A DNA stretch of 64,000 nt, taken from contig JASMDC010000010.1 of assembly GCA_030753015.1 (NCBI GenBank), positions 1 through 64,000 of the forward strand, in the 5' to 3' direction. Origin of the DNA: Candidatus Undinarchaeales archaeon. GTDB lineage: Archaea > SpSt-1190 > JASMDC01. The position numbers and the translations under genes were made by a program. The notes below the pieces were generated by a model. The model saw only the letters and a list, made by a program, of their open reading frames with translations. It searched no databases and was not told where the DNA came from. Positions 1 through 64,000 of this stretch are shown here, piece by piece (positions within the stretch are counted from its first letter, which is position 1; each line of letters starts with the position of its first letter).

Positions 1-1181
1 CCCCCCAAAGCGATAAAAGACCAGAAAAGCATAACATACGATCATGGAGCAAACGCTCGTCGTCAAGCTCGACACCACGATCGAGCAGCACAACAAGCTC
101 CTCGGCACGATGGAGCGGTTCAACGAAGCGTGCAACTTCATCGCAGGTGTCGCGTTCAAACTCCACATCGCCAACAAGATCCGGCTCCAACATGAGATCT
201 ATCATGAGGTCAGGGAAAGGTTCGGCCTCTCTGCGCAGATGGCCGTCCGCGCCATCTCGAAGGTCTGTGAGGTCTACAAACGGGACAAACACATCAAGCC
301 GACATTCCGGACGATGGGAGGGATGGTCTACGACCAACGCATCATGTCGTGGAAGGGGCTTGCCAAGGTATCCCTCCTGACGCTCGGAGGGCGGGAGATC
401 ATCCCCATCCGCATCGGTGAGTACCAAGAGCCGAGGCTGAAGAACCACATCCGTGGTCAGGCAGACCTCATCTATCGCAAGGGCACGTTCTATCTCGCTG
501 TCGTGGTGGACTCGCCCGAGGCAGACGAGTTCGATGCCGTCGGTGCGCTCGGCGTGGACCTCGGACTCAATAACCTCTCCGTCGACAGCGACGGTGACTC
601 GTACAGCGGGAAGGATGTCGATACCGTCCGCGTCAAGACGGACAGGCTCAAGGCAGCCCTCCAACGGAAAGGGACCAAGAGTGCCAAGCGGCATCTCAGG
701 AAGCTCTCCGGTAGGGAGAATCGTTTCCGTCGCAATACCAATCATATCATCTCGAAGCGTCTGGTGGCGAAAGCCAAGGACACTCGCCGTGCCATCGCCC
801 TCGAAGACCTCGGAGGCATTCGCGGCAGGACAACGGTTCGGAAGGCGCAGCGTCGCCGCCACATGAGCTGGTCGTTCTTCCAGCTCCGCTTCTTCATCGA
901 GTACAAGGCCAAGCTCGCGGGCGTCCCCATCGAAGCGGTCAAACCCGAGTACACATCGCAGGAGTGTCCCATCTGCGGTTGCGTGTGCAGGGAGAACAGA
1001 CCGTTCCGCGCTTGGTTCCAGTGCGTGACCTGCGGGTTCGCTGGCTCCGCAGACCACATCGCTGCGATCAATATCGCTGCACGGGCTACTGTCAAGGTGC
1101 CCATCGCGGCAGGCTTGGTCTCGCATCATGCGGGACCTCTGTCTAGCTGCAAGCCCCCCATTTTAATGGGGGGTACTTGAC
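1..1181 (+). mobile_element. IS1341-like (TnpB-only in this window) element; right end at about 1181, left end not resolved
   Basis: tnpB followed by subterminal hairpin CCCCCCAT-TTTA-ATGGGGGG (1154-1173) and TTGAC (1177-1181), a typical IS200/IS605 right end; no tnpA within the window. Confidence 0.75.
44..1180 (+). CDS. tnpB: RNA-guided endonuclease TnpB (IS200/IS605 family)
   Basis: RuvC motifs LGVDLG, IALEDL and ADHIAAINI (D/E/D intact); Zn finger CPICG...CVTCG; YTSQ motif; 378 aa. Confidence 0.95.
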   Translation: MEQTLVVKLDTTIEQHNKLLGTMERFNEACNFIAGVAFKLHIANKIRLQHEIYHEVRERFGLSAQMAVRAISKVCEVYKRDKHIKPTFRTMGGMVYDQRIMSWKGLAKVSLLTLGGREIIPIRIGEYQEPRLKNHIRGQADLIYRKGTFYLAVVVDSPEADEFDAVGALGVDLGLNNLSVDSDGDSYSGKDVDTVRVKTDRLKAALQRKGTKSAKRHLRKLSGRENRFRRNTNHIISKRLVAKAKDTRRAIALEDLGGIRGRTTVRKAQRRRHMSWSFFQLRFFIEYKAKLAGVPIEAVKPEYTSQECPICGCVCRENRPFRAWFQCVTCGFAGSADHIAAINIAARATVKVPIAAGLVSHHAGPLSSCKPPILMGGT

Positions 1182-1243
1182 TAAAAAAATAGCGGCACGC
1201 CGCCCCCCGTCCGTACATAACGCATGAGGGTCTCAATCATTCC

Positions 1244-1483
1244 ATGGAGGAGATCGGGACCCGGGTGACCATCAAGCCGCACATGCTGCGGTGGTCGCTC
1301 GACGGCACCCTCACGTTCTCGTCCGGCGGCACCTATCCGGTACAGGGCGGCAACCTCCGTGAGGTCCGGGACGCCGTGGTCCGGCGCCAGGCTGAGGAGA
1401 TGAAAGGGCTGGAGGAGCGACAGCGCGAGCTGCGGCGCGAGGAGCAGCGTGCGTCCCGACGACAGCGGCGCGCCACCCCGTAG
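1244..1483 (+). CDS. small hypothetical protein with a coiled-coil C-terminus
   Basis: 79-aa ORF with host-like codon usage filling the gap between tnpB and the next promoter. Confidence 0.5.
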   Translation: MEEIGTRVTIKPHMLRWSLDGTLTFSSGGTYPVQGGNLREVRDAVVRRQAEEMKGLEERQRELRREEQRASRRQRRATP

Positions 1484-1516
1484 GGCTTAAAAGTATGAAT
1501 GCGCTGCCCGCGCTAC

Positions 1517-3001
1517 ATGACGATCGATACGGACGCGCTCATCAAAGGTATCCTCGACGGCACCTACGCTGTCTCCATCCACGGCCAGGGCTATGTGGGC
1601 ATTCCACTGGCGGCGCTGCTGGCGAAGCGGGGCGTGCGGGTCATCGGTGTCGATATCGACGCCTCCAAGGTGGACCGCCTCAACCGAGGTGAGTCGCCCG
1701 TGGACGAGAAGGATCCCAACTCTCTCCTCGAGCAGGGCGCCGAGCGGTCGGAGCACAAGTGCGTCATCGACGGCATCGAGCTCTTCGTGTACGGGGGCGT
1801 GGTGTTCTGTCCGACCTGCCTGCGCACCTACCGCATCACCGACGGCATCCCCGTCCTCACCCAGGAGACCGTGGAGCTGCCCGAGCTTGCTACCGTGGAC
1901 GACTACCTGAAGGAGGCGCTCGCCGCAGGTAAATACCGCGCCACCCTGGACGCTGAGGGGGCCGTACGTGAGTCGAAGGTCCACATCATCTCGGTCCCCA
2001 CCTTCGCCGACTCCTACGAGCCTGTGCTCGCCGTGGCCCGCGCCATCGGCGGATCGCTCGACGAGAGTGGCCACATCATCATCAACAAGTCGACCGTCCC
2101 CGTGGGTGCTACCGACGAGGCCGAGGCCATCGTCCACTCCCTCACCGACCACGAGTTCGGCATGGTGCATATGCAGGAGCGTATCGCCGAGGGCCGTGCG
2201 CTCAAGGAGTTCCAGGACATCCCACGCACCGCCGGTACCCGCGATCCGGAGGCTGGGAAGGTCGCCAAGGCCCTGTTCGACAGCCTGGGTTCGCCGGTGT
2301 ACCTCTTCGACGACCCGCGGATCACCGAAGCGAGCAAGATCTTCGAGAACGCCTACCGCGACTGCAACATCTCCATCGCCAACGCGTTCGCCGTGTATTG
2401 CGAGAAGAAGGGACTGAGCGTGTACCAGGTCATCGCGGCGGCCAACACCAACCTAAAGACCCGCATCTTCCAGCCCGGAATGGTCGGCGGGCACTGCCTC
2501 CCCGAGGACACTTACTACGTGGCCGAGCCCATCAAGGACCTCGAGACCAAGAACACCATCATGGCGGGCCGCAAGCTCAACGAGTGGGTCCCCGGCCACT
2601 TGGTCGACCTGCTGGAGCAGGGCCTAAAAAAGACGGGCAAGGGGCTTGCGGGCACCACCGTGTGCATGCTGGGGCTGGCGTTCAAGGGGAACACCGACGA
2701 CACGCGCGAGAGCGGCGCCCTCATCATCGCGGACATGCTCAACAAGCGCGGTGCCAGGGTGCACATCCACGATCCTTGGGTGCCTGAGGCAGTGGTCGCC
2801 GAGCACGGCAGGCCGGTGGGTGTGGGCGAGGCGCTGAAAGCGGACGCTCTCCTGGTAGCCACGGAGCACACCCAGTTCTTCACGTTCCCCTACCGCGAGG
2901 CGTGGGCCAAGGTCATCGTCGACGGGCGCAACATGGTGCCCCCGGACGCCCTGACGGGCTCGGGCAAGGAGCTTTTACGGTTCGGCGACGGTACCGCCTA
3001 A
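1517..3001 (+). CDS. nucleotide-sugar dehydrogenase (UDP-GlcNAc/ManNAc 6-dehydrogenase family) with an internal Zn-ribbon insert
   Basis: Rossmann GQGYVG...GVDID; KSTVPVG; ERIAEG; EASKIFEN; catalytic GGHCLP; GLAFKGNTDDTRES; start moved to ATG 1517, downstream of the TTAAAAGT box. Confidence 0.92.
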   Translation: MTIDTDALIKGILDGTYAVSIHGQGYVGIPLAALLAKRGVRVIGVDIDASKVDRLNRGESPVDEKDPNSLLEQGAERSEHKCVIDGIELFVYGGVVFCPTCLRTYRITDGIPVLTQETVELPELATVDDYLKEALAAGKYRATLDAEGAVRESKVHIISVPTFADSYEPVLAVARAIGGSLDESGHIIINKSTVPVGATDEAEAIVHSLTDHEFGMVHMQERIAEGRALKEFQDIPRTAGTRDPEAGKVAKALFDSLGSPVYLFDDPRITEASKIFENAYRDCNISIANAFAVYCEKKGLSVYQVIAAANTNLKTRIFQPGMVGGHCLPEDTYYVAEPIKDLETKNTIMAGRKLNEWVPGHLVDLLEQGLKKTGKGLAGTTVCMLGLAFKGNTDDTRESGALIIADMLNKRGARVHIHDPWVPEAVVAEHGRPVGVGEALKADALLVATEHTQFFTFPYREAWAKVIVDGRNMVPPDALTGSGKELLRFGDGTA

Positions 3002-3212
3002 TACTACTGGCGGTCGTAACGAAGGCACTTAGCCCACGACGGCCATATCGTGTACTGTGGGCCCGGACCGTCCTGTCTCGTACGTCGTCCTCCCCCGCGT
3101 GGGGCCCGGACGAACCGTGCACCATATGACCACGCGTGCGCTGTCACAGCACGCGCCGCTTTATATGGTGGATATAAAAGGACTTGATTGCTGGCGGCGT
3201 CCGGGAGATACA

Positions 3213-4454
3213 ATGCAGACCCTTGAAAGCCTCTTCTCGCGTTCCGCACGGATGATGAAGGGATCCGAGATCCGGGAGCTCCTCAAGCTCACCCAGCGTC
3301 AGGGGATCATATCCTTCGCCGGGGGACTGCCCAATCCGGACGCTTTCCCCATGGACAACATCCACAAGATGGTCGACCACGTCATGGACCGCCACGCCCG
3401 GGAGGCGCTCCAGTACGGCACCACTGAGGGTCACAACAAGCTGCGGCTCGCCCTGGTTCACGGGATGCAGCAGAACTTCGACGTGACCACGGGCATCCAC
3501 AATATGGCCGTCACTACCGGCTCGCAGGAGGCGCTCTACCTCCTGAGCAAGGTGCTACTCGATCCGGGCGACACCGTGCTCACCGCAGCGCCCACCTACA
3601 TCGGCCTCATGTCCACTATCCTGGCTCAGCAGGCCAACATCGAGTGCATCCCGCTCGATGACCAGGGCATCCGCGTCGACCTGCTCGAGGACAAGCTGGA
3701 GTGGATGGCGCGCAACAAGAAGCTGCCTAAGTTCGTCTACCTCGTCCCCACGTTCCAGAACCCCTCGGGCGTGACCATCCCCCGCGAACGACGCAAGGAG
3801 ATCTACGAGCTGATGTGCCGCTATGACCTGCTCCTCGTAGAGGACGACCCGTACGGCCTGCTCCGGTTTGAAGGCGATACAGTGCTCCCGATCAAGGCAC
3901 GGGACACCGAGGACCGTGTCGTGTACCTGGGCACCTTCTCGAAGATCCTGGCGCCCGGGTTCCGCATCGCCTGGACCTGCGGTCCGGCCGAGCTCCTCAA
4001 CAAGATGACGCTGGCCAAGCAGGCGGTGGACCTCTGCTCGAACACCTTCGGCCAGTACGTCGTGTACGAGGCAATCCACCACGACCTCCTCTTCCCACAC
4101 ATCACGGAGATCAAGCGCCTCTACAAGGAGAAGCGCGACGCCATGCTCGCCGCCATGGCCGAGCACTTCCCCGAAGTGGCCCAGTGGAACACGCCCGAGG
4201 GCGGGCTGTTCATCTGGGTGCGGCTGCCCCACTCGGTCAACACCCGCGACATGTTCCCCAAGGCGGTTGCCAACAACGTGGCCTACGTGGTGGGCCAGGC
4301 GTTCTACCCCGACGGATCGGGCTCGAACACCATGCGCCTGAACTTCTCCCACTCGTCCAACGAGCAGATCTGGGATGGCATCGAGCGGTTGGCCAAGGTC
4401 ATCGACCAGGAGATGGACAAGAAGCTCGAGCCCGAGTACATCCACGTGTACTAG
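3213..4454 (+). CDS. PLP-dependent aminotransferase class I/II (LysN/ARO8-like)
   Basis: SEIRELLK, ISFAGGLP, FQNPSG, EDDPY, GTFSKILAPGFRIAW; GGAG RBS before ATG 3213. Confidence 0.93.
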   Translation: MQTLESLFSRSARMMKGSEIRELLKLTQRQGIISFAGGLPNPDAFPMDNIHKMVDHVMDRHAREALQYGTTEGHNKLRLALVHGMQQNFDVTTGIHNMAVTTGSQEALYLLSKVLLDPGDTVLTAAPTYIGLMSTILAQQANIECIPLDDQGIRVDLLEDKLEWMARNKKLPKFVYLVPTFQNPSGVTIPRERRKEIYELMCRYDLLLVEDDPYGLLRFEGDTVLPIKARDTEDRVVYLGTFSKILAPGFRIAWTCGPAELLNKMTLAKQAVDLCSNTFGQYVVYEAIHHDLLFPHITEIKRLYKEKRDAMLAAMAEHFPEVAQWNTPEGGLFIWVRLPHSVNTRDMFPKAVANNVAYVVGQAFYPDGSGSNTMRLNFSHSSNEQIWDGIERLAKVIDQEMDKKLEPEYIHVY

Positions 4455-4468
4455 GAAAAGAAAGGGAT

Positions 4469-4500
4469 GGGGGCAGCGTCCCGGAAAGGGACCTGCCCCC
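4469..4500. terminator. GC hairpin between convergent genes, probably a bidirectional terminator
   Basis: GGGGGCAG-c-GTCCC-ggaaa-GGGAC-CTGCCCCC; pyrimidine-rich tails on both strands. Confidence 0.6.
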
Positions 4501-4512
4501 GTTCTCTTGCGG

Positions 4513-5196
4513 TCACTCCCGCTCTTCGAGGTCGACGGCCCGGGCGACGTTCTTTCCCCTGAAGCTCAGGATAGGGTGGAACTGATCGCTCATGTACTGG
4601 GGTGTCCCGTCGAACTTCTCCTTTGCCTCACGCAGGGCACCCTCGATGCCGTTGACGTTCCCGTCCATGCTGAGGTAGAAACCGACCGTCTCGGAGGGGA
4701 TCACTACACCTGGGTAACCGCCGGCGTACGTTTGGACGTGCTCATGGGCCTTGACCTCGATACCATGCTTCTCGGAGAGCTCGGTGGCGTACGCGGTGAG
4801 CTCGTCCAGCGTGCCCTCGGGCATGTCGGTCCGGTAGGCGACATCCAGATGGCCGTCCAGGTCCGCCTCTTTTGCGATCACGTACGAGGAGAGCCGGAAG
4901 CCCTTCCACGCAGCTATGGGGTGACCCGGGTCGATGGCCGGGTTTAACGGAAGACCGTGCTCCTTGGTCTCCTGAACGAGGTACTCGGTGGCCGCCAGTA
5001 CGTCCTTCTCGGACCCCTGGAGGATCACACCGCGGCCGTATTCGCCCACGTGTCGTGCCCATAGTGGGTCATGCTGTGTAGTGACGTCGTACGTGGAGCC
5101 GATATCGGTCAGTGCCTGATCGATGACCTCGGAGCGAGCATCATAGCCTTCGCTGCCGGGATCACCATAGAACTCGAAAAGGGCTTCTGCTTCCAT
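4513..5196 (-). CDS. hypothetical acidic protein, paralog 3 of a tandem triplet
   Basis: shares HPIAAWKGFRLSSYV and HPIxSFRGKNVA with the next two ORFs; TATA at 5221-5228. Confidence 0.85.
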   Translation of the reverse strand: MEAEALFEFYGDPGSEGYDARSEVIDQALTDIGSTYDVTTQHDPLWARHVGEYGRGVILQGSEKDVLAATEYLVQETKEHGLPLNPAIDPGHPIAAWKGFRLSSYVIAKEADLDGHLDVAYRTDMPEGTLDELTAYATELSEKHGIEVKAHEHVQTYAGGYPGVVIPSETVGFYLSMDGNVNGIEGALREAKEKFDGTPQYMSDQFHPILSFRGKNVARAVDLEERE

Positions 5197-5294
5197 GACC
5201 GGCATGGGCTTGGTGGGTACTTTTTATACCGAACTTTTGGTCTGACGACTGACAAATAGTGTCACGATTAAAGCTCAGTATAGCGTTCCCGGAT

Positions 5295-5987
5295 CTATTC
5301 CCGGTCCTCGAGCTCCACGACCTTGGCGACGTTCTTTCCCCGAAAGCTCTTGAACGGGTGGAGCGGGTCGCTGAGGTATTCGGGCTTCTCGTCGAAGTGC
5401 TCCCGGGCCTCGCGCAGGGCCGACTCCACGCCGTCGATGGGCCCGTCCAGGCTGAGCCAGAAGCCATTGACCTTCGACGGGGGCGGGACGGCCGGGTAGC
5501 CGCCATAGGCGGGCTCGTACCGCTCTTGGGCCTTCGCCTTGATGCCGTGCTTCTCGGCGAGCCCGACAGCGTAGGTGCCCAGCTCCTCCATCCTGGCCTC
5601 TGCGTTCTCGTCGTTGAATCCCGCGTCGAGGAAGACGTCAGCGCCCTTCTCCTTGTCGAGCACGTATGAGGATAACCTGAATCCTTTCCAGGCAGCGATG
5701 GGATGGCAGATGTCGAACGGCGAGTTCAGCGGCATGTCGTAGCCCTTGGCCTTCGTCTCGTTCACCAGGTACTGAGTGGCCTCCAAGACGTCCTGCTCAC
5801 TGCCCCGGATGATGACCTTGCGGTCGGAGAACCCGGTGTACGGCAGGAGCACGTCCTGCTGCTTCACCTCGATATCGTAGGATCCGCACGCGTCTTCCAG
5901 CGCGCTGTCGAGGTCGCGGTCAAGGGTGTCGTACGCTTCCTGGTCAAGCCCCATGATGTTGTAGTTGAGGATGACCTCGGCGTCCAT
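5295..5987 (-). CDS. hypothetical acidic protein, paralog 2 of a tandem triplet
   Basis: 230 aa; same conserved motifs as its neighbours. Confidence 0.85.
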   Translation of the reverse strand: MDAEVILNYNIMGLDQEAYDTLDRDLDSALEDACGSYDIEVKQQDVLLPYTGFSDRKVIIRGSEQDVLEATQYLVNETKAKGYDMPLNSPFDICHPIAAWKGFRLSSYVLDKEKGADVFLDAGFNDENAEARMEELGTYAVGLAEKHGIKAKAQERYEPAYGGYPAVPPPSKVNGFWLSLDGPIDGVESALREAREHFDEKPEYLSDPLHPFKSFRGKNVAKVVELEDRE

Positions 5988-5990
5988 GGT

Positions 5991-6677
5991 TCATTCCTCC
6001 CGTTCTAGCTCGATGACACGTGCAACGTTCTTTCCCCTGAAGCTCCTGATCGGGTGGAGGATGTCGCCGAAGTAGTCCGGTTTGTCCTCGAACTTCTCCC
6101 GCAGCTCACGCGTAGCGCCTTCGATATCGTTGACGTCGCCGTCCAGGCTGAAGTAGAACCCAGTGACCTCCGACGGGGGCGCTACCGGTACGGGGGCAGC
6201 GACGGGGTAGACCTTGATGCGCTCCTTGACCTTGGCGGTGATGCCGTGCTTTTCGGCCAGCTCGGTGGCGTAGACGGAGAGGTCCTCCATCTTGGCCTCG
6301 GCCTCCTTGTCGGCGTAAGCCACGTCCAGGTGGCCCGTGAGCCCCTCCTCCTTGGCCAGTACATAGGACGAGAGCCTGAAGCCCTTGTAGGCGGCGATTG
6401 GATGGAACGGGTCGATGATCTTGTTCGCGGGCAGGGGATGGCCGTTATCCTTCATCTCGGTGACGATGTAGCCTGTGGCCTCCAACAGGTCCTCCTGGGA
6501 CCCTCGCAGGATCACCTCGCGACCGTACGCGCCTACGTGCTGGGCCATCAAGGTGTTGTGCTGGGTCTCGATGTCATAGCTCTTGTTCAGCTCTTCCAGG
6601 GTGCTCTCGATGTCCTCGTTCCGCTGGTTGTATTCATCGGTGGCACCGTAGAAATGGAGAATGACTTCCGCGTCCAT
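5991..6677 (-). CDS. hypothetical acidic protein, paralog 1 of a tandem triplet
   Basis: start MDAEVIL aligns with the paralog starts; TTTATATA box at about 6702-6709. Confidence 0.85.
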   Translation of the reverse strand: MDAEVILHFYGATDEYNQRNEDIESTLEELNKSYDIETQHNTLMAQHVGAYGREVILRGSQEDLLEATGYIVTEMKDNGHPLPANKIIDPFHPIAAYKGFRLSSYVLAKEEGLTGHLDVAYADKEAEAKMEDLSVYATELAEKHGITAKVKERIKVYPVAAPVPVAPPSEVTGFYFSLDGDVNDIEGATRELREKFEDKPDYFGDILHPIRSFRGKNVARVIELEREE

Positions 6678-6780
6678 GGGATAACCTAGCTCAACAGGCG
6701 GTATATAAACCTTGTCATCAAGCGGTAGTAACAGTCGGGCCGCATTTAATGGCAGCTGCCCAGTCTGACGTTTGCGACGC

Positions 6781-7335
6781 TCAGCTCCACGTGAGCGGCG
6801 GGGTGAGGCCCACCAGCACACTGCAGCGGTCCTCGCCCTCGTAGCGTACGAGCCGGACTGCAAATCCCTCCTCGGCGAATGCCAGCACCGCCTCGTCCGC
6901 GCTGCTGTTGTAGCCGTAGTCGAGCGTGACCATGCCCCTGGACATGTCGGGGAAGAAGGCCTCTAGGTTACCCAGGTGCTCCTTGGTGACCTCGGCGACC
7001 TTGGCGAGCTGCTGGGTGTCCTCGTGCGTGGGATCACCGATCCGATCCCTGTCAAGGTAGATGGAAGCGATGTCGGAGCCAGGGTTCCTGCTGCGGTGCA
7101 CGGTGTAGGTCTGCCAGAGGTGGTCCATGACACCTTCGTCCGCAGTGGTGACCACGGCGTAGTCGAGGCTGTAGACGTGCTTGAGCTCAAAGGAAGGAGA
7201 CTCCCTGCCCAGGAAGGTCAGTGTCAGCAGCCCGGGCTCGTGGTCCTTCCCGTACTGTTCGAGGGTGTCGCGGACGTGATCGTAGTTGCAGACCTTGTCG
7301 ACCATCCGGTCGATATCTCCGACTTCTAGGTACAT
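6781..7335 (-). CDS. hypothetical protein, paralog of 7517-8053
   Basis: YDHVRDTL...EPG, AVVTT, PTHEDTQ and F.PD shared with the neighbour. Confidence 0.8.
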   Translation of the reverse strand: MYLEVGDIDRMVDKVCNYDHVRDTLEQYGKDHEPGLLTLTFLGRESPSFELKHVYSLDYAVVTTADEGVMDHLWQTYTVHRSRNPGSDIASIYLDRDRIGDPTHEDTQQLAKVAEVTKEHLGNLEAFFPDMSRGMVTLDYGYNSSADEAVLAFAEEGFAVRLVRYEGEDRCSVLVGLTPPLTWS

Positions 7336-7516
7336 GAGTATCAAGGGCGCGGGATTTAGGCAACCTTAATAAACCTGCCCTCGGGGGTGTCACTGTGCGG
7401 TGGTGCTGCATGAGGGTCCCCATGCTCATCTCATGGAGCGCTCGACATGGTAGTTGATGGAATGGGGACGGACGGATCCGGGGGGAGCCCGCCCGCCTGC
7501 TGGTGTGAAAGGTTCT

Positions 7517-8053
7517 CTATTTCATTCCGATGAGGAGCATCCCGCCGTCCTTGTGCGAGTATGGGTCGATCCGGGCATTGATCCCTGCGTCGGCGAAGCC
7601 CGCAGCGGCCTCTTCCAGGGACTCGTTATCGCCGTACTCGATGAGGGCACGCTGGTAGGGGATATCGGGAGAGAAGCTGTCCATGCCCTTGAGGTAGTTC
7701 TTGGCCACCTCGGCGACCTCGGAGAGCCTCTGGGTGTCGGTATGCGTGGGCTTGCCGGCGTAGGTGCCGTCGAGCTCTACCGTGGCGCAGTTGGAGTGGG
7801 AGTCGCGTCTGTAGGCGGTGTCGAACTCCTTCAGGAGCGCCTCGTGCATGCCTGTATCGTCGGTTGTGATAACGGCGCGCTGTACGAAGTAGGAAGGGCC
7901 GGAGCTATAGGAGGGGGCTTCGGCGTCCTTGAAGTGCTTGGCGAAGAAGCCAGGCTCGTTATCCTTAACGTAAGCATCAAGTGTATCGCGAACGGTATCA
8001 TAGTGGGCTCCGCGGGCCACCATGCCATCGATGTAAGCTGCGTCGATTTCCAT
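7517..8053 (-). CDS. hypothetical protein, paralog of 6781-7335
   Basis: YDTVRDTL...EPG, AVITT, PTHTDTQ; TATATAAG box upstream. Confidence 0.8.
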   Translation of the reverse strand: MEIDAAYIDGMVARGAHYDTVRDTLDAYVKDNEPGFFAKHFKDAEAPSYSSGPSYFVQRAVITTDDTGMHEALLKEFDTAYRRDSHSNCATVELDGTYAGKPTHTDTQRLSEVAEVAKNYLKGMDSFSPDIPYQRALIEYGDNESLEEAAAGFADAGINARIDPYSHKDGGMLLIGMK

Positions 8054-8157
8054 GCGATCAGTCAACCTCGAACCGTATGGACCTTATATAGGTTCCCTTG
8101 GGAGTGTCACCTGCGAGTGGTTACAGCTCCGGAAGGCAACTCGAGAACGACGCTGCT

Positions 8158-9528
8158 TCAGTTCCGCAGGCTCTTCACTGGGGCCGGGATGCGTCCGCCC
8201 CGGGCGATGAACGCCTTGGAACCGAACTGTGAGACCGGCATGATAGTGGAGCCACCGAGCAGACCGCCGAAGGAGACCATCTCGCCCGCCTTCTTCCCGG
8301 GTACGGGGATGAGCCGGCTCGCAGTGGTCTTGTTGTTGATGACCCCGATGGCCGCCTCGTCGGCGATGATCGCAGACAGGGTCTCTGCAGGAGTGTCGCC
8401 GGGGACGGCGATCATGTCCAGGCCCACCGAGCACACTGCGGTCATGGCCTCGAGCTTCTCCAGGGTGAGGGCACCTTCTGCCACGGCCTCGACCAGACCC
8501 GGGTCCTCGCACACCGGGATGAAGGCCCCGGAGAGCCCGCCCACGTAGCTGGTGGCCATGGCCCCGCCCTTCTTCACGGCGTCGGTGAGCAGCGCGAGCG
8601 CTGCAGTGCTGCCGGGAGCGCCCGCCCGTTGCAGGCCCATGGTCTCAAGTATCTCGCCCACACTGTCACCGCGCGTAGGGCTGGGGGCCAGGGAGATGTC
8701 GATGATGCCGAACTCCACGTCCAGGCGCCTGGCCATCTCGCGGCCGATGAGCTCGCCGACACGAGTGATCTTGAAGGCCGTGCGTTTGACCTCTTCCGCG
8801 ACGGTTCCCAGGCTCCTGCCCTTCAGCTTGTCGAGGGCGGCCTTGACGGTTCCGGGACCGGAGATGCCCACGCTCACTACCGCCTCGGGCTCCTCTGCAC
8901 CGTGGAACGCGCCCGCCATGAAGGGATTGTCGGAAGGAGCGTTGGCGAACACGACGAGCTTGGCGCACCCGATGCCGCCGCTGTCAGCGGTCCGCGCAGC
9001 TATGTCCTTGATGAGCGCACCGATGCGGAGCACGGCGTCCATGTTGATGCCTGCCCGGGTGCTGGCCACGTTCACCGACGAGCACACCCGTTCAGTGGAC
9101 GCGAGGGCGGCTGGAAGGCTCTCGAGCAGCATGCGATCGGCGTCCGTGAATCCCTTTTCGACCAATGCCGAGTAGCCACCTATGAAATCGATCCCCACAC
9201 GCTTGGCCACATCGTCCATGGCCTTGGCAACAGCGCAGCCGGCCTCCTCCGGATCGGCGTCCTTGAGCGGTGCCAGGAGGAAGGAGATGGGCGTGAGCGA
9301 GACGCGCTTGTTGACGATGGGGATGCCGTACCGCTCGGCGACGCCGTCGGCGGTGCCCACCAGATTGCCGGCATAGCGGAGCACCTTCTCCTTGATCTTG
9401 GAGCATAGGGCATCAAGGTCCGGATCGGCGCAGTCCATTACGTTGATGCCCATGGTGACAGTGCGCACGTCCAGGTTCTGGACGCTGATCATCTCGATGG
9501 TCTCCATGATCTCTTCGGGTCTGTACAT
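8158..9528 (-). CDS. DUF711/UPF0210 (PFL-like fold) protein
   Basis: [50 protein letters not shown]; next to an ACT protein. Confidence 0.93.
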
Positions 9529-9540
9529 GGTGACCGCCTC

Positions 9541-9822
9541 CTAGATCCGGTGCATGAACTCGAAGATGTCGTGGTGCTGGATGTACACCTTGACGCCCAG
9601 CCGCTCGGCCTCTCTCTCAAGCTCCTTCTTCAGCTCGGAGAGGCTCAGGTCCGAGCTGGCGATGTCGGCTAGCACGATCATCGCAAAATAATCCTGCATG
9701 ATCGTGGAGTTCAGGTCCTCGATGTTCACCGCCTGCTGTGCCAGCACGTTGGTGATACCGGCCACGATGCCCGTCCTGTCCTTACCAACGATCGTGATGA
9801 TGACCTGCTCCTTATCGCTCAT
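9541..9822 (-). CDS. ACT domain protein (UPF0237)
   Basis: ITIVGKDRTGIVAG...IQHHDIFEFMHRI; canonical partner of DUF711. Confidence 0.92.
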   Translation of the reverse strand: MSDKEQVIITIVGKDRTGIVAGITNVLAQQAVNIEDLNSTIMQDYFAMIVLADIASSDLSLSELKKELEREAERLGVKVYIQHHDIFEFMHRI

Positions 9823-9877
9823 GGAACCGGGAACGGACGGTCAGAGTTATAGGTTTGATGTGCTGGCGTCGGTCCGT

Positions 9878-9891
9878 TGAAACCGGTTTCA
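9878..9891. promoter_or_regulatory. perfect 14-bp palindrome, candidate operator
   Basis: TGAAACCGGTTTCA between divergent genes, just upstream of TTTTTAAG (9900-9907). Confidence 0.5.
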
Positions 9892-9970
9892 CCGTCTTGT
9901 TTTTAAGCTGTTTCGTACATAGGGTCCGATAGTACACGAGAGCAGAACATGTGAGAACGGATGTGATACC

Positions 9971-10126
9971 ATGACCAGAATCATCAACCTGTGCAACGAC
10001 GGCTGCTGTCCCGTCATCGAGATCGACGAGCACGAAGTGCGAATCGGCGAGGAGGGGAACCTCTGCACCCTCTCCCGCGACGAGTGGAACACCCTCGTAT
10101 CCAAGATCAAGAACGATGAGGTATAG
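9971..10126 (+). CDS. small Cys-rich protein (51 aa), not in the ORF track
   Basis: MTRIINLCNDGCCPVIEIDEHEVRIGEEGNLCTLSRDEWNTLVSKIKNDEV; GTGAT RBS; host codon usage. Confidence 0.75.
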   Translation: MTRIINLCNDGCCPVIEIDEHEVRIGEEGNLCTLSRDEWNTLVSKIKNDEV

Positions 10127-10135
10127 CTCTATAAC

Positions 10136-10348
10136 GGGGCGGTGCTCAAGGACGAATACCTTGAAAAGGTGAATGCGGCCGGGTTCGGGAGAATCGAGGT
10201 CATCCAGGAGAAAGTCTTCCCGATCTCCTCTATGCTCAACGATCCCACTGCCCAGGCCGTGATTCGTGACCTGGAGCTGACACAGGAGGACCTCAAGGGA
10301 CTCGACGACTCGGTAGTGAGCTTGGAGTTCACGGCCATCAAGGGATAG
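10136..10348 (+). pseudogene. arsM: C-terminal remnant of an arsenite S-methyltransferase
   Basis: GAVLKDEYLEKVNAAGFGRIEV...SVVSLEFTAIK resembles the ArsM C-terminus; SAM-binding N-terminal part absent. Confidence 0.65.
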
Positions 10349-10420
10349 AATGTGCGGGGGATCGGGTAACCGGCCCCCCACCGCCAGGTTCAAAAGGCTT
10401 GTCCTTCATGTTATCCGGAT

Positions 10421-11050
10421 ATGCCTCGTCGTCCCCTCGTCAACGTACGACTCGCCGGGTACTGTGGCATAGCAGCGTTCGCGGTCGCCTTCATCTGCAT
10501 CCTGTTCGCCACCAATGCCTCACCCTGGTTCAGCTGGACCGAGACCTGGCTGAGCGACCTGGGGGGGCGCGATGGTGAGGCAGTGACCCTGTTCGGCCCA
10601 TTCACCGCAGCTCACCTGTTCAACAACGGCGTCATGCTCGCCTCACTGCTGGGCATCGGGCTCGTCGGCGGACTTTGGGGATTTCCGGGGCTGGACACAC
10701 CCTGGGGCAAGCGAGGGCTCGTCCTCCTGGTACTGGACATGGTGGCTCTGTTCGGAGTAGGACTGTTCCCCATCTCGCTCGGCGTTAGACACGATTATGC
10801 CGCTGTGCTCTTCTTCGTGCTCATCCCCGCATCGCTGCTCGCACTTGCGAAGGGGCTGAACGATTCGGGTGAGGACGGGCATGCACGGACCATGGGGGTG
10901 CTGGGGGCGATAGCCCTCGTCACCGTGCCCCTCATCGAGCTCCTACCACAGCCCTGGGGCAATAATGCGCTCATCGAGACCATCCCTTCGCTGGCGCTGG
11001 GGATCGCGAGCTTGGTGTCCGGACGGTGGCTGCTCGTCTTGGACGACTAG
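10421..11050 (+). CDS. DUF998-like membrane protein
   Basis: SPWFSWTETWLSDLG, FNNG, GVGLFP..H; about 6 TM helices. Confidence 0.8.
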   Translation: MPRRPLVNVRLAGYCGIAAFAVAFICILFATNASPWFSWTETWLSDLGGRDGEAVTLFGPFTAAHLFNNGVMLASLLGIGLVGGLWGFPGLDTPWGKRGLVLLVLDMVALFGVGLFPISLGVRHDYAAVLFFVLIPASLLALAKGLNDSGEDGHARTMGVLGAIALVTVPLIELLPQPWGNNALIETIPSLALGIASLVSGRWLLVLDD

Positions 11051-13389
11051 GCCGGCTCCAACGCGGACCCCATTATGCGACATAGCACCTGGCCGAAGGA
11101 ACCCTCCTGTTCATCAGCATAGGTCTTCAGCCAAGCGGCGAACCTCTCCTCCAGCACGGTGATGGGTGGCACGATCATCAGCGCCCCGATGAGGGCAGAC
11201 GTCACGCCGATGGAGAGGGTGAGCCCCATGCGGTCCATGCCCGGATTGTCCCCGATGGTCATGGCCATGAATCCCATGATTGTGGTGATTGTAGTTACTG
11301 TAATAGCGCTCCCCACCGAGCGGTAGGTCTGGGCCATGGCCTCGGAGGAGGGCAGCGTCTTTCGCAGCCCGTGATATCGGTGGGCAAGATGTAGGGAGAA
11401 GTCGATGCCAAGGCCCATGATCATGCTGAACACGCTCGACGTCGCCATGGTCATGTGTATGCCCGCGTACCCCATGACGCCCCGCACCCACACCATGCTG
11501 ATCATCATTGGCGCCAGGCACACAAGGGCCAGGGCCGGCGAGCGGTAGATCAGGAACACGATGACCATGACGAAGATGAGCCCCCACATGGTGGTCCGCG
11601 CCATGTCGCCGCCGATGAGCTTGCCGATGATGCGGCCGAACGCAGGGCCGCCGCTGTAAGCAACGGTGACGTGCGAGGGGATGTCCATCTCCTCGACATC
11701 GCGTTCGATGGCGCTCATGAACTTTTCGTTCAAGGTCTGCTCGTTACCTATGCTCGTGCTAACGGACATGAGTAGGATATCGCGCTTCTTGTTGTAGTAG
11801 CGTCCGAGCTTCCCCCGGTCCTCCACAGCCTCGAGGAGCTCTCGCTCGTCGTAGGGGATGCGCTCACGCCCAGGTATGCGCTGATTCTGGAACGCCTCCC
11901 AAGGATCGCCCACGCTGTCCACGTGCTCCTCGCGGGCGATGAACTGGGAGAGCAAGTGGAGCTCCTTGAGGAACTCCCGGTCGACGAGCGAGTCGGGAGC
12001 GGGCGCCACGTCGTTGAGCTGGAACACGATGAAAGCCGACTCGGCACCCCCGAATTCGTTCTTAAAGGAGTCCATGGAGCGGACCACGGAAAGGCTCCTG
12101 GGGGAATCTGCGGACATGTCCGTGAGCGTCTTGACATACTGGGCCCCGTTGGCCATGAACACCGTGAAAACAAGGAGTACGAGCATGGTGGTCGCGGGCC
12201 AGGACTCCACCAGCGTACCCACGAACACGAAGAACCGGTCCAGGGACTGGACCCGGACCACCTCCACGGGCCCCTTGCGGCCTTTCTCGGTGATGACCAG
12301 TAGTGCTACAAGGAGCACCAGCGACGAGAGCATGCTGAAGAATATGCCCAGGGCGAGGACGGTCCCCAGGTCCTGGATGCCGGGCATCCGACCCATCCTC
12401 ATGGCCAGGAAGCCAGCCATGGTGGTTGTGGCGGTGGCCAGGACCGCCATCCCCAGGTCGGACAGGGTCTCCTCCACGGCCTCTTCCACGCTCTTCCCCT
12501 CCTCACGCTCCTCCAGGTATCTGTGGACCACGTGGATACCGTAGTCGATCCCGATGCCGATGAGCATGGCGCCGATCCCCACGGTGATGGTGGAGAGCGG
12601 GATGTCCAGCATCTCCATGAACCCGGCGGTCCAGATGACCGAGAGGATGATTGGGAGCATGGGGATGGCGGCGGTGCTCCCGGAGCGGAAGTAGAGGTAG
12701 AGTGTGATGAAGACTAGGAGGAGGCTGTACCCGATGGAGTCGCGGGCACCGCCCACCAGCACGATCATCATCACGCGCATCATCGATGGTCGGCCCGTGA
12801 TCTCGACGCGGATCCCCAGGGGAGGCCGGGCGAACCGGATGGCGTCCCTGACGCTGTCCTCGAACAGTCCGAGCCGCCGCGCGTCGACGCTCACGGCGCC
12901 GAAACCGAACAAGACGGAACGGGTGTAGGCCTTGTTGTAGAAACGATCCAAAGAGCCCATCTGGTCGTGGAGCGCGATTGATCCCTCTATGGTCGTGGGG
13001 AATGGGCGATGTTTCTGGGTGATGGTCTTTGCGGCAGAGTCCGTCGACGACAGCTCCTTCACGTCCTCCAGCCGCTCGTCAAGCGCCTTCGTGAACGCCA
13101 ACACCCGCGGGTCGCGCATGTCACGCACTGCATCGGGCTCATCAACGGTGTCGTCCAGCTCTAGCAGGAGGATGACCGTGTCCTGTGTCCCGTACTCGTT
13201 GGAGATGAACTGCATGGTCTGGAGCACGTCCAGGTCCTCGGGCATGAACTTTCTCATATCGGTCTCGAGCTTGAGCTTGATGGCGTGGGAGTAGACGATC
13301 CCGGTCGCGATGAGGAACACTGCCACCACGATGTACGGATGACGGTAGATCTGGCGTCCCAGCCATCGCAAGACCTTCTTCGCGACCAT
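11047..13389 (-). CDS. RND/MMPL family transporter (archaeal HAE3-type)
   Basis: two repeats, each with GxGIDxxxH (GIGIDYGIH, GLGIDFSLH); about 12 TM. Confidence 0.92.
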   Translation of the reverse strand: MVAKKVLRWLGRQIYRHPYIVVAVFLIATGIVYSHAIKLKLETDMRKFMPEDLDVLQTMQFISNEYGTQDTVILLLELDDTVDEPDAVRDMRDPRVLAFTKALDERLEDVKELSSTDSAAKTITQKHRPFPTTIEGSIALHDQMGSLDRFYNKAYTRSVLFGFGAVSVDARRLGLFEDSVRDAIRFARPPLGIRVEITGRPSMMRVMMIVLVGGARDSIGYSLLLVFITLYLYFRSGSTAAIPMLPIILSVIWTAGFMEMLDIPLSTITVGIGAMLIGIGIDYGIHVVHRYLEEREEGKSVEEAVEETLSDLGMAVLATATTTMAGFLAMRMGRMPGIQDLGTVLALGIFFSMLSSLVLLVALLVITEKGRKGPVEVVRVQSLDRFFVFVGTLVESWPATTMLVLLVFTVFMANGAQYVKTLTDMSADSPRSLSVVRSMDSFKNEFGGAESAFIVFQLNDVAPAPDSLVDREFLKELHLLSQFIAREEHVDSVGDPWEAFQNQRIPGRERIPYDERELLEAVEDRGKLGRYYNKKRDILLMSVSTSIGNEQTLNEKFMSAIERDVEEMDIPSHVTVAYSGGPAFGRIIGKLIGGDMARTTMWGLIFVMVIVFLIYRSPALALVCLAPMMISMVWVRGVMGYAGIHMTMATSSVFSMIMGLGIDFSLHLAHRYHGLRKTLPSSEAMAQTYRSVGSAITVTTITTIMGFMAMTIGDNPGMDRMGLTLSIGVTSALIGALMIVPPITVLEERFAAWLKTYADEQEGSFGQVLCRIMGSALEPA

Positions 13390-13414
13390 GGTCGGTGACC
13401 GTCCTCGGACGAGA

Positions 13415-15502
13415 CTACTTCTTCTCGACGGTGTCGTTCGGTTTACGCGTCACGTAGTACACGAGGCCACCGACCAAGAGGACGACCGCTGCGATGGGAC
13501 CCAGCTGTGAGCTGAGGGGCGCCTCTTCACCGGCCACTTGCCTGCCACCATCTGTGATGGTGACCTCCTTGGAGTCCTCGAACACGTATACGTTGGAGTC
13601 ACCGATATCCCGGTCGCCCACGGCCCTGATCTCGAAAGTAAGGGCGTATTCCTTGGGTGTGCCGTCGCTCTCGATGCGTCCGTCGAGAATACCTGTCCTC
13701 GATACGCCCGGGGGGATAGTGGAAAGGTAGTCGCTCTTGGTCTCGAACACGAAGGGAACGTCGCCCTCGACGATGGCCTTGATTGACGCGGACTCGGCCT
13801 CTTCGCTGCCGGTGTTCATGACCTCGATGGTCATCTTGAACTCATCGCCAAGCTTCAGCGCCGAGACCTTGCGCCCGGCGACGGTGACCTCGAGGGTGGA
13901 GATGGAGAGCCTGGGCTTCTCGTTGACGATGAGGGTGTAGGTCTGCTGGCCGGTGAGGGCCGCTCCTGCGGTGTCGGTGAACGTCAGGTCAACGGTGACG
14001 AGGTAATCGCCCGGTTTCGTGTCCTCAGGCACGTCGAACCTGAACTGGGCGGAGCTGCTGGTGTCCTTGGCTACGTTGCCCAGCACAGAGCGACGGTTGC
14101 CGCCGAAATCCAGGGCGTCGGAAGTAGCTACGGCCACGACGTTCTTGGCCATCCCCGTGCCCACGTTGTTGATGTCGAGGGAGAGGAGCACGTCGTCGTC
14201 ACCGGGTCGCACCTTCTCAGGGTCCACGGACGTATCGCCCAGGCGGAGCTCGGGCATTCCCTGGACGGAGAGGCCGATGATGGACTCGGCGGAGTTTGCG
14301 GTCCCCAGCGCGTCCTCGTAGGTGAGCGCGGCGGTCAGCTGGTAGGCGCCCTCGGGCGTCTTGGGCGCAGCGTAGACCTGGATGGGAAGTCGTGCCTGGG
14401 CATCGGCGGCCAGCTCCCGGACGAGGTACTGCGACGAGCCCAGCGGGATGACGCCGTCCACGGTCACGGGAAGGTTCACTGAGCCCACCATCTGGGCCGC
14501 GGAGGCCACCATGGCCATGGTGGGATCCGCCATTATCGCTTGGGCTGCACCTGAGCCACCGAAGCCCTGCCCCTGGCTCTGGTACGCGCTCACCCGGGTG
14601 AGCGAGAGGCGCACGTTCTTGGCCTCGGCGCTACCGGCGTTGCGGAGGACGAAGACGAGGTCCTTGGTCTCGCCGGGCGTGAAGGTGTCAAGGCCCTCGA
14701 TCACAGCGAGCTCGACAACCGGCTCGGTCTTGTCGACGTGCAGACCGAGCTGGAGCGTTGGATTGGTCGAACCGCTGTCGTCCTCGATGGTGATGGGGAG
14801 AGTGTAGAAGCCCGATGCACGGGCGCTGGTCTGGAGCACGAGATCGATGTAGGCAAGACGGCCGGGCAGCACGTCGCCGAGGGCGAACACGTCCCCCGTC
14901 CCGCGAAGCGAGAAGAGCGTGGTGTCCTCGGAGCCCTCGGGCGTCGTCGCCACAGTCGCGCGCACGTTCTCGGCGACGCCCTTGCCGGCGTTCCGCATAC
15001 TGATGCGCACCTCGATCGCGGTCCCCGACGAGATCGTGTCCGGGAGGGTGGTGCTGGCGATGACCACGAGCGGATCCGCTTCGATCTCGAGGGTCAGCTC
15101 GGTCTCCTCGCGCAGCTCCTCACAGGTGGGGTGGCAGGTGATGATGTCGAGCTTGTAGGTACCCTCCTGGGCCCCCTCGTCAACGTCGAGGTAGAAGTCC
15201 TTGTAGATGACCGGGCGGCCGACGACATCGCCGATGACCTCGACACTCGGGTGCCCCTCACGAACTGAGAAGGGATACTTGGGATCCACTGCCAGGGTTA
15301 GGTCCTCCAGAGCTTTGTCGCCGCTGAACGTCAGCTTGAGCTTGAGGGTCATGGGCATGCCCGGATTGAGTACGGTCGGATCGGTGGACACCTTTGTCAC
15401 CGAAACGGCACCGTAGTCCTTGCCGGCGGCAGCGAGGCCGAACGGAGCGATGAGTATCGCGCAGAGCACGAGGGTCAGTATCAATAGGTTCTCTCGTTCC
15501 AT
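13415..15502 (-). CDS. COG1361 S-layer-domain/CARDB-repeat protein
   Basis: signal peptide, repeated NxGxxxAxNV Ig-like domains, C-terminal TM; the usual partner of archaeal RND transporters. Confidence 0.88.
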   Translation of the reverse strand: MERENLLILTLVLCAILIAPFGLAAAGKDYGAVSVTKVSTDPTVLNPGMPMTLKLKLTFSGDKALEDLTLAVDPKYPFSVREGHPSVEVIGDVVGRPVIYKDFYLDVDEGAQEGTYKLDIITCHPTCEELREETELTLEIEADPLVVIASTTLPDTISSGTAIEVRISMRNAGKGVAENVRATVATTPEGSEDTTLFSLRGTGDVFALGDVLPGRLAYIDLVLQTSARASGFYTLPITIEDDSGSTNPTLQLGLHVDKTEPVVELAVIEGLDTFTPGETKDLVFVLRNAGSAEAKNVRLSLTRVSAYQSQGQGFGGSGAAQAIMADPTMAMVASAAQMVGSVNLPVTVDGVIPLGSSQYLVRELAADAQARLPIQVYAAPKTPEGAYQLTAALTYEDALGTANSAESIIGLSVQGMPELRLGDTSVDPEKVRPGDDDVLLSLDINNVGTGMAKNVVAVATSDALDFGGNRRSVLGNVAKDTSSSAQFRFDVPEDTKPGDYLVTVDLTFTDTAGAALTGQQTYTLIVNEKPRLSISTLEVTVAGRKVSALKLGDEFKMTIEVMNTGSEEAESASIKAIVEGDVPFVFETKSDYLSTIPPGVSRTGILDGRIESDGTPKEYALTFEIRAVGDRDIGDSNVYVFEDSKEVTITDGGRQVAGEEAPLSSQLGPIAAVVLLVGGLVYYVTRKPNDTVEKK

Positions 15503-15533
15503 TGTAGGTCACTCCTTTCTTCTCTCAATCAGT

Positions 15534-16046
15534 TTAGTTCTCGTTCGATAATGCCTTCTCTCCGGCCTCGATGGTCCGAAGGATCTCCCGGGGATCCTGG
15601 CGGCTCATACGTTCGAGCACGGCCAGGAGCGCGACTGCCTTGTCGATGAGCTCATCGATGTGGCCGTACATCCGCTCGTCACCATCCTTGTCATAGGCGC
15701 CCCGTACCTCCTTGAGGTGCACGATGGCGATGTTGATAGTGGGAATGGTCCTGAAGTGGATGGGTGTCATGAGATCGGTGAGGGCATGGCGGCACACATA
15801 GTAGCCGCGCCGGTCACCGGGGACCTTGACCCGTTCCACGTCCACGAAATCGCCCATCCCCGACAGGATCTTGGACACCTTGGGGACGGAGAAACCCGTG
15901 AGCTCGGCAAGATCCTCCTGTGAGAGGGGCTCATCGGCGGCGAAGAGGATGGCGTACACGGTGGCGCCGTCCCCGGGATACCCGATGGCCTGGCCGATCC
16001 TCGTGATGAGTGCCACGAACGCTTGGTCGGTCTCCGACAGCTCCAT
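15534..16046 (-). CDS. GbsR/MarR family transcriptional regulator
   Basis: VYAILF..EPLSQEDLAELTGFSVPKVS...PGDRRGYY. Confidence 0.85.
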   Translation of the reverse strand: MELSETDQAFVALITRIGQAIGYPGDGATVYAILFAADEPLSQEDLAELTGFSVPKVSKILSGMGDFVDVERVKVPGDRRGYYVCRHALTDLMTPIHFRTIPTINIAIVHLKEVRGAYDKDGDERMYGHIDELIDKAVALLAVLERMSRQDPREILRTIEAGEKALSNEN

Positions 16047-16077
16047 CAGGCCTGGCGGCACACCACATGTTTTTAAG

Positions 16078-16097
16078 ATTTTCCAATTTTGGAAAAT
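16078..16097. promoter_or_regulatory. inverted repeat, likely the GbsR-family operator
   Basis: ATTTTCCAA-TT-TTGGAAAAT in the divergent promoter, next to the TTTTTAAG box. Confidence 0.65.
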
Positions 16098-16103
16098 TTC
16101 ATA

Positions 16104-16727
16104 ATGGCTGCTAAGAAGGCTGCGTCGAAGAAGGGGGCACGGAAGGCCACGAAGGGATTGCGTAAGCCTTCAACGCAGGTCCCGTCGACAACGTTCCGTG
16201 ATGTGGATCGGACGTTAGACACCAAGGTCCCCACATCCACACCTGACGACCGCCTCGCCCGCGCCGTGCTCCTCATCGCCGGCCTCGCCCTCCTCGTCGA
16301 GGGCTACGCGCTCGTGCGTCTCCTGGCCATCACCGTGGCCGTCCCCGATCTGGGTGAGGTCGCAGCCTCGTTCGATAGCGCCGCACAGACCTCGTCCGCC
16401 ATTACCGCAGCCATGGATGAGGTCGCCAAGAAACTGAAAGACCTGGAGGGAACAGCACGAACGCTCCCCGGGATGAGCACACTGGCAGCGGACATAGCCC
16501 AAGTGAGCAGCAGGGTGCGCAAGGTGGGCAAGAGCACATCAGCGCTCGAGGGCGACCTGTCAGCGGCGGCCTCGTCGATGGCCGGTAGCGATTTCCGGTC
16601 ACTGGTGTCGCTGCATGCCTTCCTCGTGGTGCAGACGATCGGCCTCATCCTGCTACTGGTGGCCTTGCTGCTGGACGCTGCCATCCGGCTCGGCGTCGTC
16701 GGCGGGGATGCCGGCCCTAGCCCCTGA
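16104..16727 (+). CDS. hypothetical membrane protein (2 TM flanking a helical domain, Lys-rich N-terminus)
   Basis: MAAKKAASKK..., hydrophobic segments at both ends. Confidence 0.7.
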   Translation: MAAKKAASKKGARKATKGLRKPSTQVPSTTFRDVDRTLDTKVPTSTPDDRLARAVLLIAGLALLVEGYALVRLLAITVAVPDLGEVAASFDSAAQTSSAITAAMDEVAKKLKDLEGTARTLPGMSTLAADIAQVSSRVRKVGKSTSALEGDLSAAASSMAGSDFRSLVSLHAFLVVQTIGLILLLVALLLDAAIRLGVVGGDAGPSP

Positions 16728-17310
16728 TAAGACCAGAGAGCACCCGGTGCGCCGCGGGCCCGTCCACCTCGTCAACCACGAAGAGCGTGTCCTCCCGGCA
16801 GGAGACGAACTCGGTGATGTTGATACCCTCGCGCTCCAGGGCCGAGAGCAGGTAAGAGAGCACGAATGGCGTGTCCTCGAGCTCCATCCCGGAGTACAGG
16901 GCGATGAGCACCTGGCCTGTGCGCACTTGGTTCGACATGGGGACGCTGAGCCACCTGCGGGGCATGTCGCTCTCGCGCAAGATGGAGGTCCACCCGTGCG
17001 AGGTCCGGGTGTGGGCGAGCACCGGGAGGTCCGGCTCGTCATTGGTGAGCACCACGGCCATACCGCTGCTGATCTCGAACCGCGAGCTGCGCAGCAGAGC
17101 TTCCACCTTCTGGCGTCGCTGTCGTCGCTCGGCCCGCACGGTCTCGGCCTGCCGGATGACCGCCTTCTTCACCGCCTCGAAGCTCCCGCCGACATCCTCC
17201 TGGGCCAGCCGGGCCAGGGAGCTGAAGTTCACCACGCCCTGCCCCACGGCCTCCACGAGGGACGGCTTCTTCGCAAGCCAGATGCGCACCTTTTCCTGGA
17301 TGCTCGCCAT
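16717..17310 (-). CDS. archaeal HTH plus ACT-domain protein
   Basis: VVNFSSLAR N-terminal motif; C-terminal GINITEFVSCREDTLFVV ACT domain. Confidence 0.8.
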   Translation of the reverse strand: MASIQEKVRIWLAKKPSLVEAVGQGVVNFSSLARLAQEDVGGSFEAVKKAVIRQAETVRAERRQRRQKVEALLRSSRFEISSGMAVVLTNDEPDLPVLAHTRTSHGWTSILRESDMPRRWLSVPMSNQVRTGQVLIALYSGMELEDTPFVLSYLLSALEREGINITEFVSCREDTLFVVDEVDGPAAHRVLSGLIRG

Positions 17311-17395
17311 GTGGAGTCCTAAATGGGACAAGTTTAATAAATCTAGGTACGAATAGGCCAGTATAGTTTAAAGTATTCCTCAATTTTTCACCGGT

Positions 17396-17560
17396 ATGTA
17401 TCCTCAAGACGTGGGCGCCGAGCGCAAGACGGTGGCGACCACGCTCAAGAAGTACGGGGCGGACACAGCGTCCCACCTCTTTTCGGACATGCTCGCAAGC
17501 TCCTATCCGACGTCAGGCTCACTGGAGGTCATGATCTCGACCCTCTCTCAGCACGTATGA
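17396..17560 (+). CDS. small hypothetical protein (54 aa), not in the ORF track
   Basis: MYPQDVGAERKTVATTLKKYGADTASHLFSDMLASSYPTSGSLEVMISTLSQHV; TTTAAAGT box upstream, hairpin downstream. Confidence 0.5.
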   Translation: MYPQDVGAERKTVATTLKKYGADTASHLFSDMLASSYPTSGSLEVMISTLSQHV

Positions 17561-17605
17561 GCCGGGCCCGGGGAACGGGGGGATTGCGGGACACGGTACG
17601 GGAAC

Positions 17606-17630
17606 GGGGGAGGGCTGGAACCCCTCCCCC
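17606..17630. terminator. hairpin between convergent genes
   Basis: GGGGGAGGG-CTGGAAC-CCCTCCCCC. Confidence 0.55.
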
Positions 17631-17641
17631 ACTATCCCCGC

Positions 17642-18256
17642 TCACTCCGAGCGGGCGAGCCCCTCGGCCCTCTCCAGGTCCTTGGGGTAGTCGACATCGA
17701 CCAGCGTGCTCTGCGGAAGCTCCACCTCGAGGAGGTCATCGACATGGCGGCCCGTAAGGTCCCGCATTGACTCCTTTTCGCCCAGCTCTATGACCTCGTC
17801 CAGTAGGGAGCCGTCCACCAGTAGCGGGTGTCCCCGTCTGCCTTCATGGACCGGGACCGCGAGGAGCGCATCGCTCTTGTACCATGCCGCCACCAGCGTG
17901 TCGATGCAGGCAGCGTCGATGAGGGGCACGTCACCCAGCACCATGAGCACGGCGCCCGGCTCGGGGATGTGCGTGAGCACGTGACGCACCCCCCGCTGGA
18001 AGGTTGAGAGCATCCCCCGTTCCCAGTCCTCGTTGACCACCCAGTCCACCTCCTCGTCACGGACGAGCGGAATCAGCTGGTCGGGGCGGCAGCCCAGCAC
18101 CACCACCGTGCCGTCGATGGATGAGCTTGTGCAGGCACCGACCACCCGGCGGATGATGGGGATGCCGTCCAGGGGGGCCAACAGCTTGTTGCAGCCCATC
18201 CTGGTGGATGCTCCGGCTGCGAGCACCACTGCCCAGACGATGCCCGTCCGTCCCAC
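17642..18256 (-). CDS. mocA: molybdenum cofactor cytidylyltransferase
   Basis: VLAAGASTRMG.NKLL, LGDVP, GRRGHP, DVDYPKD; last gene of the Mo-hydroxylase operon. Confidence 0.88.
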   Translation of the reverse strand: MGRTGIVWAVVLAAGASTRMGCNKLLAPLDGIPIIRRVVGACTSSSIDGTVVVLGCRPDQLIPLVRDEEVDWVVNEDWERGMLSTFQRGVRHVLTHIPEPGAVLMVLGDVPLIDAACIDTLVAAWYKSDALLAVPVHEGRRGHPLLVDGSLLDEVIELGEKESMRDLTGRHVDDLLEVELPQSTLVDVDYPKDLERAEGLARSE

Positions 18257-18265
18257 GATCGTCGC

Positions 18266-20533
18266 CTACCGGCCCTTGATGGCCCGGACGATGCGCTCCT
18301 GGGTCACGGGCAGGTCGTTCACCCTGGCACCGATGGCGTGGGCGATGGCGTTCGTCACCGCCGCCGGTGCGGCCATGAGCGAGGGTTCGCCGATGCCCTT
18401 GGCGCCGTGAGGCCCCTTGGAGTAGGGGTGCTCCACGATGATCGGGGTGATGGCCGGCGCGTCCTTGGTTGTCGGTATGAGGTAGTCGTTGAGACCGGGG
18501 TTGAGGATGACGCCGTTCTCGGACACCAGATCCTCCATCATGGCGTACCCCATGCCCTGGACCGCACCGCCCTCGATCTGACCCTCGACGGCCATGGGAT
18601 TGATTGCCCGGCCCACGTCGTGGGCGGCCACGATGGACAGGACGGTGACCTCGCCGGTCTCCATATCCACCTCGACCTCGACGATATCGGTGGCCCACGA
18701 GTACGTCACGTAGACATCTCCCAGGCCGGTCTCCTCGTCCCAGGTGGTGGCAGGCGTCCGGAAGAAGCCCGAGGCGGCCAGGTGCACCAGCTCCAGCCAG
18801 CACTGCAGGGACAACGCGTCGAAGGCCATGCCCTCGCCGCCGCTTTTCGGCGTGACCTGTCCCTCGGCGAACTCGACCTCATCGCATCCCAGCTTCTGGC
18901 AGGCGAGCTTGGCCATACGTTCCCTGATCTGGCGGCAGCCGTCCATGACGGCCCGGCCCGACATCATGGTGGAGCGGGATGCCACCGTCGGTCCGGAGTC
19001 GGGGACCAGAGCGGTGTCCACCTCGATCACGGTGATCCGGTCGACGTCGATGCCCAACTCTTCGGCGGCGAACTGCGCCATCACTGTCTTGTGGCCCTGG
19101 CCCATGTCGGTCGTACCGACCGCTACCAGCACCGATCCGTCGGCGTGGACCTGGACCAGCGCGCCCGATTTATCGAGCACCTTGCCAGTAGCGCCGAGGC
19201 CGACGCCGTAGTAGATTGTGGCGCATCCGATACCGCGCCGCTTGTGGACGTCCAGGGGCTGCGCGTCGTACTCGCGCCGCTTCGCCTCCCATTCGCTTGC
19301 CAGGGTGGCCTCGTCGATGCACTCGGCGAAACCGCACGACTCCTCGATGAGGTGGTCGGTCATGGTGCGCTTGCCCAGGCCGAGCGCGTTCTTCCTGCGC
19401 AGCTCGAGCGGGTCCATGCCCAGCCTGTCCGCGACGGCGTCCATGTGGGTCTCGCCAGCGAAGATGATCTGGGGCGAGCCGAACCCGCGGAACGCGCCGC
19501 AGGGCACCCGGTTGGTGAGCACGCCGTAGCTGTCGACCTTGACGTTGGGCACGTCGTAGGCACCGATGGCATGAGCGTTCCCGCGGAAAAGCACGACACC
19601 GGTGAGAGTGACGTACGCCCCTGCGTCGAGGATGTACTCGACCTCCTGGGCCACGATGGTGCCGTCCTTCATCACACCGGTCCTGAACCGCGACACGGAC
19701 GGGTGGCGCTTGGAGGTGACCGCGAGGTCCTCCTCCCGGGTGTAGATGAGCTTGACGGGGCGGCCGGTGGCCACCGCTGCGAACCCGGCGAACCCGGAGA
19801 GCAGCGAGGGGTAGTCCTCCTTCCCGCCGAACCCACCGCCGGTGACGGTCTGGATGATCCTGACCTTCGCTAGCGGGAGCCCGAGGCCCTGGGCCACGCC
19901 GGTCTGCACGTAGAACGGGCACTGGCACGTTGTGTACACGGTCACCGAGCCGTCGGCGTTGGGGACCACGGTGGCACCCTGGGGCTCGATGTAAGCGTGC
20001 TCCTGGTAGTTGGTGGAATACTCGCCCTCCACGATGATGTCGGCCGTTCCCATGGCCTTTGCAGCGTCGCCTTTAACGACGCGGAAGTGCGAGATTATGT
20101 TGTTACGCTCCTCCTGCACCTGGTGCGCGTCGTCGTTCATGGCCTCGATTGGGTGGAACACGCCGGGCAGGTCCTCGTACTCGACGATGATGAGGCTTAC
20201 CGCCTTCTCGGCGATGGCCCTGGTCCGGGCGGCCACCACAGCGATGGCCTCGCCATGGTAGCGGACGATGCCGTCAGCGAGGAACGGCTGGTCGTCCTCG
20301 ACCACGTGACAGGCGTTCTTGCCGGGGATGTCGTTGGCGGTGATGACCACCTCGACGCCATCGAGCGTGCGTGCCTTCGAGACGTCGAGACGCAGGATGC
20401 GGGCGGAGGCCCGGGTACTACGCAGCACCTTGGCATGGAGCATGCCGGGGAACGACACGTCGTCGGCGAACCGGGCCTTCCCGGTGACCTTCTCCATGGC
20501 GTCTATCCGCGGGATGGGACGTCCGACCACCAT
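18266..20533 (-). CDS. xanthine dehydrogenase family molybdopterin-binding subunit
   Basis: KVTGKARFADD, GGGFGGK, AFRGFG, DMGQG, EGQIEGG, AKGIGEP; start at MVVGRP. Confidence 0.94.
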   Translation of the reverse strand: MVVGRPIPRIDAMEKVTGKARFADDVSFPGMLHAKVLRSTRASARILRLDVSKARTLDGVEVVITANDIPGKNACHVVEDDQPFLADGIVRYHGEAIAVVAARTRAIAEKAVSLIIVEYEDLPGVFHPIEAMNDDAHQVQEERNNIISHFRVVKGDAAKAMGTADIIVEGEYSTNYQEHAYIEPQGATVVPNADGSVTVYTTCQCPFYVQTGVAQGLGLPLAKVRIIQTVTGGGFGGKEDYPSLLSGFAGFAAVATGRPVKLIYTREEDLAVTSKRHPSVSRFRTGVMKDGTIVAQEVEYILDAGAYVTLTGVVLFRGNAHAIGAYDVPNVKVDSYGVLTNRVPCGAFRGFGSPQIIFAGETHMDAVADRLGMDPLELRRKNALGLGKRTMTDHLIEESCGFAECIDEATLASEWEAKRREYDAQPLDVHKRRGIGCATIYYGVGLGATGKVLDKSGALVQVHADGSVLVAVGTTDMGQGHKTVMAQFAAEELGIDVDRITVIEVDTALVPDSGPTVASRSTMMSGRAVMDGCRQIRERMAKLACQKLGCDEVEFAEGQVTPKSGGEGMAFDALSLQCWLELVHLAASGFFRTPATTWDEETGLGDVYVTYSWATDIVEVEVDMETGEVTVLSIVAAHDVGRAINPMAVEGQIEGGAVQGMGYAMMEDLVSENGVILNPGLNDYLIPTTKDAPAITPIIVEHPYSKGPHGAKGIGEPSLMAAPAAVTNAIAHAIGARVNDLPVTQERIVRAIKGR

Positions 20534-21006
20534 CAGCGACCACCTCCCTTCTTGAGGCGCTTGGCTGCCTCGAGCACCGCCTCGACGATCTTGACGTAGC
20601 CGGTGCACCTGCAGAGGTTGCCCGAGAGCGCCTCGCGAACGTCCTTCTCGGAGGGGTCGGGATTGCACCTGAGCAGCGCCAGCGACGAGAGGATCACGCC
20701 GGGCGTGCAGAAGCCGCACTGGACGGCCCCAACGTCGATGAAGGCCTGCTGGATCGGGTGGAGCCGCTCGTCGCCGGCCACGCCCTCGATGGTGGTGACC
20801 TCGCGAGCGCGGGCCTGGTGAGCGAAGATGAGGCAGGAGCACACAGGCTCGCCGTCGAGGAGCACAGTGCAGGCACCGCACTCGCCGCTGGAGCAGCCCT
20901 CCTTGACGCCGGTGTACCCCAGCCCGCGGAGCATGTCCAGGAGCCGGGTCTCTCCGGGCGGGTCGACGAGGTGGTCACGGCCGTTGACGGTGAACGTGAA
21001 CGCCAT
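20533..21006 (-). CDS. (2Fe-2S) small subunit of a Mo-hydroxylase
   Basis: GCSSGECGACTV, QCGFCTPG, NLCRCTGY. Confidence 0.95.
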   Translation of the reverse strand: MAFTFTVNGRDHLVDPPGETRLLDMLRGLGYTGVKEGCSSGECGACTVLLDGEPVCSCLIFAHQARAREVTTIEGVAGDERLHPIQQAFIDVGAVQCGFCTPGVILSSLALLRCNPDPSEKDVREALSGNLCRCTGYVKIVEAVLEAAKRLKKGGGR

Positions 21007-21902
21007 CAGACCTCACCTCCCTGGGCGGCGATGGCCTTTCTGAGGATGTCGCGGATGAGGGCGGCAACCATGGTGCGCCGGTACTCGTCGGAGCCGCGGA
21101 CGTCACAGATGGGGCACGCGTCCTGCTGGATGCGCTCCTCGGCGCTGGAGATGAGGTCAATGGCGGATGCGGCGTCGTGAGCGCACGCGCGCAGGTCGGC
21201 GCCCTCAAGTGCCTCCTCGGTGGCAGCAGCGCGGACCGGTGTGGGAGCGACGGAGCCCATGGCGACACGGGCGGAAACGACCAGACCGTCCATCACCGCG
21301 AGCCCCGCGGCCACGGACGTCACCGAGCAGCACAATGCCTTGCGGCGGCCCAGCTTACGAGCCTCCTGGACGAACCCGGGCGGCGGGACAGGGACGATGA
21401 CCTCTGCCAGCAGCTCGTCGGGACGGATGGCCGTCTTCCGGTTCCCGATGAAGTACTCGTCGAGGGACATCTCACGCTCTCCAGTCTTGGAGAGGAGCTT
21501 GACGCGTGCTTCGAGCACCATCAGCGGCGGTGCCGTGTCGGCGGCAGGCGTGGCGTATGCGATGTTGCCGGCCAGTGTGCCCCGGTTGCGGATGAGGGGC
21601 GATGCCATCTCGGCGATGATGTCGGTGAGGATGGGGCAGTGGTCCTGCAGCTCCTTGGAGTTCAGTACGTCCGTCAGCCGGGCGGTCGCCCCGATTCGGA
21701 AGACGTCGCCGTCCCGCTTGACGTACCGCAGGCTGTCCACGGCCGTAAGGTCGATGAGCGTGGTGGCGGTGACGGTGCCCTTCTGCATGAGGAGATAGAG
21801 GTCGGTGCCGCCGGCGACGCAGCGGGCGTCCGCTCCCTTGTCGGTGAGCACCTCGAGCACGTCGTTGATCGTTGAGCAGTCTGCGAACGTGATGCCTTCC
21901 AT
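21006..21902 (-). CDS. FAD-binding subunit of a Mo-hydroxylase
   Basis: AGGTDL, IRNRGTLAGN, DVRGSDEYR. Confidence 0.94.
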   Translation of the reverse strand: MEGITFADCSTINDVLEVLTDKGADARCVAGGTDLYLLMQKGTVTATTLIDLTAVDSLRYVKRDGDVFRIGATARLTDVLNSKELQDHCPILTDIIAEMASPLIRNRGTLAGNIAYATPAADTAPPLMVLEARVKLLSKTGEREMSLDEYFIGNRKTAIRPDELLAEVIVPVPPPGFVQEARKLGRRKALCCSVTSVAAGLAVMDGLVVSARVAMGSVAPTPVRAAATEEALEGADLRACAHDAASAIDLISSAEERIQQDACPICDVRGSDEYRRTMVAALIRDILRKAIAAQGGEV

Positions 21903-21962
21903 GGGTCCCAAGAGAAGCGCGAACCGGTCAAAACAATTTATACCTTTCCAGCCGGCCGCGGT

Positions 21963-22457
21963 TCAATCGTCAGCGGCCAGCAGGGTCGCCAGTTCGACGG
22001 CCTCCTTCGGTGTCTTTGCGGCCAGGACGTAGTCGTCCCGCCGGTCGTCGATGCGCTCACCACCCATGCGCTCGGCCCACCCACCCGAGGTGATCAGGGC
22101 CACGATGCGCTTGCCGTAAGCCCAGGCAAGGCCTATCTCAGAGAGTGTGCCGCACCCGCCGCCTACGGCGATGACGGCATCCCCGGAGAGCGCTACGCAG
22201 GCGTTCCGGGCGAACCCGATGCCCGTGCGCACCTTCACGTCGAGGAAGGCGTTTGCGTCGCTGTCGTCCTCGCCGGGGAGGATGCCAACGACCAGTCCAT
22301 CGGCCTCCTTGGCTCCCTGGGCAGCTGCGGCCATGACGCCACCTCGGCCGCCGCACACCAGAATGTGCCCCTGCCTGGCGATCTCCTTCCCCAACTGGCG
22401 GGCCAGGCGCAGGGCCCGTTCGTCGGCGTCCTCGCCACCGATCACCGCGATCTGCAT
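21963..22457 (-). CDS. LOG/TIGR00725 family protein
   Basis: CGGRGGVM, VGILPG, GIGFARN, GGGCGTLSEI. Confidence 0.9.
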   Translation of the reverse strand: MQIAVIGGEDADERALRLARQLGKEIARQGHILVCGGRGGVMAAAAQGAKEADGLVVGILPGEDDSDANAFLDVKVRTGIGFARNACVALSGDAVIAVGGGCGTLSEIGLAWAYGKRIVALITSGGWAERMGGERIDDRRDDYVLAAKTPKEAVELATLLAADD

Positions 22458-22458
22458 C

Positions 22459-23085
22459 CTACCACCCTCCGGTCCGTCCGAGCGAGACCGACGAAACCAT
22501 GCCCTTTCGCCCGAGCTTGATGAGGGCGTACCTGCCGTCCTGAGCAGGGCCGGGGTTGACGACCACCGTGTCCCCGAGCTGGAACCGTCCCGGCGACTCG
22601 TGAACGTGGCCGCACACGACAAGGGTCGGAGAGAGCTGCGAGATGGCGCGGTGCACCTCGTCAGAGCCGATGTCCTGGCCGTTGGGGAGCAGGGCGGCGC
22701 CCGTACCGCTCGGGGGAGCGTGGGTCACGAGCACCAGAGGCCCGTCCCTATCGCTGGCAGCCTGGAGGATGGTCCCCAGGTCGGGATGCCCCCCGCCAGT
22801 ACCGGCGAATGTGATCCCCTTCACCGCGACCGACCTCCCGTTGATGCCCCATGCGCTCCCGTCGAGGGCCCGGATGACGTCCCCGAGGTCGCAGTTGCCC
22901 GGGACAGCGAGGACCTGCTTGTCGCCCAGTGCGGCCATGGCCTCCTCCAGCTCGGAGACAGGGCCGAAGTTTGTGATGTCGCCGGCGAATAGCACCAGGT
23001 CGATCTTGTCCAGTGACACGGCCTCGAGGATGTTGCGGAGACCGAGCATGTAGCCGTGGAGGTCAGCGATAGCGAGCAGTCTCAC
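22459..23085 (-). CDS. metallophosphoesterase
   Basis: DLHG, GDIT, GNCD, THAPP, GHVHE. Confidence 0.92.
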   Translation of the reverse strand: MRLLAIADLHGYMLGLRNILEAVSLDKIDLVLFAGDITNFGPVSELEEAMAALGDKQVLAVPGNCDLGDVIRALDGSAWGINGRSVAVKGITFAGTGGGHPDLGTILQAASDRDGPLVLVTHAPPSGTGAALLPNGQDIGSDEVHRAISQLSPTLVVCGHVHESPGRFQLGDTVVVNPGPAQDGRYALIKLGRKGMVSSVSLGRTGGW

Positions 23086-24413
23086 AGGTCCTCACCCAGG
23101 ACCTCAAGCACGCGGTCCACCTGTTCGCTTGCGGTGCCGATGTACGACTCTGGCCTGAGAGCGGCCTTCACCTCGTCCTTGCTGATGGCGCCGCTGGCCC
23201 GTTCCACAACAGCGTCGGTGAAGTCGCCCTTGTCCTTAGCCGCCAGGCGCACCAGCTCGTGCGCACCCTGCCGGTCCATGCCCTTGTCGACGAGGGCGGT
23301 CATCACCGCCTCCGCCATGTTGCGTCCACCGGTAAGTGCGAGGTTACGCTTCACGGCCGTCTTGTCGATGGTGAGACCGGCGAGCACTCCGGTCGTAAGG
23401 TCGAGGATGTAGTCAAGGAGCACGCAGCACTCCGGGATGATTACCCGCTCCGGAGACGAATTGGTGAGGTCGCGCTCGTCCCAGAGGGGGACGTTCTCCA
23501 GCGACGAGCAACCCAGCGCCCGCACCACACGGGCCAGACCGCACACCCTCTCTGCGTGGATGGGGTTGCGCTTCTGCGGCATGGCGGAGCTCCCCACCTG
23601 CCTCTCGCCCGTGGGCTCGGCCACCTCGCCGATCTCGGTGCGCTGGAGCGTCCTGATCGCGACACACATCTTGTCCAGTGTGGCCGCTACCTGGGAACAG
23701 AGGAGAAAGAATTCGGCGTACCGGTCCCGCTGGACCACTTGAGTGGACACAAGCACCGGTTCCAGCCCCAACCGCTCCATCATGAGCTCCTGGATGCGCC
23801 GGGCATCGGGTCCCAGGGCGGCCTGTGTGCCCACGGCACCGGTCATCTGGCCAACGAGCAACCGCTTCCGGCACTGCTCGAGGCGCTCCCGGTGACGGCG
23901 GACCTCGCAGGCCCACACGGCGAAACGCAGACCGTAAGTAGTGGGGACGGCGTGCTGACCGTGGGTGCGGCCCACGCACACCAGGTCCCGGTTCCGCCGG
24001 GCCCGCTCGAGGAGCACGCTCTCCAGTCGTGCCAGGTCGTCGCCGATGATGTCGCACGCCTCCGTCAGCTGGAGGGCCGTGGCCGTGTCGAGGATGTCGC
24101 TCGAGGTCGCTCCCAGGTGCACCCACCGGCCGGCGTCGCCCGCCGCATCGGACAGGGCACGAACAAGGGCCACGACGTCGTGTCGCGTCTCGCGCTCGAT
24201 CTCCTCGACGCGCTTTACGGTGACCTTCCCAGCAGCGATGGCGATCGCGTCAGCGTCCTTCCTCGGGATGGTACCCACCTCGGCATGCGCACGGACGAGC
24301 GCCACCTCTACGTCGAGCAGCGCCCGGAGGCGTCGGTCCGGGGTGAACACGGTCCGCATGTGCTCGCGTCCGTACCGGAAATCGATGGGATGAACGGGCG
24401 GGAGGTCGGCCAT
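23082..24413 (-). CDS. purB: adenylosuccinate lyase
   Basis: HPIDFRYG, TRHDVVA, HLGATSSD, GRTHGQHA, GSSAMPQKRNP. Confidence 0.95.
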   Translation of the reverse strand: MADLPPVHPIDFRYGREHMRTVFTPDRRLRALLDVEVALVRAHAEVGTIPRKDADAIAIAAGKVTVKRVEEIERETRHDVVALVRALSDAAGDAGRWVHLGATSSDILDTATALQLTEACDIIGDDLARLESVLLERARRNRDLVCVGRTHGQHAVPTTYGLRFAVWACEVRRHRERLEQCRKRLLVGQMTGAVGTQAALGPDARRIQELMMERLGLEPVLVSTQVVQRDRYAEFFLLCSQVAATLDKMCVAIRTLQRTEIGEVAEPTGERQVGSSAMPQKRNPIHAERVCGLARVVRALGCSSLENVPLWDERDLTNSSPERVIIPECCVLLDYILDLTTGVLAGLTIDKTAVKRNLALTGGRNMAEAVMTALVDKGMDRQGAHELVRLAAKDKGDFTDAVVERASGAISKDEVKAALRPESYIGTASEQVDRVLEVLGEDL

Positions 24414-24513
24414 ACCAAGGACCACCCGTAGAATGCATAAAAAGGTTATGGTGAGGCAGGGGCGTCCACCTTCCGAACCATATATATAATTTGGACAGCA
24501 TGACCTGTGCACA

Positions 24514-24885
24514 ATGATACGTGCAGAACGTGCACTTGCATCCTCGCTCATACTCATCCTCGCGCTCGCTGCCATCGCCGGATGTACCGGGGGAAGAGAT
24601 GACGATAAGACCAAGAAGGTCGGGGTCGGGATCATCGCGGGCAACGTGACCGACAGTGCCGGGGAACCGCTCCCGGGTGCGGCCGTCACATTCGCCTCGT
24701 CCACCGGCTCCAACGACACAATGTTCTCGAACGTCAAGGGCTGGTTCCAGTTCGACGTCTCATTGAAGGATGGGCCCTTCACGGGAACGGTCACCATGCC
24801 CGACTACAAGACATGGCAGAAGTCCGATATAGTTGTCGAGAAAGACGAGATGACGATCCTCGAGGTAGTCCTGGTGCCTGAGTAG
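24514..24885 (+). CDS. lipoprotein with a carboxypeptidase-regulatory-like (Ig) domain
   Basis: signal ending AIAGC; GNVTDSAGEPLPGAAV. Confidence 0.8.
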   Translation: MIRAERALASSLILILALAAIAGCTGGRDDDKTKKVGVGIIAGNVTDSAGEPLPGAAVTFASSTGSNDTMFSNVKGWFQFDVSLKDGPFTGTVTMPDYKTWQKSDIVVEKDEMTILEVVLVPE

Positions 24886-24910
24886 GACCGGTCCATCAGA
24901 CAGGTGGTCG

Positions 24911-25489
24911 TTACCCGACCTCAAGCGTCCTGATAGCTTCCTCCACGGTGAGGTCGTGCTGCCAGACGGCAGTGAGCAGGCCTTGGAGGGGCATGTCCGT
25001 GGCTTTAATCCGAGACTTCGCTAGGCGCTTCAGAGGCGTCCGATCCTGTGTTTCTCGTTGTCCGGGTTCTGCGCTGTAGTACACTGCTGCCCTTCTCGCA
25101 CCCTGTCGGTGGAGTTTATCCTGTTCGACCAGCGATGTGAGGTGGTGGTGGATATGACTGCTGCCGAGGAGATCGGTGAGCTCGCCCGCAGTAAGCCCTG
25201 TCTCGCTTGCGTCGACCAGGGCGGTGATGGTGGCAAAGAGGTCGCGCCACCGGGAGAAGCGCGCGCCGTTGTGCTCCCAGAGGCCGTTCTCGTCGAACTC
25301 GGCGTCGTCGAGGTGAGCGAGGACAGTGCCGTTGCGGTTGTAGCTGCGAAGGTACCCTGTCCCTGCGAGCTTGCGGAAGACGGTGACCTTTGCGCAGTGG
25401 AAGCGTGCGGCGAGCTCGGTAGCTGTGAGGGCTGTGTTGGCGTGGAGGCAGTTGATGACATCTCCTTTGGTGATGCGCTCACGTCTCAT
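24911..25489 (-). CDS. stand-alone HTH protein homologous to OrfA of the transposon at the window end
   Basis: GLTAGEL..HIHHHLTSLV..KLHRQGARRAAVYYS versus element GVTAKEL..NIHHHLSSCV..RLYREGARKSAVYYS. Confidence 0.8.
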   Translation of the reverse strand: MRRERITKGDVINCLHANTALTATELAARFHCAKVTVFRKLAGTGYLRSYNRNGTVLAHLDDAEFDENGLWEHNGARFSRWRDLFATITALVDASETGLTAGELTDLLGSSHIHHHLTSLVEQDKLHRQGARRAAVYYSAEPGQRETQDRTPLKRLAKSRIKATDMPLQGLLTAVWQHDLTVEEAIRTLEVG

Positions 25490-25548
25490 AATGATATAGT
25501 ATGCAGTTATAGTTTAAATACTTTTTGTTAACTATATACTATATCATT
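25490..25548. promoter_or_regulatory. 20-bp inverted repeat bracketing a TATA box, candidate autoregulatory operator
   Basis: AATGATATAGTATgcAGTTA ... TAACTatATACTATATCATT around TTTAAATA. Confidence 0.7.
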
Positions 25549-25621
25549 TATTGAACTCCTTAACGATCAACACGGAAAAACCGATCACGTTCCGAATGGT
25601 GGAAGGGATGCCAGGAACCGA

Positions 25622-26884
25622 TCACATCAGCTTGGACTTCTTGAGCAGATGCTTCTTCCCGTAGTAGATGAGTCTGCTGTGCATGATGTCGTCCAGGTCC
25701 TCTTTCTTGTGTCGCTCCTCGATATCCCGGTACTCCTTCTGCATCCTGAGGAAGTAGCGGACGAGGACCGGAGATAGGGAGGTTGTCACCAGCGAGAGTA
25801 TGACGATGGACGTTAGCATGTCCTCGGAGAAGATCCCCACTTCGCGTCCGAGCTGTGCTGTGGCGAGCGTGGTGGACAGCTGGGGGATGGTCGCCGAGCC
25901 CACGGCGAACGATTCGATGATCTCCCTGCCAGCGAACATGGCGCCTATGAAGCCGCTGATGATCTTGGAGAGGATGAGGCCTGTGATGATGAGCGCCGGG
26001 ATCCGGATGCTGTCGGAGGACAGGATCACGGAGAAGTCGGTCTCCATCCCGATGAAGAAGAAGAATATGGGCACGAAAACGCCGTACCCGACGGTGTTGA
26101 ACTTCTCCTCCATCCTCTTATCGACCGCGGCCGAGCAGGCGATACCCGTGATGAAGGCGGCGATGATGAGGTGAAGTCCGAAGACCTCGGCGATGAACGT
26201 GACGAAGAGGAGGGTGATGAAGATGAACCGGAACTTCCGCTCGAAGACGTCCTCGTCCTCCTCGCTGAACGAGGTGATGTACTTCTTGGTGAGCTTGGGC
26301 ACGAAGTACAGCACGGTGAAGAGGAATGCAGAGATGAGCAGGAAATAGGAGTAGGGATCGGTGACCTTGCCAGTGTCCGCGACGGTCTGGAGGATGAACG
26401 TGAGCCCCACGAGGCTCAGTATGTCCTGGAGCACGACCGATGAGATGACCAGGCGCCCCAGCTCGGTCTTGAACACGCCCAGCTCGATGAGAGTGGGTAC
26501 CACGATGCCCACGGACGATGAGACGAAGAGCACGCCCAGGAGGTAGTTCGCAGGATACTCGAGGCCAAGGCCACCGGCTATCCACATGCCCACGAAGAAC
26601 GGTATCAGGCCGTTGAAGAACGAGATGATCAGCGCCGAGCGGCCCACCTTCCTGACGACGTCCATCTTTATCTCGAGACCTGCCGAGAACATCAGGAACA
26701 GAAGGCCGATGATCGAGAAGTCGTGGAGGGACTTGTCGATGGGGATCGCCTGCATCCCGTGGGGGCCCAGAACGTAGCCTAGGAGGATGAGGGCGACGGC
26801 GTAGGGGATTCCCATCCGCTTGAAGACCGATGGACCAACTAGGGAGAAGAAGAGGATGAAGGTGAACAGGATGATGAAATCCAT
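25622..26884 (-). CDS. cation:proton antiporter (CPA2 family)
   Basis: LGPHG, LMFSAGLE, SSVGIV, LQD, FVPIFFFFIG; about 12 TM. Confidence 0.9.
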   Translation of the reverse strand: MDFIILFTFILFFSLVGPSVFKRMGIPYAVALILLGYVLGPHGMQAIPIDKSLHDFSIIGLLFLMFSAGLEIKMDVVRKVGRSALIISFFNGLIPFFVGMWIAGGLGLEYPANYLLGVLFVSSSVGIVVPTLIELGVFKTELGRLVISSVVLQDILSLVGLTFILQTVADTGKVTDPYSYFLLISAFLFTVLYFVPKLTKKYITSFSEEDEDVFERKFRFIFITLLFVTFIAEVFGLHLIIAAFITGIACSAAVDKRMEEKFNTVGYGVFVPIFFFFIGMETDFSVILSSDSIRIPALIITGLILSKIISGFIGAMFAGREIIESFAVGSATIPQLSTTLATAQLGREVGIFSEDMLTSIVILSLVTTSLSPVLVRYFLRMQKEYRDIEERHKKEDLDDIMHSRLIYYGKKHLLKKSKLM

Positions 26885-26935
26885 GTCAAGGAGTAAGTGG
26901 TTCTTATCGTATTTAAGGAGTCCTTTCCCGGACGC

Positions 26936-27427
26936 TCATAGCAGCAGGTTCAGCAGCAGGAGCAGGAGGGAGATGACCGTCAGCGCGATGATGAACGCGC
27001 GGACCACGAGCACGACGGGACCCTTCCCAAAGGTCACAATCGACAGGCTCGCCAGTATCAGCAGCACCAGTGCTACCAGGTACGTGATGAGGAGGATACC
27101 GCTCAGCCCGTTCATGAGGAGGAAGAGCGATGCGCGCAGGAACAACCCAACATAGAACAGGAGGCTGATCAGATTCATGAGGGAGCCCTTCATGGAATCC
27201 GTGAACTCGCTATAGGTGAAGATGAATATCGCGATGAGGGCTATCGATGACAAGAGGAGCTCAACGAAGAAGAGGCTCGCGAACGCGGCAACGATGCTTG
27301 AGTACTGCACTGGTAGGAGGGTGGTGACGCCCGCCAGGCTCCTCTCCATCGAAAGGAGGACCAGGAGCGTCAGGACGAGGCCCAGAAGCTTCAACACGTT
27401 CATCATGGTCTGAGACATGGTACCCAT
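26936..27427 (-). CDS. hypothetical membrane protein
   Basis: 163 aa, about 5 hydrophobic helices. Confidence 0.7.
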   Translation of the reverse strand: MGTMSQTMMNVLKLLGLVLTLLVLLSMERSLAGVTTLLPVQYSSIVAAFASLFFVELLLSSIALIAIFIFTYSEFTDSMKGSLMNLISLLFYVGLFLRASLFLLMNGLSGILLITYLVALVLLILASLSIVTFGKGPVVLVVRAFIIALTVISLLLLLLNLLL

Positions 27428-27529
27428 GGTCGCTCGGTCTTGGAAAGGACTGTAACAAATAAAACGTTACCCAACCCGCGCCCGCCCCGACCAAACGCTT
27501 AAGTCTTTACGTGCCGCGAGCCTCACAGG

Positions 27530-28096
27530 ATGCGGGTACAGTTCGCTACATCGAACGAGCACAAGGTCGCCGAGGCCCGTGGTATCCTGGCCGTACTGGG
27601 CTGGGAGGTCGAGCGGGTCGCCATCGACTATCCTGAGGTCCGCAGCCCGTCGGTCGAGGACGTCGCTCTGGACGGTGCACGGTACGTGGCCGACAAGCTC
27701 GGTGGTCCGGTGATCGTCGAGGACACGGGATTGTTCATACGGGCTCTCAAGTGGTTCCCAGGCACCTACTCCAAGTACGTGCTCAACACCGTCGACGTCA
27801 CCGGCGTGCTCCGTCTCATGGAAGGTGTGGACGACCGGTACGCCGAGTTCCGGTGCGCAGTGGGCTTCTGCGAGCCCGGCGGTGATCCAAAGGCGTTCGC
27901 AGGCGCTGTCCCCGGTACCATCAATCATGCACCCCTCGGCGACGGTGGGTTCGGGTACGATCCCATCTTCATCACGGAGGGCGAGAGCAGGACCTTTGCC
28001 CAGATGCCTGTCGAGGAGAAGAACGCCGTGTCCCACCGACGACGTGCGCTGGCCGCTTTCGTGGCGTGGGCGCGCGAGGAGATGCCCGGCAGGTAG
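27530..28096 (+). CDS. rdgB: XTP/dITP diphosphatase (HAM1)
   Basis: ATSNEHK, EDTGL, FPG.YS, GFGYDPIF, KNAVSHR. Confidence 0.95.
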   Translation: MRVQFATSNEHKVAEARGILAVLGWEVERVAIDYPEVRSPSVEDVALDGARYVADKLGGPVIVEDTGLFIRALKWFPGTYSKYVLNTVDVTGVLRLMEGVDDRYAEFRCAVGFCEPGGDPKAFAGAVPGTINHAPLGDGGFGYDPIFITEGESRTFAQMPVEEKNAVSHRRRALAAFVAWAREEMPGR

Positions 28097-28102
28097 GTGA
28101 CC

Positions 28103-29473
28103 ATGGAAGGCGTGCTCCGCAAGCTCGAAGGCCGGTGCGACTTCGCCGACGTGGGACGTTCCCGGGTGCACTCGTCCTTCGTAGAAGCGAAGGACCGACA
28201 GGTGCTCACCCTGGGCACGCTCGAGAGCGAGGGGTTCGGTGTCCGGGTCCTCGTGGACGGATGCTGGGGCTTCGCCTCGGTGAACGCAGAGGACCAGCTG
28301 GCCGATGCCGCGGAGCGCGCGCTCCGTCTGGCGAAGGCGTCGGCACGGTTCAACACGGTCACGGTCTCTATGGACGAGATCCCCGCACGGAAGGTCCGAC
28401 ACAGCACACCCTGGGTGGAGGATGTGCGTGATGTGTCCCTGGAGGAGAAGAAGGACCTCGTTTCCCGGATGGAGAAGGCCTGCTACATCGATGACGCTAT
28501 TAGGACCACGTCCTCGCTCTACAAGGACACCCATGTCGAGCGCACGTACATCGACACCGCCGGTTCTGACGTGGAGACCGCCATCCAGCGTCTCTTCTTC
28601 CGCTCGGTGGTGAAGGGCCGGTGTGGCGACCTTATCCAGGAGACCACGGACGGTCACGCCGACGTGGGCGGATTCGAGGTGGCGCGTAGAGGGGGGGCCG
28701 AAGCGCTCGCAGTGGACGCGGCGGAAAGGGTCCTGCGCCTGCTGGACGCCAAGCCCGCGCCCGGGGGCACGTTCCCCGTGGTGATGAACCCGGAGCTCGT
28801 GGGCGTGTTCGTGCACGAGGCCGTGGGCCACGCATGCGAGGCGGACCACATCCTGGCCGGTACATCGGCGTTCGCCGGACGTGAGGGCACTGCGGTGGGG
28901 AGCGACCTGGTGACCATCGCTGACGATCCCACCCTCCCTGGTTACGGCCACTACGCATTCGACTGCGAGGGTATTGCCGGTGTACGCACCGTGCTCATCG
29001 AGGGCGGTACGCTCATCGGGTTCATGCACTCAAGGGAGAGCGCGTCGCGTTTGGGTGTCGCTCCAAATGGTCACGGGCGGTCCGGTTCGTACGCACAACC
29101 GCCCATCGTCCGCATGAGCAACACCCATATGTCGGGTGGTGACCACGACCTCGAGGAGCTCTTCGAGGGCATCAAGCGCGGTGTGTACATGCGCGGCGAG
29201 TACGGTGGCGTGGTGAACACCACCTCGGGCGAGTTCCTGTTCAAGAGCAAGGAAGGCCAGCTCATCGAGAACGGTGAGTTGGGCGAGCCGCTTCGGGACG
29301 CTGCCATGACCGGCCAGGTACGCGAGACGCTTCTCCATGTCAGCCGCGTGGGGAAGGACATGCGTTTGGTGCACAAGCCGGGCGCCTGCGGCAAGCAGGG
29401 CCAGCACGTGCCCGTGGACCTGGGCGGGCCACATATCAGGGTGGAGGAGGTGCGCGTCGGTGGGTCCGTCTGA
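28103..29473 (+). CDS. tldD: TldD metalloprotease
   Basis: HEAVGHACEAD, PIVRMSNT, GACGKQGQ. Confidence 0.93.
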   Translation: MEGVLRKLEGRCDFADVGRSRVHSSFVEAKDRQVLTLGTLESEGFGVRVLVDGCWGFASVNAEDQLADAAERALRLAKASARFNTVTVSMDEIPARKVRHSTPWVEDVRDVSLEEKKDLVSRMEKACYIDDAIRTTSSLYKDTHVERTYIDTAGSDVETAIQRLFFRSVVKGRCGDLIQETTDGHADVGGFEVARRGGAEALAVDAAERVLRLLDAKPAPGGTFPVVMNPELVGVFVHEAVGHACEADHILAGTSAFAGREGTAVGSDLVTIADDPTLPGYGHYAFDCEGIAGVRTVLIEGGTLIGFMHSRESASRLGVAPNGHGRSGSYAQPPIVRMSNTHMSGGDHDLEELFEGIKRGVYMRGEYGGVVNTTSGEFLFKSKEGQLIENGELGEPLRDAAMTGQVRETLLHVSRVGKDMRLVHKPGACGKQGQHVPVDLGGPHIRVEEVRVGGSV

Positions 29474-30755
29474 GCTCGTCGACGAGATAATCCGGCGCCT
29501 GGACACACCCTTCTTCGAGGTGGCCGTCGCAACGACGGGATCGACGACCCTCTCGACCGAGCGGGAGAGTATCCGCAACGCAGAGAGCGGCGAGAAGATA
29601 GTCATCGATGTGCGGGCCGGCGACGGCGGTCGTGTCGGGTACGCCCGGAGCGTCGGTGGGGAGGCCGGGATCACAGTGCGCAACGCCCTAGAGGCCCTGC
29701 GGCTCTCCAACGTGGACGAGCACTTCCCAGGCGTCACTGAGGCCACGAAGCTGCCGAAGGTGCCCGGGCTGTTCGACCGGAAGGTCGCCGACCTGGGCCC
29801 CGACGACCTGGCCGATAAATTGCGTGCTCTCATGGACGCCGCCGCGTCACCCAAGCTCGAGGTAGAGGAGGCCGCCATATCGACGTCCATGTCGACATCG
29901 GCATTCGGCAACTCGGCGGGAGTCCGGGCCGAGGAGAAGGCCACCATGTGGTCTGCCGCCCTGGTGCTCGCTGGCGGGACAGTGAACGTGTGGGATTACG
30001 ACAGCTCGCGAGCACTGGACATCGATGTCGAGTCGCTGGGCCGGCAGGTGCGCGACCTGACCCTGGCCAGCCTGAAGCCCAAGAAGGTAGAGTCGGGACG
30101 GTTCAACGCGGTCCTGGGCCACCACACCGTCACCGAGCTGGTCTCCAACCTCCTGGCCCCAGCGATCAACGGTGATGTGGTCCAGCGGGGCGGTTCCCCC
30201 CTGGCTGACCGCGTGGGCGAGGCCGTGGCGTCGCCGACGGTGACCATCACCGATGACGGGCTCCTTCCCAGCGGACTCGTGTCCCAGCTGTTCGACGCGG
30301 AGGGAACGCCTTCCTGCACGACCCCGCTCGTGACGAAGGGCGTGCTCAAAGGCTTTCTCCACGATAACTATACCGCGACCCGCGGTGGCGTGGCAAGTAC
30401 CGGTAACTGCTCGTCGCTCTCGATACGGCCCTCGATCCACCCCAACAACCTCGTGATCGCCCCCGGCACCCTCTCCACGGAGGACCTTCTGGGCGAGATG
30501 GGCGACGGGCTCCACATCGAGCTGCCCATGGGCGGGTTCACCGCGAACGCCTCCAGCGGCGACTTCTCGCTCCACGTCCTCGCCGGGTTCCTGGTGAAGG
30601 ACGGTGAGGTGGTCCACGCAGTAAGGGACGCCATACTCTCGGGCAACATGTACGACATGCTCGGTACCGTGGAGGCCGTGGGGAGCGAGGTGCGCCAGAT
30701 ATCCCATGTGGTGGCGCCCCCGTTGCTTGTGCGGGACCTCTCTCTGGTGAGCTAG
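29460..30755 (+). CDS. pmbA: PmbA/TldE protein
   Basis: TITDDG..FDAEG..GVLKGFLHD, SGDFS; lacks HExxxH; follows tldD. Confidence 0.88.
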   Translation: MGPSELVDEIIRRLDTPFFEVAVATTGSTTLSTERESIRNAESGEKIVIDVRAGDGGRVGYARSVGGEAGITVRNALEALRLSNVDEHFPGVTEATKLPKVPGLFDRKVADLGPDDLADKLRALMDAAASPKLEVEEAAISTSMSTSAFGNSAGVRAEEKATMWSAALVLAGGTVNVWDYDSSRALDIDVESLGRQVRDLTLASLKPKKVESGRFNAVLGHHTVTELVSNLLAPAINGDVVQRGGSPLADRVGEAVASPTVTITDDGLLPSGLVSQLFDAEGTPSCTTPLVTKGVLKGFLHDNYTATRGGVASTGNCSSLSIRPSIHPNNLVIAPGTLSTEDLLGEMGDGLHIELPMGGFTANASSGDFSLHVLAGFLVKDGEVVHAVRDAILSGNMYDMLGTVEAVGSEVRQISHVVAPPLLVRDLSLVS

Positions 30756-30822
30756 CCCCTCATACCCCAAGGATCGGGTTAAATATTCTGTGACCGTAGG
30801 TGCATCCCGCGGGATGGTGGTC

Positions 30823-31776
30823 ATGGACCGAGAGACGAGCGCGTACGTCGCAGTTCTTGCCACTATCACTGTCTGGAGCACGGCCGCTGCCGCTGTCAAG
30901 CTCCTCATGTCGGACCTGCCCTCCTACCTTGTCATGTTCTACGTGGCCCTGTTCGCCGTGGCCGGCAACCTCGCGCTGGTAGTGCTCACCGGGAGGACAC
31001 AGCGGTTCCTCTCATACGGGAGGGACGACCTGTCAGTGTTCGCCCTCATGGGCCTTCTGGGCAGCTACGGCTACTGCATGCTCTACTACAACGCGCTCGA
31101 CATTGCCCCTGTGGTTGTGGTCAGCTTGGTCCAGTACCTCTGGCCGATCATGACGGTGTTGTGGACCGCGATCCTCCTCAAGGAGCGGCCTGGACGTCGG
31201 GCGGTCACGGGACTTGCCATGAGCCTCGCCGGCGTGATGGTCATCGCCACGGGGGGCGATCTGTCCGCGCTGTCCCTGGAACGGTTCACAGGCCCGCTCA
31301 TGGCCGCCGCTGCCGCGGTGTGCTACGGACTGTTCTCGGCCATCGGCAAGAGGCGGGATGACGACAAGGTGTGCGCCATGGCGTGGTCTTTCATATTCTA
31401 TCTCAGCTTCACCGTCCCCACTGTTCTGGTGCTCGTCCCGGAAGGGTTCCTTCTGCCTGGTTCGAGCACGCTCCTGGGCCTCGCGTGGATGGGGGTCGCA
31501 TGCTACGCCATCGGCTATAGCCTCTGGCTGTACGCGCTTTCAAACGGAGACACGGCCTCGATGTCCAACATGACATTCCTCACGCCCTTCCTCTCGCTCG
31601 TATGGATCCGATTGCTCCTGAACGAGCCCATCCCCCCCTCCGCTGTAACAGGCCTCATCGTCATTATCGCGGGCATCCTGGTGACACGAAGCAGCAGGGT
31701 GACCATCCCCGACGTCCCGTCATCGCGCATGCCCTCGCCGGTACCGGCCGCCGCGATGGCCCGTGATGGGGATTGA
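30823..31776 (+). CDS. DMT/EamA family transporter
   Basis: 10 TM in two repeats; LLKER and LLNEP motifs (alternative start 30814). Confidence 0.88.
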   Translation: MDRETSAYVAVLATITVWSTAAAAVKLLMSDLPSYLVMFYVALFAVAGNLALVVLTGRTQRFLSYGRDDLSVFALMGLLGSYGYCMLYYNALDIAPVVVVSLVQYLWPIMTVLWTAILLKERPGRRAVTGLAMSLAGVMVIATGGDLSALSLERFTGPLMAAAAAVCYGLFSAIGKRRDDDKVCAMAWSFIFYLSFTVPTVLVLVPEGFLLPGSSTLLGLAWMGVACYAIGYSLWLYALSNGDTASMSNMTFLTPFLSLVWIRLLLNEPIPPSAVTGLIVIIAGILVTRSSRVTIPDVPSSRMPSPVPAAAMARDGD

Positions 31777-31822
31777 ACCGCAGGGACTGTTATTTATGTA
31801 CTGCCGCCCTATAAGCGAGTGC

Positions 31823-34800
31823 ATGGGTGATGGTCGCTGGACCTTCGGTATCGACCGTGGAGGCACCTTCACCGACGTGGTGGCGGTTGCCCCCGACGGC
31901 ACGCTCGTGACCGAGAAGCTCCTGTCCGAGGACCCGGGACGTTACGGCGACGCTGCGGTGTTCGCCGTCCGGTCCATCCTTGGTCTGGGACCTGATGAGC
32001 CCGTCCCTGCTGACCTGATCGAGTCCATCTCCATGGGTACGACCGTGGGCACCAACGCCCTCCTCGAGAGGACAGGGGCCCGTGTGTGCCTGGTCGCGTC
32101 CCGTGGGTTCGGCGATGCGCTGGCCATCGGACATCAGGCACGGCCGGACATCTTCGCCCTGGACATACGCAAGCCACGACCGCTCTACGAGGACGTGGTC
32201 GAGCTGGACGGGCGTATGGCCGCTGACGGTACGGAGCTCGCCCCCCTGGACCCCGAACAGGTCGAGCGGGAGCTGCGGGGTGTCCTCGACCGGGGTGTCC
32301 GGTCCTTGGCGGTGGTCCTGCTCAACAGCTACCGCGACGACGCCCACGAACGGACGGTCGGCCAGGTGGCCCGCAGGCTCGGATTCGAGCAGGTGTCCCT
32401 CTCCTCGGCCACAATGCGGGTCCAGAAGATGGTGGGCCGGGGCGATACCACCGTCGTCGACGCTTACCTCAATCCCGTGCTGCGTCGGTACGTAGAGCGG
32501 GTGCGACGGGACACCGGTGACGTCCCGCTACGGTTCATGCGCTCCAGCGGGGGCCTGGTGGACGCCGGGAGCTTCACCGGCAAGGACGCGATCATCTCGG
32601 GACCCGCAGGTGGTGTGATCGCAGCTTCCCAGGTCGCTGTGTCCTTGGGCATCGAGCGGGTCATCGGGTTCGACATGGGCGGTACTTCCACCGACGTCTC
32701 CCGATACGAGGGGGGCCGGTGCGAGAAGGTGTACGAGACAGAGACCGCGGGGGTACGCATCCACGCGCCCATGGTGAACGTTGTGACAGTGGCGGCGGGC
32801 GGCGGGTCCGTCCTGCACTTCGACGGTACGCGCCTGTCGGTGGGCCCCGATAGCGCCGGCGCCGATCCTGGACCGACCTGCTACCGCAACGGGGGGCCAC
32901 TCACCGTGACGGACGCCAACCTCATGCTCGGCCGCATCCTCCCCCACCACTTCCCTATGGTGTTCGGCCCGGGGCACGACATGCCCCTCGATCCGGACAT
33001 CGTCCGCAAGCAGTTCGCCGAGCGCGCCGAGGAGGTCCATCGGGCCACGGGGCGTCGGATGAGCCCCGAGGAGGTGGCCGAGGGGTACCTACGCATCGCC
33101 AACGAGAACATGGTGCGACCCATCAAGTCCATCTCGGTGGCCAAGGGGTTCGATCCCCGTGACCACGTGCTCATGTGCTTCGGCGGCGCCGGGGCGCAGC
33201 ACGCCTGTGCGATCGCCCGCGAGCTGGGGATGGACCGGATCGTGCTCCACCCGCTGGCGGGGGTACTCTCGGCCTACGGGATGCTCCTGGCGGACGTGCT
33301 CCACGAGGACGCGAGGGCCGTGCTCCTCCCCTTGGAGGACGCTTCGGCCCAGGCCATTGAGGAGGCCTTCGCGGACATGGAGCTGGTGCTCACCGAACGC
33401 GTGGCGGCCGACGGCATCAGACCGGACTGGACCACGATCCGGCGGTTCGCCGACGTTCGTCCCCGGGGCGCCGACACCAGCGAGACCGTACCCTACGACG
33501 GGATCGACGCGTGTCGGGATACCTTCTCCGCTGCCTATCGGCGCCACTACAGCTTCGAGCCACCGGTCGACCGGCTCGAGCTGGTCACCCTCCGGGTGGA
33601 AGCGGTGGGTGAGCGGCCCAAGCCCGCTGAGCCCGAGAGAGAACAGGTCCGCCGTGAGCTGGGACCGGACGACGCGCTTGAGGTCGCTCGCTCCTGCTTC
33701 CGGGGCATCTGGTATGACGCGCCCGTCTACCGGCGGGACGACCTGCGGCCCGGCGACACGCTCCACGGCCCGGCCATCATGGTGGAGGACACGTCGACCA
33801 TCGTCGTGGAACCCGACTTCGCGGCATCGGTGAACGCCCGGGGACACGTTGAGCTGTACCAGGTGGAACGCCCCCCGCGCGGAGAGGAGGGGACTGCGTG
33901 CGATCCGGTGCTCTTGGAGGTGTTCTCCAACCTGTTCGCCTCGGCAGCGGAGCAGATGGGGAGCGCGCTCCAGCGGACGGCCCACTCGGTGAACATCAAG
34001 GAGCGGCTAGACTTCTCCTGCGCGGTGTTCGACGCAGAGGGAGGGATGGTAGCCAGCGCCCACCACATCCCCGTCCACCTGGGGGCCATGGGCGCGTCCG
34101 TGCGTAACGTGCTGGCGGCCGTTGGCACCACTATGGGGCCGGGTGACGTGTACGTCACCAACGATCCCTTCCACGGTGGCTCGCACCTCCCGGACGTCAC
34201 GGTGGTCACGCCCGTGTTCGCCGGGAACGGGCAGCTACTCTTCCTCGTGGCCAGCCGGGGACATCACGCGGACATCGGAGGGACGACTCCCGGATCCATG
34301 CCGCCGGACGCTACCTGCCTGGAGCACGAGGGCGTGGTCATCGAGTGCTTCCGACTCGTGGCCGAGGGACGGTTCGACGAGGAGGGCATCACCGGGCTCC
34401 TTTCGTCGGGGCCGTACCCTGCACGCAACCTCCGCGAGCGCCTGTCCGACCTCAGGGCACAGGTGGCGGCGAACGCAACGGGTGTACGTGAACTGCAGCG
34501 CCTGGTGGCCGACCACGGGCTGGGGACGGTCCAGGCCTACATGGGCCACGTGCTCGCCCACGCTGACCAGGTCATGCGACGCGCCATCGGCAGGCTCCCT
34601 GACGGCGCGCATACCGCTACGGACCGGCTCGATGATGGCACTGTGCTACACGTGACCGTCACAGTCGACGGTGACGAGGCGGTAGTGGACTTCGATGGGA
34701 CCGGGCCACAGCATCCGGGTAACCTCAACGCACCGCCGGCAGTGGCGATGGCCGCGGTGCTCTACGTGTTCCGCACCCTGGTGGACGAGGATGTACCTCT

Positions 34801-35437
34801 CAACGAGGGATGCCTGCGCCCGCTGTCGGTCCGCATCCCCGAGGAGTGCGTGCTCAATCCCCGACCGGGGGCGGCGGTGGCCGGCGGGAACGTGGAGACC
34901 TCCCAGCGCGTGGTGGACGTGCTCTATCGGGCGCTTGGGACCGTGGCGGCCAGCCAGGGCACCATGAACAACCTCACCTTCGGCCCCGAGGACGGTGAGT
35001 ACGGCTACTACGAGACCATCGCCGGCGGAGCGGGGGCCGGACCCGGGTTCAACGGTGCCAGCGCGGTCCACACCCATATGACCAACACGCGCATCACTGA
35101 TCCCGAGGTGCTGGAGCAGCGGTATCCCGAGGTACGTGTGGAGGCGTTCTCCATCCGCCGGGGATCGGGGGGCGGTGGGCGGTACCGGGGCGGCGACGGA
35201 GTCGTCCGAAGGCTGCGGTTCCTGGTGCCATGTCGTGTGTCCATCCTCTCCGAGCGTCGACAGGTCGCGCCCTACGGGCTCGCAGGCGGCGGGGACGGTG
35301 CCACCGGAGAGAACCTCCTGATCCGTGCGGACGGCACCGAGGAGCGGCTCGGCGGCCGGGCCAGCGTATCGGTCTCGCTCGGCGACCAACTGGTGGTAAG
35401 GACGCCGGGTGGCGGCGGTTGGGGCGTAACGATTTAA
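31823..35437 (+). CDS. fused hydantoinase A+B / ATP-dependent 5-oxoprolinase
   Basis: [60 protein letters not shown]. Confidence 0.93.
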
Positions 35438-35460
35438 TCCTCATCCCCCTCCTGACGCCC

Positions 35461-35727
35461 GTGGTCATCGAGATCCGCAAACCGGGTGAGGGCGAGCTCA
35501 AAGAGCTAGGCATCGACGTCTGGGGCACCTGGGAGTGCGCCGTGTCCGAGTTCTCCTGGGAGTACACCGACCGCGAGACCTGCTACCTCTTCGAGGGCGA
35601 GGTCACCGTCACGTCCGACGATGGAGCGGTCACCTTCGGCGCTGGCGACATTGTGGTGTTCCCCAAGGGTCTGAAGTGCACGTGGAAGGTCACCAAGCCC
35701 GTGCGGAAGAAGTTCAGGTTCGGTTGA
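35461..35727 (+). CDS. cupin (DUF861/EutQ-like)
   Basis: WECAVSEFSWEY..ETCYLFEGEV..GDIVVFPKG..CTWKV. Confidence 0.88.
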   Translation: MVIEIRKPGEGELKELGIDVWGTWECAVSEFSWEYTDRETCYLFEGEVTVTSDDGAVTFGAGDIVVFPKGLKCTWKVTKPVRKKFRFG

Positions 35728-35787
35728 CGCTACCGCGCACGCGGCCCGTGAGGACATATAAAGCTTGGGCGCTCCCTGCGCCACGCC

Positions 35788-37368
35788 ATGCAGTCACTGG
35801 TGGCCTTAATCGCGCAGTTCAGGAGCAGTCATCTCGAGACCCTGCTGACCTCGGTCTGCCTCCTCCTTCTGCCTGTGCTGGTGCTCGCCGCCCGGCGCGA
35901 GCTAGCCACCTTGATCCCGCGTCGATCGAAACGCGAGATCGGGGCGCTCCTGCTCGTGCTGGCGGTGGCCCTGGCGCTGCGGGTCCATCCCATGGCCGAT
36001 CCCTTCCAACACCGTGTCTATTTCGATGAATGGGAATACATGGCCAACGCCCGGTCCATCCTCCTGGACGGACAGGCCTCGGTCTGTGTCCGGGGCACCA
36101 TCGAGCACTGTCTTCAGCCTGCCATATCGCCCAACAACAAGATAGGGTTCACGGTGCTCCAGGCGTTCGCGTTCTCGCTCGCGGGCATCTCCGAGCGCAC
36201 GGCCATGTATCTGACACTGGCCGCATCGGTCGCCTCGGTGGCCCTGGCCTGGCTCCTCGCCGCCACCCTGTTCCCTGGCGAACGGTGGTCGCCTCTAACC
36301 GCCGCTGTGTTCCTGACGGTGCTCCCCCTACACATCAGGTACTCCACCTGCGCCGCCACGGAGTCTATGTCGCTCTTCTTCGGTGGCCTGGCCATGCTCG
36401 CGGGCCTGGCCGCCGCACATACACCTAGCAGGCGGACGCAGTACCTCGCCGCCGTGACCTTCATCCTCGCGGTGACCGTCCGGTACGAGAACGTGCTGCT
36501 CATCGTACCCCTCGCCCTGCTCCTCAGGAGGACGAGAGGAGCACGCGGACCGGCTGTGCTCACGGTGGTGCTTGTGTCGTCCTTCCTGCTCGCATACTTC
36601 TCATCGGTCAACGTGGACGACGCCACGCCCTTTACGACCTCGATCACCGTTCTTGCTCGGAGCGTGCGCGCCTCCGTCCCCCTGTGGCTCGGCAAGGACC
36701 ACCACCCCCTCCTCCTAACTGCGCTCGCGCTCATCGCCCTGTGGCAGGCGCCCCGAGACCGCTCACGCCTCCTTCTCCTGGCTTGGCTGGTGCCCTTCGT
36801 CATGCTCTATGCTCTCCACGACTGGCCCATGGATATCTGGGACCAGGACCGCCATATGCTCCAGGGGTACTTCCCCATCGTCCTGCTCGCGGCGGCCGGT
36901 GTGGACGCACTGAGGAAGTTCATGGGTGGGGGGAGCGACCGCTTCGTGGCCCTCGTGGCGCTTGTCATGGTGGCCAGCTCGCTCTCGCTCCTGACCTCCT
37001 GCCCCGGCCAGGGATGCAGGGACTACGTCGTTCGCGAGTTGGAGTTCGCCCTAGCGCATCGTGAGATCAGGCCGCAGTGCGTCATCGTTGCGCCGACACC
37101 TGTGTTCATCAACTGGATATGGAAGCGCCGGGCCGTCTACTTCGAGCGCTTCGATGACGTGGACGACATCCTTGCAAGGGGCGAGTGCGCTATCCTCCAC
37201 GAGAACTTCTATTGTGATCCCGGAGAGCTTGGACCGGCAAAAGTGTACTGGCGGATCCCGGCGGTGTGCGATGCGTACCGTGAACGATACGACGTACGAA
37301 CCATACTGGAGGACATCGACGGCCCCTATCCGATAAGGCTTTCGACCCTCTCGTCGAAGGGATCCTAA
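35788..37368 (+). CDS. GT-C (ArnT/PMT-like) membrane glycosyltransferase
   Basis: FDE loop motif after the N-terminal TMs; many TM helices; C-terminal soluble domain. Confidence 0.7.
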   Translation: MQSLVALIAQFRSSHLETLLTSVCLLLLPVLVLAARRELATLIPRRSKREIGALLLVLAVALALRVHPMADPFQHRVYFDEWEYMANARSILLDGQASVCVRGTIEHCLQPAISPNNKIGFTVLQAFAFSLAGISERTAMYLTLAASVASVALAWLLAATLFPGERWSPLTAAVFLTVLPLHIRYSTCAATESMSLFFGGLAMLAGLAAAHTPSRRTQYLAAVTFILAVTVRYENVLLIVPLALLLRRTRGARGPAVLTVVLVSSFLLAYFSSVNVDDATPFTTSITVLARSVRASVPLWLGKDHHPLLLTALALIALWQAPRDRSRLLLLAWLVPFVMLYALHDWPMDIWDQDRHMLQGYFPIVLLAAAGVDALRKFMGGGSDRFVALVALVMVASSLSLLTSCPGQGCRDYVVRELEFALAHREIRPQCVIVAPTPVFINWIWKRRAVYFERFDDVDDILARGECAILHENFYCDPGELGPAKVYWRIPAVCDAYRERYDVRTILEDIDGPYPIRLSTLSSKGS

Positions 37369-38297
37369 ACGCCCGCTGCCTCGATGAGGCGGACTATCAT
37401 ATCCTCGTAACCGACGGCCATGATGTGGGCACCAGCTGCCTTGGTCTTGCGGATGTCGGCCAGCAGGTCGCCGAAGAACTCGAGGTTGATCGCATCGTAG
37501 GCCTGATGTTGCTGGTCACGGGTGAGGTTGCGGGCTGTGCGCAGCCGGTCCATGAGCTCCTCGGGGATGGACACGCCCGGTACGCAGGCATCGAACCCCT
37601 CAGCAGCGGCGAAGGAGCGCAGGGGGAGCAGGCCGATGAGGATTGGGATGGTGACACCCTTGTCGCGTGCCATATCCAGGAACCGGTCGACGGTCTCCAT
37701 GTCGAACACCGCCTGTGTCTGGGCGAACCGTGCGCCCGCAATCTGCTTGCGCACCAGCTTGAGGACCTCGGGCTCAAGGGGATCGGCGTTTGGATTGGCA
37801 GCAACGCCCACGAAGAGCCGGGGCGGCCCCTCGATGGGATTTCCCTCCAGATCGCACCCTTCCTCATCCATGCGGGAAATCATGTCCACGAGCTGGGTCG
37901 AGTCCAGGTCGTATACCGGCATGGTGCCCGGGAGGTCGCCCAGGGACGTGTGGTCGCCGGTGATGGCCAGGACGTTGCGCAGTCCCAGGGCCCATGCGCC
38001 CAGGAGGTCCGACTGGAGCGCCAGCCGGTTGCGGTCCGAGCACCGGAGGTGACATACCGTCTCGACCCCGGTCTCGCGTTCGATGATGTGGGACGCTGCG
38101 ATGCTGCTCAGGCGCCCCATGGACTGGCAGTTGTCGGGGACGTTGCACGCCACAACCGAGCCTTTGACCTTCCTGGCCGCCTTGATGAGCCGGGCGACGT
38201 CGGTGGAGCGAGCGGGCTCCAGCTCCCCTGTGAACGTGAACGTACCCTCGGCAAGGGCGACGGAGAGGGCGCTGTCCAGGGATTTCTCAGCGCTCAT
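37365..38297 (-). CDS. metF: methylenetetrahydrofolate reductase
   Basis: GELEP, NVPDN, DRNRLALQSDLLGA, ITGDH, AQTQAVFD. Confidence 0.92.
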   Translation of the reverse strand: MSAEKSLDSALSVALAEGTFTFTGELEPARSTDVARLIKAARKVKGSVVACNVPDNCQSMGRLSSIAASHIIERETGVETVCHLRCSDRNRLALQSDLLGAWALGLRNVLAITGDHTSLGDLPGTMPVYDLDSTQLVDMISRMDEEGCDLEGNPIEGPPRLFVGVAANPNADPLEPEVLKLVRKQIAGARFAQTQAVFDMETVDRFLDMARDKGVTIPILIGLLPLRSFAAAEGFDACVPGVSIPEELMDRLRTARNLTRDQQHQAYDAINLEFFGDLLADIRKTKAAGAHIMAVGYEDMIVRLIEAAGV

Positions 38298-38938
38298 ATG
38301 CCCTCGACCCCCGTGCGCGGGTGACGTTCGGACCGCCAATCCCGTGGTGGCTCCACACGCAACAGCTGTCCTGCACGTCCGAGCGCTGACAGCCGGCGCC
38401 AGATGAGCACCCAGACACAAGGAATTGCCTGTACATCGACCTCGCACATGCCGTCGACCTGGCCGCCGCAGGGGCCATTGAGCAAGCCCTTGGGACACCG
38501 GGCCAGTGGGCAAAGCCCGGCCGTGCGGTCCACGAAGCAGTCACCGCAGGCATGACAGCCCTCGAGCACCGTATCCTCCTCCTCGCCCTTGTACCCGATG
38601 AGCATGGTGTCCGCTGCCGGCAGGACTATGTGGTCGGGGAAAGCGGTCGCCAGTGCCTGGAGGCCTGCCCCACAGGCCGTCGAGAGGATGAGCTGGTGCT
38701 TGCCAGGCTCGAGGCGGTCCCCAACGAGAGCGAGATCGCACTGCCGGGGAACGGCGGTGACATCGATGGTGAGCTTGTCCTCGTCGGTGGTCAGTGACTC
38801 GGCGAGGGCCTCGGCCTCCTTTGTGCCTCCGGTGCGGTGCACGGCGGTGCACGCGTTGCACGCGACGACAAGGACGGACGTGGCGTCACCAAGCATGTCC
38901 TTGAGCCTACGCTGTTCCTTGAGCCTGGTAAGGATCAT
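38294..38938 (-). CDS. metV: MetV Fe-S subunit of MTHFR
   Basis: CHACGDC....GLCPLARCPKGLLNGPCGG...CEV...CVW; overlaps metF. Confidence 0.9.
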   Translation of the reverse strand: MILTRLKEQRRLKDMLGDATSVLVVACNACTAVHRTGGTKEAEALAESLTTDEDKLTIDVTAVPRQCDLALVGDRLEPGKHQLILSTACGAGLQALATAFPDHIVLPAADTMLIGYKGEEEDTVLEGCHACGDCFVDRTAGLCPLARCPKGLLNGPCGGQVDGMCEVDVQAIPCVWVLIWRRLSALGRAGQLLRVEPPRDWRSERHPRTGVEGI

Positions 38939-39056
38939 GGCCGCTATCCCGGAAGTCGTTGCAGGTATTTAAAGGTGTGGTCGCCGCAGGCCTGGCGCAC
39001 CCAAACCAATATAATCACTGACGTCCTCTAATTATCCACACCTGGTGATACCTCCC

Positions 39057-39785
39057 ATGCACACGGAGCCCATCGTTGTGGAAGGCAGGACCTACGCGGT
39101 CCGCATCCATCTTGAGAGCCGCCGCAACTGCCGTGTGTCCGTGGGGAAGCAGGGGGTGAGCATCCGGATGCCGCGGTGGATGCCCCGGGCAGACAAGGAG
39201 TGGCATCTAGTGGAGCTCCGGGCTTGGGCCGTCGAACGCATCACCAGGGAGCCCGAGCGGTTCGCCCCACGGCGCGGACGAGAGTACCACGACGGCCACG
39301 TGCTGCGTGCGGCCGGTGAGGAGTACGTTGTCCGCCTCAACCTCGAGGAGCGGCGTACGTCCTCAGGCCGGATACGCGGGAACGAGCTACATCTACACCA
39401 CCCCTGGCGTCTCCCGACGGACGAGCTCAGAACGCGAAGCGCCACGGTGGTAAGCCGCCTGCTGGCGGACCGGCACCTACCCCGGGTGAGGGACCTCGTC
39501 GACCGGCTCAATCGGGAGCACTTCCAGGCGAAAGTGAACCAGGTCCGCCTCAAGCACCAGCGCTCCCGATGGGGCTCGTGTTCCTCACGTGGGAACATCA
39601 ACCTCTCCACCCGGCTCCTCATGGCGCCCCCGGACGTGCTGGAGTACGTCATAGTCCATGAGCTCGCCCATCTGAAGGTACGCAAGCACGATCGGAAGTT
39701 CTGGCAGCTCGTGGAGCGGGTGGTGCCCGACTACAAGGAGAAGGTCGCCTGGCTGCGCGAGCACGGACGCGAGTGCGACCTCTAA
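39057..39785 (+). CDS. YgjP/DUF45 (M48/SprT-like) metallohydrolase
   Basis: SRWGSCS, YVIVHELAHL..HDRKFW. Confidence 0.9.
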   Translation: MHTEPIVVEGRTYAVRIHLESRRNCRVSVGKQGVSIRMPRWMPRADKEWHLVELRAWAVERITREPERFAPRRGREYHDGHVLRAAGEEYVVRLNLEERRTSSGRIRGNELHLHHPWRLPTDELRTRSATVVSRLLADRHLPRVRDLVDRLNREHFQAKVNQVRLKHQRSRWGSCSSRGNINLSTRLLMAPPDVLEYVIVHELAHLKVRKHDRKFWQLVERVVPDYKEKVAWLREHGRECDL

Positions 39786-39791
39786 AGGGAC

Positions 39792-41696
39792 TTAGAGCAT
39801 AGCAATGCGGTCGGGGGACGGGCGGTACACCATCCCCTCGACAGACAGTCGCTCCACGGCCTTTGATAGCACGCCCTCGGGGATGCCCTTGCCCTCGGCG
39901 GCCGCGATGAGTTCGTCGAGCCCCACTTCACCACCATTTCGGTGGAGATGGATCATCACCCAATGAACAACACGGTTCATGGCGGGGCCCACCTGCTCGG
40001 GCTCCTCGCGCAAAGCGTCTGCAGGTCCCGATGGTGCGTCCCGTGCGGAGGGCCGTGTACCGCTCTTCAGCCGGAACCGTGCATCCCGCTCCCGCACGGT
40101 CCACCCAGGTGGCTCGGAGATGGGCGACCGCTCGAGCTTGAGGTCCAGTTCACCATACAGCCGGGAGACGATGCCCTTCATCCGGCGCTCCCGTCCCTGG
40201 CTGGCCCAGGCATACGCGACGTCCACCGTCCCTCGGCTGAGTAGGATGTCCACCGCGCCCGAGTGCTTCCGGCCGGTGCGGCCCCTTCGCTGGATGAGCC
40301 TGATCTCCGAGGGGATGGGCTCGTAGAACACCACCCGGTTCACAGCTGGGATGTCCAGTCCTTCCTCCGCGATGGACGTTGCGACCAGCACGTTGTGCTC
40401 GCCGGCAGCGAACTGTTGGATCCGCTCGGCCTGCTCGTTCTGAGATAGACCGGCGGAGCCCTCGCGGCTCGCCTGGCCAACGAAACGGATGGCGCGTGCA
40501 CCGGGCACGTCTGCCAGGGCCTCGACGATGCGATCGACCGTGTCCCTGAACTGGGCGAACACGATGATGCGAGAGGCCGGTTCGTTTGCCAGCTCCTGCT
40601 CCACGAGACCTGCCAGCGCACCGAGCTTGGGATGGGGGATGTGCTCCCACCGCTTGGCCAGGGCCACGAGCTCCTTGAAGCGGGGGTCCTGGCAGAGGCG
40701 CTGTGCCGTCTTGGAGGTCTTGCGCCCCACCTCCCCAAGGAAGCGTACGAGCACCGTGATGTCCTGTGTGGTGAGCACCTCGAGTGCATGCATGAGCGAC
40801 ATGGCCGTGGCCTGGAGCCCAAGCTGCCAGTACACGGGACCCGTCTCCCCCGCGGCCAGCCGCGCTTGGAGCTTGCGTCCCAGCTCCAGGATCTCGCCTT
40901 TGGTGACGCGGCCGTCCTTGCCGCGGGGCGGTCCGAGCACATCCAGCCGGCGAAGACGTACGATCACGTCATCCAGCAGTGAACGGATGAGGTCCGCCAA
41001 GTGCTCGTAGTGGCGAGGGAGGTCGACATGATGGTACCGTTTCTCAATAGACTGGATGTAGGGGGCCACGTCCTCGTCCTCGTCGGAGCGGAACTCTATG
41101 GTCTCGATGGAAAGTGCGTCACACAGGTCCTGGATACGCTCACGGGTGCTGCCGGGGGATGCCGTCAGGCCCAGGACGCGAGGATCGGAGCAGGTCTCTA
41201 TGTAGCGTCGGGCGATCTCGGTGTAGGCATAGCTGGCCCGGGCACGATGTGCCTCGTCGAACACGACCAGTACACAGTTGGAAAGGTCGTACCGACCGGT
41301 CCGTAGGTCATTGCGCACCGTCTGCGGTGTGGCGAAGACCACCCTGGACGCGTCCCACACGATACGACGGACCGCCTGGGGAACCCTGCCGGTGAGCATA
41401 CCAACGGCCTCCACGGGGACGTCACTGTTCAGGAACTGGGTGAAGGAGCGCCGGTGCTGGTCGACCAGGGGCACGGTGGGAGCGAGCACGAGCACTTTAC
41501 CCCATGGGTATTGATCGAGACGCTCCACGGCGACCATGAGGCTGATGACCGTTTTCCCAAGGGCGGTCGGGAGGATGACCAGCGTGTTGCCGTGCTTGCA
41601 GCTGGCCGTGATGCTGCGCTGGTAGAGCCGGTCCTCGATGGTGCCCCGCTTCAGCAGGCGGTGGTCAACGTATGCGGGCACCTCCTCGGCCTCCAT
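39792..41696 (-). CDS. hef: Hef/FANCM-like SF2 helicase with a C-terminal winged helix and no ERCC4 nuclease domain
   Basis: RLYQ, PTALGKT, DEAH, TASPG, FVGQA, EEGLD, QRRGRTGR. Confidence 0.9.
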   Translation of the reverse strand: MEAEEVPAYVDHRLLKRGTIEDRLYQRSITASCKHGNTLVILPTALGKTVISLMVAVERLDQYPWGKVLVLAPTVPLVDQHRRSFTQFLNSDVPVEAVGMLTGRVPQAVRRIVWDASRVVFATPQTVRNDLRTGRYDLSNCVLVVFDEAHRARASYAYTEIARRYIETCSDPRVLGLTASPGSTRERIQDLCDALSIETIEFRSDEDEDVAPYIQSIEKRYHHVDLPRHYEHLADLIRSLLDDVIVRLRRLDVLGPPRGKDGRVTKGEILELGRKLQARLAAGETGPVYWQLGLQATAMSLMHALEVLTTQDITVLVRFLGEVGRKTSKTAQRLCQDPRFKELVALAKRWEHIPHPKLGALAGLVEQELANEPASRIIVFAQFRDTVDRIVEALADVPGARAIRFVGQASREGSAGLSQNEQAERIQQFAAGEHNVLVATSIAEEGLDIPAVNRVVFYEPIPSEIRLIQRRGRTGRKHSGAVDILLSRGTVDVAYAWASQGRERRMKGIVSRLYGELDLKLERSPISEPPGWTVRERDARFRLKSGTRPSARDAPSGPADALREEPEQVGPAMNRVVHWVMIHLHRNGGEVGLDELIAAAEGKGIPEGVLSKAVERLSVEGMVYRPSPDRIAML

Positions 41697-41766
41697 GGTT
41701 GACGGATGGTCATGTATGTATTAAGGTGTTATGGTGGGGCCGTGCCGCTATTCTGAGAAAGTAGTC

Positions 41767-41795
41767 ATAGCGGGGTCGTCCTGCGACCCCGCTAT
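41767..41795. terminator. 12-bp perfect stem-loop downstream of the histone gene
   Basis: ATAGCGGGGTCG-TCCTG-CGACCCCGCTAT. Confidence 0.55.
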
Positions 41796-41821
41796 CGATA
41801 CACCTGGTCCTATCGGGATTA

Positions 41822-42025
41822 TCAGGTCCGGAGGGCCAGCTTGATGTCCTTGGCCATAACGGTCTTGCGGCCGCTGTGCCGGGCGATCTGGTTCGCCTGG
41901 TCGGCGACCTCCATGGCATACTCCTCGAGGATCTCTTGCAGGGCCTGAACGCCGCTAACAGCGACGCGCTTGGCGCCAGCGTTCTTCATAAGGCGCGCAA
42001 CGGCAGCGAAAGGCAGTTCTGACAT
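41822..42025 (-). CDS. archaeal histone (HMf-like)
   Basis: MSELPFAAVARLMKNAGAKRV...ARHSGRKTVMAKDIKLA; 67 aa. Confidence 0.96.
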   Translation of the reverse strand: MSELPFAAVARLMKNAGAKRVAVSGVQALQEILEEYAMEVADQANQIARHSGRKTVMAKDIKLALRT

Positions 42026-42140
42026 AATCTCACCGGCTTTCACAAACAGATTCCAATTTATAAGAATTTCCTTTTTTTCGCAAAAAAAGGCCGAATCGTG
42101 CCTCTTTCTCCAGAATACCCGCACAGAACGTCCCCGGGGC

Positions 42141-45100
42141 TCACTGCTGGGGATAACGTCGCCTCTGTTGCTGACCCGGCTGTTGTTGCTGTTGGCCCAT
42201 GCCAGCTTGTTGTTGCTGCTGACCCGGTTGTTGTTGCTGCTGACCCGGTTGTTGTTGCTGCTGACCCGGTTGTTGTTGCTGTTGGCCCATGCCAGCTTGC
42301 TGCTGTTGTTGGGGATAGCGCTGGCCGTACTGCTGCTGCTGGTAGCCTCGCTGGTAGTAGCCGGTCTGGGGGCGTCCCTGCATCCCTGGTTGCTGCTGCT
42401 GCATCCCCGGTTGTTGCTGCATCCCCGGCTTCGGCGCAGCTCCTGCTTGCCCCCCTCCTCCAGCCTGGGCGAGCTTGGCCTGGAACGCGTTAGCCACTCC
42501 CGCCTCGCGCATGTAAGCCATATAGCCGACCACACCAAGTAAGGATCCGAGGAGTACGAACACGACGGAGAACCTGACGACCTTCTGGAGCGTGGAGAGC
42601 TCTACCGTGGCCGGCTTGATGGTGTTAGCGACGATGAAGTCGTTCTGCCGCGCAATCACCTTGTTGATGGTGGCGAGGGCCGTATCGTACTCGCCTTCGA
42701 AGTACTGCTCTTCGGCCTCGTTGATCATCTTCTGGATCTCGAGACGGCCGTCCTCGTCCTCCACCTTCCCGATCCGGCTCTTGGCCTCAGAGAGCTTGTA
42801 CTCAACCTCCTCGACCATTGTCTCGTTCACATCACCTGATGGCTTCTTCGTGGGCTCCGGTGTGGTACTGGCGCCGGGTGAGGCGGACGGGTCCACGCTC
42901 GTATCAGGGGTGGGACTCGGTCCGGATGTGGGTGTGGTGCTGGGCTTGACCGTGGGCTTCGGTGTCGTCGAGGCCGATGGTGTGACGGTGGCATTGGGCT
43001 TGGTCGTTGGTGTTGCGGTCGCATTGGGGGCGACCGTTGCATTGGGCGAGATTGTGGCATTGGGGGCGACCGTTGCATTGGGCGTGAGAGTAGCGTTGGG
43101 CGTGACGGTGGCGTTTGGAACAGGAGTTGGCGTCGCCGATACATCGGGGGCCTCGATCAGTGCCGTGGTGTTGACGCACCCTTCGTTCTCCAGGGTATCG
43201 CGACAGCACACCTTGATCGTCTGGTTGCCTGGTGGGAGGTTCAGGATCCAGGAAACCGATGCGTTGGGCGACTCGATGGACGCGTTGCCCTCGAGCATGG
43301 ACGAGAGGGGCGTAGAGCTGTTGATGGTCACGGCGCACCGCTCCACGGGGAGGTAGGCGTCGGCGACGGACGTAGCGTTGACAGTGAGATTGCCGGACAC
43401 GGCAAGATCAAACGTCGGCGGATCCTGGTCCCGCACGAACACCGTCGTATTGGTGACCGAGTCGTAATCGCTGGAGCAGTTGACCTTCGCGGTGATATTG
43501 CCCGTGTCGGTGATGCTGAAGGAAAGGTAGGCCGAGCCCTGCTTCTTGCCGCTTTCGAGCATGTCCAGCACGGGACCCTTGGTACCGTTCTCGTACACCA
43601 GTCGGCCGGAGCATGATGCTATGTGCTTGCTTTTGTAATCGGCATAGATCATCGCAGTACGGTCGGTGATCGGCTCGATCGGGCGCACGGTGACGTTGAT
43701 GGTACCATTGAGGCCGAGCGCCTGGAACGTGCTGTTGTCGGTGACGTTCCAGCGGCCGCCCTCGTTGATGACCCATGCCCGTGCCGTGATATAGGTCCCT
43801 GCCGTGAGATTGGCCTGGGCGATGGTGAACGTGATGTCGACGAGCCCGCTCTTCCCCGATAGGTCCTCGGTGACGTTCTTGAACTCACCAGTCGCGTTGT
43901 GTTCGAACACGGCGCTCGTAAGAGCGAGGGCGTCACCCGCCTTAACATCGATATCGACGTCCTGGTCGGCCGTGACACTGTCCGGGATGTCGCTGATAGT
44001 GATGTTGGGCGCTCCCGGGTAGCGGAGCAGGGAGATGGTGGAGTTGTTGTTCCCAAGGACGCCCACCAGGAGGTCGCCGTGGCTGCCAAGTGCGATGGAG
44101 GCGATCCGTTCGCCGGGCCACGTACGCGTCGCCAGCTCGTTGAGGTCCTTGTCGAGCAGCACGACCTTGCCACCTTCACCGGGCTTACCGCCACCTGCCA
44201 CGAGCTCGATCTCATCGGAGGAGATCGCACCGGGGATGAGGTCGCCGAATGTGGCGATGGAGAGCGGAGCGATGTCGGTCACGGGGGTGAGAGGGGTACC
44301 CGTGGCTGCGTACTTTGTGATGTCCGTGACGAGCACGTTCTGGTCCTGGATGCCCAGGATGATCTCCTTGAACCCGTAATCGGTCCCGATGGGGCCGTCA
44401 TTGTCGATGATGTCGGCGGCGACGATCCTGCGGATATCGGTCCAACTGGGATCGGTGACCGATTTGATCTCGTCGAAGGCCTGAAGCCCGCGCTGGAGGA
44501 TCACCAGCTTCGAGGTCACTCCGTTGCTCAGGGCCACGACGACCTCCTTGGTTCCGATGGCCTCCTCGTAGAGATTCTTGACATCGAGGTCCGAGACCGT
44601 GGTGTTCTCGTCCCAGGTCGTGACGGGAATGCTGCCGTCGAAGAGCTCGAGGTCCTTGGTGAGGATCTTGAGGAAAGGCCGCTTCTCATCGGCCGCCACA
44701 GGGAGGTAGAATCCCCCGACCAGGATCTCAAGGGTTGTGCTCGAGATCTCGATGTCGGCGACATGGAGGGCGGTCGCGTAGGTCATGCGTCCGTCATGCG
44801 TCCAGTTCAGCTGCTTGACCATGTTGAGCTCACGGTTGAACACGATCACCTGGGATGTGACGTTCGTCGGATCGGTGGTGTTGTAGTTGAAGTTGGCCGT
44901 CACGACGATCTCCTTGAGGTCGTCGCCGTCGAGGTCCACGACCTCCATATCAGTGAACTGGTAGCCCCGTCCTAACAGGTCCCAGTTCATCAGCGACTTG
45001 ACGGTCGTGGAGGGATCGGCCTCGTTAGCGAAGAAGATGAACGCCTTGTCCTTGGTCCCCGCGGGAGCTAATATGTGCCCGGCCATGACGATGGTGTCCG

Positions 45101-45257
45101 GCTCGCCGGGCCCCAGGGGCGTCTTGGCCACCTTGAGGATCTGGATATCGCCTGAGGACGTGTCGCTGGCGGTCTCGATGAGGGTGTAGGCGGCGAGGGC
45201 CGGTCGTAGGAGTAGAAGTATAAGAACTCCCAGTACCAAGAGGCGTCCCCTCTTCAT
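42141..45257 (-). CDS. large single-pass surface protein: FG-GAP-like beta-propeller, Ig-like domains, PNAT/PT linker, TM, Q-rich tail
   Basis: signal peptide; DLDGDDLKEIVV-type repeats; many N-x-S/T sequons; TM at about 42510-42575. Confidence 0.85.
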   Translation of the reverse strand: MKRGRLLVLGVLILLLLRPALAAYTLIETASDTSSGDIQILKVAKTPLGPGEPDTIVMAGHILAPAGTKDKAFIFFANEADPSTTVKSLMNWDLLGRGYQFTDMEVVDLDGDDLKEIVVTANFNYNTTDPTNVTSQVIVFNRELNMVKQLNWTHDGRMTYATALHVADIEISSTTLEILVGGFYLPVAADEKRPFLKILTKDLELFDGSIPVTTWDENTTVSDLDVKNLYEEAIGTKEVVVALSNGVTSKLVILQRGLQAFDEIKSVTDPSWTDIRRIVAADIIDNDGPIGTDYGFKEIILGIQDQNVLVTDITKYAATGTPLTPVTDIAPLSIATFGDLIPGAISSDEIELVAGGGKPGEGGKVVLLDKDLNELATRTWPGERIASIALGSHGDLLVGVLGNNNSTISLLRYPGAPNITISDIPDSVTADQDVDIDVKAGDALALTSAVFEHNATGEFKNVTEDLSGKSGLVDITFTIAQANLTAGTYITARAWVINEGGRWNVTDNSTFQALGLNGTINVTVRPIEPITDRTAMIYADYKSKHIASCSGRLVYENGTKGPVLDMLESGKKQGSAYLSFSITDTGNITAKVNCSSDYDSVTNTTVFVRDQDPPTFDLAVSGNLTVNATSVADAYLPVERCAVTINSSTPLSSMLEGNASIESPNASVSWILNLPPGNQTIKVCCRDTLENEGCVNTTALIEAPDVSATPTPVPNATVTPNATLTPNATVAPNATISPNATVAPNATATPTTKPNATVTPSASTTPKPTVKPSTTPTSGPSPTPDTSVDPSASPGASTTPEPTKKPSGDVNETMVEEVEYKLSEAKSRIGKVEDEDGRLEIQKMINEAEEQYFEGEYDTALATINKVIARQNDFIVANTIKPATVELSTLQKVVRFSVVFVLLGSLLGVVGYMAYMREAGVANAFQAKLAQAGGGGQAGAAPKPGMQQQPGMQQQQPGMQGRPQTGYYQRGYQQQQYGQRYPQQQQQAGMGQQQQQPGQQQQQPGQQQQQPGQQQQQAGMGQQQQQPGQQQRRRYPQQ
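42165..42430 (-). repeat. coding tandem repeats (QQQQQPG and QQQQQAGMG)
   Basis: 21-bp unit GCTGACCCGGTTGTTGTTGCT repeated on the + strand. Confidence 0.9.
42980..43120 (-). repeat. coding 18-bp repeats, PNATxx (7 copies)
   Basis: PNATVTPNATLTPNATVAPNATISPNATVAPNATATPTTKPNATVT. Confidence 0.9.
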
Positions 45258-45390
45258 GTATACATTACCTCCTGCGTAGTATTTATCCTTTACAGTACGA
45301 CTACTTAAGTCTCAATGATTTATAAAGCAGCATTGGATCGTAGGGTTACGCACGGCACCCCCATCCTACGTACGGCCGCTCTACGGACCT

Positions 45391-48300
45391 CTATCCCGCA
45401 ACGGTGACCTCACCGGCCGCACTTTCTGCCGTTATCGCCGGGTTGTAGTAGGCGTAGGCCTTGCTCACCGGGATCTTGGCCTTCACCGGAAAGAGCGACA
45501 TCATCTTGAAGGAGAGGGCGAGCTCCTTATCTCTGGGCAGGTCGTCGATGTACAGTACGATCTTGCGCCCGGCCGTCTCGAACCGCATGATGGTGCCATC
45601 CTCCAAGAGCGTGTCGAGTGAACCGGGATTGGCAGCGAATCCCGTGGGCACAGCGACGTCCACAAGGAGCATACCTGTGGAGGAACCCGAGCCGCGGTAC
45701 GTCACCGACACGTCCACGTCGATGAGGGCGGAGACGGCCACATCGGCCGTGTCATAAGTGACCTGAAGGTCGAGGTCCGGCGTCGGTGCGGCCTCGAGCA
45801 GGGCGGGCTCATGCCAGATACTGACGACCTGGGTGGACACCTCGCCGGAACCGTCGCCCACGAGCGAGACCGTGGCCGTGCCGCTGGGGACCTCAACGGT
45901 CTGGAGCACGTCGAAGTTGTCCTGATTAACATCCAGAGCGGCCACCTCGGTCCCGTCCGCGAGCACCCTGACGCTGAGATCGACCTCCCGGGCTTGTGAG
46001 CGAGCGGCGAGCATGAGTGTCTTGAAGGCCATCACCGTGTCCTGGGTGGAGCCGTACCCGCCGCGGCTGTTGCGCTGCGAGTGTATCCACTTGACGATGC
46101 CGGCGGCCTCGGGACGCTTGAGCTCCATGAGGAGGATGGCAGCGTACGAAGCGGTCTCCACGGCCACGGTCGCGGGCTGGACGTGCAGGTCCTTGCCCTC
46201 GGTCACGGGCGCACCGAACGACGTCCCCTTCTCCCCCACCTGGGAGAGGTCGAGGACCATGTCGGCTGCCCGCTCGGCATCGGGCGAGGCTAGCCTGTTG
46301 AGGGCGAGCCCGGCGATGGAAAGGGCGTACGCGTCGCTCTTCGCGCTGTCGAGTTCGGCCTCCAGATAGGAGCGCGCTTTGTCGAGCACACCAGAGGGTG
46401 CTCGGCCGTAGTCGGAGAGGGCGAGCACGGTGTAGGCCGTGAGGCCGAAGGTGCCGGAGAGGCCGCCGGAGAGGTCCTTATGACAGAGGAACCCGACAGG
46501 TGCCCATGAGCCATCGGCACCCTGGTGGCTCACGATCCAGTCGGCGGTGCGGTCCATCACGCCCTCGTCGATGGTCATGAGCTCGCGGGCACCGCTGAAG
46601 GTCATAAGGACGAAGGCGGTCAGCCACAGGCTCCCCTCGGGATCTGAGTTACCGAAGGCGGAGAATGAGCCGTCAGTTCGCTGGAAGGTCAGCTCCCGTT
46701 GGTACCCCGTCTGCATGAGGAACTCCGACTTGGCGCGGATCTCGGGAGTGAGCTGGTCGCTTTGCTTGAGGTAGCGGAGCATCTCCGTGTTAGGCGCCAT
46801 CCTGATCATGGTCTGCTCGCCGCATCCGGTGGGGAGGGTTAGGAGGTTCTCGACACCGGTGATCGCCTGGGCGGCCAGGCTAGGCGTTACGTGCACGAGC
46901 ACCTTGTCCGAGTCTGGGACGAGATCGACGGGCATGGACACGTCAACGTCGGTGCGCTGGCCGGCCGAGAGCATCGCGTTCTCCACCGACTCGCGACGGG
47001 TGCCCTCGGGATCCACGATGAGGGTCTTTACGACCGCGTCGGCCTTGTTCGGGCCCCTGGCCGTGATGCGCACCTTCCTGGTGCCGACCTTCGTGGGCCG
47101 GATGACGTACGTGACGGACCGGACGCCACTGGGCTCGACCTCCACCTCGGCGTCCGCGCCGGACACCAGGTCGTACCAGTCGCCGCCCTCCAGCGTCACC
47201 TGGACCTTCTGGGGCACACCCAGGTAGTTGTACACCTGGACCTTGACCGGGAACTCCTCGCCGCGGATGACCGCGTATGGGAGGTCGGGATCCGCAAAGA
47301 ACTCCTGGAACACCTTCAGGCTCCCCTCTGCGATGCCGAGACCTGCTGACGACGAGGATACCGCGTGGAGCCTCCATGTGGTGATGGAGTCTGGTACCGA
47401 GAGCGACATGGTGGCCGTTCCGTCGTCTGCGGTCTCCAAGTCAGGCACCCACATCCACGTCTCCGGGAAGAACTGGCGCACTCGCTCGACCTCGGCGAGC
47501 TCCTGGCCGTCGCTATCGTCGGCTGCCTGCGTCTTCTTTTCCATGGGCGCTGCTGCCATCATCCTCTTTGGAACCGCCATGACCGCTTTTTCGACCATGT
47601 CGAATTCCATCGCCTCCTCGAAGAGACCACCGGGCGCCATGCCCCCGCGCATACCGATATCGGCCTCCTGCGTGCGTGGCACCACGAGGTCGTCCGAGGC
47701 GAGAACTATCAGCCCTGCCTCCTCCAGCGTCTCCCACGCGCCCTGCGGGGGTTTGTACGATGGCCCCCACCGATTGATATCGGGCTTCGGATGTGCCTCG
47801 GCGGACGGCTCCATGAACCGCCGCTCCAGCTCGTCGAACACCTGGCGGAGATTGAGGCGACCCTCGCTGAGGGCGAACACCGATTCGTCCACGATGGCGA
47901 ACCCTATCTCGGACCTGCGCTGGGCGTCGAAGGACACAGTGACCGTGTCCCCCGGTGCCGCCTCATCCTTGTCGAATTCAGCGGTGAGCTCTACCGGGAG
48001 CTTCAGCTCAACATCGAAGGGCAGTGTGTCTGCGGCCACTTCGCTATCGGGATTGATGCGATAGGCCACGATCTTGGCCGACGGTGCCATGGTGGGCGTG
48101 ACGGCGAAGGAGATAGCGTTACCGTCGCTCGCACCCGAGAACACCGTGCGCCCTCCGGCTACGACGTCGTAGAATGTCGTGCCCGGGAAGGTGGCGTGGG
48201 CCTCGGCCTCGAACAGCGTTCCGATCCCGATAACGCCTCTGGTCTTCTGGGCAAGATGGATGAACGAGGAGCTTGGCGAGTAGGCCAGTGTGAGGTCGAG

Positions 48301-50043
48301 CGAGGCGGTGGTCCCCTGGGCCGCAGCGGATACCGATCCCTTCTGAGTAGTGTTGGGGGGCGTGTAGGTCACAAGGGCCATACCGTTCTTCGTCTCGACC
48401 GTCCGATCCGTTGATGTCCCCTCGCTCCACATGTCGTCGCTGAAGGCGGTCGACAGGACAACTTCCGCATCCACGGGCACGCCATCGGGCGTTTTGGTGA
48501 TGACCAGGAGGTCAAAGGGCAGCCCGGGCTTGATCGTCGGGCTCTCGGCGATGAGCTGGATGACCAGCGGCGACTCGACGACCTTCAGAAGACGGGATTC
48601 CTTCTCCTCGTGGTCGCCCGTGTCGGTGACGGTGATGTTGAGCATCAGCGAGCCCGCCCCTCCGGCGCCCACGGTCCCTGCAGCGAAACCAGCGGCAGCG
48701 AGATCGAACTCGGTGTTCCCCTCATCATCGAGCTCGGCGGTGTATGTAGCGTACTCCTCCCACACCCCGCGGTACACCGACGCTACGATCTCGGCCGTCC
48801 CCTTCACGGGCTTGCCAAAGAAGTAATTTCCTGACACCGAGCCCTTAACCTTCTCGTCGACGAGCACCCATTCCTTCTCCATGTCGACCTCGATCTTGAA
48901 CTTGGGGAGCACGTACTTCTCCACGCGCACGTCCACCGTCGCCTCGGCGTCGCCCGATGTCGCCGTGACCTTCCAGGTGCCAAGGTTGAGCTCGGTGGCC
49001 AGTGGGAGGTCGAAGGACAAAGAGCCCCAGCCGGAGGACGTGTCCACCTTCTTGAAGACCTTGATGCCCTTCGCGTCCTGGACGCTCACCTCGAGGGGTG
49101 CTGACACGGGGCGAAGCTCGGCATCGAGCACCAGCACGCGGCCGCGGATCGTCTGTCCCGGCTTGTAGATCGGCTTGTCCGTCTCGATGAACAGCAGGCG
49201 TCCGACCTTGATGGAAACGTCGCCGGTCAGGTGGTCCGGGCCGGACTCGATTATGAGTCGGTAACCGCCCTCGGGCACATCAGGGACGGTGAAGGGAGCG
49301 AGCACGTGGCCGTCGGTACCGGTCTTCCCCTCGTAGACCATGGAGGGGGGTTCGTCGTCCTTGTTGAGGAGGAGGAGGGTGATAGGGGTGTCCGGGACAG
49401 GGCCCCCTTTCTCATCTGTGACGGTGACCGTAGCGGCCGCGCTCCCTCCAGCGTAGAGTGTATCAGTGGTGACGAGCATGACCCGGTGGTCGGTGGCAGG
49501 GATGAGCGTCGTGGCGGTCGTACCCTTGATGTCCACGGCATGGGCGGCCAGTTCCGTCGTGTGCTCCTTGAACCGGGCGAGCAGGTCGGTACAGAGCGCG
49601 GTCTGGTCCCGGCCCCAACCGGCCACGACGATCGCGTAACGATTATCGGAGAGCCTGTTCTTGTACGCGCGCACCACGGCCCGCGGCTCTGTACAAGGCC
49701 AGGTTCGACCTGCACAGAAGTCCCACTTGGTGAGCCTGAGCTCTCGGGCGAAGCTGTTGACGGCGGGCCCGCCCACTACGATGAGATGGGCCTCCTGCCG
49801 GCTCCATGGCGTCAACTGGTCATCAGCGGACGAGATGGCGTCGAAGCCTGCGGCACGCAAACCCTTCTCCAGGGCCTTTGCAGCGGTCTCGTCATCAGCG
49901 TGGGCGGATGCGCCCCAGACGACGATCACCGTGTCGTCACCTATTCCCGCGATGGCCTCGTTGACGGACACTGCGGCAAGTCCCTGGCTGCATATCAGTG
50001 CCAAGATCAATAGGAAATGGAACGGTCGTACTCGGGCTCCCAT
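45391..50043 (-). CDS. alpha-2-macroglobulin/thioester protein (TEP) with an N-terminal S-layer-like domain
   Basis: ETDKPIYKPGQT, EKYVLPKF, VRQFFPETWMW, PDSITTW, GCGEQ, DGSFSAFG, WLTAFV, GGYGSTQDT, VAVPTGF, YAYYNP. Confidence 0.95.
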   Translation of the reverse strand: MGARVRPFHFLLILALICSQGLAAVSVNEAIAGIGDDTVIVVWGASAHADDETAAKALEKGLRAAGFDAISSADDQLTPWSRQEAHLIVVGGPAVNSFARELRLTKWDFCAGRTWPCTEPRAVVRAYKNRLSDNRYAIVVAGWGRDQTALCTDLLARFKEHTTELAAHAVDIKGTTATTLIPATDHRVMLVTTDTLYAGGSAAATVTVTDEKGGPVPDTPITLLLLNKDDEPPSMVYEGKTGTDGHVLAPFTVPDVPEGGYRLIIESGPDHLTGDVSIKVGRLLFIETDKPIYKPGQTIRGRVLVLDAELRPVSAPLEVSVQDAKGIKVFKKVDTSSGWGSLSFDLPLATELNLGTWKVTATSGDAEATVDVRVEKYVLPKFKIEVDMEKEWVLVDEKVKGSVSGNYFFGKPVKGTAEIVASVYRGVWEEYATYTAELDDEGNTEFDLAAAGFAAGTVGAGGAGSLMLNITVTDTGDHEEKESRLLKVVESPLVIQLIAESPTIKPGLPFDLLVITKTPDGVPVDAEVVLSTAFSDDMWSEGTSTDRTVETKNGMALVTYTPPNTTQKGSVSAAAQGTTASLDLTLAYSPSSSFIHLAQKTRGVIGIGTLFEAEAHATFPGTTFYDVVAGGRTVFSGASDGNAISFAVTPTMAPSAKIVAYRINPDSEVAADTLPFDVELKLPVELTAEFDKDEAAPGDTVTVSFDAQRRSEIGFAIVDESVFALSEGRLNLRQVFDELERRFMEPSAEAHPKPDINRWGPSYKPPQGAWETLEEAGLIVLASDDLVVPRTQEADIGMRGGMAPGGLFEEAMEFDMVEKAVMAVPKRMMAAAPMEKKTQAADDSDGQELAEVERVRQFFPETWMWVPDLETADDGTATMSLSVPDSITTWRLHAVSSSSAGLGIAEGSLKVFQEFFADPDLPYAVIRGEEFPVKVQVYNYLGVPQKVQVTLEGGDWYDLVSGADAEVEVEPSGVRSVTYVIRPTKVGTRKVRITARGPNKADAVVKTLIVDPEGTRRESVENAMLSAGQRTDVDVSMPVDLVPDSDKVLVHVTPSLAAQAITGVENLLTLPTGCGEQTMIRMAPNTEMLRYLKQSDQLTPEIRAKSEFLMQTGYQRELTFQRTDGSFSAFGNSDPEGSLWLTAFVLMTFSGARELMTIDEGVMDRTADWIVSHQGADGSWAPVGFLCHKDLSGGLSGTFGLTAYTVLALSDYGRAPSGVLDKARSYLEAELDSAKSDAYALSIAGLALNRLASPDAERAADMVLDLSQVGEKGTSFGAPVTEGKDLHVQPATVAVETASYAAILLMELKRPEAAGIVKWIHSQRNSRGGYGSTQDTVMAFKTLMLAARSQAREVDLSVRVLADGTEVAALDVNQDNFDVLQTVEVPSGTATVSLVGDGSGEVSTQVVSIWHEPALLEAAPTPDLDLQVTYDTADVAVSALIDVDVSVTYRGSGSSTGMLLVDVAVPTGFAANPGSLDTLLEDGTIMRFETAGRKIVLYIDDLPRDKELALSFKMMSLFPVKAKIPVSKAYAYYNPAITAESAAGEVTVAG

Positions 50044-50162
50044 ACCAGATTGATAGGCTTGCAGGGCTTAAAAACCGGCGTGTTTTTCTAGGGTTGACAC
50101 CACACGGTCGTTCATAACGGAAAGAAAACGTTTTTATAGAGCCTCTGGGGCTCGGCGTCCTC

Positions 50163-50909
50163 GTGGACGCCGGGTATGATATCGTGCTTAGTGACTTCGA
50201 CGGCACGATATACCACGAGGGCAAGATAGATCCCGAGGTCGTCGAGGCCTTCCGCCGAGAGCACGAGGAAGGACGACGTGTAGGGATCGTCACCGGGGCA
50301 GGTGTTGACCACGTTCTTGACTGCCTCGAGGAGACCGGTGCCACTGAAATGCTCCAGTACGTCGACTTCATCGCCACCCAGTCGGCGGCCGAGTTCCACA
50401 CCCTTGAGAACGGTGAGGTGACCGAGAGCATCTACCTCGTGACCGATGAGGTCCGGGACCTCGTGGCCGAGCTCCACCCCCGGTTCGAGGAGATCTGCGG
50501 AGGGTCCACTTTCAACTGGGGCGGATCCCTCGGGTACATCACCGGCGACGATATCGAGCGACGCGACAGCATCGCCAAAGAGCTCAGGGAAGAGTTCTCA
50601 CCTTACGGGCTCAAGGTGCAGACCTGGGCCACCGGTGTAGGCATCTCCCCGGTGACCAAGTACGACGGACTGGACCGGTACTTTACCGAGCATGAGGGTG
50701 AGATACCAGTTGCTCTCGCTCTCGGCGATAGCGAGAACGATGTCCCGCTATTCACCTTTGCCAAGGAGCACGGTGGGTACGCTGGTCAGGTGGGGAACGG
50801 TCGAGACCTTGATTTCCCGGTCGACTACAAGGCGACGGCACACGCTGGTGCGGGCGTGGCCGAAATCATCGATCACTACCGCGATATGCCGGACGGGTAC
50901 GCTCTCTAA
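50163..50909 (+). CDS. HAD-superfamily hydrolase (Cof-like)
   Basis: SDFDGT, VTG, TK.DG, GDSEND. Confidence 0.85.
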   Translation: MDAGYDIVLSDFDGTIYHEGKIDPEVVEAFRREHEEGRRVGIVTGAGVDHVLDCLEETGATEMLQYVDFIATQSAAEFHTLENGEVTESIYLVTDEVRDLVAELHPRFEEICGGSTFNWGGSLGYITGDDIERRDSIAKELREEFSPYGLKVQTWATGVGISPVTKYDGLDRYFTEHEGEIPVALALGDSENDVPLFTFAKEHGGYAGQVGNGRDLDFPVDYKATAHAGAGVAEIIDHYRDMPDGYAL

Positions 50910-50910
50910 A

Positions 50911-51059
50911 CCTAATCCTTCGTGTCCCGGGAAGGGCACCATGTGTCGCACCATAGCGTGATACTGAGTGTCGCTGGATGCTGAAGGGGCATCACCAATA
51001 CGTTACGGTCGCTCCTAATGTGCCCATGGAAGTGCCAAGATGTGTCGCACTATAGCGTG
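50911..51059. repeat. degenerate intergenic direct repeat (2 copies, 99-bp period)
   Basis: ATGTGTCGCACYATAGCGTG at 50941-50960 and 51040-51059. Confidence 0.75.
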
Positions 51060-51142
51060 TCACGAGGATACGCCCACCAGTGATTAACTATTTATACCGC
51101 TTTACCTGCCGAATCCGGCTGTCAGTCAGACGGTGATATACC

Positions 51143-52378
51143 ATGCGCGACCTGATCGATCGGTTCCTGGATTATGTCAAGGTGGAGACTACCTCGGACG
51201 AGGGGTCTGATACCTTCCCGAGCACCCCCGGGCAGAGGGTGCTGGGGCAGAAGCTGGTGGACGAACTGCATGGACTGGGCCTCACCGATGCCGCTATGGA
51301 CGCGAACGGCTACGTGTTCGCCACGCTGTCGGGCAATCTCGCTGACAACTCCGCAGTCCCTGTCGTGGGATTGCTTGCTCACATGGATACATCCGACGGA
51401 GCATCAGGCAAGGACGTGAATCCCATCGTGCACCGCGATTATCAGGGTGGTGATATCGTGCTGCCCGGCGATCCGTCAGTGGTCATCACCGAGGCCGACA
51501 ACCCGGACCTCGCAAACTACGTTGGCCAGGACATAATAACCGCCGACGGTACCACGCTCCTAGGCGCAGACGACAAGGCCGGTATCGCCGAGACCATGAC
51601 CGCTGTGGAGTACCTGCTCGCCCACCCGGAGATCAAGCACGGGGACATCCGCATCGGGTTCACACCGGACGAGGAGATCGGCCAAGGGACCGACCACTTC
51701 GACGTGGCGGCCTTCGGAGCCGACGTGGCCTACACCATCGACGGCGGCCGCCTCGGCGAGCTGGAGAACGAGAACTTCAACGCCGCTACTGCCGTGTACA
51801 CCATCAATGGCGTGAACGTCCACCCTGGTGACGCCTACGGGAAGATGAAGAACGCCGCTCTCATCGCCGGTGAGCTCTCACAAATGCTGCCCGCTGACGA
51901 GACGCCCGCAACCACCCGTGACAGGGAGGGCTTCTTCCACCTCTACGATATGAAGGCCGATGAATCCGAGGGGACGCTCAAGTACCTCGTCAGGGACCAT
52001 GACGCCGCGAAGTTCGAGGAACGGAAGGACCAGCTCCAGCTGTACGCCGACTTCCTCAACGTCGTGTACGGTGCCGGCACCATAGAGCTCACAATCACCG
52101 ACTCCTACAAGAACATGAAAGAGGTGCTTGACCAGCACCCCGAGGCCACCGAGAACGCAGCAGTGGCCTACCGACGGGCCGGTGTGGATCCCGAGATCGT
52201 TCCGATCCGAGGCGGGACCGATGGCGCTCGCCTCTCGTTCATGGGGCTGCCCTGTCCGAACGTGTTCACCGGTGGCCACAACTACCACGGGAAGCTCGAG
52301 TACATCCCGGTCCGGTCCATGGAGAAGGCTGTCGAGGTCATCGTCAACATCGCCGAGGTCTACGCCGAGGGCGTATAG
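51143..52378 (+). CDS. pepT: peptidase T (tripeptide aminopeptidase)
   Basis: AHMDT, LGADDKAG, FTPDEEIG, ENFNAA, PIRGGTDG, NYHG. Confidence 0.95.
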   Translation: MRDLIDRFLDYVKVETTSDEGSDTFPSTPGQRVLGQKLVDELHGLGLTDAAMDANGYVFATLSGNLADNSAVPVVGLLAHMDTSDGASGKDVNPIVHRDYQGGDIVLPGDPSVVITEADNPDLANYVGQDIITADGTTLLGADDKAGIAETMTAVEYLLAHPEIKHGDIRIGFTPDEEIGQGTDHFDVAAFGADVAYTIDGGRLGELENENFNAATAVYTINGVNVHPGDAYGKMKNAALIAGELSQMLPADETPATTRDREGFFHLYDMKADESEGTLKYLVRDHDAAKFEERKDQLQLYADFLNVVYGAGTIELTITDSYKNMKEVLDQHPEATENAAVAYRRAGVDPEIVPIRGGTDGARLSFMGLPCPNVFTGGHNYHGKLEYIPVRSMEKAVEVIVNIAEVYAEGV

Positions 52379-52461
52379 GCCGCCTTCCGAAGAAGTAATC
52401 CCTCCGACAGTTGTCAGGATTCCTATGACCGTGGGTTCTCGGGGACCGAGTGGGCTAGCTG

Positions 52462-53508
52462 CTAACCTTTGGTGAGGATACCGCCAGCTACGAGGCGCTG
52501 CTTCGGATCATTGAGCTGTGCTATGAGGAACCTGTCGTCAGCACGATAGGCGAGCTCTCTTGCGGTCGTCAGCGTGACCGTGCACGTGCTGCCAGGAGGC
52601 GCCTTGTCCGTCTCCTTCCCATCGACCACGATACGTGCCACGGTGGCAGGCGAGGACTGGAGACCGACGAACAGGTGGACCGTATCGCGTAGAGCGAGCC
52701 TGGATGTGAAGGGTGAGAGCCGTGTTTCAATCTCGAACTTGTTACCGATGCTCTCCTGCGCCGAGATGAGATACCCCCGGTCGAAGTCCTTGGCCCGGCC
52801 GCCCTTGAGGCATAGGCCCACACGCGTCCCGGCAGGGGCCTTGTCCACATCCTCGTCATTGCATTGGATGGAGCGTATCTCGACACCGAACTCCGGGGGG
52901 TAGACCGTCATCGCGTCACGCTTGGCGACCACACCACGGTCCACGTGACCGAGGATGACGCACCCGACGCCTTTTACCGTGAAGAAGTGGTCCACAATGA
53001 CCCGTGCGGGGCCATCGATGAGCTTGGCACGGTCCTCCTTGGCCACGACAGTCAGCTCGGCAAGGCGCTCGTGGAGCAGGTCCATCCCGGAGAAGGTTGT
53101 GGATGAGACCGGGACGATTCCCCAATCCTCCATGGACGTCCCCTTAACGACCGTGGAGACATTGTCGGCCAGCTCCGTCAGGGCCACGGGGAAGGACTCG
53201 TCCGCACGGGTGAGGACGATCAGACCGCGCTGCTTCTCGAGCAGGTCCATCGCTACGATGCACTCGCCGGTCCGGGCCGTGAGGCCGGAGGATGGGACGC
53301 ATACGATGACGATATCGGCCATGTTCACCGCCTGGACCAGACTCTTGATCGATTCCGGGTACTTCTTCACGTCAACGAAGGTGAACACACTATCGCCCTT
53401 TACGAGGTTGTAGAAGGTGATGTCCGAGTCGGTCCCCTTCTTTCCGAGCCTCCCAGCGAGTGTTGATACGCCCACGCCTTCGTCGCCCACAATGGCCACT
53501 GTCGTCAT
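52462..53508 (-). CDS. SelB/EF-Tu-like protein (archaeal, degenerate G domain)
   Basis: LGKKGTDSDIT, VDHFFTVKGVGCVILG, IRSIQ, GTRVGL. Confidence 0.85.
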   Translation of the reverse strand: MTTVAIVGDEGVGVSTLAGRLGKKGTDSDITFYNLVKGDSVFTFVDVKKYPESIKSLVQAVNMADIVIVCVPSSGLTARTGECIVAMDLLEKQRGLIVLTRADESFPVALTELADNVSTVVKGTSMEDWGIVPVSSTTFSGMDLLHERLAELTVVAKEDRAKLIDGPARVIVDHFFTVKGVGCVILGHVDRGVVAKRDAMTVYPPEFGVEIRSIQCNDEDVDKAPAGTRVGLCLKGGRAKDFDRGYLISAQESIGNKFEIETRLSPFTSRLALRDTVHLFVGLQSSPATVARIVVDGKETDKAPPGSTCTVTLTTARELAYRADDRFLIAQLNDPKQRLVAGGILTKG

Positions 53509-53574
53509 CGATACGAGCACACGCCCAAAGAGGTAAAAACCTATTGCCAGCGACAGTCCGCGACGCACGGACAA

Positions 53575-54483
53575 CTAGAAGATTATATGGAAGATGTACT
53601 CCGTGGCCTCGACCTCGACGATGGCGGCCGTGAAGAGAATCACGAAAGCGCAGAGATAGGCGGGGGCGAGGCGGGCCGCGACGTCACGGGGACCCTCTGT
53701 AGCGTCCTTATCGACCAGCAGCCAGAATAGTGTACGCCACAAGGTCACGAACACGGCGGCAATCAGGAATATACCGGGGAGCTCGAGCACGCCGTGTGGT
53801 ACGAGCAGGGGGATGGTCATGGGGAAAGGAAGGTCCTCGTCCCCAGCAACGACAGAACCGACGACATATCCGTTGACCACCATCGACATCAGGGGCATGA
53901 AGCAGGCGGCAGCGGCCATCAGGGCGACAGCGACATAAGCGAGCCACCCACGCTCTGACATGGGACGAAGCCAATGAAAGAAACGGGCGACAAGGTAGAG
54001 CATCAGGCCCGGGAGCGTGAACGAGAAGGAGGACATCCCGAAGTTGTTGAGGAACAGGAAGATGTACGAGAGCGTGAACCCGCCATCCTCGGTCTCCTCG
54101 ATGACCTTGTCGGCCAGGGGCGAGGCCTCCAGCAATGAGCGGATGATTTCGAAGTCGATGGGCCAAATGACTCCCACAAGGGCCATCGCGATGAACAGGC
54201 TCGCAAGCGCGGTCCAGGTCCTTCGCAACCGTCGCACCGACCCGAGCATCCTTGCAGGGCCCGTACCGAGTGCTGCGGCCAGCCCCATGAACAGGGCACC
54301 AGCTGAAAGGACCGCGGCCCCGAGGCCGTGGGCGACCTTTATCATTAGCAGGGATGTATCATCGGGACCGATGCGGCCGTCCCACACACGGGCGCCGATG
54401 GAATGGTGGACGAGAAGGAGCGTGACCACTGCAACGATGGTCCTTATCTGCCTGTCCGTGGTCTCGTCCCCGCTGGTCGGCAT
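53575..54483 (-). CDS. SpoIIM/DUF95 family membrane protein
   Basis: LFLNN, NG..VG, PHGVLELP, AAIVE. Confidence 0.8.
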   Translation of the reverse strand: MPTSGDETTDRQIRTIVAVVTLLLVHHSIGARVWDGRIGPDDTSLLMIKVAHGLGAAVLSAGALFMGLAAALGTGPARMLGSVRRLRRTWTALASLFIAMALVGVIWPIDFEIIRSLLEASPLADKVIEETEDGGFTLSYIFLFLNNFGMSSFSFTLPGLMLYLVARFFHWLRPMSERGWLAYVAVALMAAAACFMPLMSMVVNGYVVGSVVAGDEDLPFPMTIPLLVPHGVLELPGIFLIAAVFVTLWRTLFWLLVDKDATEGPRDVAARLAPAYLCAFVILFTAAIVEVEATEYIFHIIF

Positions 54484-54603
54484 TCCCACACCAACGGAGG
54501 GGAAGCAAACGGTTTAATCTGCTTTGGTCCGGCGCCCCAAAAAGTTATCACTTCCCCGTGATAAAATATATAACGGGCAGATGGCTGATCTCATTCACTC
54601 GCC

Positions 54604-55215
54604 ATGGAGCTCGGGGATACGACGTTCGGCATCGGCCTCCATCATGACGAGTGCTACGTGGGCGCCGGGGCCGTGTACTCGGAAGCGTACCAGTTCTACC
54701 AGGCCACACCGGTAAAAGACGGCGTACTCCTCTACCCTCACCATGATCCTAACCTCGAGGAGGCCTACGTTCACGGTCCTTACAAGTCCGAGTTCAACAC
54801 CGGAAAGGTCGAATCGGAACGACAGCTCGCGAGCGTCTTTCCCAGCGCGTCGTACCGCAACGATATCCTCTCACGCTACTCTGACCTCGTCATCACCGGT
54901 GGCGACGCCCGTCACTGCATGGCGAACATGCTAGAAGAGCTCATCGAGAACAGCGACCGTGAAAGGGACATCTACCTCGTGTCCGATGCGATCTACGACT
55001 CCTGCAAGACAATGGACCGGCAGCTCGAGAAGCAGAACGCAGCGGAGCGACTGTTCAACAACGGCTCCCACTACGGTGCTTTCGAGCAGCTGAAGGTGCG
55101 CACACCCATCGACGTGTACGAGATCGACGGAACGGTCACCCATATCGACGGTGAGCGGGGCAGGCCGACGGTCCGCGTGCACGTGACAAGCATCGAGGAC
55201 GTCATCGACAGATAA
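54604..55215 (+). CDS. hypothetical protein, possibly cysteine-hydrolase (isochorismatase-like)
   Basis: VITGGDARHC...YLVSDA resembles the isochorismatase catalytic region. Confidence 0.55.
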   Translation: MELGDTTFGIGLHHDECYVGAGAVYSEAYQFYQATPVKDGVLLYPHHDPNLEEAYVHGPYKSEFNTGKVESERQLASVFPSASYRNDILSRYSDLVITGGDARHCMANMLEELIENSDRERDIYLVSDAIYDSCKTMDRQLEKQNAAERLFNNGSHYGAFEQLKVRTPIDVYEIDGTVTHIDGERGRPTVRVHVTSIEDVIDR

Positions 55216-55292
55216 TGTCCGGACGGACCGGCGCGGAGCCGTAGCTTATTTAAGCCCAATCGCACTTCCTGCACTCACCTGGCGAGAGAGAG

Positions 55293-56099
55293 ATGGTGCG
55301 AGATCTCAAGGAGGACCGTGAGCGGTTACTACGATTCGGACAGGGGGACAGCCCCGTCATCCTAACTGTACCGCACGGCGGCACGACACCCATCCCCGGC
55401 ATCGATGGACGGCGTGGGGACCCGAATATCCCTGGGGACTGGGAATACTTCACCGACATGGATGTGAACACGTTCCAGCTCGGGGAGCTGGTGAGGGCGC
55501 GGATGGCCAAGCATGAGGTGATCCCCTTCACGGTCATCACCATGGCGAGCAGGCGGGACCTGGACATCAACAGGAGCTGGGACCACAATCTCCGCGGATA
55601 CGAGGCCGCGGGCGTGCCGGAGGATGGGATACGACGAGCTAAACGCGTGTTCGACGGTTTCCATGACACGATAGCAGAGTACATCGGAGATATCCGGGAG
55701 CGGTTCGGGCCGAACCTCGTGGAGAACGCGTTCCTCATCGACCTTCACGGGACACATCTTGCCAGCGACGCCCAGATCGAGCTGGGAACCCTGCATGGCG
55801 TATCGGCCAAGCTCGAGCTCGTCTACCCTGTAGCGTACACCGTGCCCACGCTCTGGGATGCCTTCGCCAAAGCGGGCTTCAGGCTCTCCGGGGAGCCTGT
55901 CCCCGAGGGAGAGGACCTTGAGGGTTGCTTCGTGTCAGCACACCACGGGCGGAAGAATCCGGGCGGTCTCAATGCCGTGCTCGTCGAGGTTGACATAAGC
56001 CTCCGTCAGGAGGAGGAGCTCCCACGGACGGCAGCTCGCATCGGTGACGTCCTGGCAGGTTCCGTCCGCGCAGCGATATTGCGTGCGGACGACGTGTAA
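55293..56099 (+). CDS. N-formylglutamate amidohydrolase-like protein
   Basis: ILTVPHGG, D.NT, SRRDLDINR, IDLHG, AVLVE. Confidence 0.8.
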   Translation: MVRDLKEDRERLLRFGQGDSPVILTVPHGGTTPIPGIDGRRGDPNIPGDWEYFTDMDVNTFQLGELVRARMAKHEVIPFTVITMASRRDLDINRSWDHNLRGYEAAGVPEDGIRRAKRVFDGFHDTIAEYIGDIRERFGPNLVENAFLIDLHGTHLASDAQIELGTLHGVSAKLELVYPVAYTVPTLWDAFAKAGFRLSGEPVPEGEDLEGCFVSAHHGRKNPGGLNAVLVEVDISLRQEEELPRTAARIGDVLAGSVRAAILRADDV

Positions 56100-56153
56100 A
56101 AGAAGGGTGACCGGGAGCGAAGGACACCCCCGACCTTTCCGGTGACGAGGTCG

Positions 56154-57509
56154 TTACTTCTCCTCGTCCTTCTTATCTTCTTCTTCCTTCTCAGGTTCCT
56201 CTTCCTTTTCCTTCTTCTCGGGCACCTTCTTGGCCGACTTCTCCTCTTCCTCTTCTTCTTCCTTCTCAGGCTCCTTGCCCGCAGGAGCATTGGTGATGAG
56301 GGCCAGGAGGGCCGCCACCACGCACAGACCGGCAGCGATGAGGAAGGCCTGGTCGTACACCTGAAGGGTGTCTTTTACATAGCCTCCGAGCATGGGGCCG
56401 AAGATGCCGGCCACACCGTAGGACGTGAACACCCAGCCGTAGTTGATGCCGATGTTCTTGGTGCCGAAGAAATCGGCGGTAGCGGACGGGAAGAGGGCGA
56501 AGTTGCCCCCGAAGTTGAAGCCCACGAGGCAGGCCACGCCCATGATGGCATAGTAACCGGTCACCTGGGTGAGGCCGAACATGGCCCCTGCCTGGAGCAG
56601 GAACATGATCATCATGGCCTTTGCGCGACCGATCTTGTCGGAGGCAGCGCCCCACACGATGCGGCCAAGTCCATTGAAGATGGAGAGCATCCCCACGATG
56701 GTGATTGCCTTGCCACCGGCATCGGCGATGTTCCCTGCGGTGAGGATATCCTGAGAGAAGCCTTTGATGTGGCCGATGGTCATGAGGCCGGCGGTGGCCC
56801 CTATGATGAACATGAACCAGAGCAGCCAGAACTGCTTGGTGCCCAGCATCTCTCCCCACTCGTAGTTGTACGAGGAGGGGCCGCCCGCCTTGGCAGCAGG
56901 CGGCTCCCATCCCTCGGGCTTGTAGCCCTCGGGCGGGTTCTGGAGCATCTGTGCGGCCAGTGTGACCACCACAAGGAAGGTGATACCAAAGTAGAGGAAC
57001 ACGTTGTACAGGCCCGGCTCGGGTGCAGTCGCGATCACGGGGATGAGCTTGGAAAAGATGTACGCGCCAGCACCGAAGCCCGCGACGGCAAGACCCGAGA
57101 TGAGCCCCCGCTTGTCGGGGAACCACTTCACGAGGGCGGCGATTGGGCACACGTAGGCGAGGCCGATACCAGCGCCACCGATGATACCATAGGTGAGCAC
57201 GATCCAACCGGTCGTCGGGGGTACGCCCTGACTGGCGAGGATGTAACCGATACCGTACAGGATACCACCTACCGTGGCGACCTTGCGTGGTCCGGCCTTG
57301 TCCTGCCAGCGGCCTGCGAGCACCATGACCACCGCGAAGGTGGCAAGGCCCACGGAGAAGGGCAGCGATGCATCCTGGTGGCTCCATCCGAAACCCGTTG
57401 TGAGCAGGCTCTTGATGGGGCTCCAGGCGTAGATCACGCCCAGGCATAGCTGGATCGCGATAGCGGCTATGACTATGTTCCATCGGTTCGTAGTAGTCTC
57501 TCTTGACAT
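56154..57509 (-). CDS. MFS transporter, OFA (oxalate/formate antiporter) family, with a charged C-tail
   Basis: LCLGVIYAWS, GRWQDK.GPR, KWFPDKRG, NGLGRI.WG..SD. Confidence 0.92.
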   Translation of the reverse strand: MSRETTTNRWNIVIAAIAIQLCLGVIYAWSPIKSLLTTGFGWSHQDASLPFSVGLATFAVVMVLAGRWQDKAGPRKVATVGGILYGIGYILASQGVPPTTGWIVLTYGIIGGAGIGLAYVCPIAALVKWFPDKRGLISGLAVAGFGAGAYIFSKLIPVIATAPEPGLYNVFLYFGITFLVVVTLAAQMLQNPPEGYKPEGWEPPAAKAGGPSSYNYEWGEMLGTKQFWLLWFMFIIGATAGLMTIGHIKGFSQDILTAGNIADAGGKAITIVGMLSIFNGLGRIVWGAASDKIGRAKAMMIMFLLQAGAMFGLTQVTGYYAIMGVACLVGFNFGGNFALFPSATADFFGTKNIGINYGWVFTSYGVAGIFGPMLGGYVKDTLQVYDQAFLIAAGLCVVAALLALITNAPAGKEPEKEEEEEEEKSAKKVPEKKEKEEEPEKEEEDKKDEEK

Positions 57510-57626
57510 GGGATCAGCTACAGCACGAAACCGCCCTGTCACCTTTAAAAATGTTGATTTGGGGGGCGATGAATCTTTGGAGAATGCCTAATCCATATTA
57601 CTTGGAATTCGAAGTGCTAACCTATT

Positions 57627-58895
57627 CTAATCCGGACCTTCCGATGTTACCTCGCTGACATGGCTCGGAACGGCCTGCGCCAGGACGGATCCCATCACGC
57701 ACAGTCCGCCGGCCGCCAAGAACGCCCTGTCGTAGACGAGCAAGGTGTCTTTGACCCAGCCGCCGAGCATAGGGCCCGCGACCCCCGCCATCCCGTAGGC
57801 GGTGATCACCCAGCCGTAGTTCACGCCTAGGTTCTTGGTCCCGAATAGGTCTGCTGTGGCGGAGGGGAAGAGAGCGAAGTTACCTCCGAAGTTGAAGCCC
57901 ACCAGGCAGGCGGCCGCAAGGACGGTATAGTAGGACGAGGTCAGGGTGAGGGCGACCATGGCCCCTGCCTGGAGCAGGAACATGAGGCCCATGGCAGAGG
58001 GCCTTCCGAGCCTGTCGGAAGCGGCGCCCCACACGATTCGGCCAAGGGCATTGAACACGGAGAGCATCCCCACGATGGTGAGGGCCTTGCCCGCTGCGTC
58101 CGTGACACCCTGTGCCTCCAGGACCTCCTGGGAGAAGCCCTTGATGTGGCCGATCGTCATGAGGCCTGCAGTGGCCCCGATGAAGAACATCGCCCAGAGC
58201 AGCCAGAACAGCCGTGTGCGGAGCATCTGGCGCCAGGGGACGTCCGGAGCGGCGTGTGCCGCGGCCTCGCGCGGCGTCGGCACCCATCCCTCGGGACGGT
58301 AGCCCTCGGGGGGATTGCGGAGGAACTGGGCGCCCAAGGTCACGACCACCAGAAAGATCGCACCGAACCAGAGGAACACTGTGTATAGCCCCGGGTCCGG
58401 CGATGTCGCGAGCATGGGGATGAGCTTGGAGAAGATGAACGCGCCAGCACCGAATCCCGCGACGGCAAGACCCGAGATGAGCCCCCGCTTGTCCGGGAAC
58501 CATTTCACCAGGGCGGCGATCGGGCAAACATAAGCGAGCCCGATACCTGCACCGCCGATGATACCGTAGGTGGTCACGAGCCAGGCGAGAGTGGGGGGAT
58601 GACCCAGGCTGGCGAGGAGGTAGCCGAGGCCGTAGAGGATACCGCCCGCAGTGGCCACGCGCCGTGGTCCGACCTTGTCCTGCCACCTGCCGGCGTACAC
58701 CATGACCGCTGCATTGACCGCGAGGGCGACCGAGAATGGCAGGGATGCCGCGGTATGGCCCCAGCCGAATCCCGTGGTGAGCATGCTCTTGATAGGGCTC
58801 CAGGCATAGACGACACCGAGACAGAGCTGTATGGCGATGGCGGCGATCACTATGGTCCAGCGTTCGGGGATGTGACTGTGCGGCTTCGGGGCCAC
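57627..58895 (-). CDS. MFS transporter, OFA family (tandem paralog)
   Basis: same motifs; long identical stretches shared with the neighbour. Confidence 0.92.
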   Translation of the reverse strand: MAPKPHSHIPERWTIVIAAIAIQLCLGVVYAWSPIKSMLTTGFGWGHTAASLPFSVALAVNAAVMVYAGRWQDKVGPRRVATAGGILYGLGYLLASLGHPPTLAWLVTTYGIIGGAGIGLAYVCPIAALVKWFPDKRGLISGLAVAGFGAGAFIFSKLIPMLATSPDPGLYTVFLWFGAIFLVVVTLGAQFLRNPPEGYRPEGWVPTPREAAAHAAPDVPWRQMLRTRLFWLLWAMFFIGATAGLMTIGHIKGFSQEVLEAQGVTDAAGKALTIVGMLSVFNALGRIVWGAASDRLGRPSAMGLMFLLQAGAMVALTLTSSYYTVLAAACLVGFNFGGNFALFPSATADLFGTKNLGVNYGWVITAYGMAGVAGPMLGGWVKDTLLVYDRAFLAAGGLCVMGSVLAQAVPSHVSEVTSEGPD

Positions 58896-58988
58896 GGAAG
58901 CTTGCCTGGGTAGCCCTCCTTATGAACCTTCCCCGGGGGTCAATGGGTGAAGCTTGAAAAAGCAAGAAGTACTCCGGAGTCAGTGCAC

Positions 58989-59552
58989 ATGGACCTACAG
59001 CTCACTCAAGAGCAACGACGTCTGCTGATACTCATCCATACATACACGGCTCCACGGGACGATGGTTCCCAGGTATGGCTCAAGGACCTGCCGCTGCGTG
59101 CGCTGATGTACGACGGTATCGTCAAGAAGGTGTTCGACTGGGACTACTCGCCCACATCTGTGTTCGTCCATGGGATTAGGCGTTTCATCAATATCAGCCA
59201 GGAGGGGGAGCACGACCTCATCGAGCTGCGGGAGGCGGGCCTGGTCGACAAGCTCCGCATAACCGCCACAGAGCACGTCCCTTCGAAAGCTTACCGTTCC
59301 AGTGTCGAGGGGGCCGCCGTCGTGGCCGACTTCCCCGAAGAGGACCGGAAGACCATCATAGACCTCATCTCGTGCCTGCGTTGCGAGAGCGCCCGGGAGG
59401 TGCGGGTGACGTCCAGTGAAGCGTTCTACTTCTGCAAGGACTGCGAGAGCACGGAGCACATCGGTCTGTTCAATATCGAGGACGTAGCGTACGTCGCACG
59501 GCCCTATTTACCTCGAGTGCTGGGTGTGGGATCGACGGGGGGTGAGAGCTGA
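58989..59552 (+). CDS. hypothetical winged-helix-like protein with a C-terminal Zn ribbon
   Basis: DLIELREAGLVDKL..Y..S.EG wing pattern; CLRC...CKDC. Confidence 0.75.
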   Translation: MDLQLTQEQRRLLILIHTYTAPRDDGSQVWLKDLPLRALMYDGIVKKVFDWDYSPTSVFVHGIRRFINISQEGEHDLIELREAGLVDKLRITATEHVPSKAYRSSVEGAAVVADFPEEDRKTIIDLISCLRCESAREVRVTSSEAFYFCKDCESTEHIGLFNIEDVAYVARPYLPRVLGVGSTGGES

Positions 59553-59554
59553 GC

Positions 59555-61345
59555 ATGGAGATCATCGATGAGCTCGAAGAGCTCGTGTTCCTCGAGAACC
59601 CACGTATCCTGGTGACCGAGTGGATCCCGTGCGGGAGGAACCAGATCCTATCGCTCACGGACGGGCTCGAAGCTGTGAAGGAGGTCAATGATTCCCTCTA
59701 CACGACGACGATGGACGTCCCCAACAGGCTCCACACACTGGTGACGGGGCCTGTCCTCACCAAGCTCCAGATGCAGGACCACGATCCTGCGAGCTACATA
59801 CGCTTCCATGCCAAGGTGTTCTACCCCGAGACCGTGCACCAGGTGGAGGAGTTCGGAGTGCACGTGGACTGGACCGGGCGCATCATCTACGGTCTGATCC
59901 TGGAGCAGGTCGAGAAGCGCAAGAAGCGACAATCACTGGACCACATGTCTCGGGTCGTGGCCGACATCGTGCTCGACACGTCAACGATGATCGAGACCAT
60001 GCTCTCGGTGTTCCAGCGGGACGTCCTTGATACGGTGTTCTTCGAGAACCCCAACGAACGGAACAAGTTCGTGACAATCATCGCGGAGCGGATGACGCCC
60101 AAACGCAAGTCCCCCGCGGACTACCTGACCGAACGGCGCCTCAAGGGCGAGATCAACCAGGTCATCGAGAACGTGCACAAGGCAGAATCCCTGAGCGATG
60201 GCGAAGCCGTCTTCCTGGGGACCAAGGGCATAATCCTGGTGTCCCCGGAACCGACGAGGTACGAGGAGGTGCTCTCGCTGTTCAACGGCCTCCAGGCCCT
60301 CGACATATTCCAGCGTAACATCCACGCACGGGTGGGTGCGCTCTGGGACGAGATGCGCGAGACGCGTCGTCTCACGGAGGATGTCTCCGAGCTCGACATC
60401 CAGCGTGTGTCGGAGGCACAGCACTCGCTCTCCCAGATGACCGACCAGCTCCTGGCCATCGGGGAATGTCTGCGGTACATGGAGGACGCGTTGGAGGCGC
60501 TCAGTAGCGAGTGGAGGGAGCTGCGGGAGCGACGGGCCGCAGAGATAGTCCACCCGGGCGTCTCGCGTCTGCTTAGCCTGCTCGACATCGGCAATACGCT
60601 CGATCTCACCGGACACCGGACACGTGGTATCGGCCGCACCCTCGTGGGTCTCCAGAAGGAGGTGAGCGGCGTGAAGGAGCTGGCCTCAACCATCGGCGAG
60701 CGTCAGATGCGCCACCTTAACGAGAACCTCCAGGAGAACATCGTCCAGATGGAGACTATGAGCCGCTCGTCCCAGCGCACCAGCGTGGCCATCAACATGC
60801 TCCAGCTCATCCTCGCGGGCTCACTGGCCTTCGACATACTCAAGACGCTCTCGGGCGATTACGAGAACACGGTGTTCAGCTCCGTCGCCAGTGAGAACCC
60901 GGTGGCATGGCTCGGGCTCACGGTGCTGGTGTGGGTCGGTCTGGCATCCATCTTCTTCAACATCATCCGACCCATCGAGAAACGACGGGAGAAAGGGCTG
61001 CATGCTCGCGTGAAGCTCAACGCACCATATGACAATGATGCGCTCAAGTCGTTCCTCAGCACCCGGGAGATGCTCGTTCAGGAGTCGACATGGGACCTCC
61101 ATCACCACGTGTTCAGACGATCGTGGAGCGAGCGGGGCGAGGGTTGGCGGAACAACGAGGTGACCATCCAGATCGATTACGACGAGCTCACAGGGCTCTT
61201 CCGGGACCTCGTCGTGAGCATACCCGCGCCCCAGTACATCGATGAGAACGACGCGATCCAGATAGCACTGCTGGACCTGGTCACTGCCGATGTGCTGGAG
61301 CACAGGACGCTGGACGCCTTCCGGGAATTATCGGGTCACGAATGA
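59555..61345 (+). CDS. hypothetical membrane protein with CorA-like architecture (soluble domain, long helices, 2 TM)
   Basis: 596 aa; coiled-coil region followed by two hydrophobic segments; 2 nt after the upstream stop, GGTGA RBS. Confidence 0.75.
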   Translation: MEIIDELEELVFLENPRILVTEWIPCGRNQILSLTDGLEAVKEVNDSLYTTTMDVPNRLHTLVTGPVLTKLQMQDHDPASYIRFHAKVFYPETVHQVEEFGVHVDWTGRIIYGLILEQVEKRKKRQSLDHMSRVVADIVLDTSTMIETMLSVFQRDVLDTVFFENPNERNKFVTIIAERMTPKRKSPADYLTERRLKGEINQVIENVHKAESLSDGEAVFLGTKGIILVSPEPTRYEEVLSLFNGLQALDIFQRNIHARVGALWDEMRETRRLTEDVSELDIQRVSEAQHSLSQMTDQLLAIGECLRYMEDALEALSSEWRELRERRAAEIVHPGVSRLLSLLDIGNTLDLTGHRTRGIGRTLVGLQKEVSGVKELASTIGERQMRHLNENLQENIVQMETMSRSSQRTSVAINMLQLILAGSLAFDILKTLSGDYENTVFSSVASENPVAWLGLTVLVWVGLASIFFNIIRPIEKRREKGLHARVKLNAPYDNDALKSFLSTREMLVQESTWDLHHHVFRRSWSERGEGWRNNEVTIQIDYDELTGLFRDLVVSIPAPQYIDENDAIQIALLDLVTADVLEHRTLDAFRELSGHE

Positions 61346-61659
61346 TCGTGAGCTCGACCGGCGGTCCTTTTCTCCGGACGCAGCGTGCTTGCCGCTTCCT
61401 CTGCGGTCATCTCGTGGCGCCAGACGGCGGCGAGCAGTTCTTGGACGCTAATGTCCGCGGTCTTCGACTGATGCGCCCCTTCGCGCTTTCGGGGCGTTCG
61501 CTCCTGTGACCTTCTCTTCTCCGGGTCCTTGCTGAGGTAAACGGCCGACCACCGTGAGCCCTTTCGATGAAGCCTTCCCTGTTCTATCAGCGTGGTGAGG
61601 GTGGTGCTGGCGCGGAGGCAGGAGAGGATGGGTCCCCTGGTTATGCGCTCGGGTCTTAT
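61336..61659 (-). pseudogene. internally deleted copy of the 24911-25489 HTH gene
   Basis: start ATG>ATA; aligns with both the N- and C-terminus of the solo gene with 96 codons missing. Confidence 0.8.
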
Positions 61660-61700
61660 TATGATATAGTAAGCAGTTAAAATAATAATACGCCATAGCG

Positions 61701-63629
61701 TCAAGAATCGGTTGGGGCCAGAGCCATCTGGCCTGCCAATAGCGGTCGATTGAGATGTGAAATAATTATGTGTGATTCAACATCCTTGAGCACCCTTCTA
61801 CAGACTTCCTTGAACGTCTCGAACTCACCCTCCCCCCTAGCCCTCGTGACGTCGTATCTGCACCGTGCATCCTTGAACTCTGCTGTCAGCCTGTCCACTT
61901 CGTCCTTCGGGATGGTACCGAGCTCCTCGGGCATGCGATCGATCGAGCCGAACATAGTCTTCACGTACTCGTCGGAGTGGAGGTTCTGGACGAGGCACAG
62001 GAGCACCCCGTATCTGTTCAACTCGTAACCGGTGTCCTTCCTTCCCGTCCGCTTCCTGATGCCGGTCTTGACCCGTCCGAACCTGGTATCGAGAAGGCTT
62101 ACAGCCCGCGGCACGGCAATGTTCTTCGTCTTCCCGTCCACGTTCACGGTGATGTTCGGCACCACGAGACCTTTCCAGTGCTTCTTGATGTGATAAAGAA
62201 CGACCTCTTCCTCGGGAGTGATGGTACGCTCCTTCCTGACTTTCTCGAGCCTGTCCCTGAGCGCCGCCAGCTCACGTTCCATCACCGTCGCCTCCTCGTC
62301 CGACACGAGGAGCTGGTCCCGGGGTATGTCGCCCTTGTCCTCGCTCATCCTGAGGACCCCTCTCAGCTCAGAGAAGAGCTCGTAGGCGTCCGCAAGCCGT
62401 CGTCCTAGTGTGTCAGCCGACCTGCTCTCCCTGCTGTTGAATGGGCGCTCGACGATCCTGCGCACCGTCTCGATGTCCCCCGTGTCGAGTCCTGCCCGCT
62501 CCGCCGTCCGTGCGATCATCGATGCGGCCCCCTGCGCCTGCCGGCATCTTCGGTAGAGGTCCGCCCAGGGAATGCTGTAGGGGAACCGGAGCCCGTGCGC
62601 GTCCTCACGGTAGTTGAGGATCCACGACACGAGGTGATAGGTCTCTGCCAGGACGACCGTCCCGTCGTCCTCCACAGGCGCACCCCCCTTGAGGGCGCAC
62701 ATGGTGGCCCTCAGGTCGACGTCCCGCTCCGCGGCCTCGGCGCCGATCTCCTTGCGCCGCCTGTCGAGGTCGGGTCTGATCCTGAGGTCGATCATGGCCT
62801 TTCTGAGCTTCATGTAGGTGTCCTCCATCACATCCTCGCCGACATCACGGAGGAAGTGATAGTTGCACTCCCGGGTCGGAAGATCCGGGAACACGCGTTC
62901 GCCCGCCTTGCGCAGTCCGAGCCCCATGTCCCTGACGAAGGCGAGCGGCGTGCCCGCCCGCTCCTTGATGTCCTCGAAGTACGGACCGATGTGCTTACTG
63001 CTCTCCGACGGTATCGGGCCGCAGGAGAGCGCCCAGCCCGTGAGGAGGTCCATCAGCAGTAGGATGCGGTCACTGCCACCGTCGCCCGTCCCGTCCGCGC
63101 CAAGCACGTAGCCACCGTTCTTGTCCATGGCCTCCACCAGCCGGCCGAAGTGCCGGCGGTGGTACAGCTCGAACCTGGCGAGGAACTCGAGTGCGTGGTT
63201 GCTGACGGTGCCCGCCGACAACGGCACCCCATGCCGCCACCGCATCTCACCACAGGTGTCCTCCCGCGACCGATTCTCCAAATATCGCATCATACCGACG
63301 GCGCACACCACGTCCATCGTGAACCGCGCCTTGCCGCGCGTCAGGCGACGGAGTTCGCAGGAGGTGTACTCCAGCACATGCCCGCGCTCCAGCTTGTACT
63401 TCGGGTCGTAAAGATGGACGATCCGGGCGACGAAGCTCCCGTACCGGACCGTGTGCATCGTGCGCGTCGTGGTCTTGAGCACGCAAAGCTCCCAGAAGCG
63501 GTCGTCATCGACGAGCTCGGGCTCAGGGTAGAAGTCGATGACGGGAGGCTCGTCGCCCAGCAGCTGCGCCCGGTCGATCAGCTCGGATTCGGCAGCACGG
63601 ACCTCGGCTAGGACCCGGAGCGAAAGCCC
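61701..63629 (-). CDS. DDE transposase (IS256/MULE-like motifs), -1 frame relative to OrfA
   Basis: ADGT, VRDMG, CNYHFLRD; frame open back to the A-run at 63630-63637. Confidence 0.85.
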   Translation of the reverse strand, partial: GLSLRVLAEVRAAESELIDRAQLLGDEPPVIDFYPEPELVDDDRFWELCVLKTTTRTMHTVRYGSFVARIVHLYDPKYKLERGHVLEYTSCELRRLTRGKARFTMDVVCAVGMMRYLENRSREDTCGEMRWRHGVPLSAGTVSNHALEFLARFELYHRRHFGRLVEAMDKNGGYVLGADGTGDGGSDRILLLMDLLTGWALSCGPIPSESSKHIGPYFEDIKERAGTPLAFVRDMGLGLRKAGERVFPDLPTRECNYHFLRDVGEDVMEDTYMKLRKAMIDLRIRPDLDRRRKEIGAEAAERDVDLRATMCALKGGAPVEDDGTVVLAETYHLVSWILNYREDAHGLRFPYSIPWADLYRRCRQAQGAASMIARTAERAGLDTGDIETVRRIVERPFNSRESRSADTLGRRLADAYELFSELRGVLRMSEDKGDIPRDQLLVSDEEATVMERELAALRDRLEKVRKERTITPEEEVVLYHIKKHWKGLVVPNITVNVDGKTKNIAVPRAVSLLDTRFGRVKTGIRKRTGRKDTGYELNRYGVLLCLVQNLHSDEYVKTMFGSIDRMPEELGTIPKDEVDRLTAEFKDARCRYDVTRARGEGEFETFKEVCRRVLKDVESHIIISHLNRPLLAGQMALAPTDS

Positions 63630-64000
63630 TTTTTTTTGATATCGTACTCATGGATGATCCAGCGAACTCCACGCTCGTTCACATTCATTCCCTTGGAACG
63701 CACGAGGGGCATGAGCTCCTCCACCGAGGTCGCCCGGTGCTTGATAGCGAGCGCAAGCACATCGATGATCTTCCCCTTCGTCAGGCCCGGCGGACGGCCA
63801 ACCCGCGTCCTGAGTTCGGAGCCGCGTCTCTTCATCTGCACACGCCGTTTCCGGCTATTCATGCTGTAGTAGACGGCCGACTTACGGGCGCCCTCGCGAT
63901 AGAGCCGCCCTTTTCCCACACACGAGGACAGGTGGTGATGGATGTTGTCGTGGAGGCGCTGTTTGAGCTCCTTCGCTGTGACTCCTGCGTCGCTGTTCTC
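63608..64000 (-). CDS. transposon OrfA (HTH DNA-binding protein), 5' part outside the window
   Basis: ends YDIKKKGFRSGS; homologous to 24911-25489. Confidence 0.8.
   Translation of the reverse strand, partial: ENSDAGVTAKELKQRLHDNIHHHLSSCVGKGRLYREGARKSAVYYSMNSRKRRVQMKRRGSELRTRVGRPPGLTKGKIIDVLALAIKHRATSVEELMPLVRSKGMNVNERGVRWIIHEYDIKKKGFRSGS

Follow-up and report, generated by a model that had tools for sequence, protein, structure and literature searches.

The complete coding sequence at 45391..50043 on the minus strand of the window (the whole 64,000-nucleotide stretch of DNA analyzed here) encodes an alpha-2-macroglobulin (A2M)/TEP-family thioester protein, hereafter P0001, which has an animal-type domain order and carries an S-layer-like module at its N-terminus. 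We consider it reasonably likely that this protein acts as a secreted, envelope-tethered, protease-triggered covalent trap. The coding sequence was identified from the open reading frame list, the translation, and seven Pfam A2M-family domains, and its single open frame (1550 amino acids and a stop) holds every motif listed below. The initial annotation had placed the gene at 45391-49500. Its lower end is right, but the open reading frame extends to 50043 rather than 49500, such that the first ~180 residues, i.e., the signal peptide and an extra N-terminal domain, had been omitted.

All seven Pfam domains of P0001 (MG2, MG3, MG4, A2M_BRD, A2M, TED_complement, and A2M_recep) score above their cut-offs. 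Since TED_complement is matched with an E value of 1.4e-63 (215.3 bits), together with six other A2M-family domains, and CD109 is found among solved structures with an E value of 1.6e-122, the match of P0001 to the A2M/TEP family is far beyond chance. The domain order is that of the animal proteins: a macroglobulin (MG) ring, a bait region, MG7, a CUB domain with an inserted TED, and MG8. Pfam detects in P0001 none of the bacterial bMG domains (bMG1, 2, 3, 5, 6, and 10), nor an anaphylatoxin or C345C domain; an NCBIfam search with P0001 assigned no family, and PADLOC gave no match for it. The macroglobulin ring (47794..49488, minus strand, as are all features described here) comprises MG1, MG2 (residues 284-374), MG3 (376-451), and MG4 (496-573), followed by the BRD (617-725), with MG2, MG3, MG4, and the BRD delimited by Pfam, and this region aligns to CD109 residues 152-636.

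A bait-like region (residues 751-850; 47494..47793) was delimited by its variability among relatives. Specifically, majority identity in the alignment is 0.23-0.40 in this region versus 0.6-0.7 in its flanks, and its length ranges from 68 to 129 amino acids across 20 relatives. The core of the region (residues 793-848; window positions 47500-47667) is Met/Ala-rich and hypervariable, in agreement with the bait-like stretch that the initial annotation had pointed out. Judging by the sequence, the stretch of P0001 that separates the BRD from MG7 is a variable bait region, with putative cleavage there. The RQFFPETW motif, starting at R856, and the A2M/MG7 domain (residues 862-951; Pfam A2M, 95.5 bits) together span 47191..47478, and R856, F859, P860, E861, T862, and W863 are invariant in our alignment of relatives (A1).

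The TED (residues 1059-1343; 46015..46869) is placed within the CUB domain by both the TED_complement match and an AlphaFold model. It contains the GCGEQ thioester motif (residues 1073-1077; 46813..46827; context LPTGCGEQTMIR), in which Cys1074 is encoded at 46822-46824 and Gln1077 at 46813-46815. His1188 (46480..46482), in the motif HKDLSGG (context PVGFLCHKDLSGG), follows 114 residues past Cys1074. The thioester motif and the His are both invariant in 20/20 relatives and present at 80/80 related loci, spread over many archaeal and bacterial phyla. Both codons and their spacing had been read correctly in the initial annotation, as had RQFFPETWMW, WLTAFV, and GGYGSTQDT, all of which lie in the P0001 frame. 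Its reading of the His as one of the animal TEP type, in an HxxxxGG context, also holds: at single-residue level, H1188 is matched to the His in HxxxxGG of both CD109 and Anopheles TEP1 (pairwise HMMER), and it shares a column with the His of fish A2ML1 (multiple alignment). For C3 and C4B, the comparison consists of matching ranges only, so the His match applies to CD109, TEP1, and A2ML1. The MG8 or "receptor-binding" domain occupies residues 1455-1539 (45427..45681; Pfam A2M_recep, 54.1 bits) and is also seen in the model.

The best solved relatives of P0001 are CD109, A2M, A2ML1, C3, C4, and TEP1. We compared the AlphaFold model of residues 840-1550 (pLDDT 83.5, pTM 0.73) with these structures using Foldseek. 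The TM score is 0.77-0.78 to native CD109, A2M, and A2ML1, 0.69-0.70 to native C3, and 0.70-0.71 to TEP1, but merely 0.33-0.36 to activated C3b; the predicted fold of residues 840-1550 is native-like. The modeled TED is a helical domain between beta strands and the modeled MG8 is a beta-sandwich, while the thioester loop (model residues 221-240) is a low-confidence part of the model, with a pLDDT of ~63-64.

At the 5' end of the gene, a TATA-like TTTTTAAG was read by eye at 50067..50075, 24-32 nt upstream of the ATG; this is a possible archaeal promoter of P0001, in which case the leader would be short or absent. Residues 1-24 (MGARVRPFHFLLILALICSQGLAA; 49972..50043) resemble a signal peptide, with a basic n-region followed by a hydrophobic core and G-L-A, and we predict a cleavage site here. 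A lipobox scan found no lipobox in P0001, as originally stated. The accompanying contrast with lipoproteins is misleading, however, since the same scan found a lipobox in 35 of the 44 archaeal relatives (and in 4 of the 35 bacterial ones).

The S-layer-like module (residues ~25-185; motif VVGGPAVN; 49489..49971) was recognized using Pfam, tblastn, and an alignment of the module with its paralogues (A3). On its own, the module matches Pfam S_layer_C (PF05124) with 19.4 bits (E 8.5e-4), under the cut-off of 23.9, and an ESM Atlas look-up returned only scores of 0.75-0.81, which is chance level for this tool. When the module was used as a tblastn query against the same genome, it matched contigs C64 (E 1.8e-24), C25 (E 4e-14), and C35 (E 2e-5), whose proteins exceed the S_layer_C cut-off with 67.1, 38.8, and 25.5 bits among the three; the S-layer-like protein of C25 is 955 aa long. 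In alignment A3, a D, GGP, an N, a G, and a T are invariant. These comparisons indicate homology between the module and the one at the C-terminus of the likely S-layer protein of this genome, and P0001 is probably anchored through it in or on the surface layer of the archaeon. We note that S-layer binding is here an extrapolation, because the paralogues carry the module C-terminally and P0001 carries it N-terminally.

Most relatives do not have this module, because 65-79% of the A1 rows are gapped over residues 26-150 (45% over residues 151-175). The ~160-aa module is absent from the ~1400-aa relatives and is found only in twins of P0001 at 92-93% identity. Most likely, it stands in for the lipid anchor of most archaeal relatives and of E. 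coli YfhM. Envelope tethering recurs in the family, as seen from the archaeal lipoboxes and from YfhM, which starts with ...LALAGC.

An archaeal histone gene adjoins P0001, the genome encodes an aEF-2 (1093 bits), and the module is common to P0001 and the S-layer protein of the genome; therefore, we assign P0001 to an archaeal host. With all motifs whole and secretion predicted, the proposal of an intact thioester protein in an archaeon stands. Assembly contamination of 5.01%, together with the failure to find the gene in a genome of the same genus (G001), could be taken to mean that the contig is a contaminant or that the gene is decaying and non-functional. We regard this as very improbable: the 1550 codons form an uninterrupted frame in which every family-invariant residue is preserved, the GC content of P0001 is that of the rest of the window, and the neighboring histone gene is archaeal. 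In addition, module paralogues lie on three further contigs of the genome and in G001 as well, contigs from two metagenome runs of other studies match the P0001 sequence exactly, and copies at 92-93% identity occur in other assemblies. One metatranscriptome library contains two short identical contigs within P0001, which carry neither strand nor level information and may reflect DNA carry-over. As to the organism itself, it occurs in marine/seawater metagenomes of 11 studies, and its aEF-2 has no match above 64% identity other than a 96% twin. One member of the P0001 cluster is labeled "Methanopyri archaeon"; mcrA was not found in the genome, which is 98.9% complete.

Downstream of P0001 lies P0002 (42141..45257), a surface protein of 1038 aa by its sequence features: a signal peptide, an N-x-S/T-rich PT linker, one transmembrane helix, and a Gln-rich tail. 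A single 6655-nt metagenome contig covers both genes. We set P0002 aside as a possible functional partner, given that a separate TATA-like TTTATAAAT precedes it near 45320 and that the pairing is unconserved, P0002 lying beside the A2M gene at none of the 80 other loci. No transglycosylase was found by Pfam among the 20 neighboring window ORFs, and the initial annotation's remark that pbp1C is not adjacent holds over that range; its statement that classic bacterial A2Ms are often paired with pbp1C is borne out by E. coli, where yfhM adjoins pbpC. No gene order is common to the window and the 80 related loci, synteny being confined to Methanolobus, Methanococcoides, and close kin. Consequently, an operon partner such as pbpC was also rejected, as no neighbor is conserved over the 80 loci and the window. 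The same loci, together with PADLOC on the neighbors, revealed no conserved protease, partner, or defense gene beside P0001; PADLOC found nothing in six neighbors and only generic helicase-domain matches in the seventh, a helicase. Neither Rfam nor a tRNA scan gave a match in the window.

P0001 belongs to a large archaeal and bacterial family that is annotated already. Relatives at 41-51% identity come from Methanosarcinales, ANME-2, Planctomycetota, Chloroflexota, and others, and prokaryotic relatives are encoded on at least 562 genomic stretches. The A2Ms of Methanolobus, Methanococcoides, ANME-2, and Planctomycetota share 46-51% identity with P0001 over 84-90% of its length, an example being the "A-macroglobulin like protein" of Methanolobus psychrophilus R15 (P0030). 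Prokaryotic relatives have the same Pfam set as P0001 or nearly so, with MG4 missing in a minority of the matches listed, and share with it GCGEQ, the His in H....GG, and a hypervariable bait. They differ from it in the thioester context (MPYGCGEQNMI/M, compared with LPTGCGEQTMIR in P0001) and in tethering, P0001 having the ~160-aa module and no lipobox. Since GCGEQ and the His occur at all 80 related loci, P0001 is not special among prokaryotes. Nor is an archaeal TEP a novelty: NCBI already names the relatives alpha-2-macroglobulin, and archaeal A2M homologues were described by Makarova et al. 2021 (PMC8416519). Apart from that paper, our literature search returned nothing on His-bearing animal-type prokaryotic TEPs, although Budd et al. 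2004 may overlap. No S-layer-fused TEP was found in the literature searched, the supplementary lists of archaeal homologues in PMC8416519 lying outside this search.

To place P0001 relative to the animal proteins, we built trees from rows cut to the C-terminal ~700 aa. The careful tree comprises 43 of the 66 rows, with YfhM and 22 others left out, and the trees are without C3, C4, C5, and tetrameric A2M. A fish "A2M-like" protein (P0232) was omitted because its gene model is a tandem fusion, only the first 1480 aa of P0144 were used, and the C95 paralogue was excluded for its lack of a thioester and its poor alignment. One prokaryotic group carries a thioester motif of the form GCFEQT. The animal rows form a single group (100/100), which is joined to Chloroflexota-type bacterial rows (100/100). 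P0001 falls into the sister clade among archaeal and Planctomycetota-type rows, where it groups with Methanosarcinales, Methanoperedens, and Altiarchaeales proteins (support 91/80) on a long stem of 0.72-0.75 changes per site. Thus, P0001 is neither inside the animal TEP sequences nor their nearest sister in these trees. The suggestion that it is closer to metazoan TEPs therefore stands for architecture and for sequence, relative to the E. coli type, but not for clade membership: against the C-terminal 711 aa of P0001, animal TEPs score 292-354 bits and YfhM only 26 bits. The phylogenetic check proposed at the outset had the same mixed outcome, P0001 being not of the YfhM type (no bMG domains, 26 bits) and yet outside the animal-TEP clade.

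Among solved proteins, human CD109 (8s3o, 9fx2) is the best match, with ~30% identity and a model TM of 0.78. The two proteins are alike in their Cys-to-His spacing of 114, in HxxxxGG, and in being monomer-sized, and fall into different tree clades. CD109 is surface-tethered, being GPI-anchored at its C-terminus, whereas the tether of P0001 is predicted and would act through the N-terminal S-layer-like module. Human A2ML1 (7q1y) and insect TEP1 (4d94, 2pn5) are monomeric and have the domain order and the His of P0001 at 24-26% identity (structural alignment); in contrast to the apparently tethered P0001, they are soluble and secreted, and TEP1 functions as an opsonin. Complement C3 and C4 share the core fold with P0001 but have the anaphylatoxin and C345C domains that it lacks. 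C3 combines a thioester with a downstream catalytic His, according to PMC13365339. The E. coli YfhM (ECAM)/Salmonella A2M type belongs to the superfamily of P0001 and has a thioester of the form CxEQ, a bait, and envelope tethering. However, YfhM is built of bMG1, bMG2, bMG3, bMG5, bMG6, bMG10, and CUB_A2MG, its TED_complement match is partial (33 bits) compared with the full match of P0001, its motif is CLEQ instead of CGEQ, and in a weak alignment it has Tyr at the His1188 column. It is also a lipoprotein whose gene lies beside pbpC, unlike P0001 in either respect among the 20 window ORFs scanned. This distance between P0001 and the E. coli type is at odds with PMC8416519, in which the protein of Methanolobus is described as close to that type.

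We infer thioester formation, bait cleavage, the role of His1188, S-layer binding, and protease inhibition as the purpose of P0001 from these likenesses. In the covalent-trap model that we favor, the N-terminal module would hold P0001 in or on the surface layer, with the Cys1074-Gln1077 thioester buried in the resting protein. A foreign protease cutting the bait (residues ~793-848) would cause a rearrangement that exposes the thioester, which His1188 would attack to form an acyl-imidazole. The acyl-imidazole would then acylate the nearest amine or hydroxyl, normally on the attacking protease, which would end covalently fixed to the envelope and sterically hindered. A precedent is A2ML1, which PMC9156758 describes as a monomeric protease inhibitor that depends on covalent capture and reacts with hydroxyls and amines. 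The fold leaves the choice between inhibitor and opsonin undecided, because insect TEPs, whose fold is of the P0001 type, act as opsonins and not as inhibitors according to that paper.

An activated thioester could instead esterify the hydroxyls of glycans carried by foreign cells, viruses, or particles, in a complement-like tagging reaction. His1188 is in the HxxxxGG context of the hydroxyl-reactive C3, C4B, and A2ML1 type, for which His chemistry is documented (PMC9156758), and the closest solved relatives include TEP1 and CD109. We nevertheless consider tagging unlikely: no tag reader is evident, no partner gene is conserved at the 80 loci, P0001 has neither the additional complement domains nor a defense-system match (PADLOC), and it is apparently tethered to its own envelope. 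Moreover, A2ML1 uses an equivalent His as a plain protease inhibitor (PMC9156758), and the His does not by itself imply glycan tagging, contrary to the argument of the initial annotation. It is also doubtful that P0001 is a covalent adhesin, whose S-layer-fixed thioester would bond the archaeon to hydroxyl- or amine-bearing particles, partner cells, or polysaccharide. Such a role would fit the N-terminal tether combined with a putatively hydroxyl-competent thioester, the large surface protein encoded next door, and the marine occurrence of the organism, but P0002 is no neighbor in other lineages, and the MG ring and bait are retained whole and serve protease-triggered activation rather than simple adhesion. 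In addition, we know of no thioester adhesin of this architecture.

The initial annotation saw P0001 as relevant to the origin of complement. The animal TEPs group with Chloroflexota-type sequences, and P0001, being outside the animal-TEP clade, bears on this question only as a member of the sister clade and has no unique link to complement. We tentatively entertain the idea that the P0001 clade and its Chloroflexota-type sister represent the stock of animal TEPs and C3, P0001 being an S-layer-embedded, complement-like, cell-autonomous envelope defense. If true, this would overturn the notion, cited to this day, that A2M passed from animals to bacteria, and His-assisted, hydroxyl-competent thioester chemistry, along with the full animal-type architecture, would be older than animals. 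An animal origin of bacterial A2Ms is repeated in reviews (PMC13069473, PMC9156758), and this hypothesis rested on the E. coli type, which is very different from the P0001 family.

Taken alone, P0001 is of modest significance, as it extends a known family to a deep-branching marine archaeon; what appears new in it is tethering by an S-layer-like module rather than by a lipid anchor. Of wider interest is the large prokaryotic radiation with complete animal-type TEP architecture, GCGEQ, and His, with one bacterial branch of which the animal proteins group. This family could open the origin of complement-type chemistry to direct tests.

The thioester gene is a single long open reading frame on the minus strand (45391–50043) in the ORF list of the window, with an ATG start, a product of 1550 residues and a GC content (0.635–0.653) similar to that of the remaining window. 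Its translation contains every motif string reported in the initial annotation: the thioester motif LPTGCGEQTMIR, with Cys1074 encoded at 46822–46824; the His context PVGFLCHKDLSGG, with His1188 (46480–46482) 114 residues after Cys1074; RQFFPETWMW, WLTAFV and GGYGSTQDT; and a Met/Ala-rich stretch at residues 793–848 (47500–47667), all on the minus strand. The upper boundary had been set at 49500, which loses about 180 N-terminal residues, and is replaced here by 50043. Pfam finds MG2, MG3, MG4, A2M_BRD, A2M, TED_complement and A2M_recep, each above its cut-off, and no NCBIfam model matches the protein.

The Pfam set, the bit scores and the solved-structure and Foldseek matches agree that the window protein is of the animal type and not of the E. 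coli type. YfhM, the bacterial-type A2M of E. coli, carries bMG1, bMG2, bMG3, bMG5, bMG6, bMG10 and CUB_A2MG, whereas Pfam detects no bacterial bMG family in the window protein, and the TED_complement match of YfhM is partial (33 bits) compared with that of the window protein (215 bits, E = 1.4e-63). Approximately the same domain set as in the window protein, but with MG4 undetected, is present in a Trichoplax CD109-like protein and in a Chloroflexota-type protein. When the C-terminal 711 residues were used as the query, labelled animal TEPs scored 292–354 bits and two prokaryotic groups, GCFEQT (with an Armatimonadota protein) and FVSGCGEQS (with a Thermoplasmatota protein), scored 292–377 bits, while YfhM reached 26 bits over part of this region only. 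Among solved structures the best matches were, in order, CD109 (1.6e-122), human A2M, A2ML1, C3, C4 and TEP1, with no bacterial A2M among the best 60 of 83. An AlphaFold2 model of residues 840–1550, computed from an 80-row alignment (pLDDT 83.5, pTM 0.73), resembled the native forms of CD109 (Foldseek TM 0.78), A2M (0.78), A2ML1 (0.77), C5 (0.72), TEP1 (0.70–0.71) and C3 (0.69–0.70), but C3b forms at only 0.33–0.36; no bacterial A2M was among the Foldseek matches listed (to rank 50).

The features that drew attention to this protein are not unique to it. A word-indexed search returned two clusters of the same length at 92–93% identity and many proteins of about 1400 residues at 46–51% identity from Methanolobus, Methanococcoides, Methanomethylovorans, ANME-2, Methanogaster and Planctomycetota, named, where the sources name them, “alpha-2-macroglobulin family protein”, “A-macroglobulin like protein” or “CD109 antigen”; the family is thus already annotated. 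Exhaustive HMMER searching gave 12302 representatives at E <= 0.001 (2809 at E <= 1e-30), and at least 562 stretches of the species-level genome collection encode relatives. The best 80 of these loci (41–51% identity) come from archaea (Methanosarcinales, Methanoperedens, Altiarchaeales, Hadarchaeota, Micrarchaeota) and bacteria (Planctomycetota, Omnitrophota, Hydrogenedentota, Nitrospirota, Chloroflexota). Since GCGEQ, followed about 113–114 residues later by a His in an H....GG context, occurs in all 80, these features are family-wide; an alignment of 20 sequences shows no variation at C1074, Q1077 or H1188. Archaeal A2M homologues have been described before, and one of them, from Methanolobus psychrophilus, was singled out as resembling bacterial A2Ms and as a likely acquisition from bacteria (Makarova et al., PMC8416519). 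The window gene adds one protein to a family already known and annotated, in which its S-layer-like tether is unusual.

This putative tether is an extra module at residues ~25–185; relatives align to only about 88% of the protein. The module itself matches Pfam S_layer_C below the cut-off (19.4 bits), but tblastn within the genome matched three other proteins, all above that cut-off and all with the module at the C-terminus: a 564-aa open frame (E = 1.8e-24), a 955-aa frame (contig C25, 41619–44483, minus strand, locus L086; E = 4e-14, S_layer_C 67 bits) and an 816-aa frame with a vWA domain (E = 2e-5). The 955-aa protein is probably the main S-layer protein of the genome. It contains a signal-peptide-like stretch internally, matches S_layer_C in two parts, one at each end (profile 2–173 over residues 75–920), and has a Cys pair (KWDFC...LPC) in common with the window module. 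Kindred modules end proteins of ~725–930 residues in other archaea and have D...(I/L)VGGPxxN...AG...T in common with that of the window protein. The lipobox scan found none in the window protein, whereas among loci L004–L083 a lipobox-like ...SGC follows a hydrophobic stretch in 35 of 44 archaeal relatives, likewise in the one Altiarchaeales locus, and in 4 of 35 bacterial relatives, which suggests that the lipobox-bearing archaeal relatives are lipoproteins. Many bacterial relatives carry extra N-terminal LamG/Laminin_G_3-type domains in precomputed Pfam lists. Given these lipoboxes and the S-layer-like module, envelope tethering looks like a family theme that the window protein would solve differently.

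The source assembly (3.85 Mb, 117 contigs, 98.9% complete, 5% contamination) encodes a bona fide aEF-2 (1093 bits) with 96% identity to one metagenomic twin and <=64% to all others, so the organism belongs to a poorly sampled archaeal lineage; mcrA was not found in this genome. It and one congener (3.6 Mb) are size outliers within a class whose 15 other genomes in the collection measure 0.6–1.2 Mb. One member of the 90% cluster that holds the window protein carries the NCBI label “Methanopyri archaeon”, a name on which we do not rely. Contigs from marine metagenome runs of other studies contain the locus letter for letter, one of them (6655 nt) covering the thioester gene and its downstream neighbour P0002; the organism occurs in seawater and marine metagenomes of 11 studies. 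One metatranscriptome library holds two short identical contigs inside the gene, which are no proof of transcription.

The gene is patchily distributed, as a window-type match is found neither in a same-genus genome (G001, 99% complete) nor in 15 same-class genomes. G001 does have S-layer and vWA module proteins and, unlike for the window gene, counterparts of the two other TED-like proteins of the source genome: a 1712-aa protein (contig C20, 14238–19466, minus strand; L089, 5239–10374) that carries MPTGCFEQTSST, shows Glu in place of the His and matches the window protein in its animal-type Pfam set, and a 2505-aa open frame without CxEQ (contig C95, L003/L112). Across the window and 80 related loci, no neighbour gene is conserved with the thioester gene between lineages. 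Defence-system models match neither the window protein nor six neighbours, and a seventh, a helicase, has generic helicase-domain matches only. P0002 (42141–45257, minus strand; 1038 aa) has a signal peptide, one transmembrane helix, a possibly beta-propeller-like N-terminal half (weak CarG-like match only), a Pro/Thr linker in which N-x-S/T sequons are numerous and, on the cytoplasmic side, a long tail rich in Gln (PGQQQQ repeat); TATA-like TTTATAAAT and GGAGG lie upstream, and weak paralogues are on contigs C25, C43, C62 and C22. Consistent with an archaeal origin of the locus, an archaeal histone fold occurs in an ORF adjoining the thioester gene (41822–42538, minus strand; 238 aa from TTG). 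It takes up residues 174–237 only, which leaves two possibilities, a real start codon far downstream of the TTG or a histone extended by a long N-terminal stretch. A further envelope-related pair (11047–15502, minus strand) is an MMPL/RND-type transporter (780 aa) adjoining a CARDB/NPCBM_assoc surface protein (695 aa).

The initial annotation took the His for the catalytic His of TEPs and C3. At residue level this holds for CD109 and Anopheles TEP1, as pairwise HMMER aligns “gflcHkdlsgg” with “grviHselqgg” and “gkvwHkdmqgg”, respectively, and, counted in ungapped blocks, Cys and His are 114 residues apart in the window protein and likewise in CD109. For C3 the evidence is indirect; a C4-B match spans the right range. 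The catalytic His of C3 is reported to lie ~100 residues after the thioester (PMC13365339). In the multiple alignment His occupies this column in 12/12 archaeal and 14/14 bacterial family rows and 7/9 animal or animal-like rows (Asp in Ptychodera, Ser in a millipede protein), compared with 0/5 FVSGCGEQS rows (Thr or Asn) and, in a weak alignment, Tyr in YfhM. The acyl-imidazole formed by this His is reported to enable reaction with hydroxyls in C3 and C4B, as well as in A2ML1, a protease inhibitor (PMC9156758). The His therefore marks a type of chemistry and not opsonin function, and by itself it is no sign of glycan tagging.

Judged from sequence, the best-supported reading is that the window protein acts as a covalent protease trap, tethered to the envelope and triggered through its bait. 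The thioester would be buried in the native fold and exposed upon cleavage of a hypervariable bait (residues ~793–848; majority identity 0.23–0.24 among relatives, the wider interval spanning 68–129 aa across 20 of them); His1188 would then activate it for acylation of whichever amine or hydroxyl is closest, as a rule one on the protease. Such logic would be akin to that of monomeric A2ML1 and of tethered CD109 and YfhM. That the protein instead tags foreign surfaces, as first proposed, is compatible with the sequence but unlikely; covalent attachment of its own cell, i.e., adhesion, seems similarly improbable.

The initial interpretation finds partial support: the animal-type architecture and the aligned His hold, but the protein is neither unique nor the one nearest to metazoan TEPs. 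We built two IQ-TREE trees (LG+C20 PMSF, 701 columns of the C-terminal region), a quick one with 65 rows and YfhM as root and a careful one with 43 rows (support as ultrafast bootstrap/SH-aLRT); both are without C3/C4/C5 and tetrameric A2M, and some of their rows are long-branched or deviate in composition. In both trees, animal and prokaryotic GCGEQ-His proteins form one group apart from GCFEQT and FVSGCGEQS (support 99 in quick trees; outgroup split 100/99 in the careful tree). The GCFEQT(S/A)S group (P0149–P0269, proteins outside the window) is very large, prokaryotic and A2M-like (1500–1900 aa), and several members start, by eye, like anti-sigma factors or zinc-finger regulators, e.g., “MNCHDCESKLLEYADETL...”. 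Within the GCGEQ-His group, animal rows form one clade (100/100); its first neighbour is an unlabelled metagenome protein without introns (93/82), followed by bacterial proteins of Chloroflexota type (95/97), and the whole assemblage is supported at 100/100. For the window protein and its twin, which pair at 100/100 and share a long stem (0.72), the first neighbours are the proteins of Altiarchaeales, Methanoperedens and Methanosarcinales (91/80), followed by a Planctomycetota/Hydrogenedentota/Nitrospirota/Omnitrophota/Hadarchaeota clade (94/90). This placement makes a bacterial branch, and not the window protein, the closest prokaryotic kin of animal TEPs. With the root placed, not inferred, outside the GCGEQ-His group, animals would be nested among prokaryotes; the reverse, an animals-to-bacteria transfer of A2M, continues to appear in reviews as a hypothesis (PMC13069473, PMC9156758). 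The position of animal TEPs within a large prokaryotic GCGEQ-His radiation is the wider result, and it is worth a properly rooted study.
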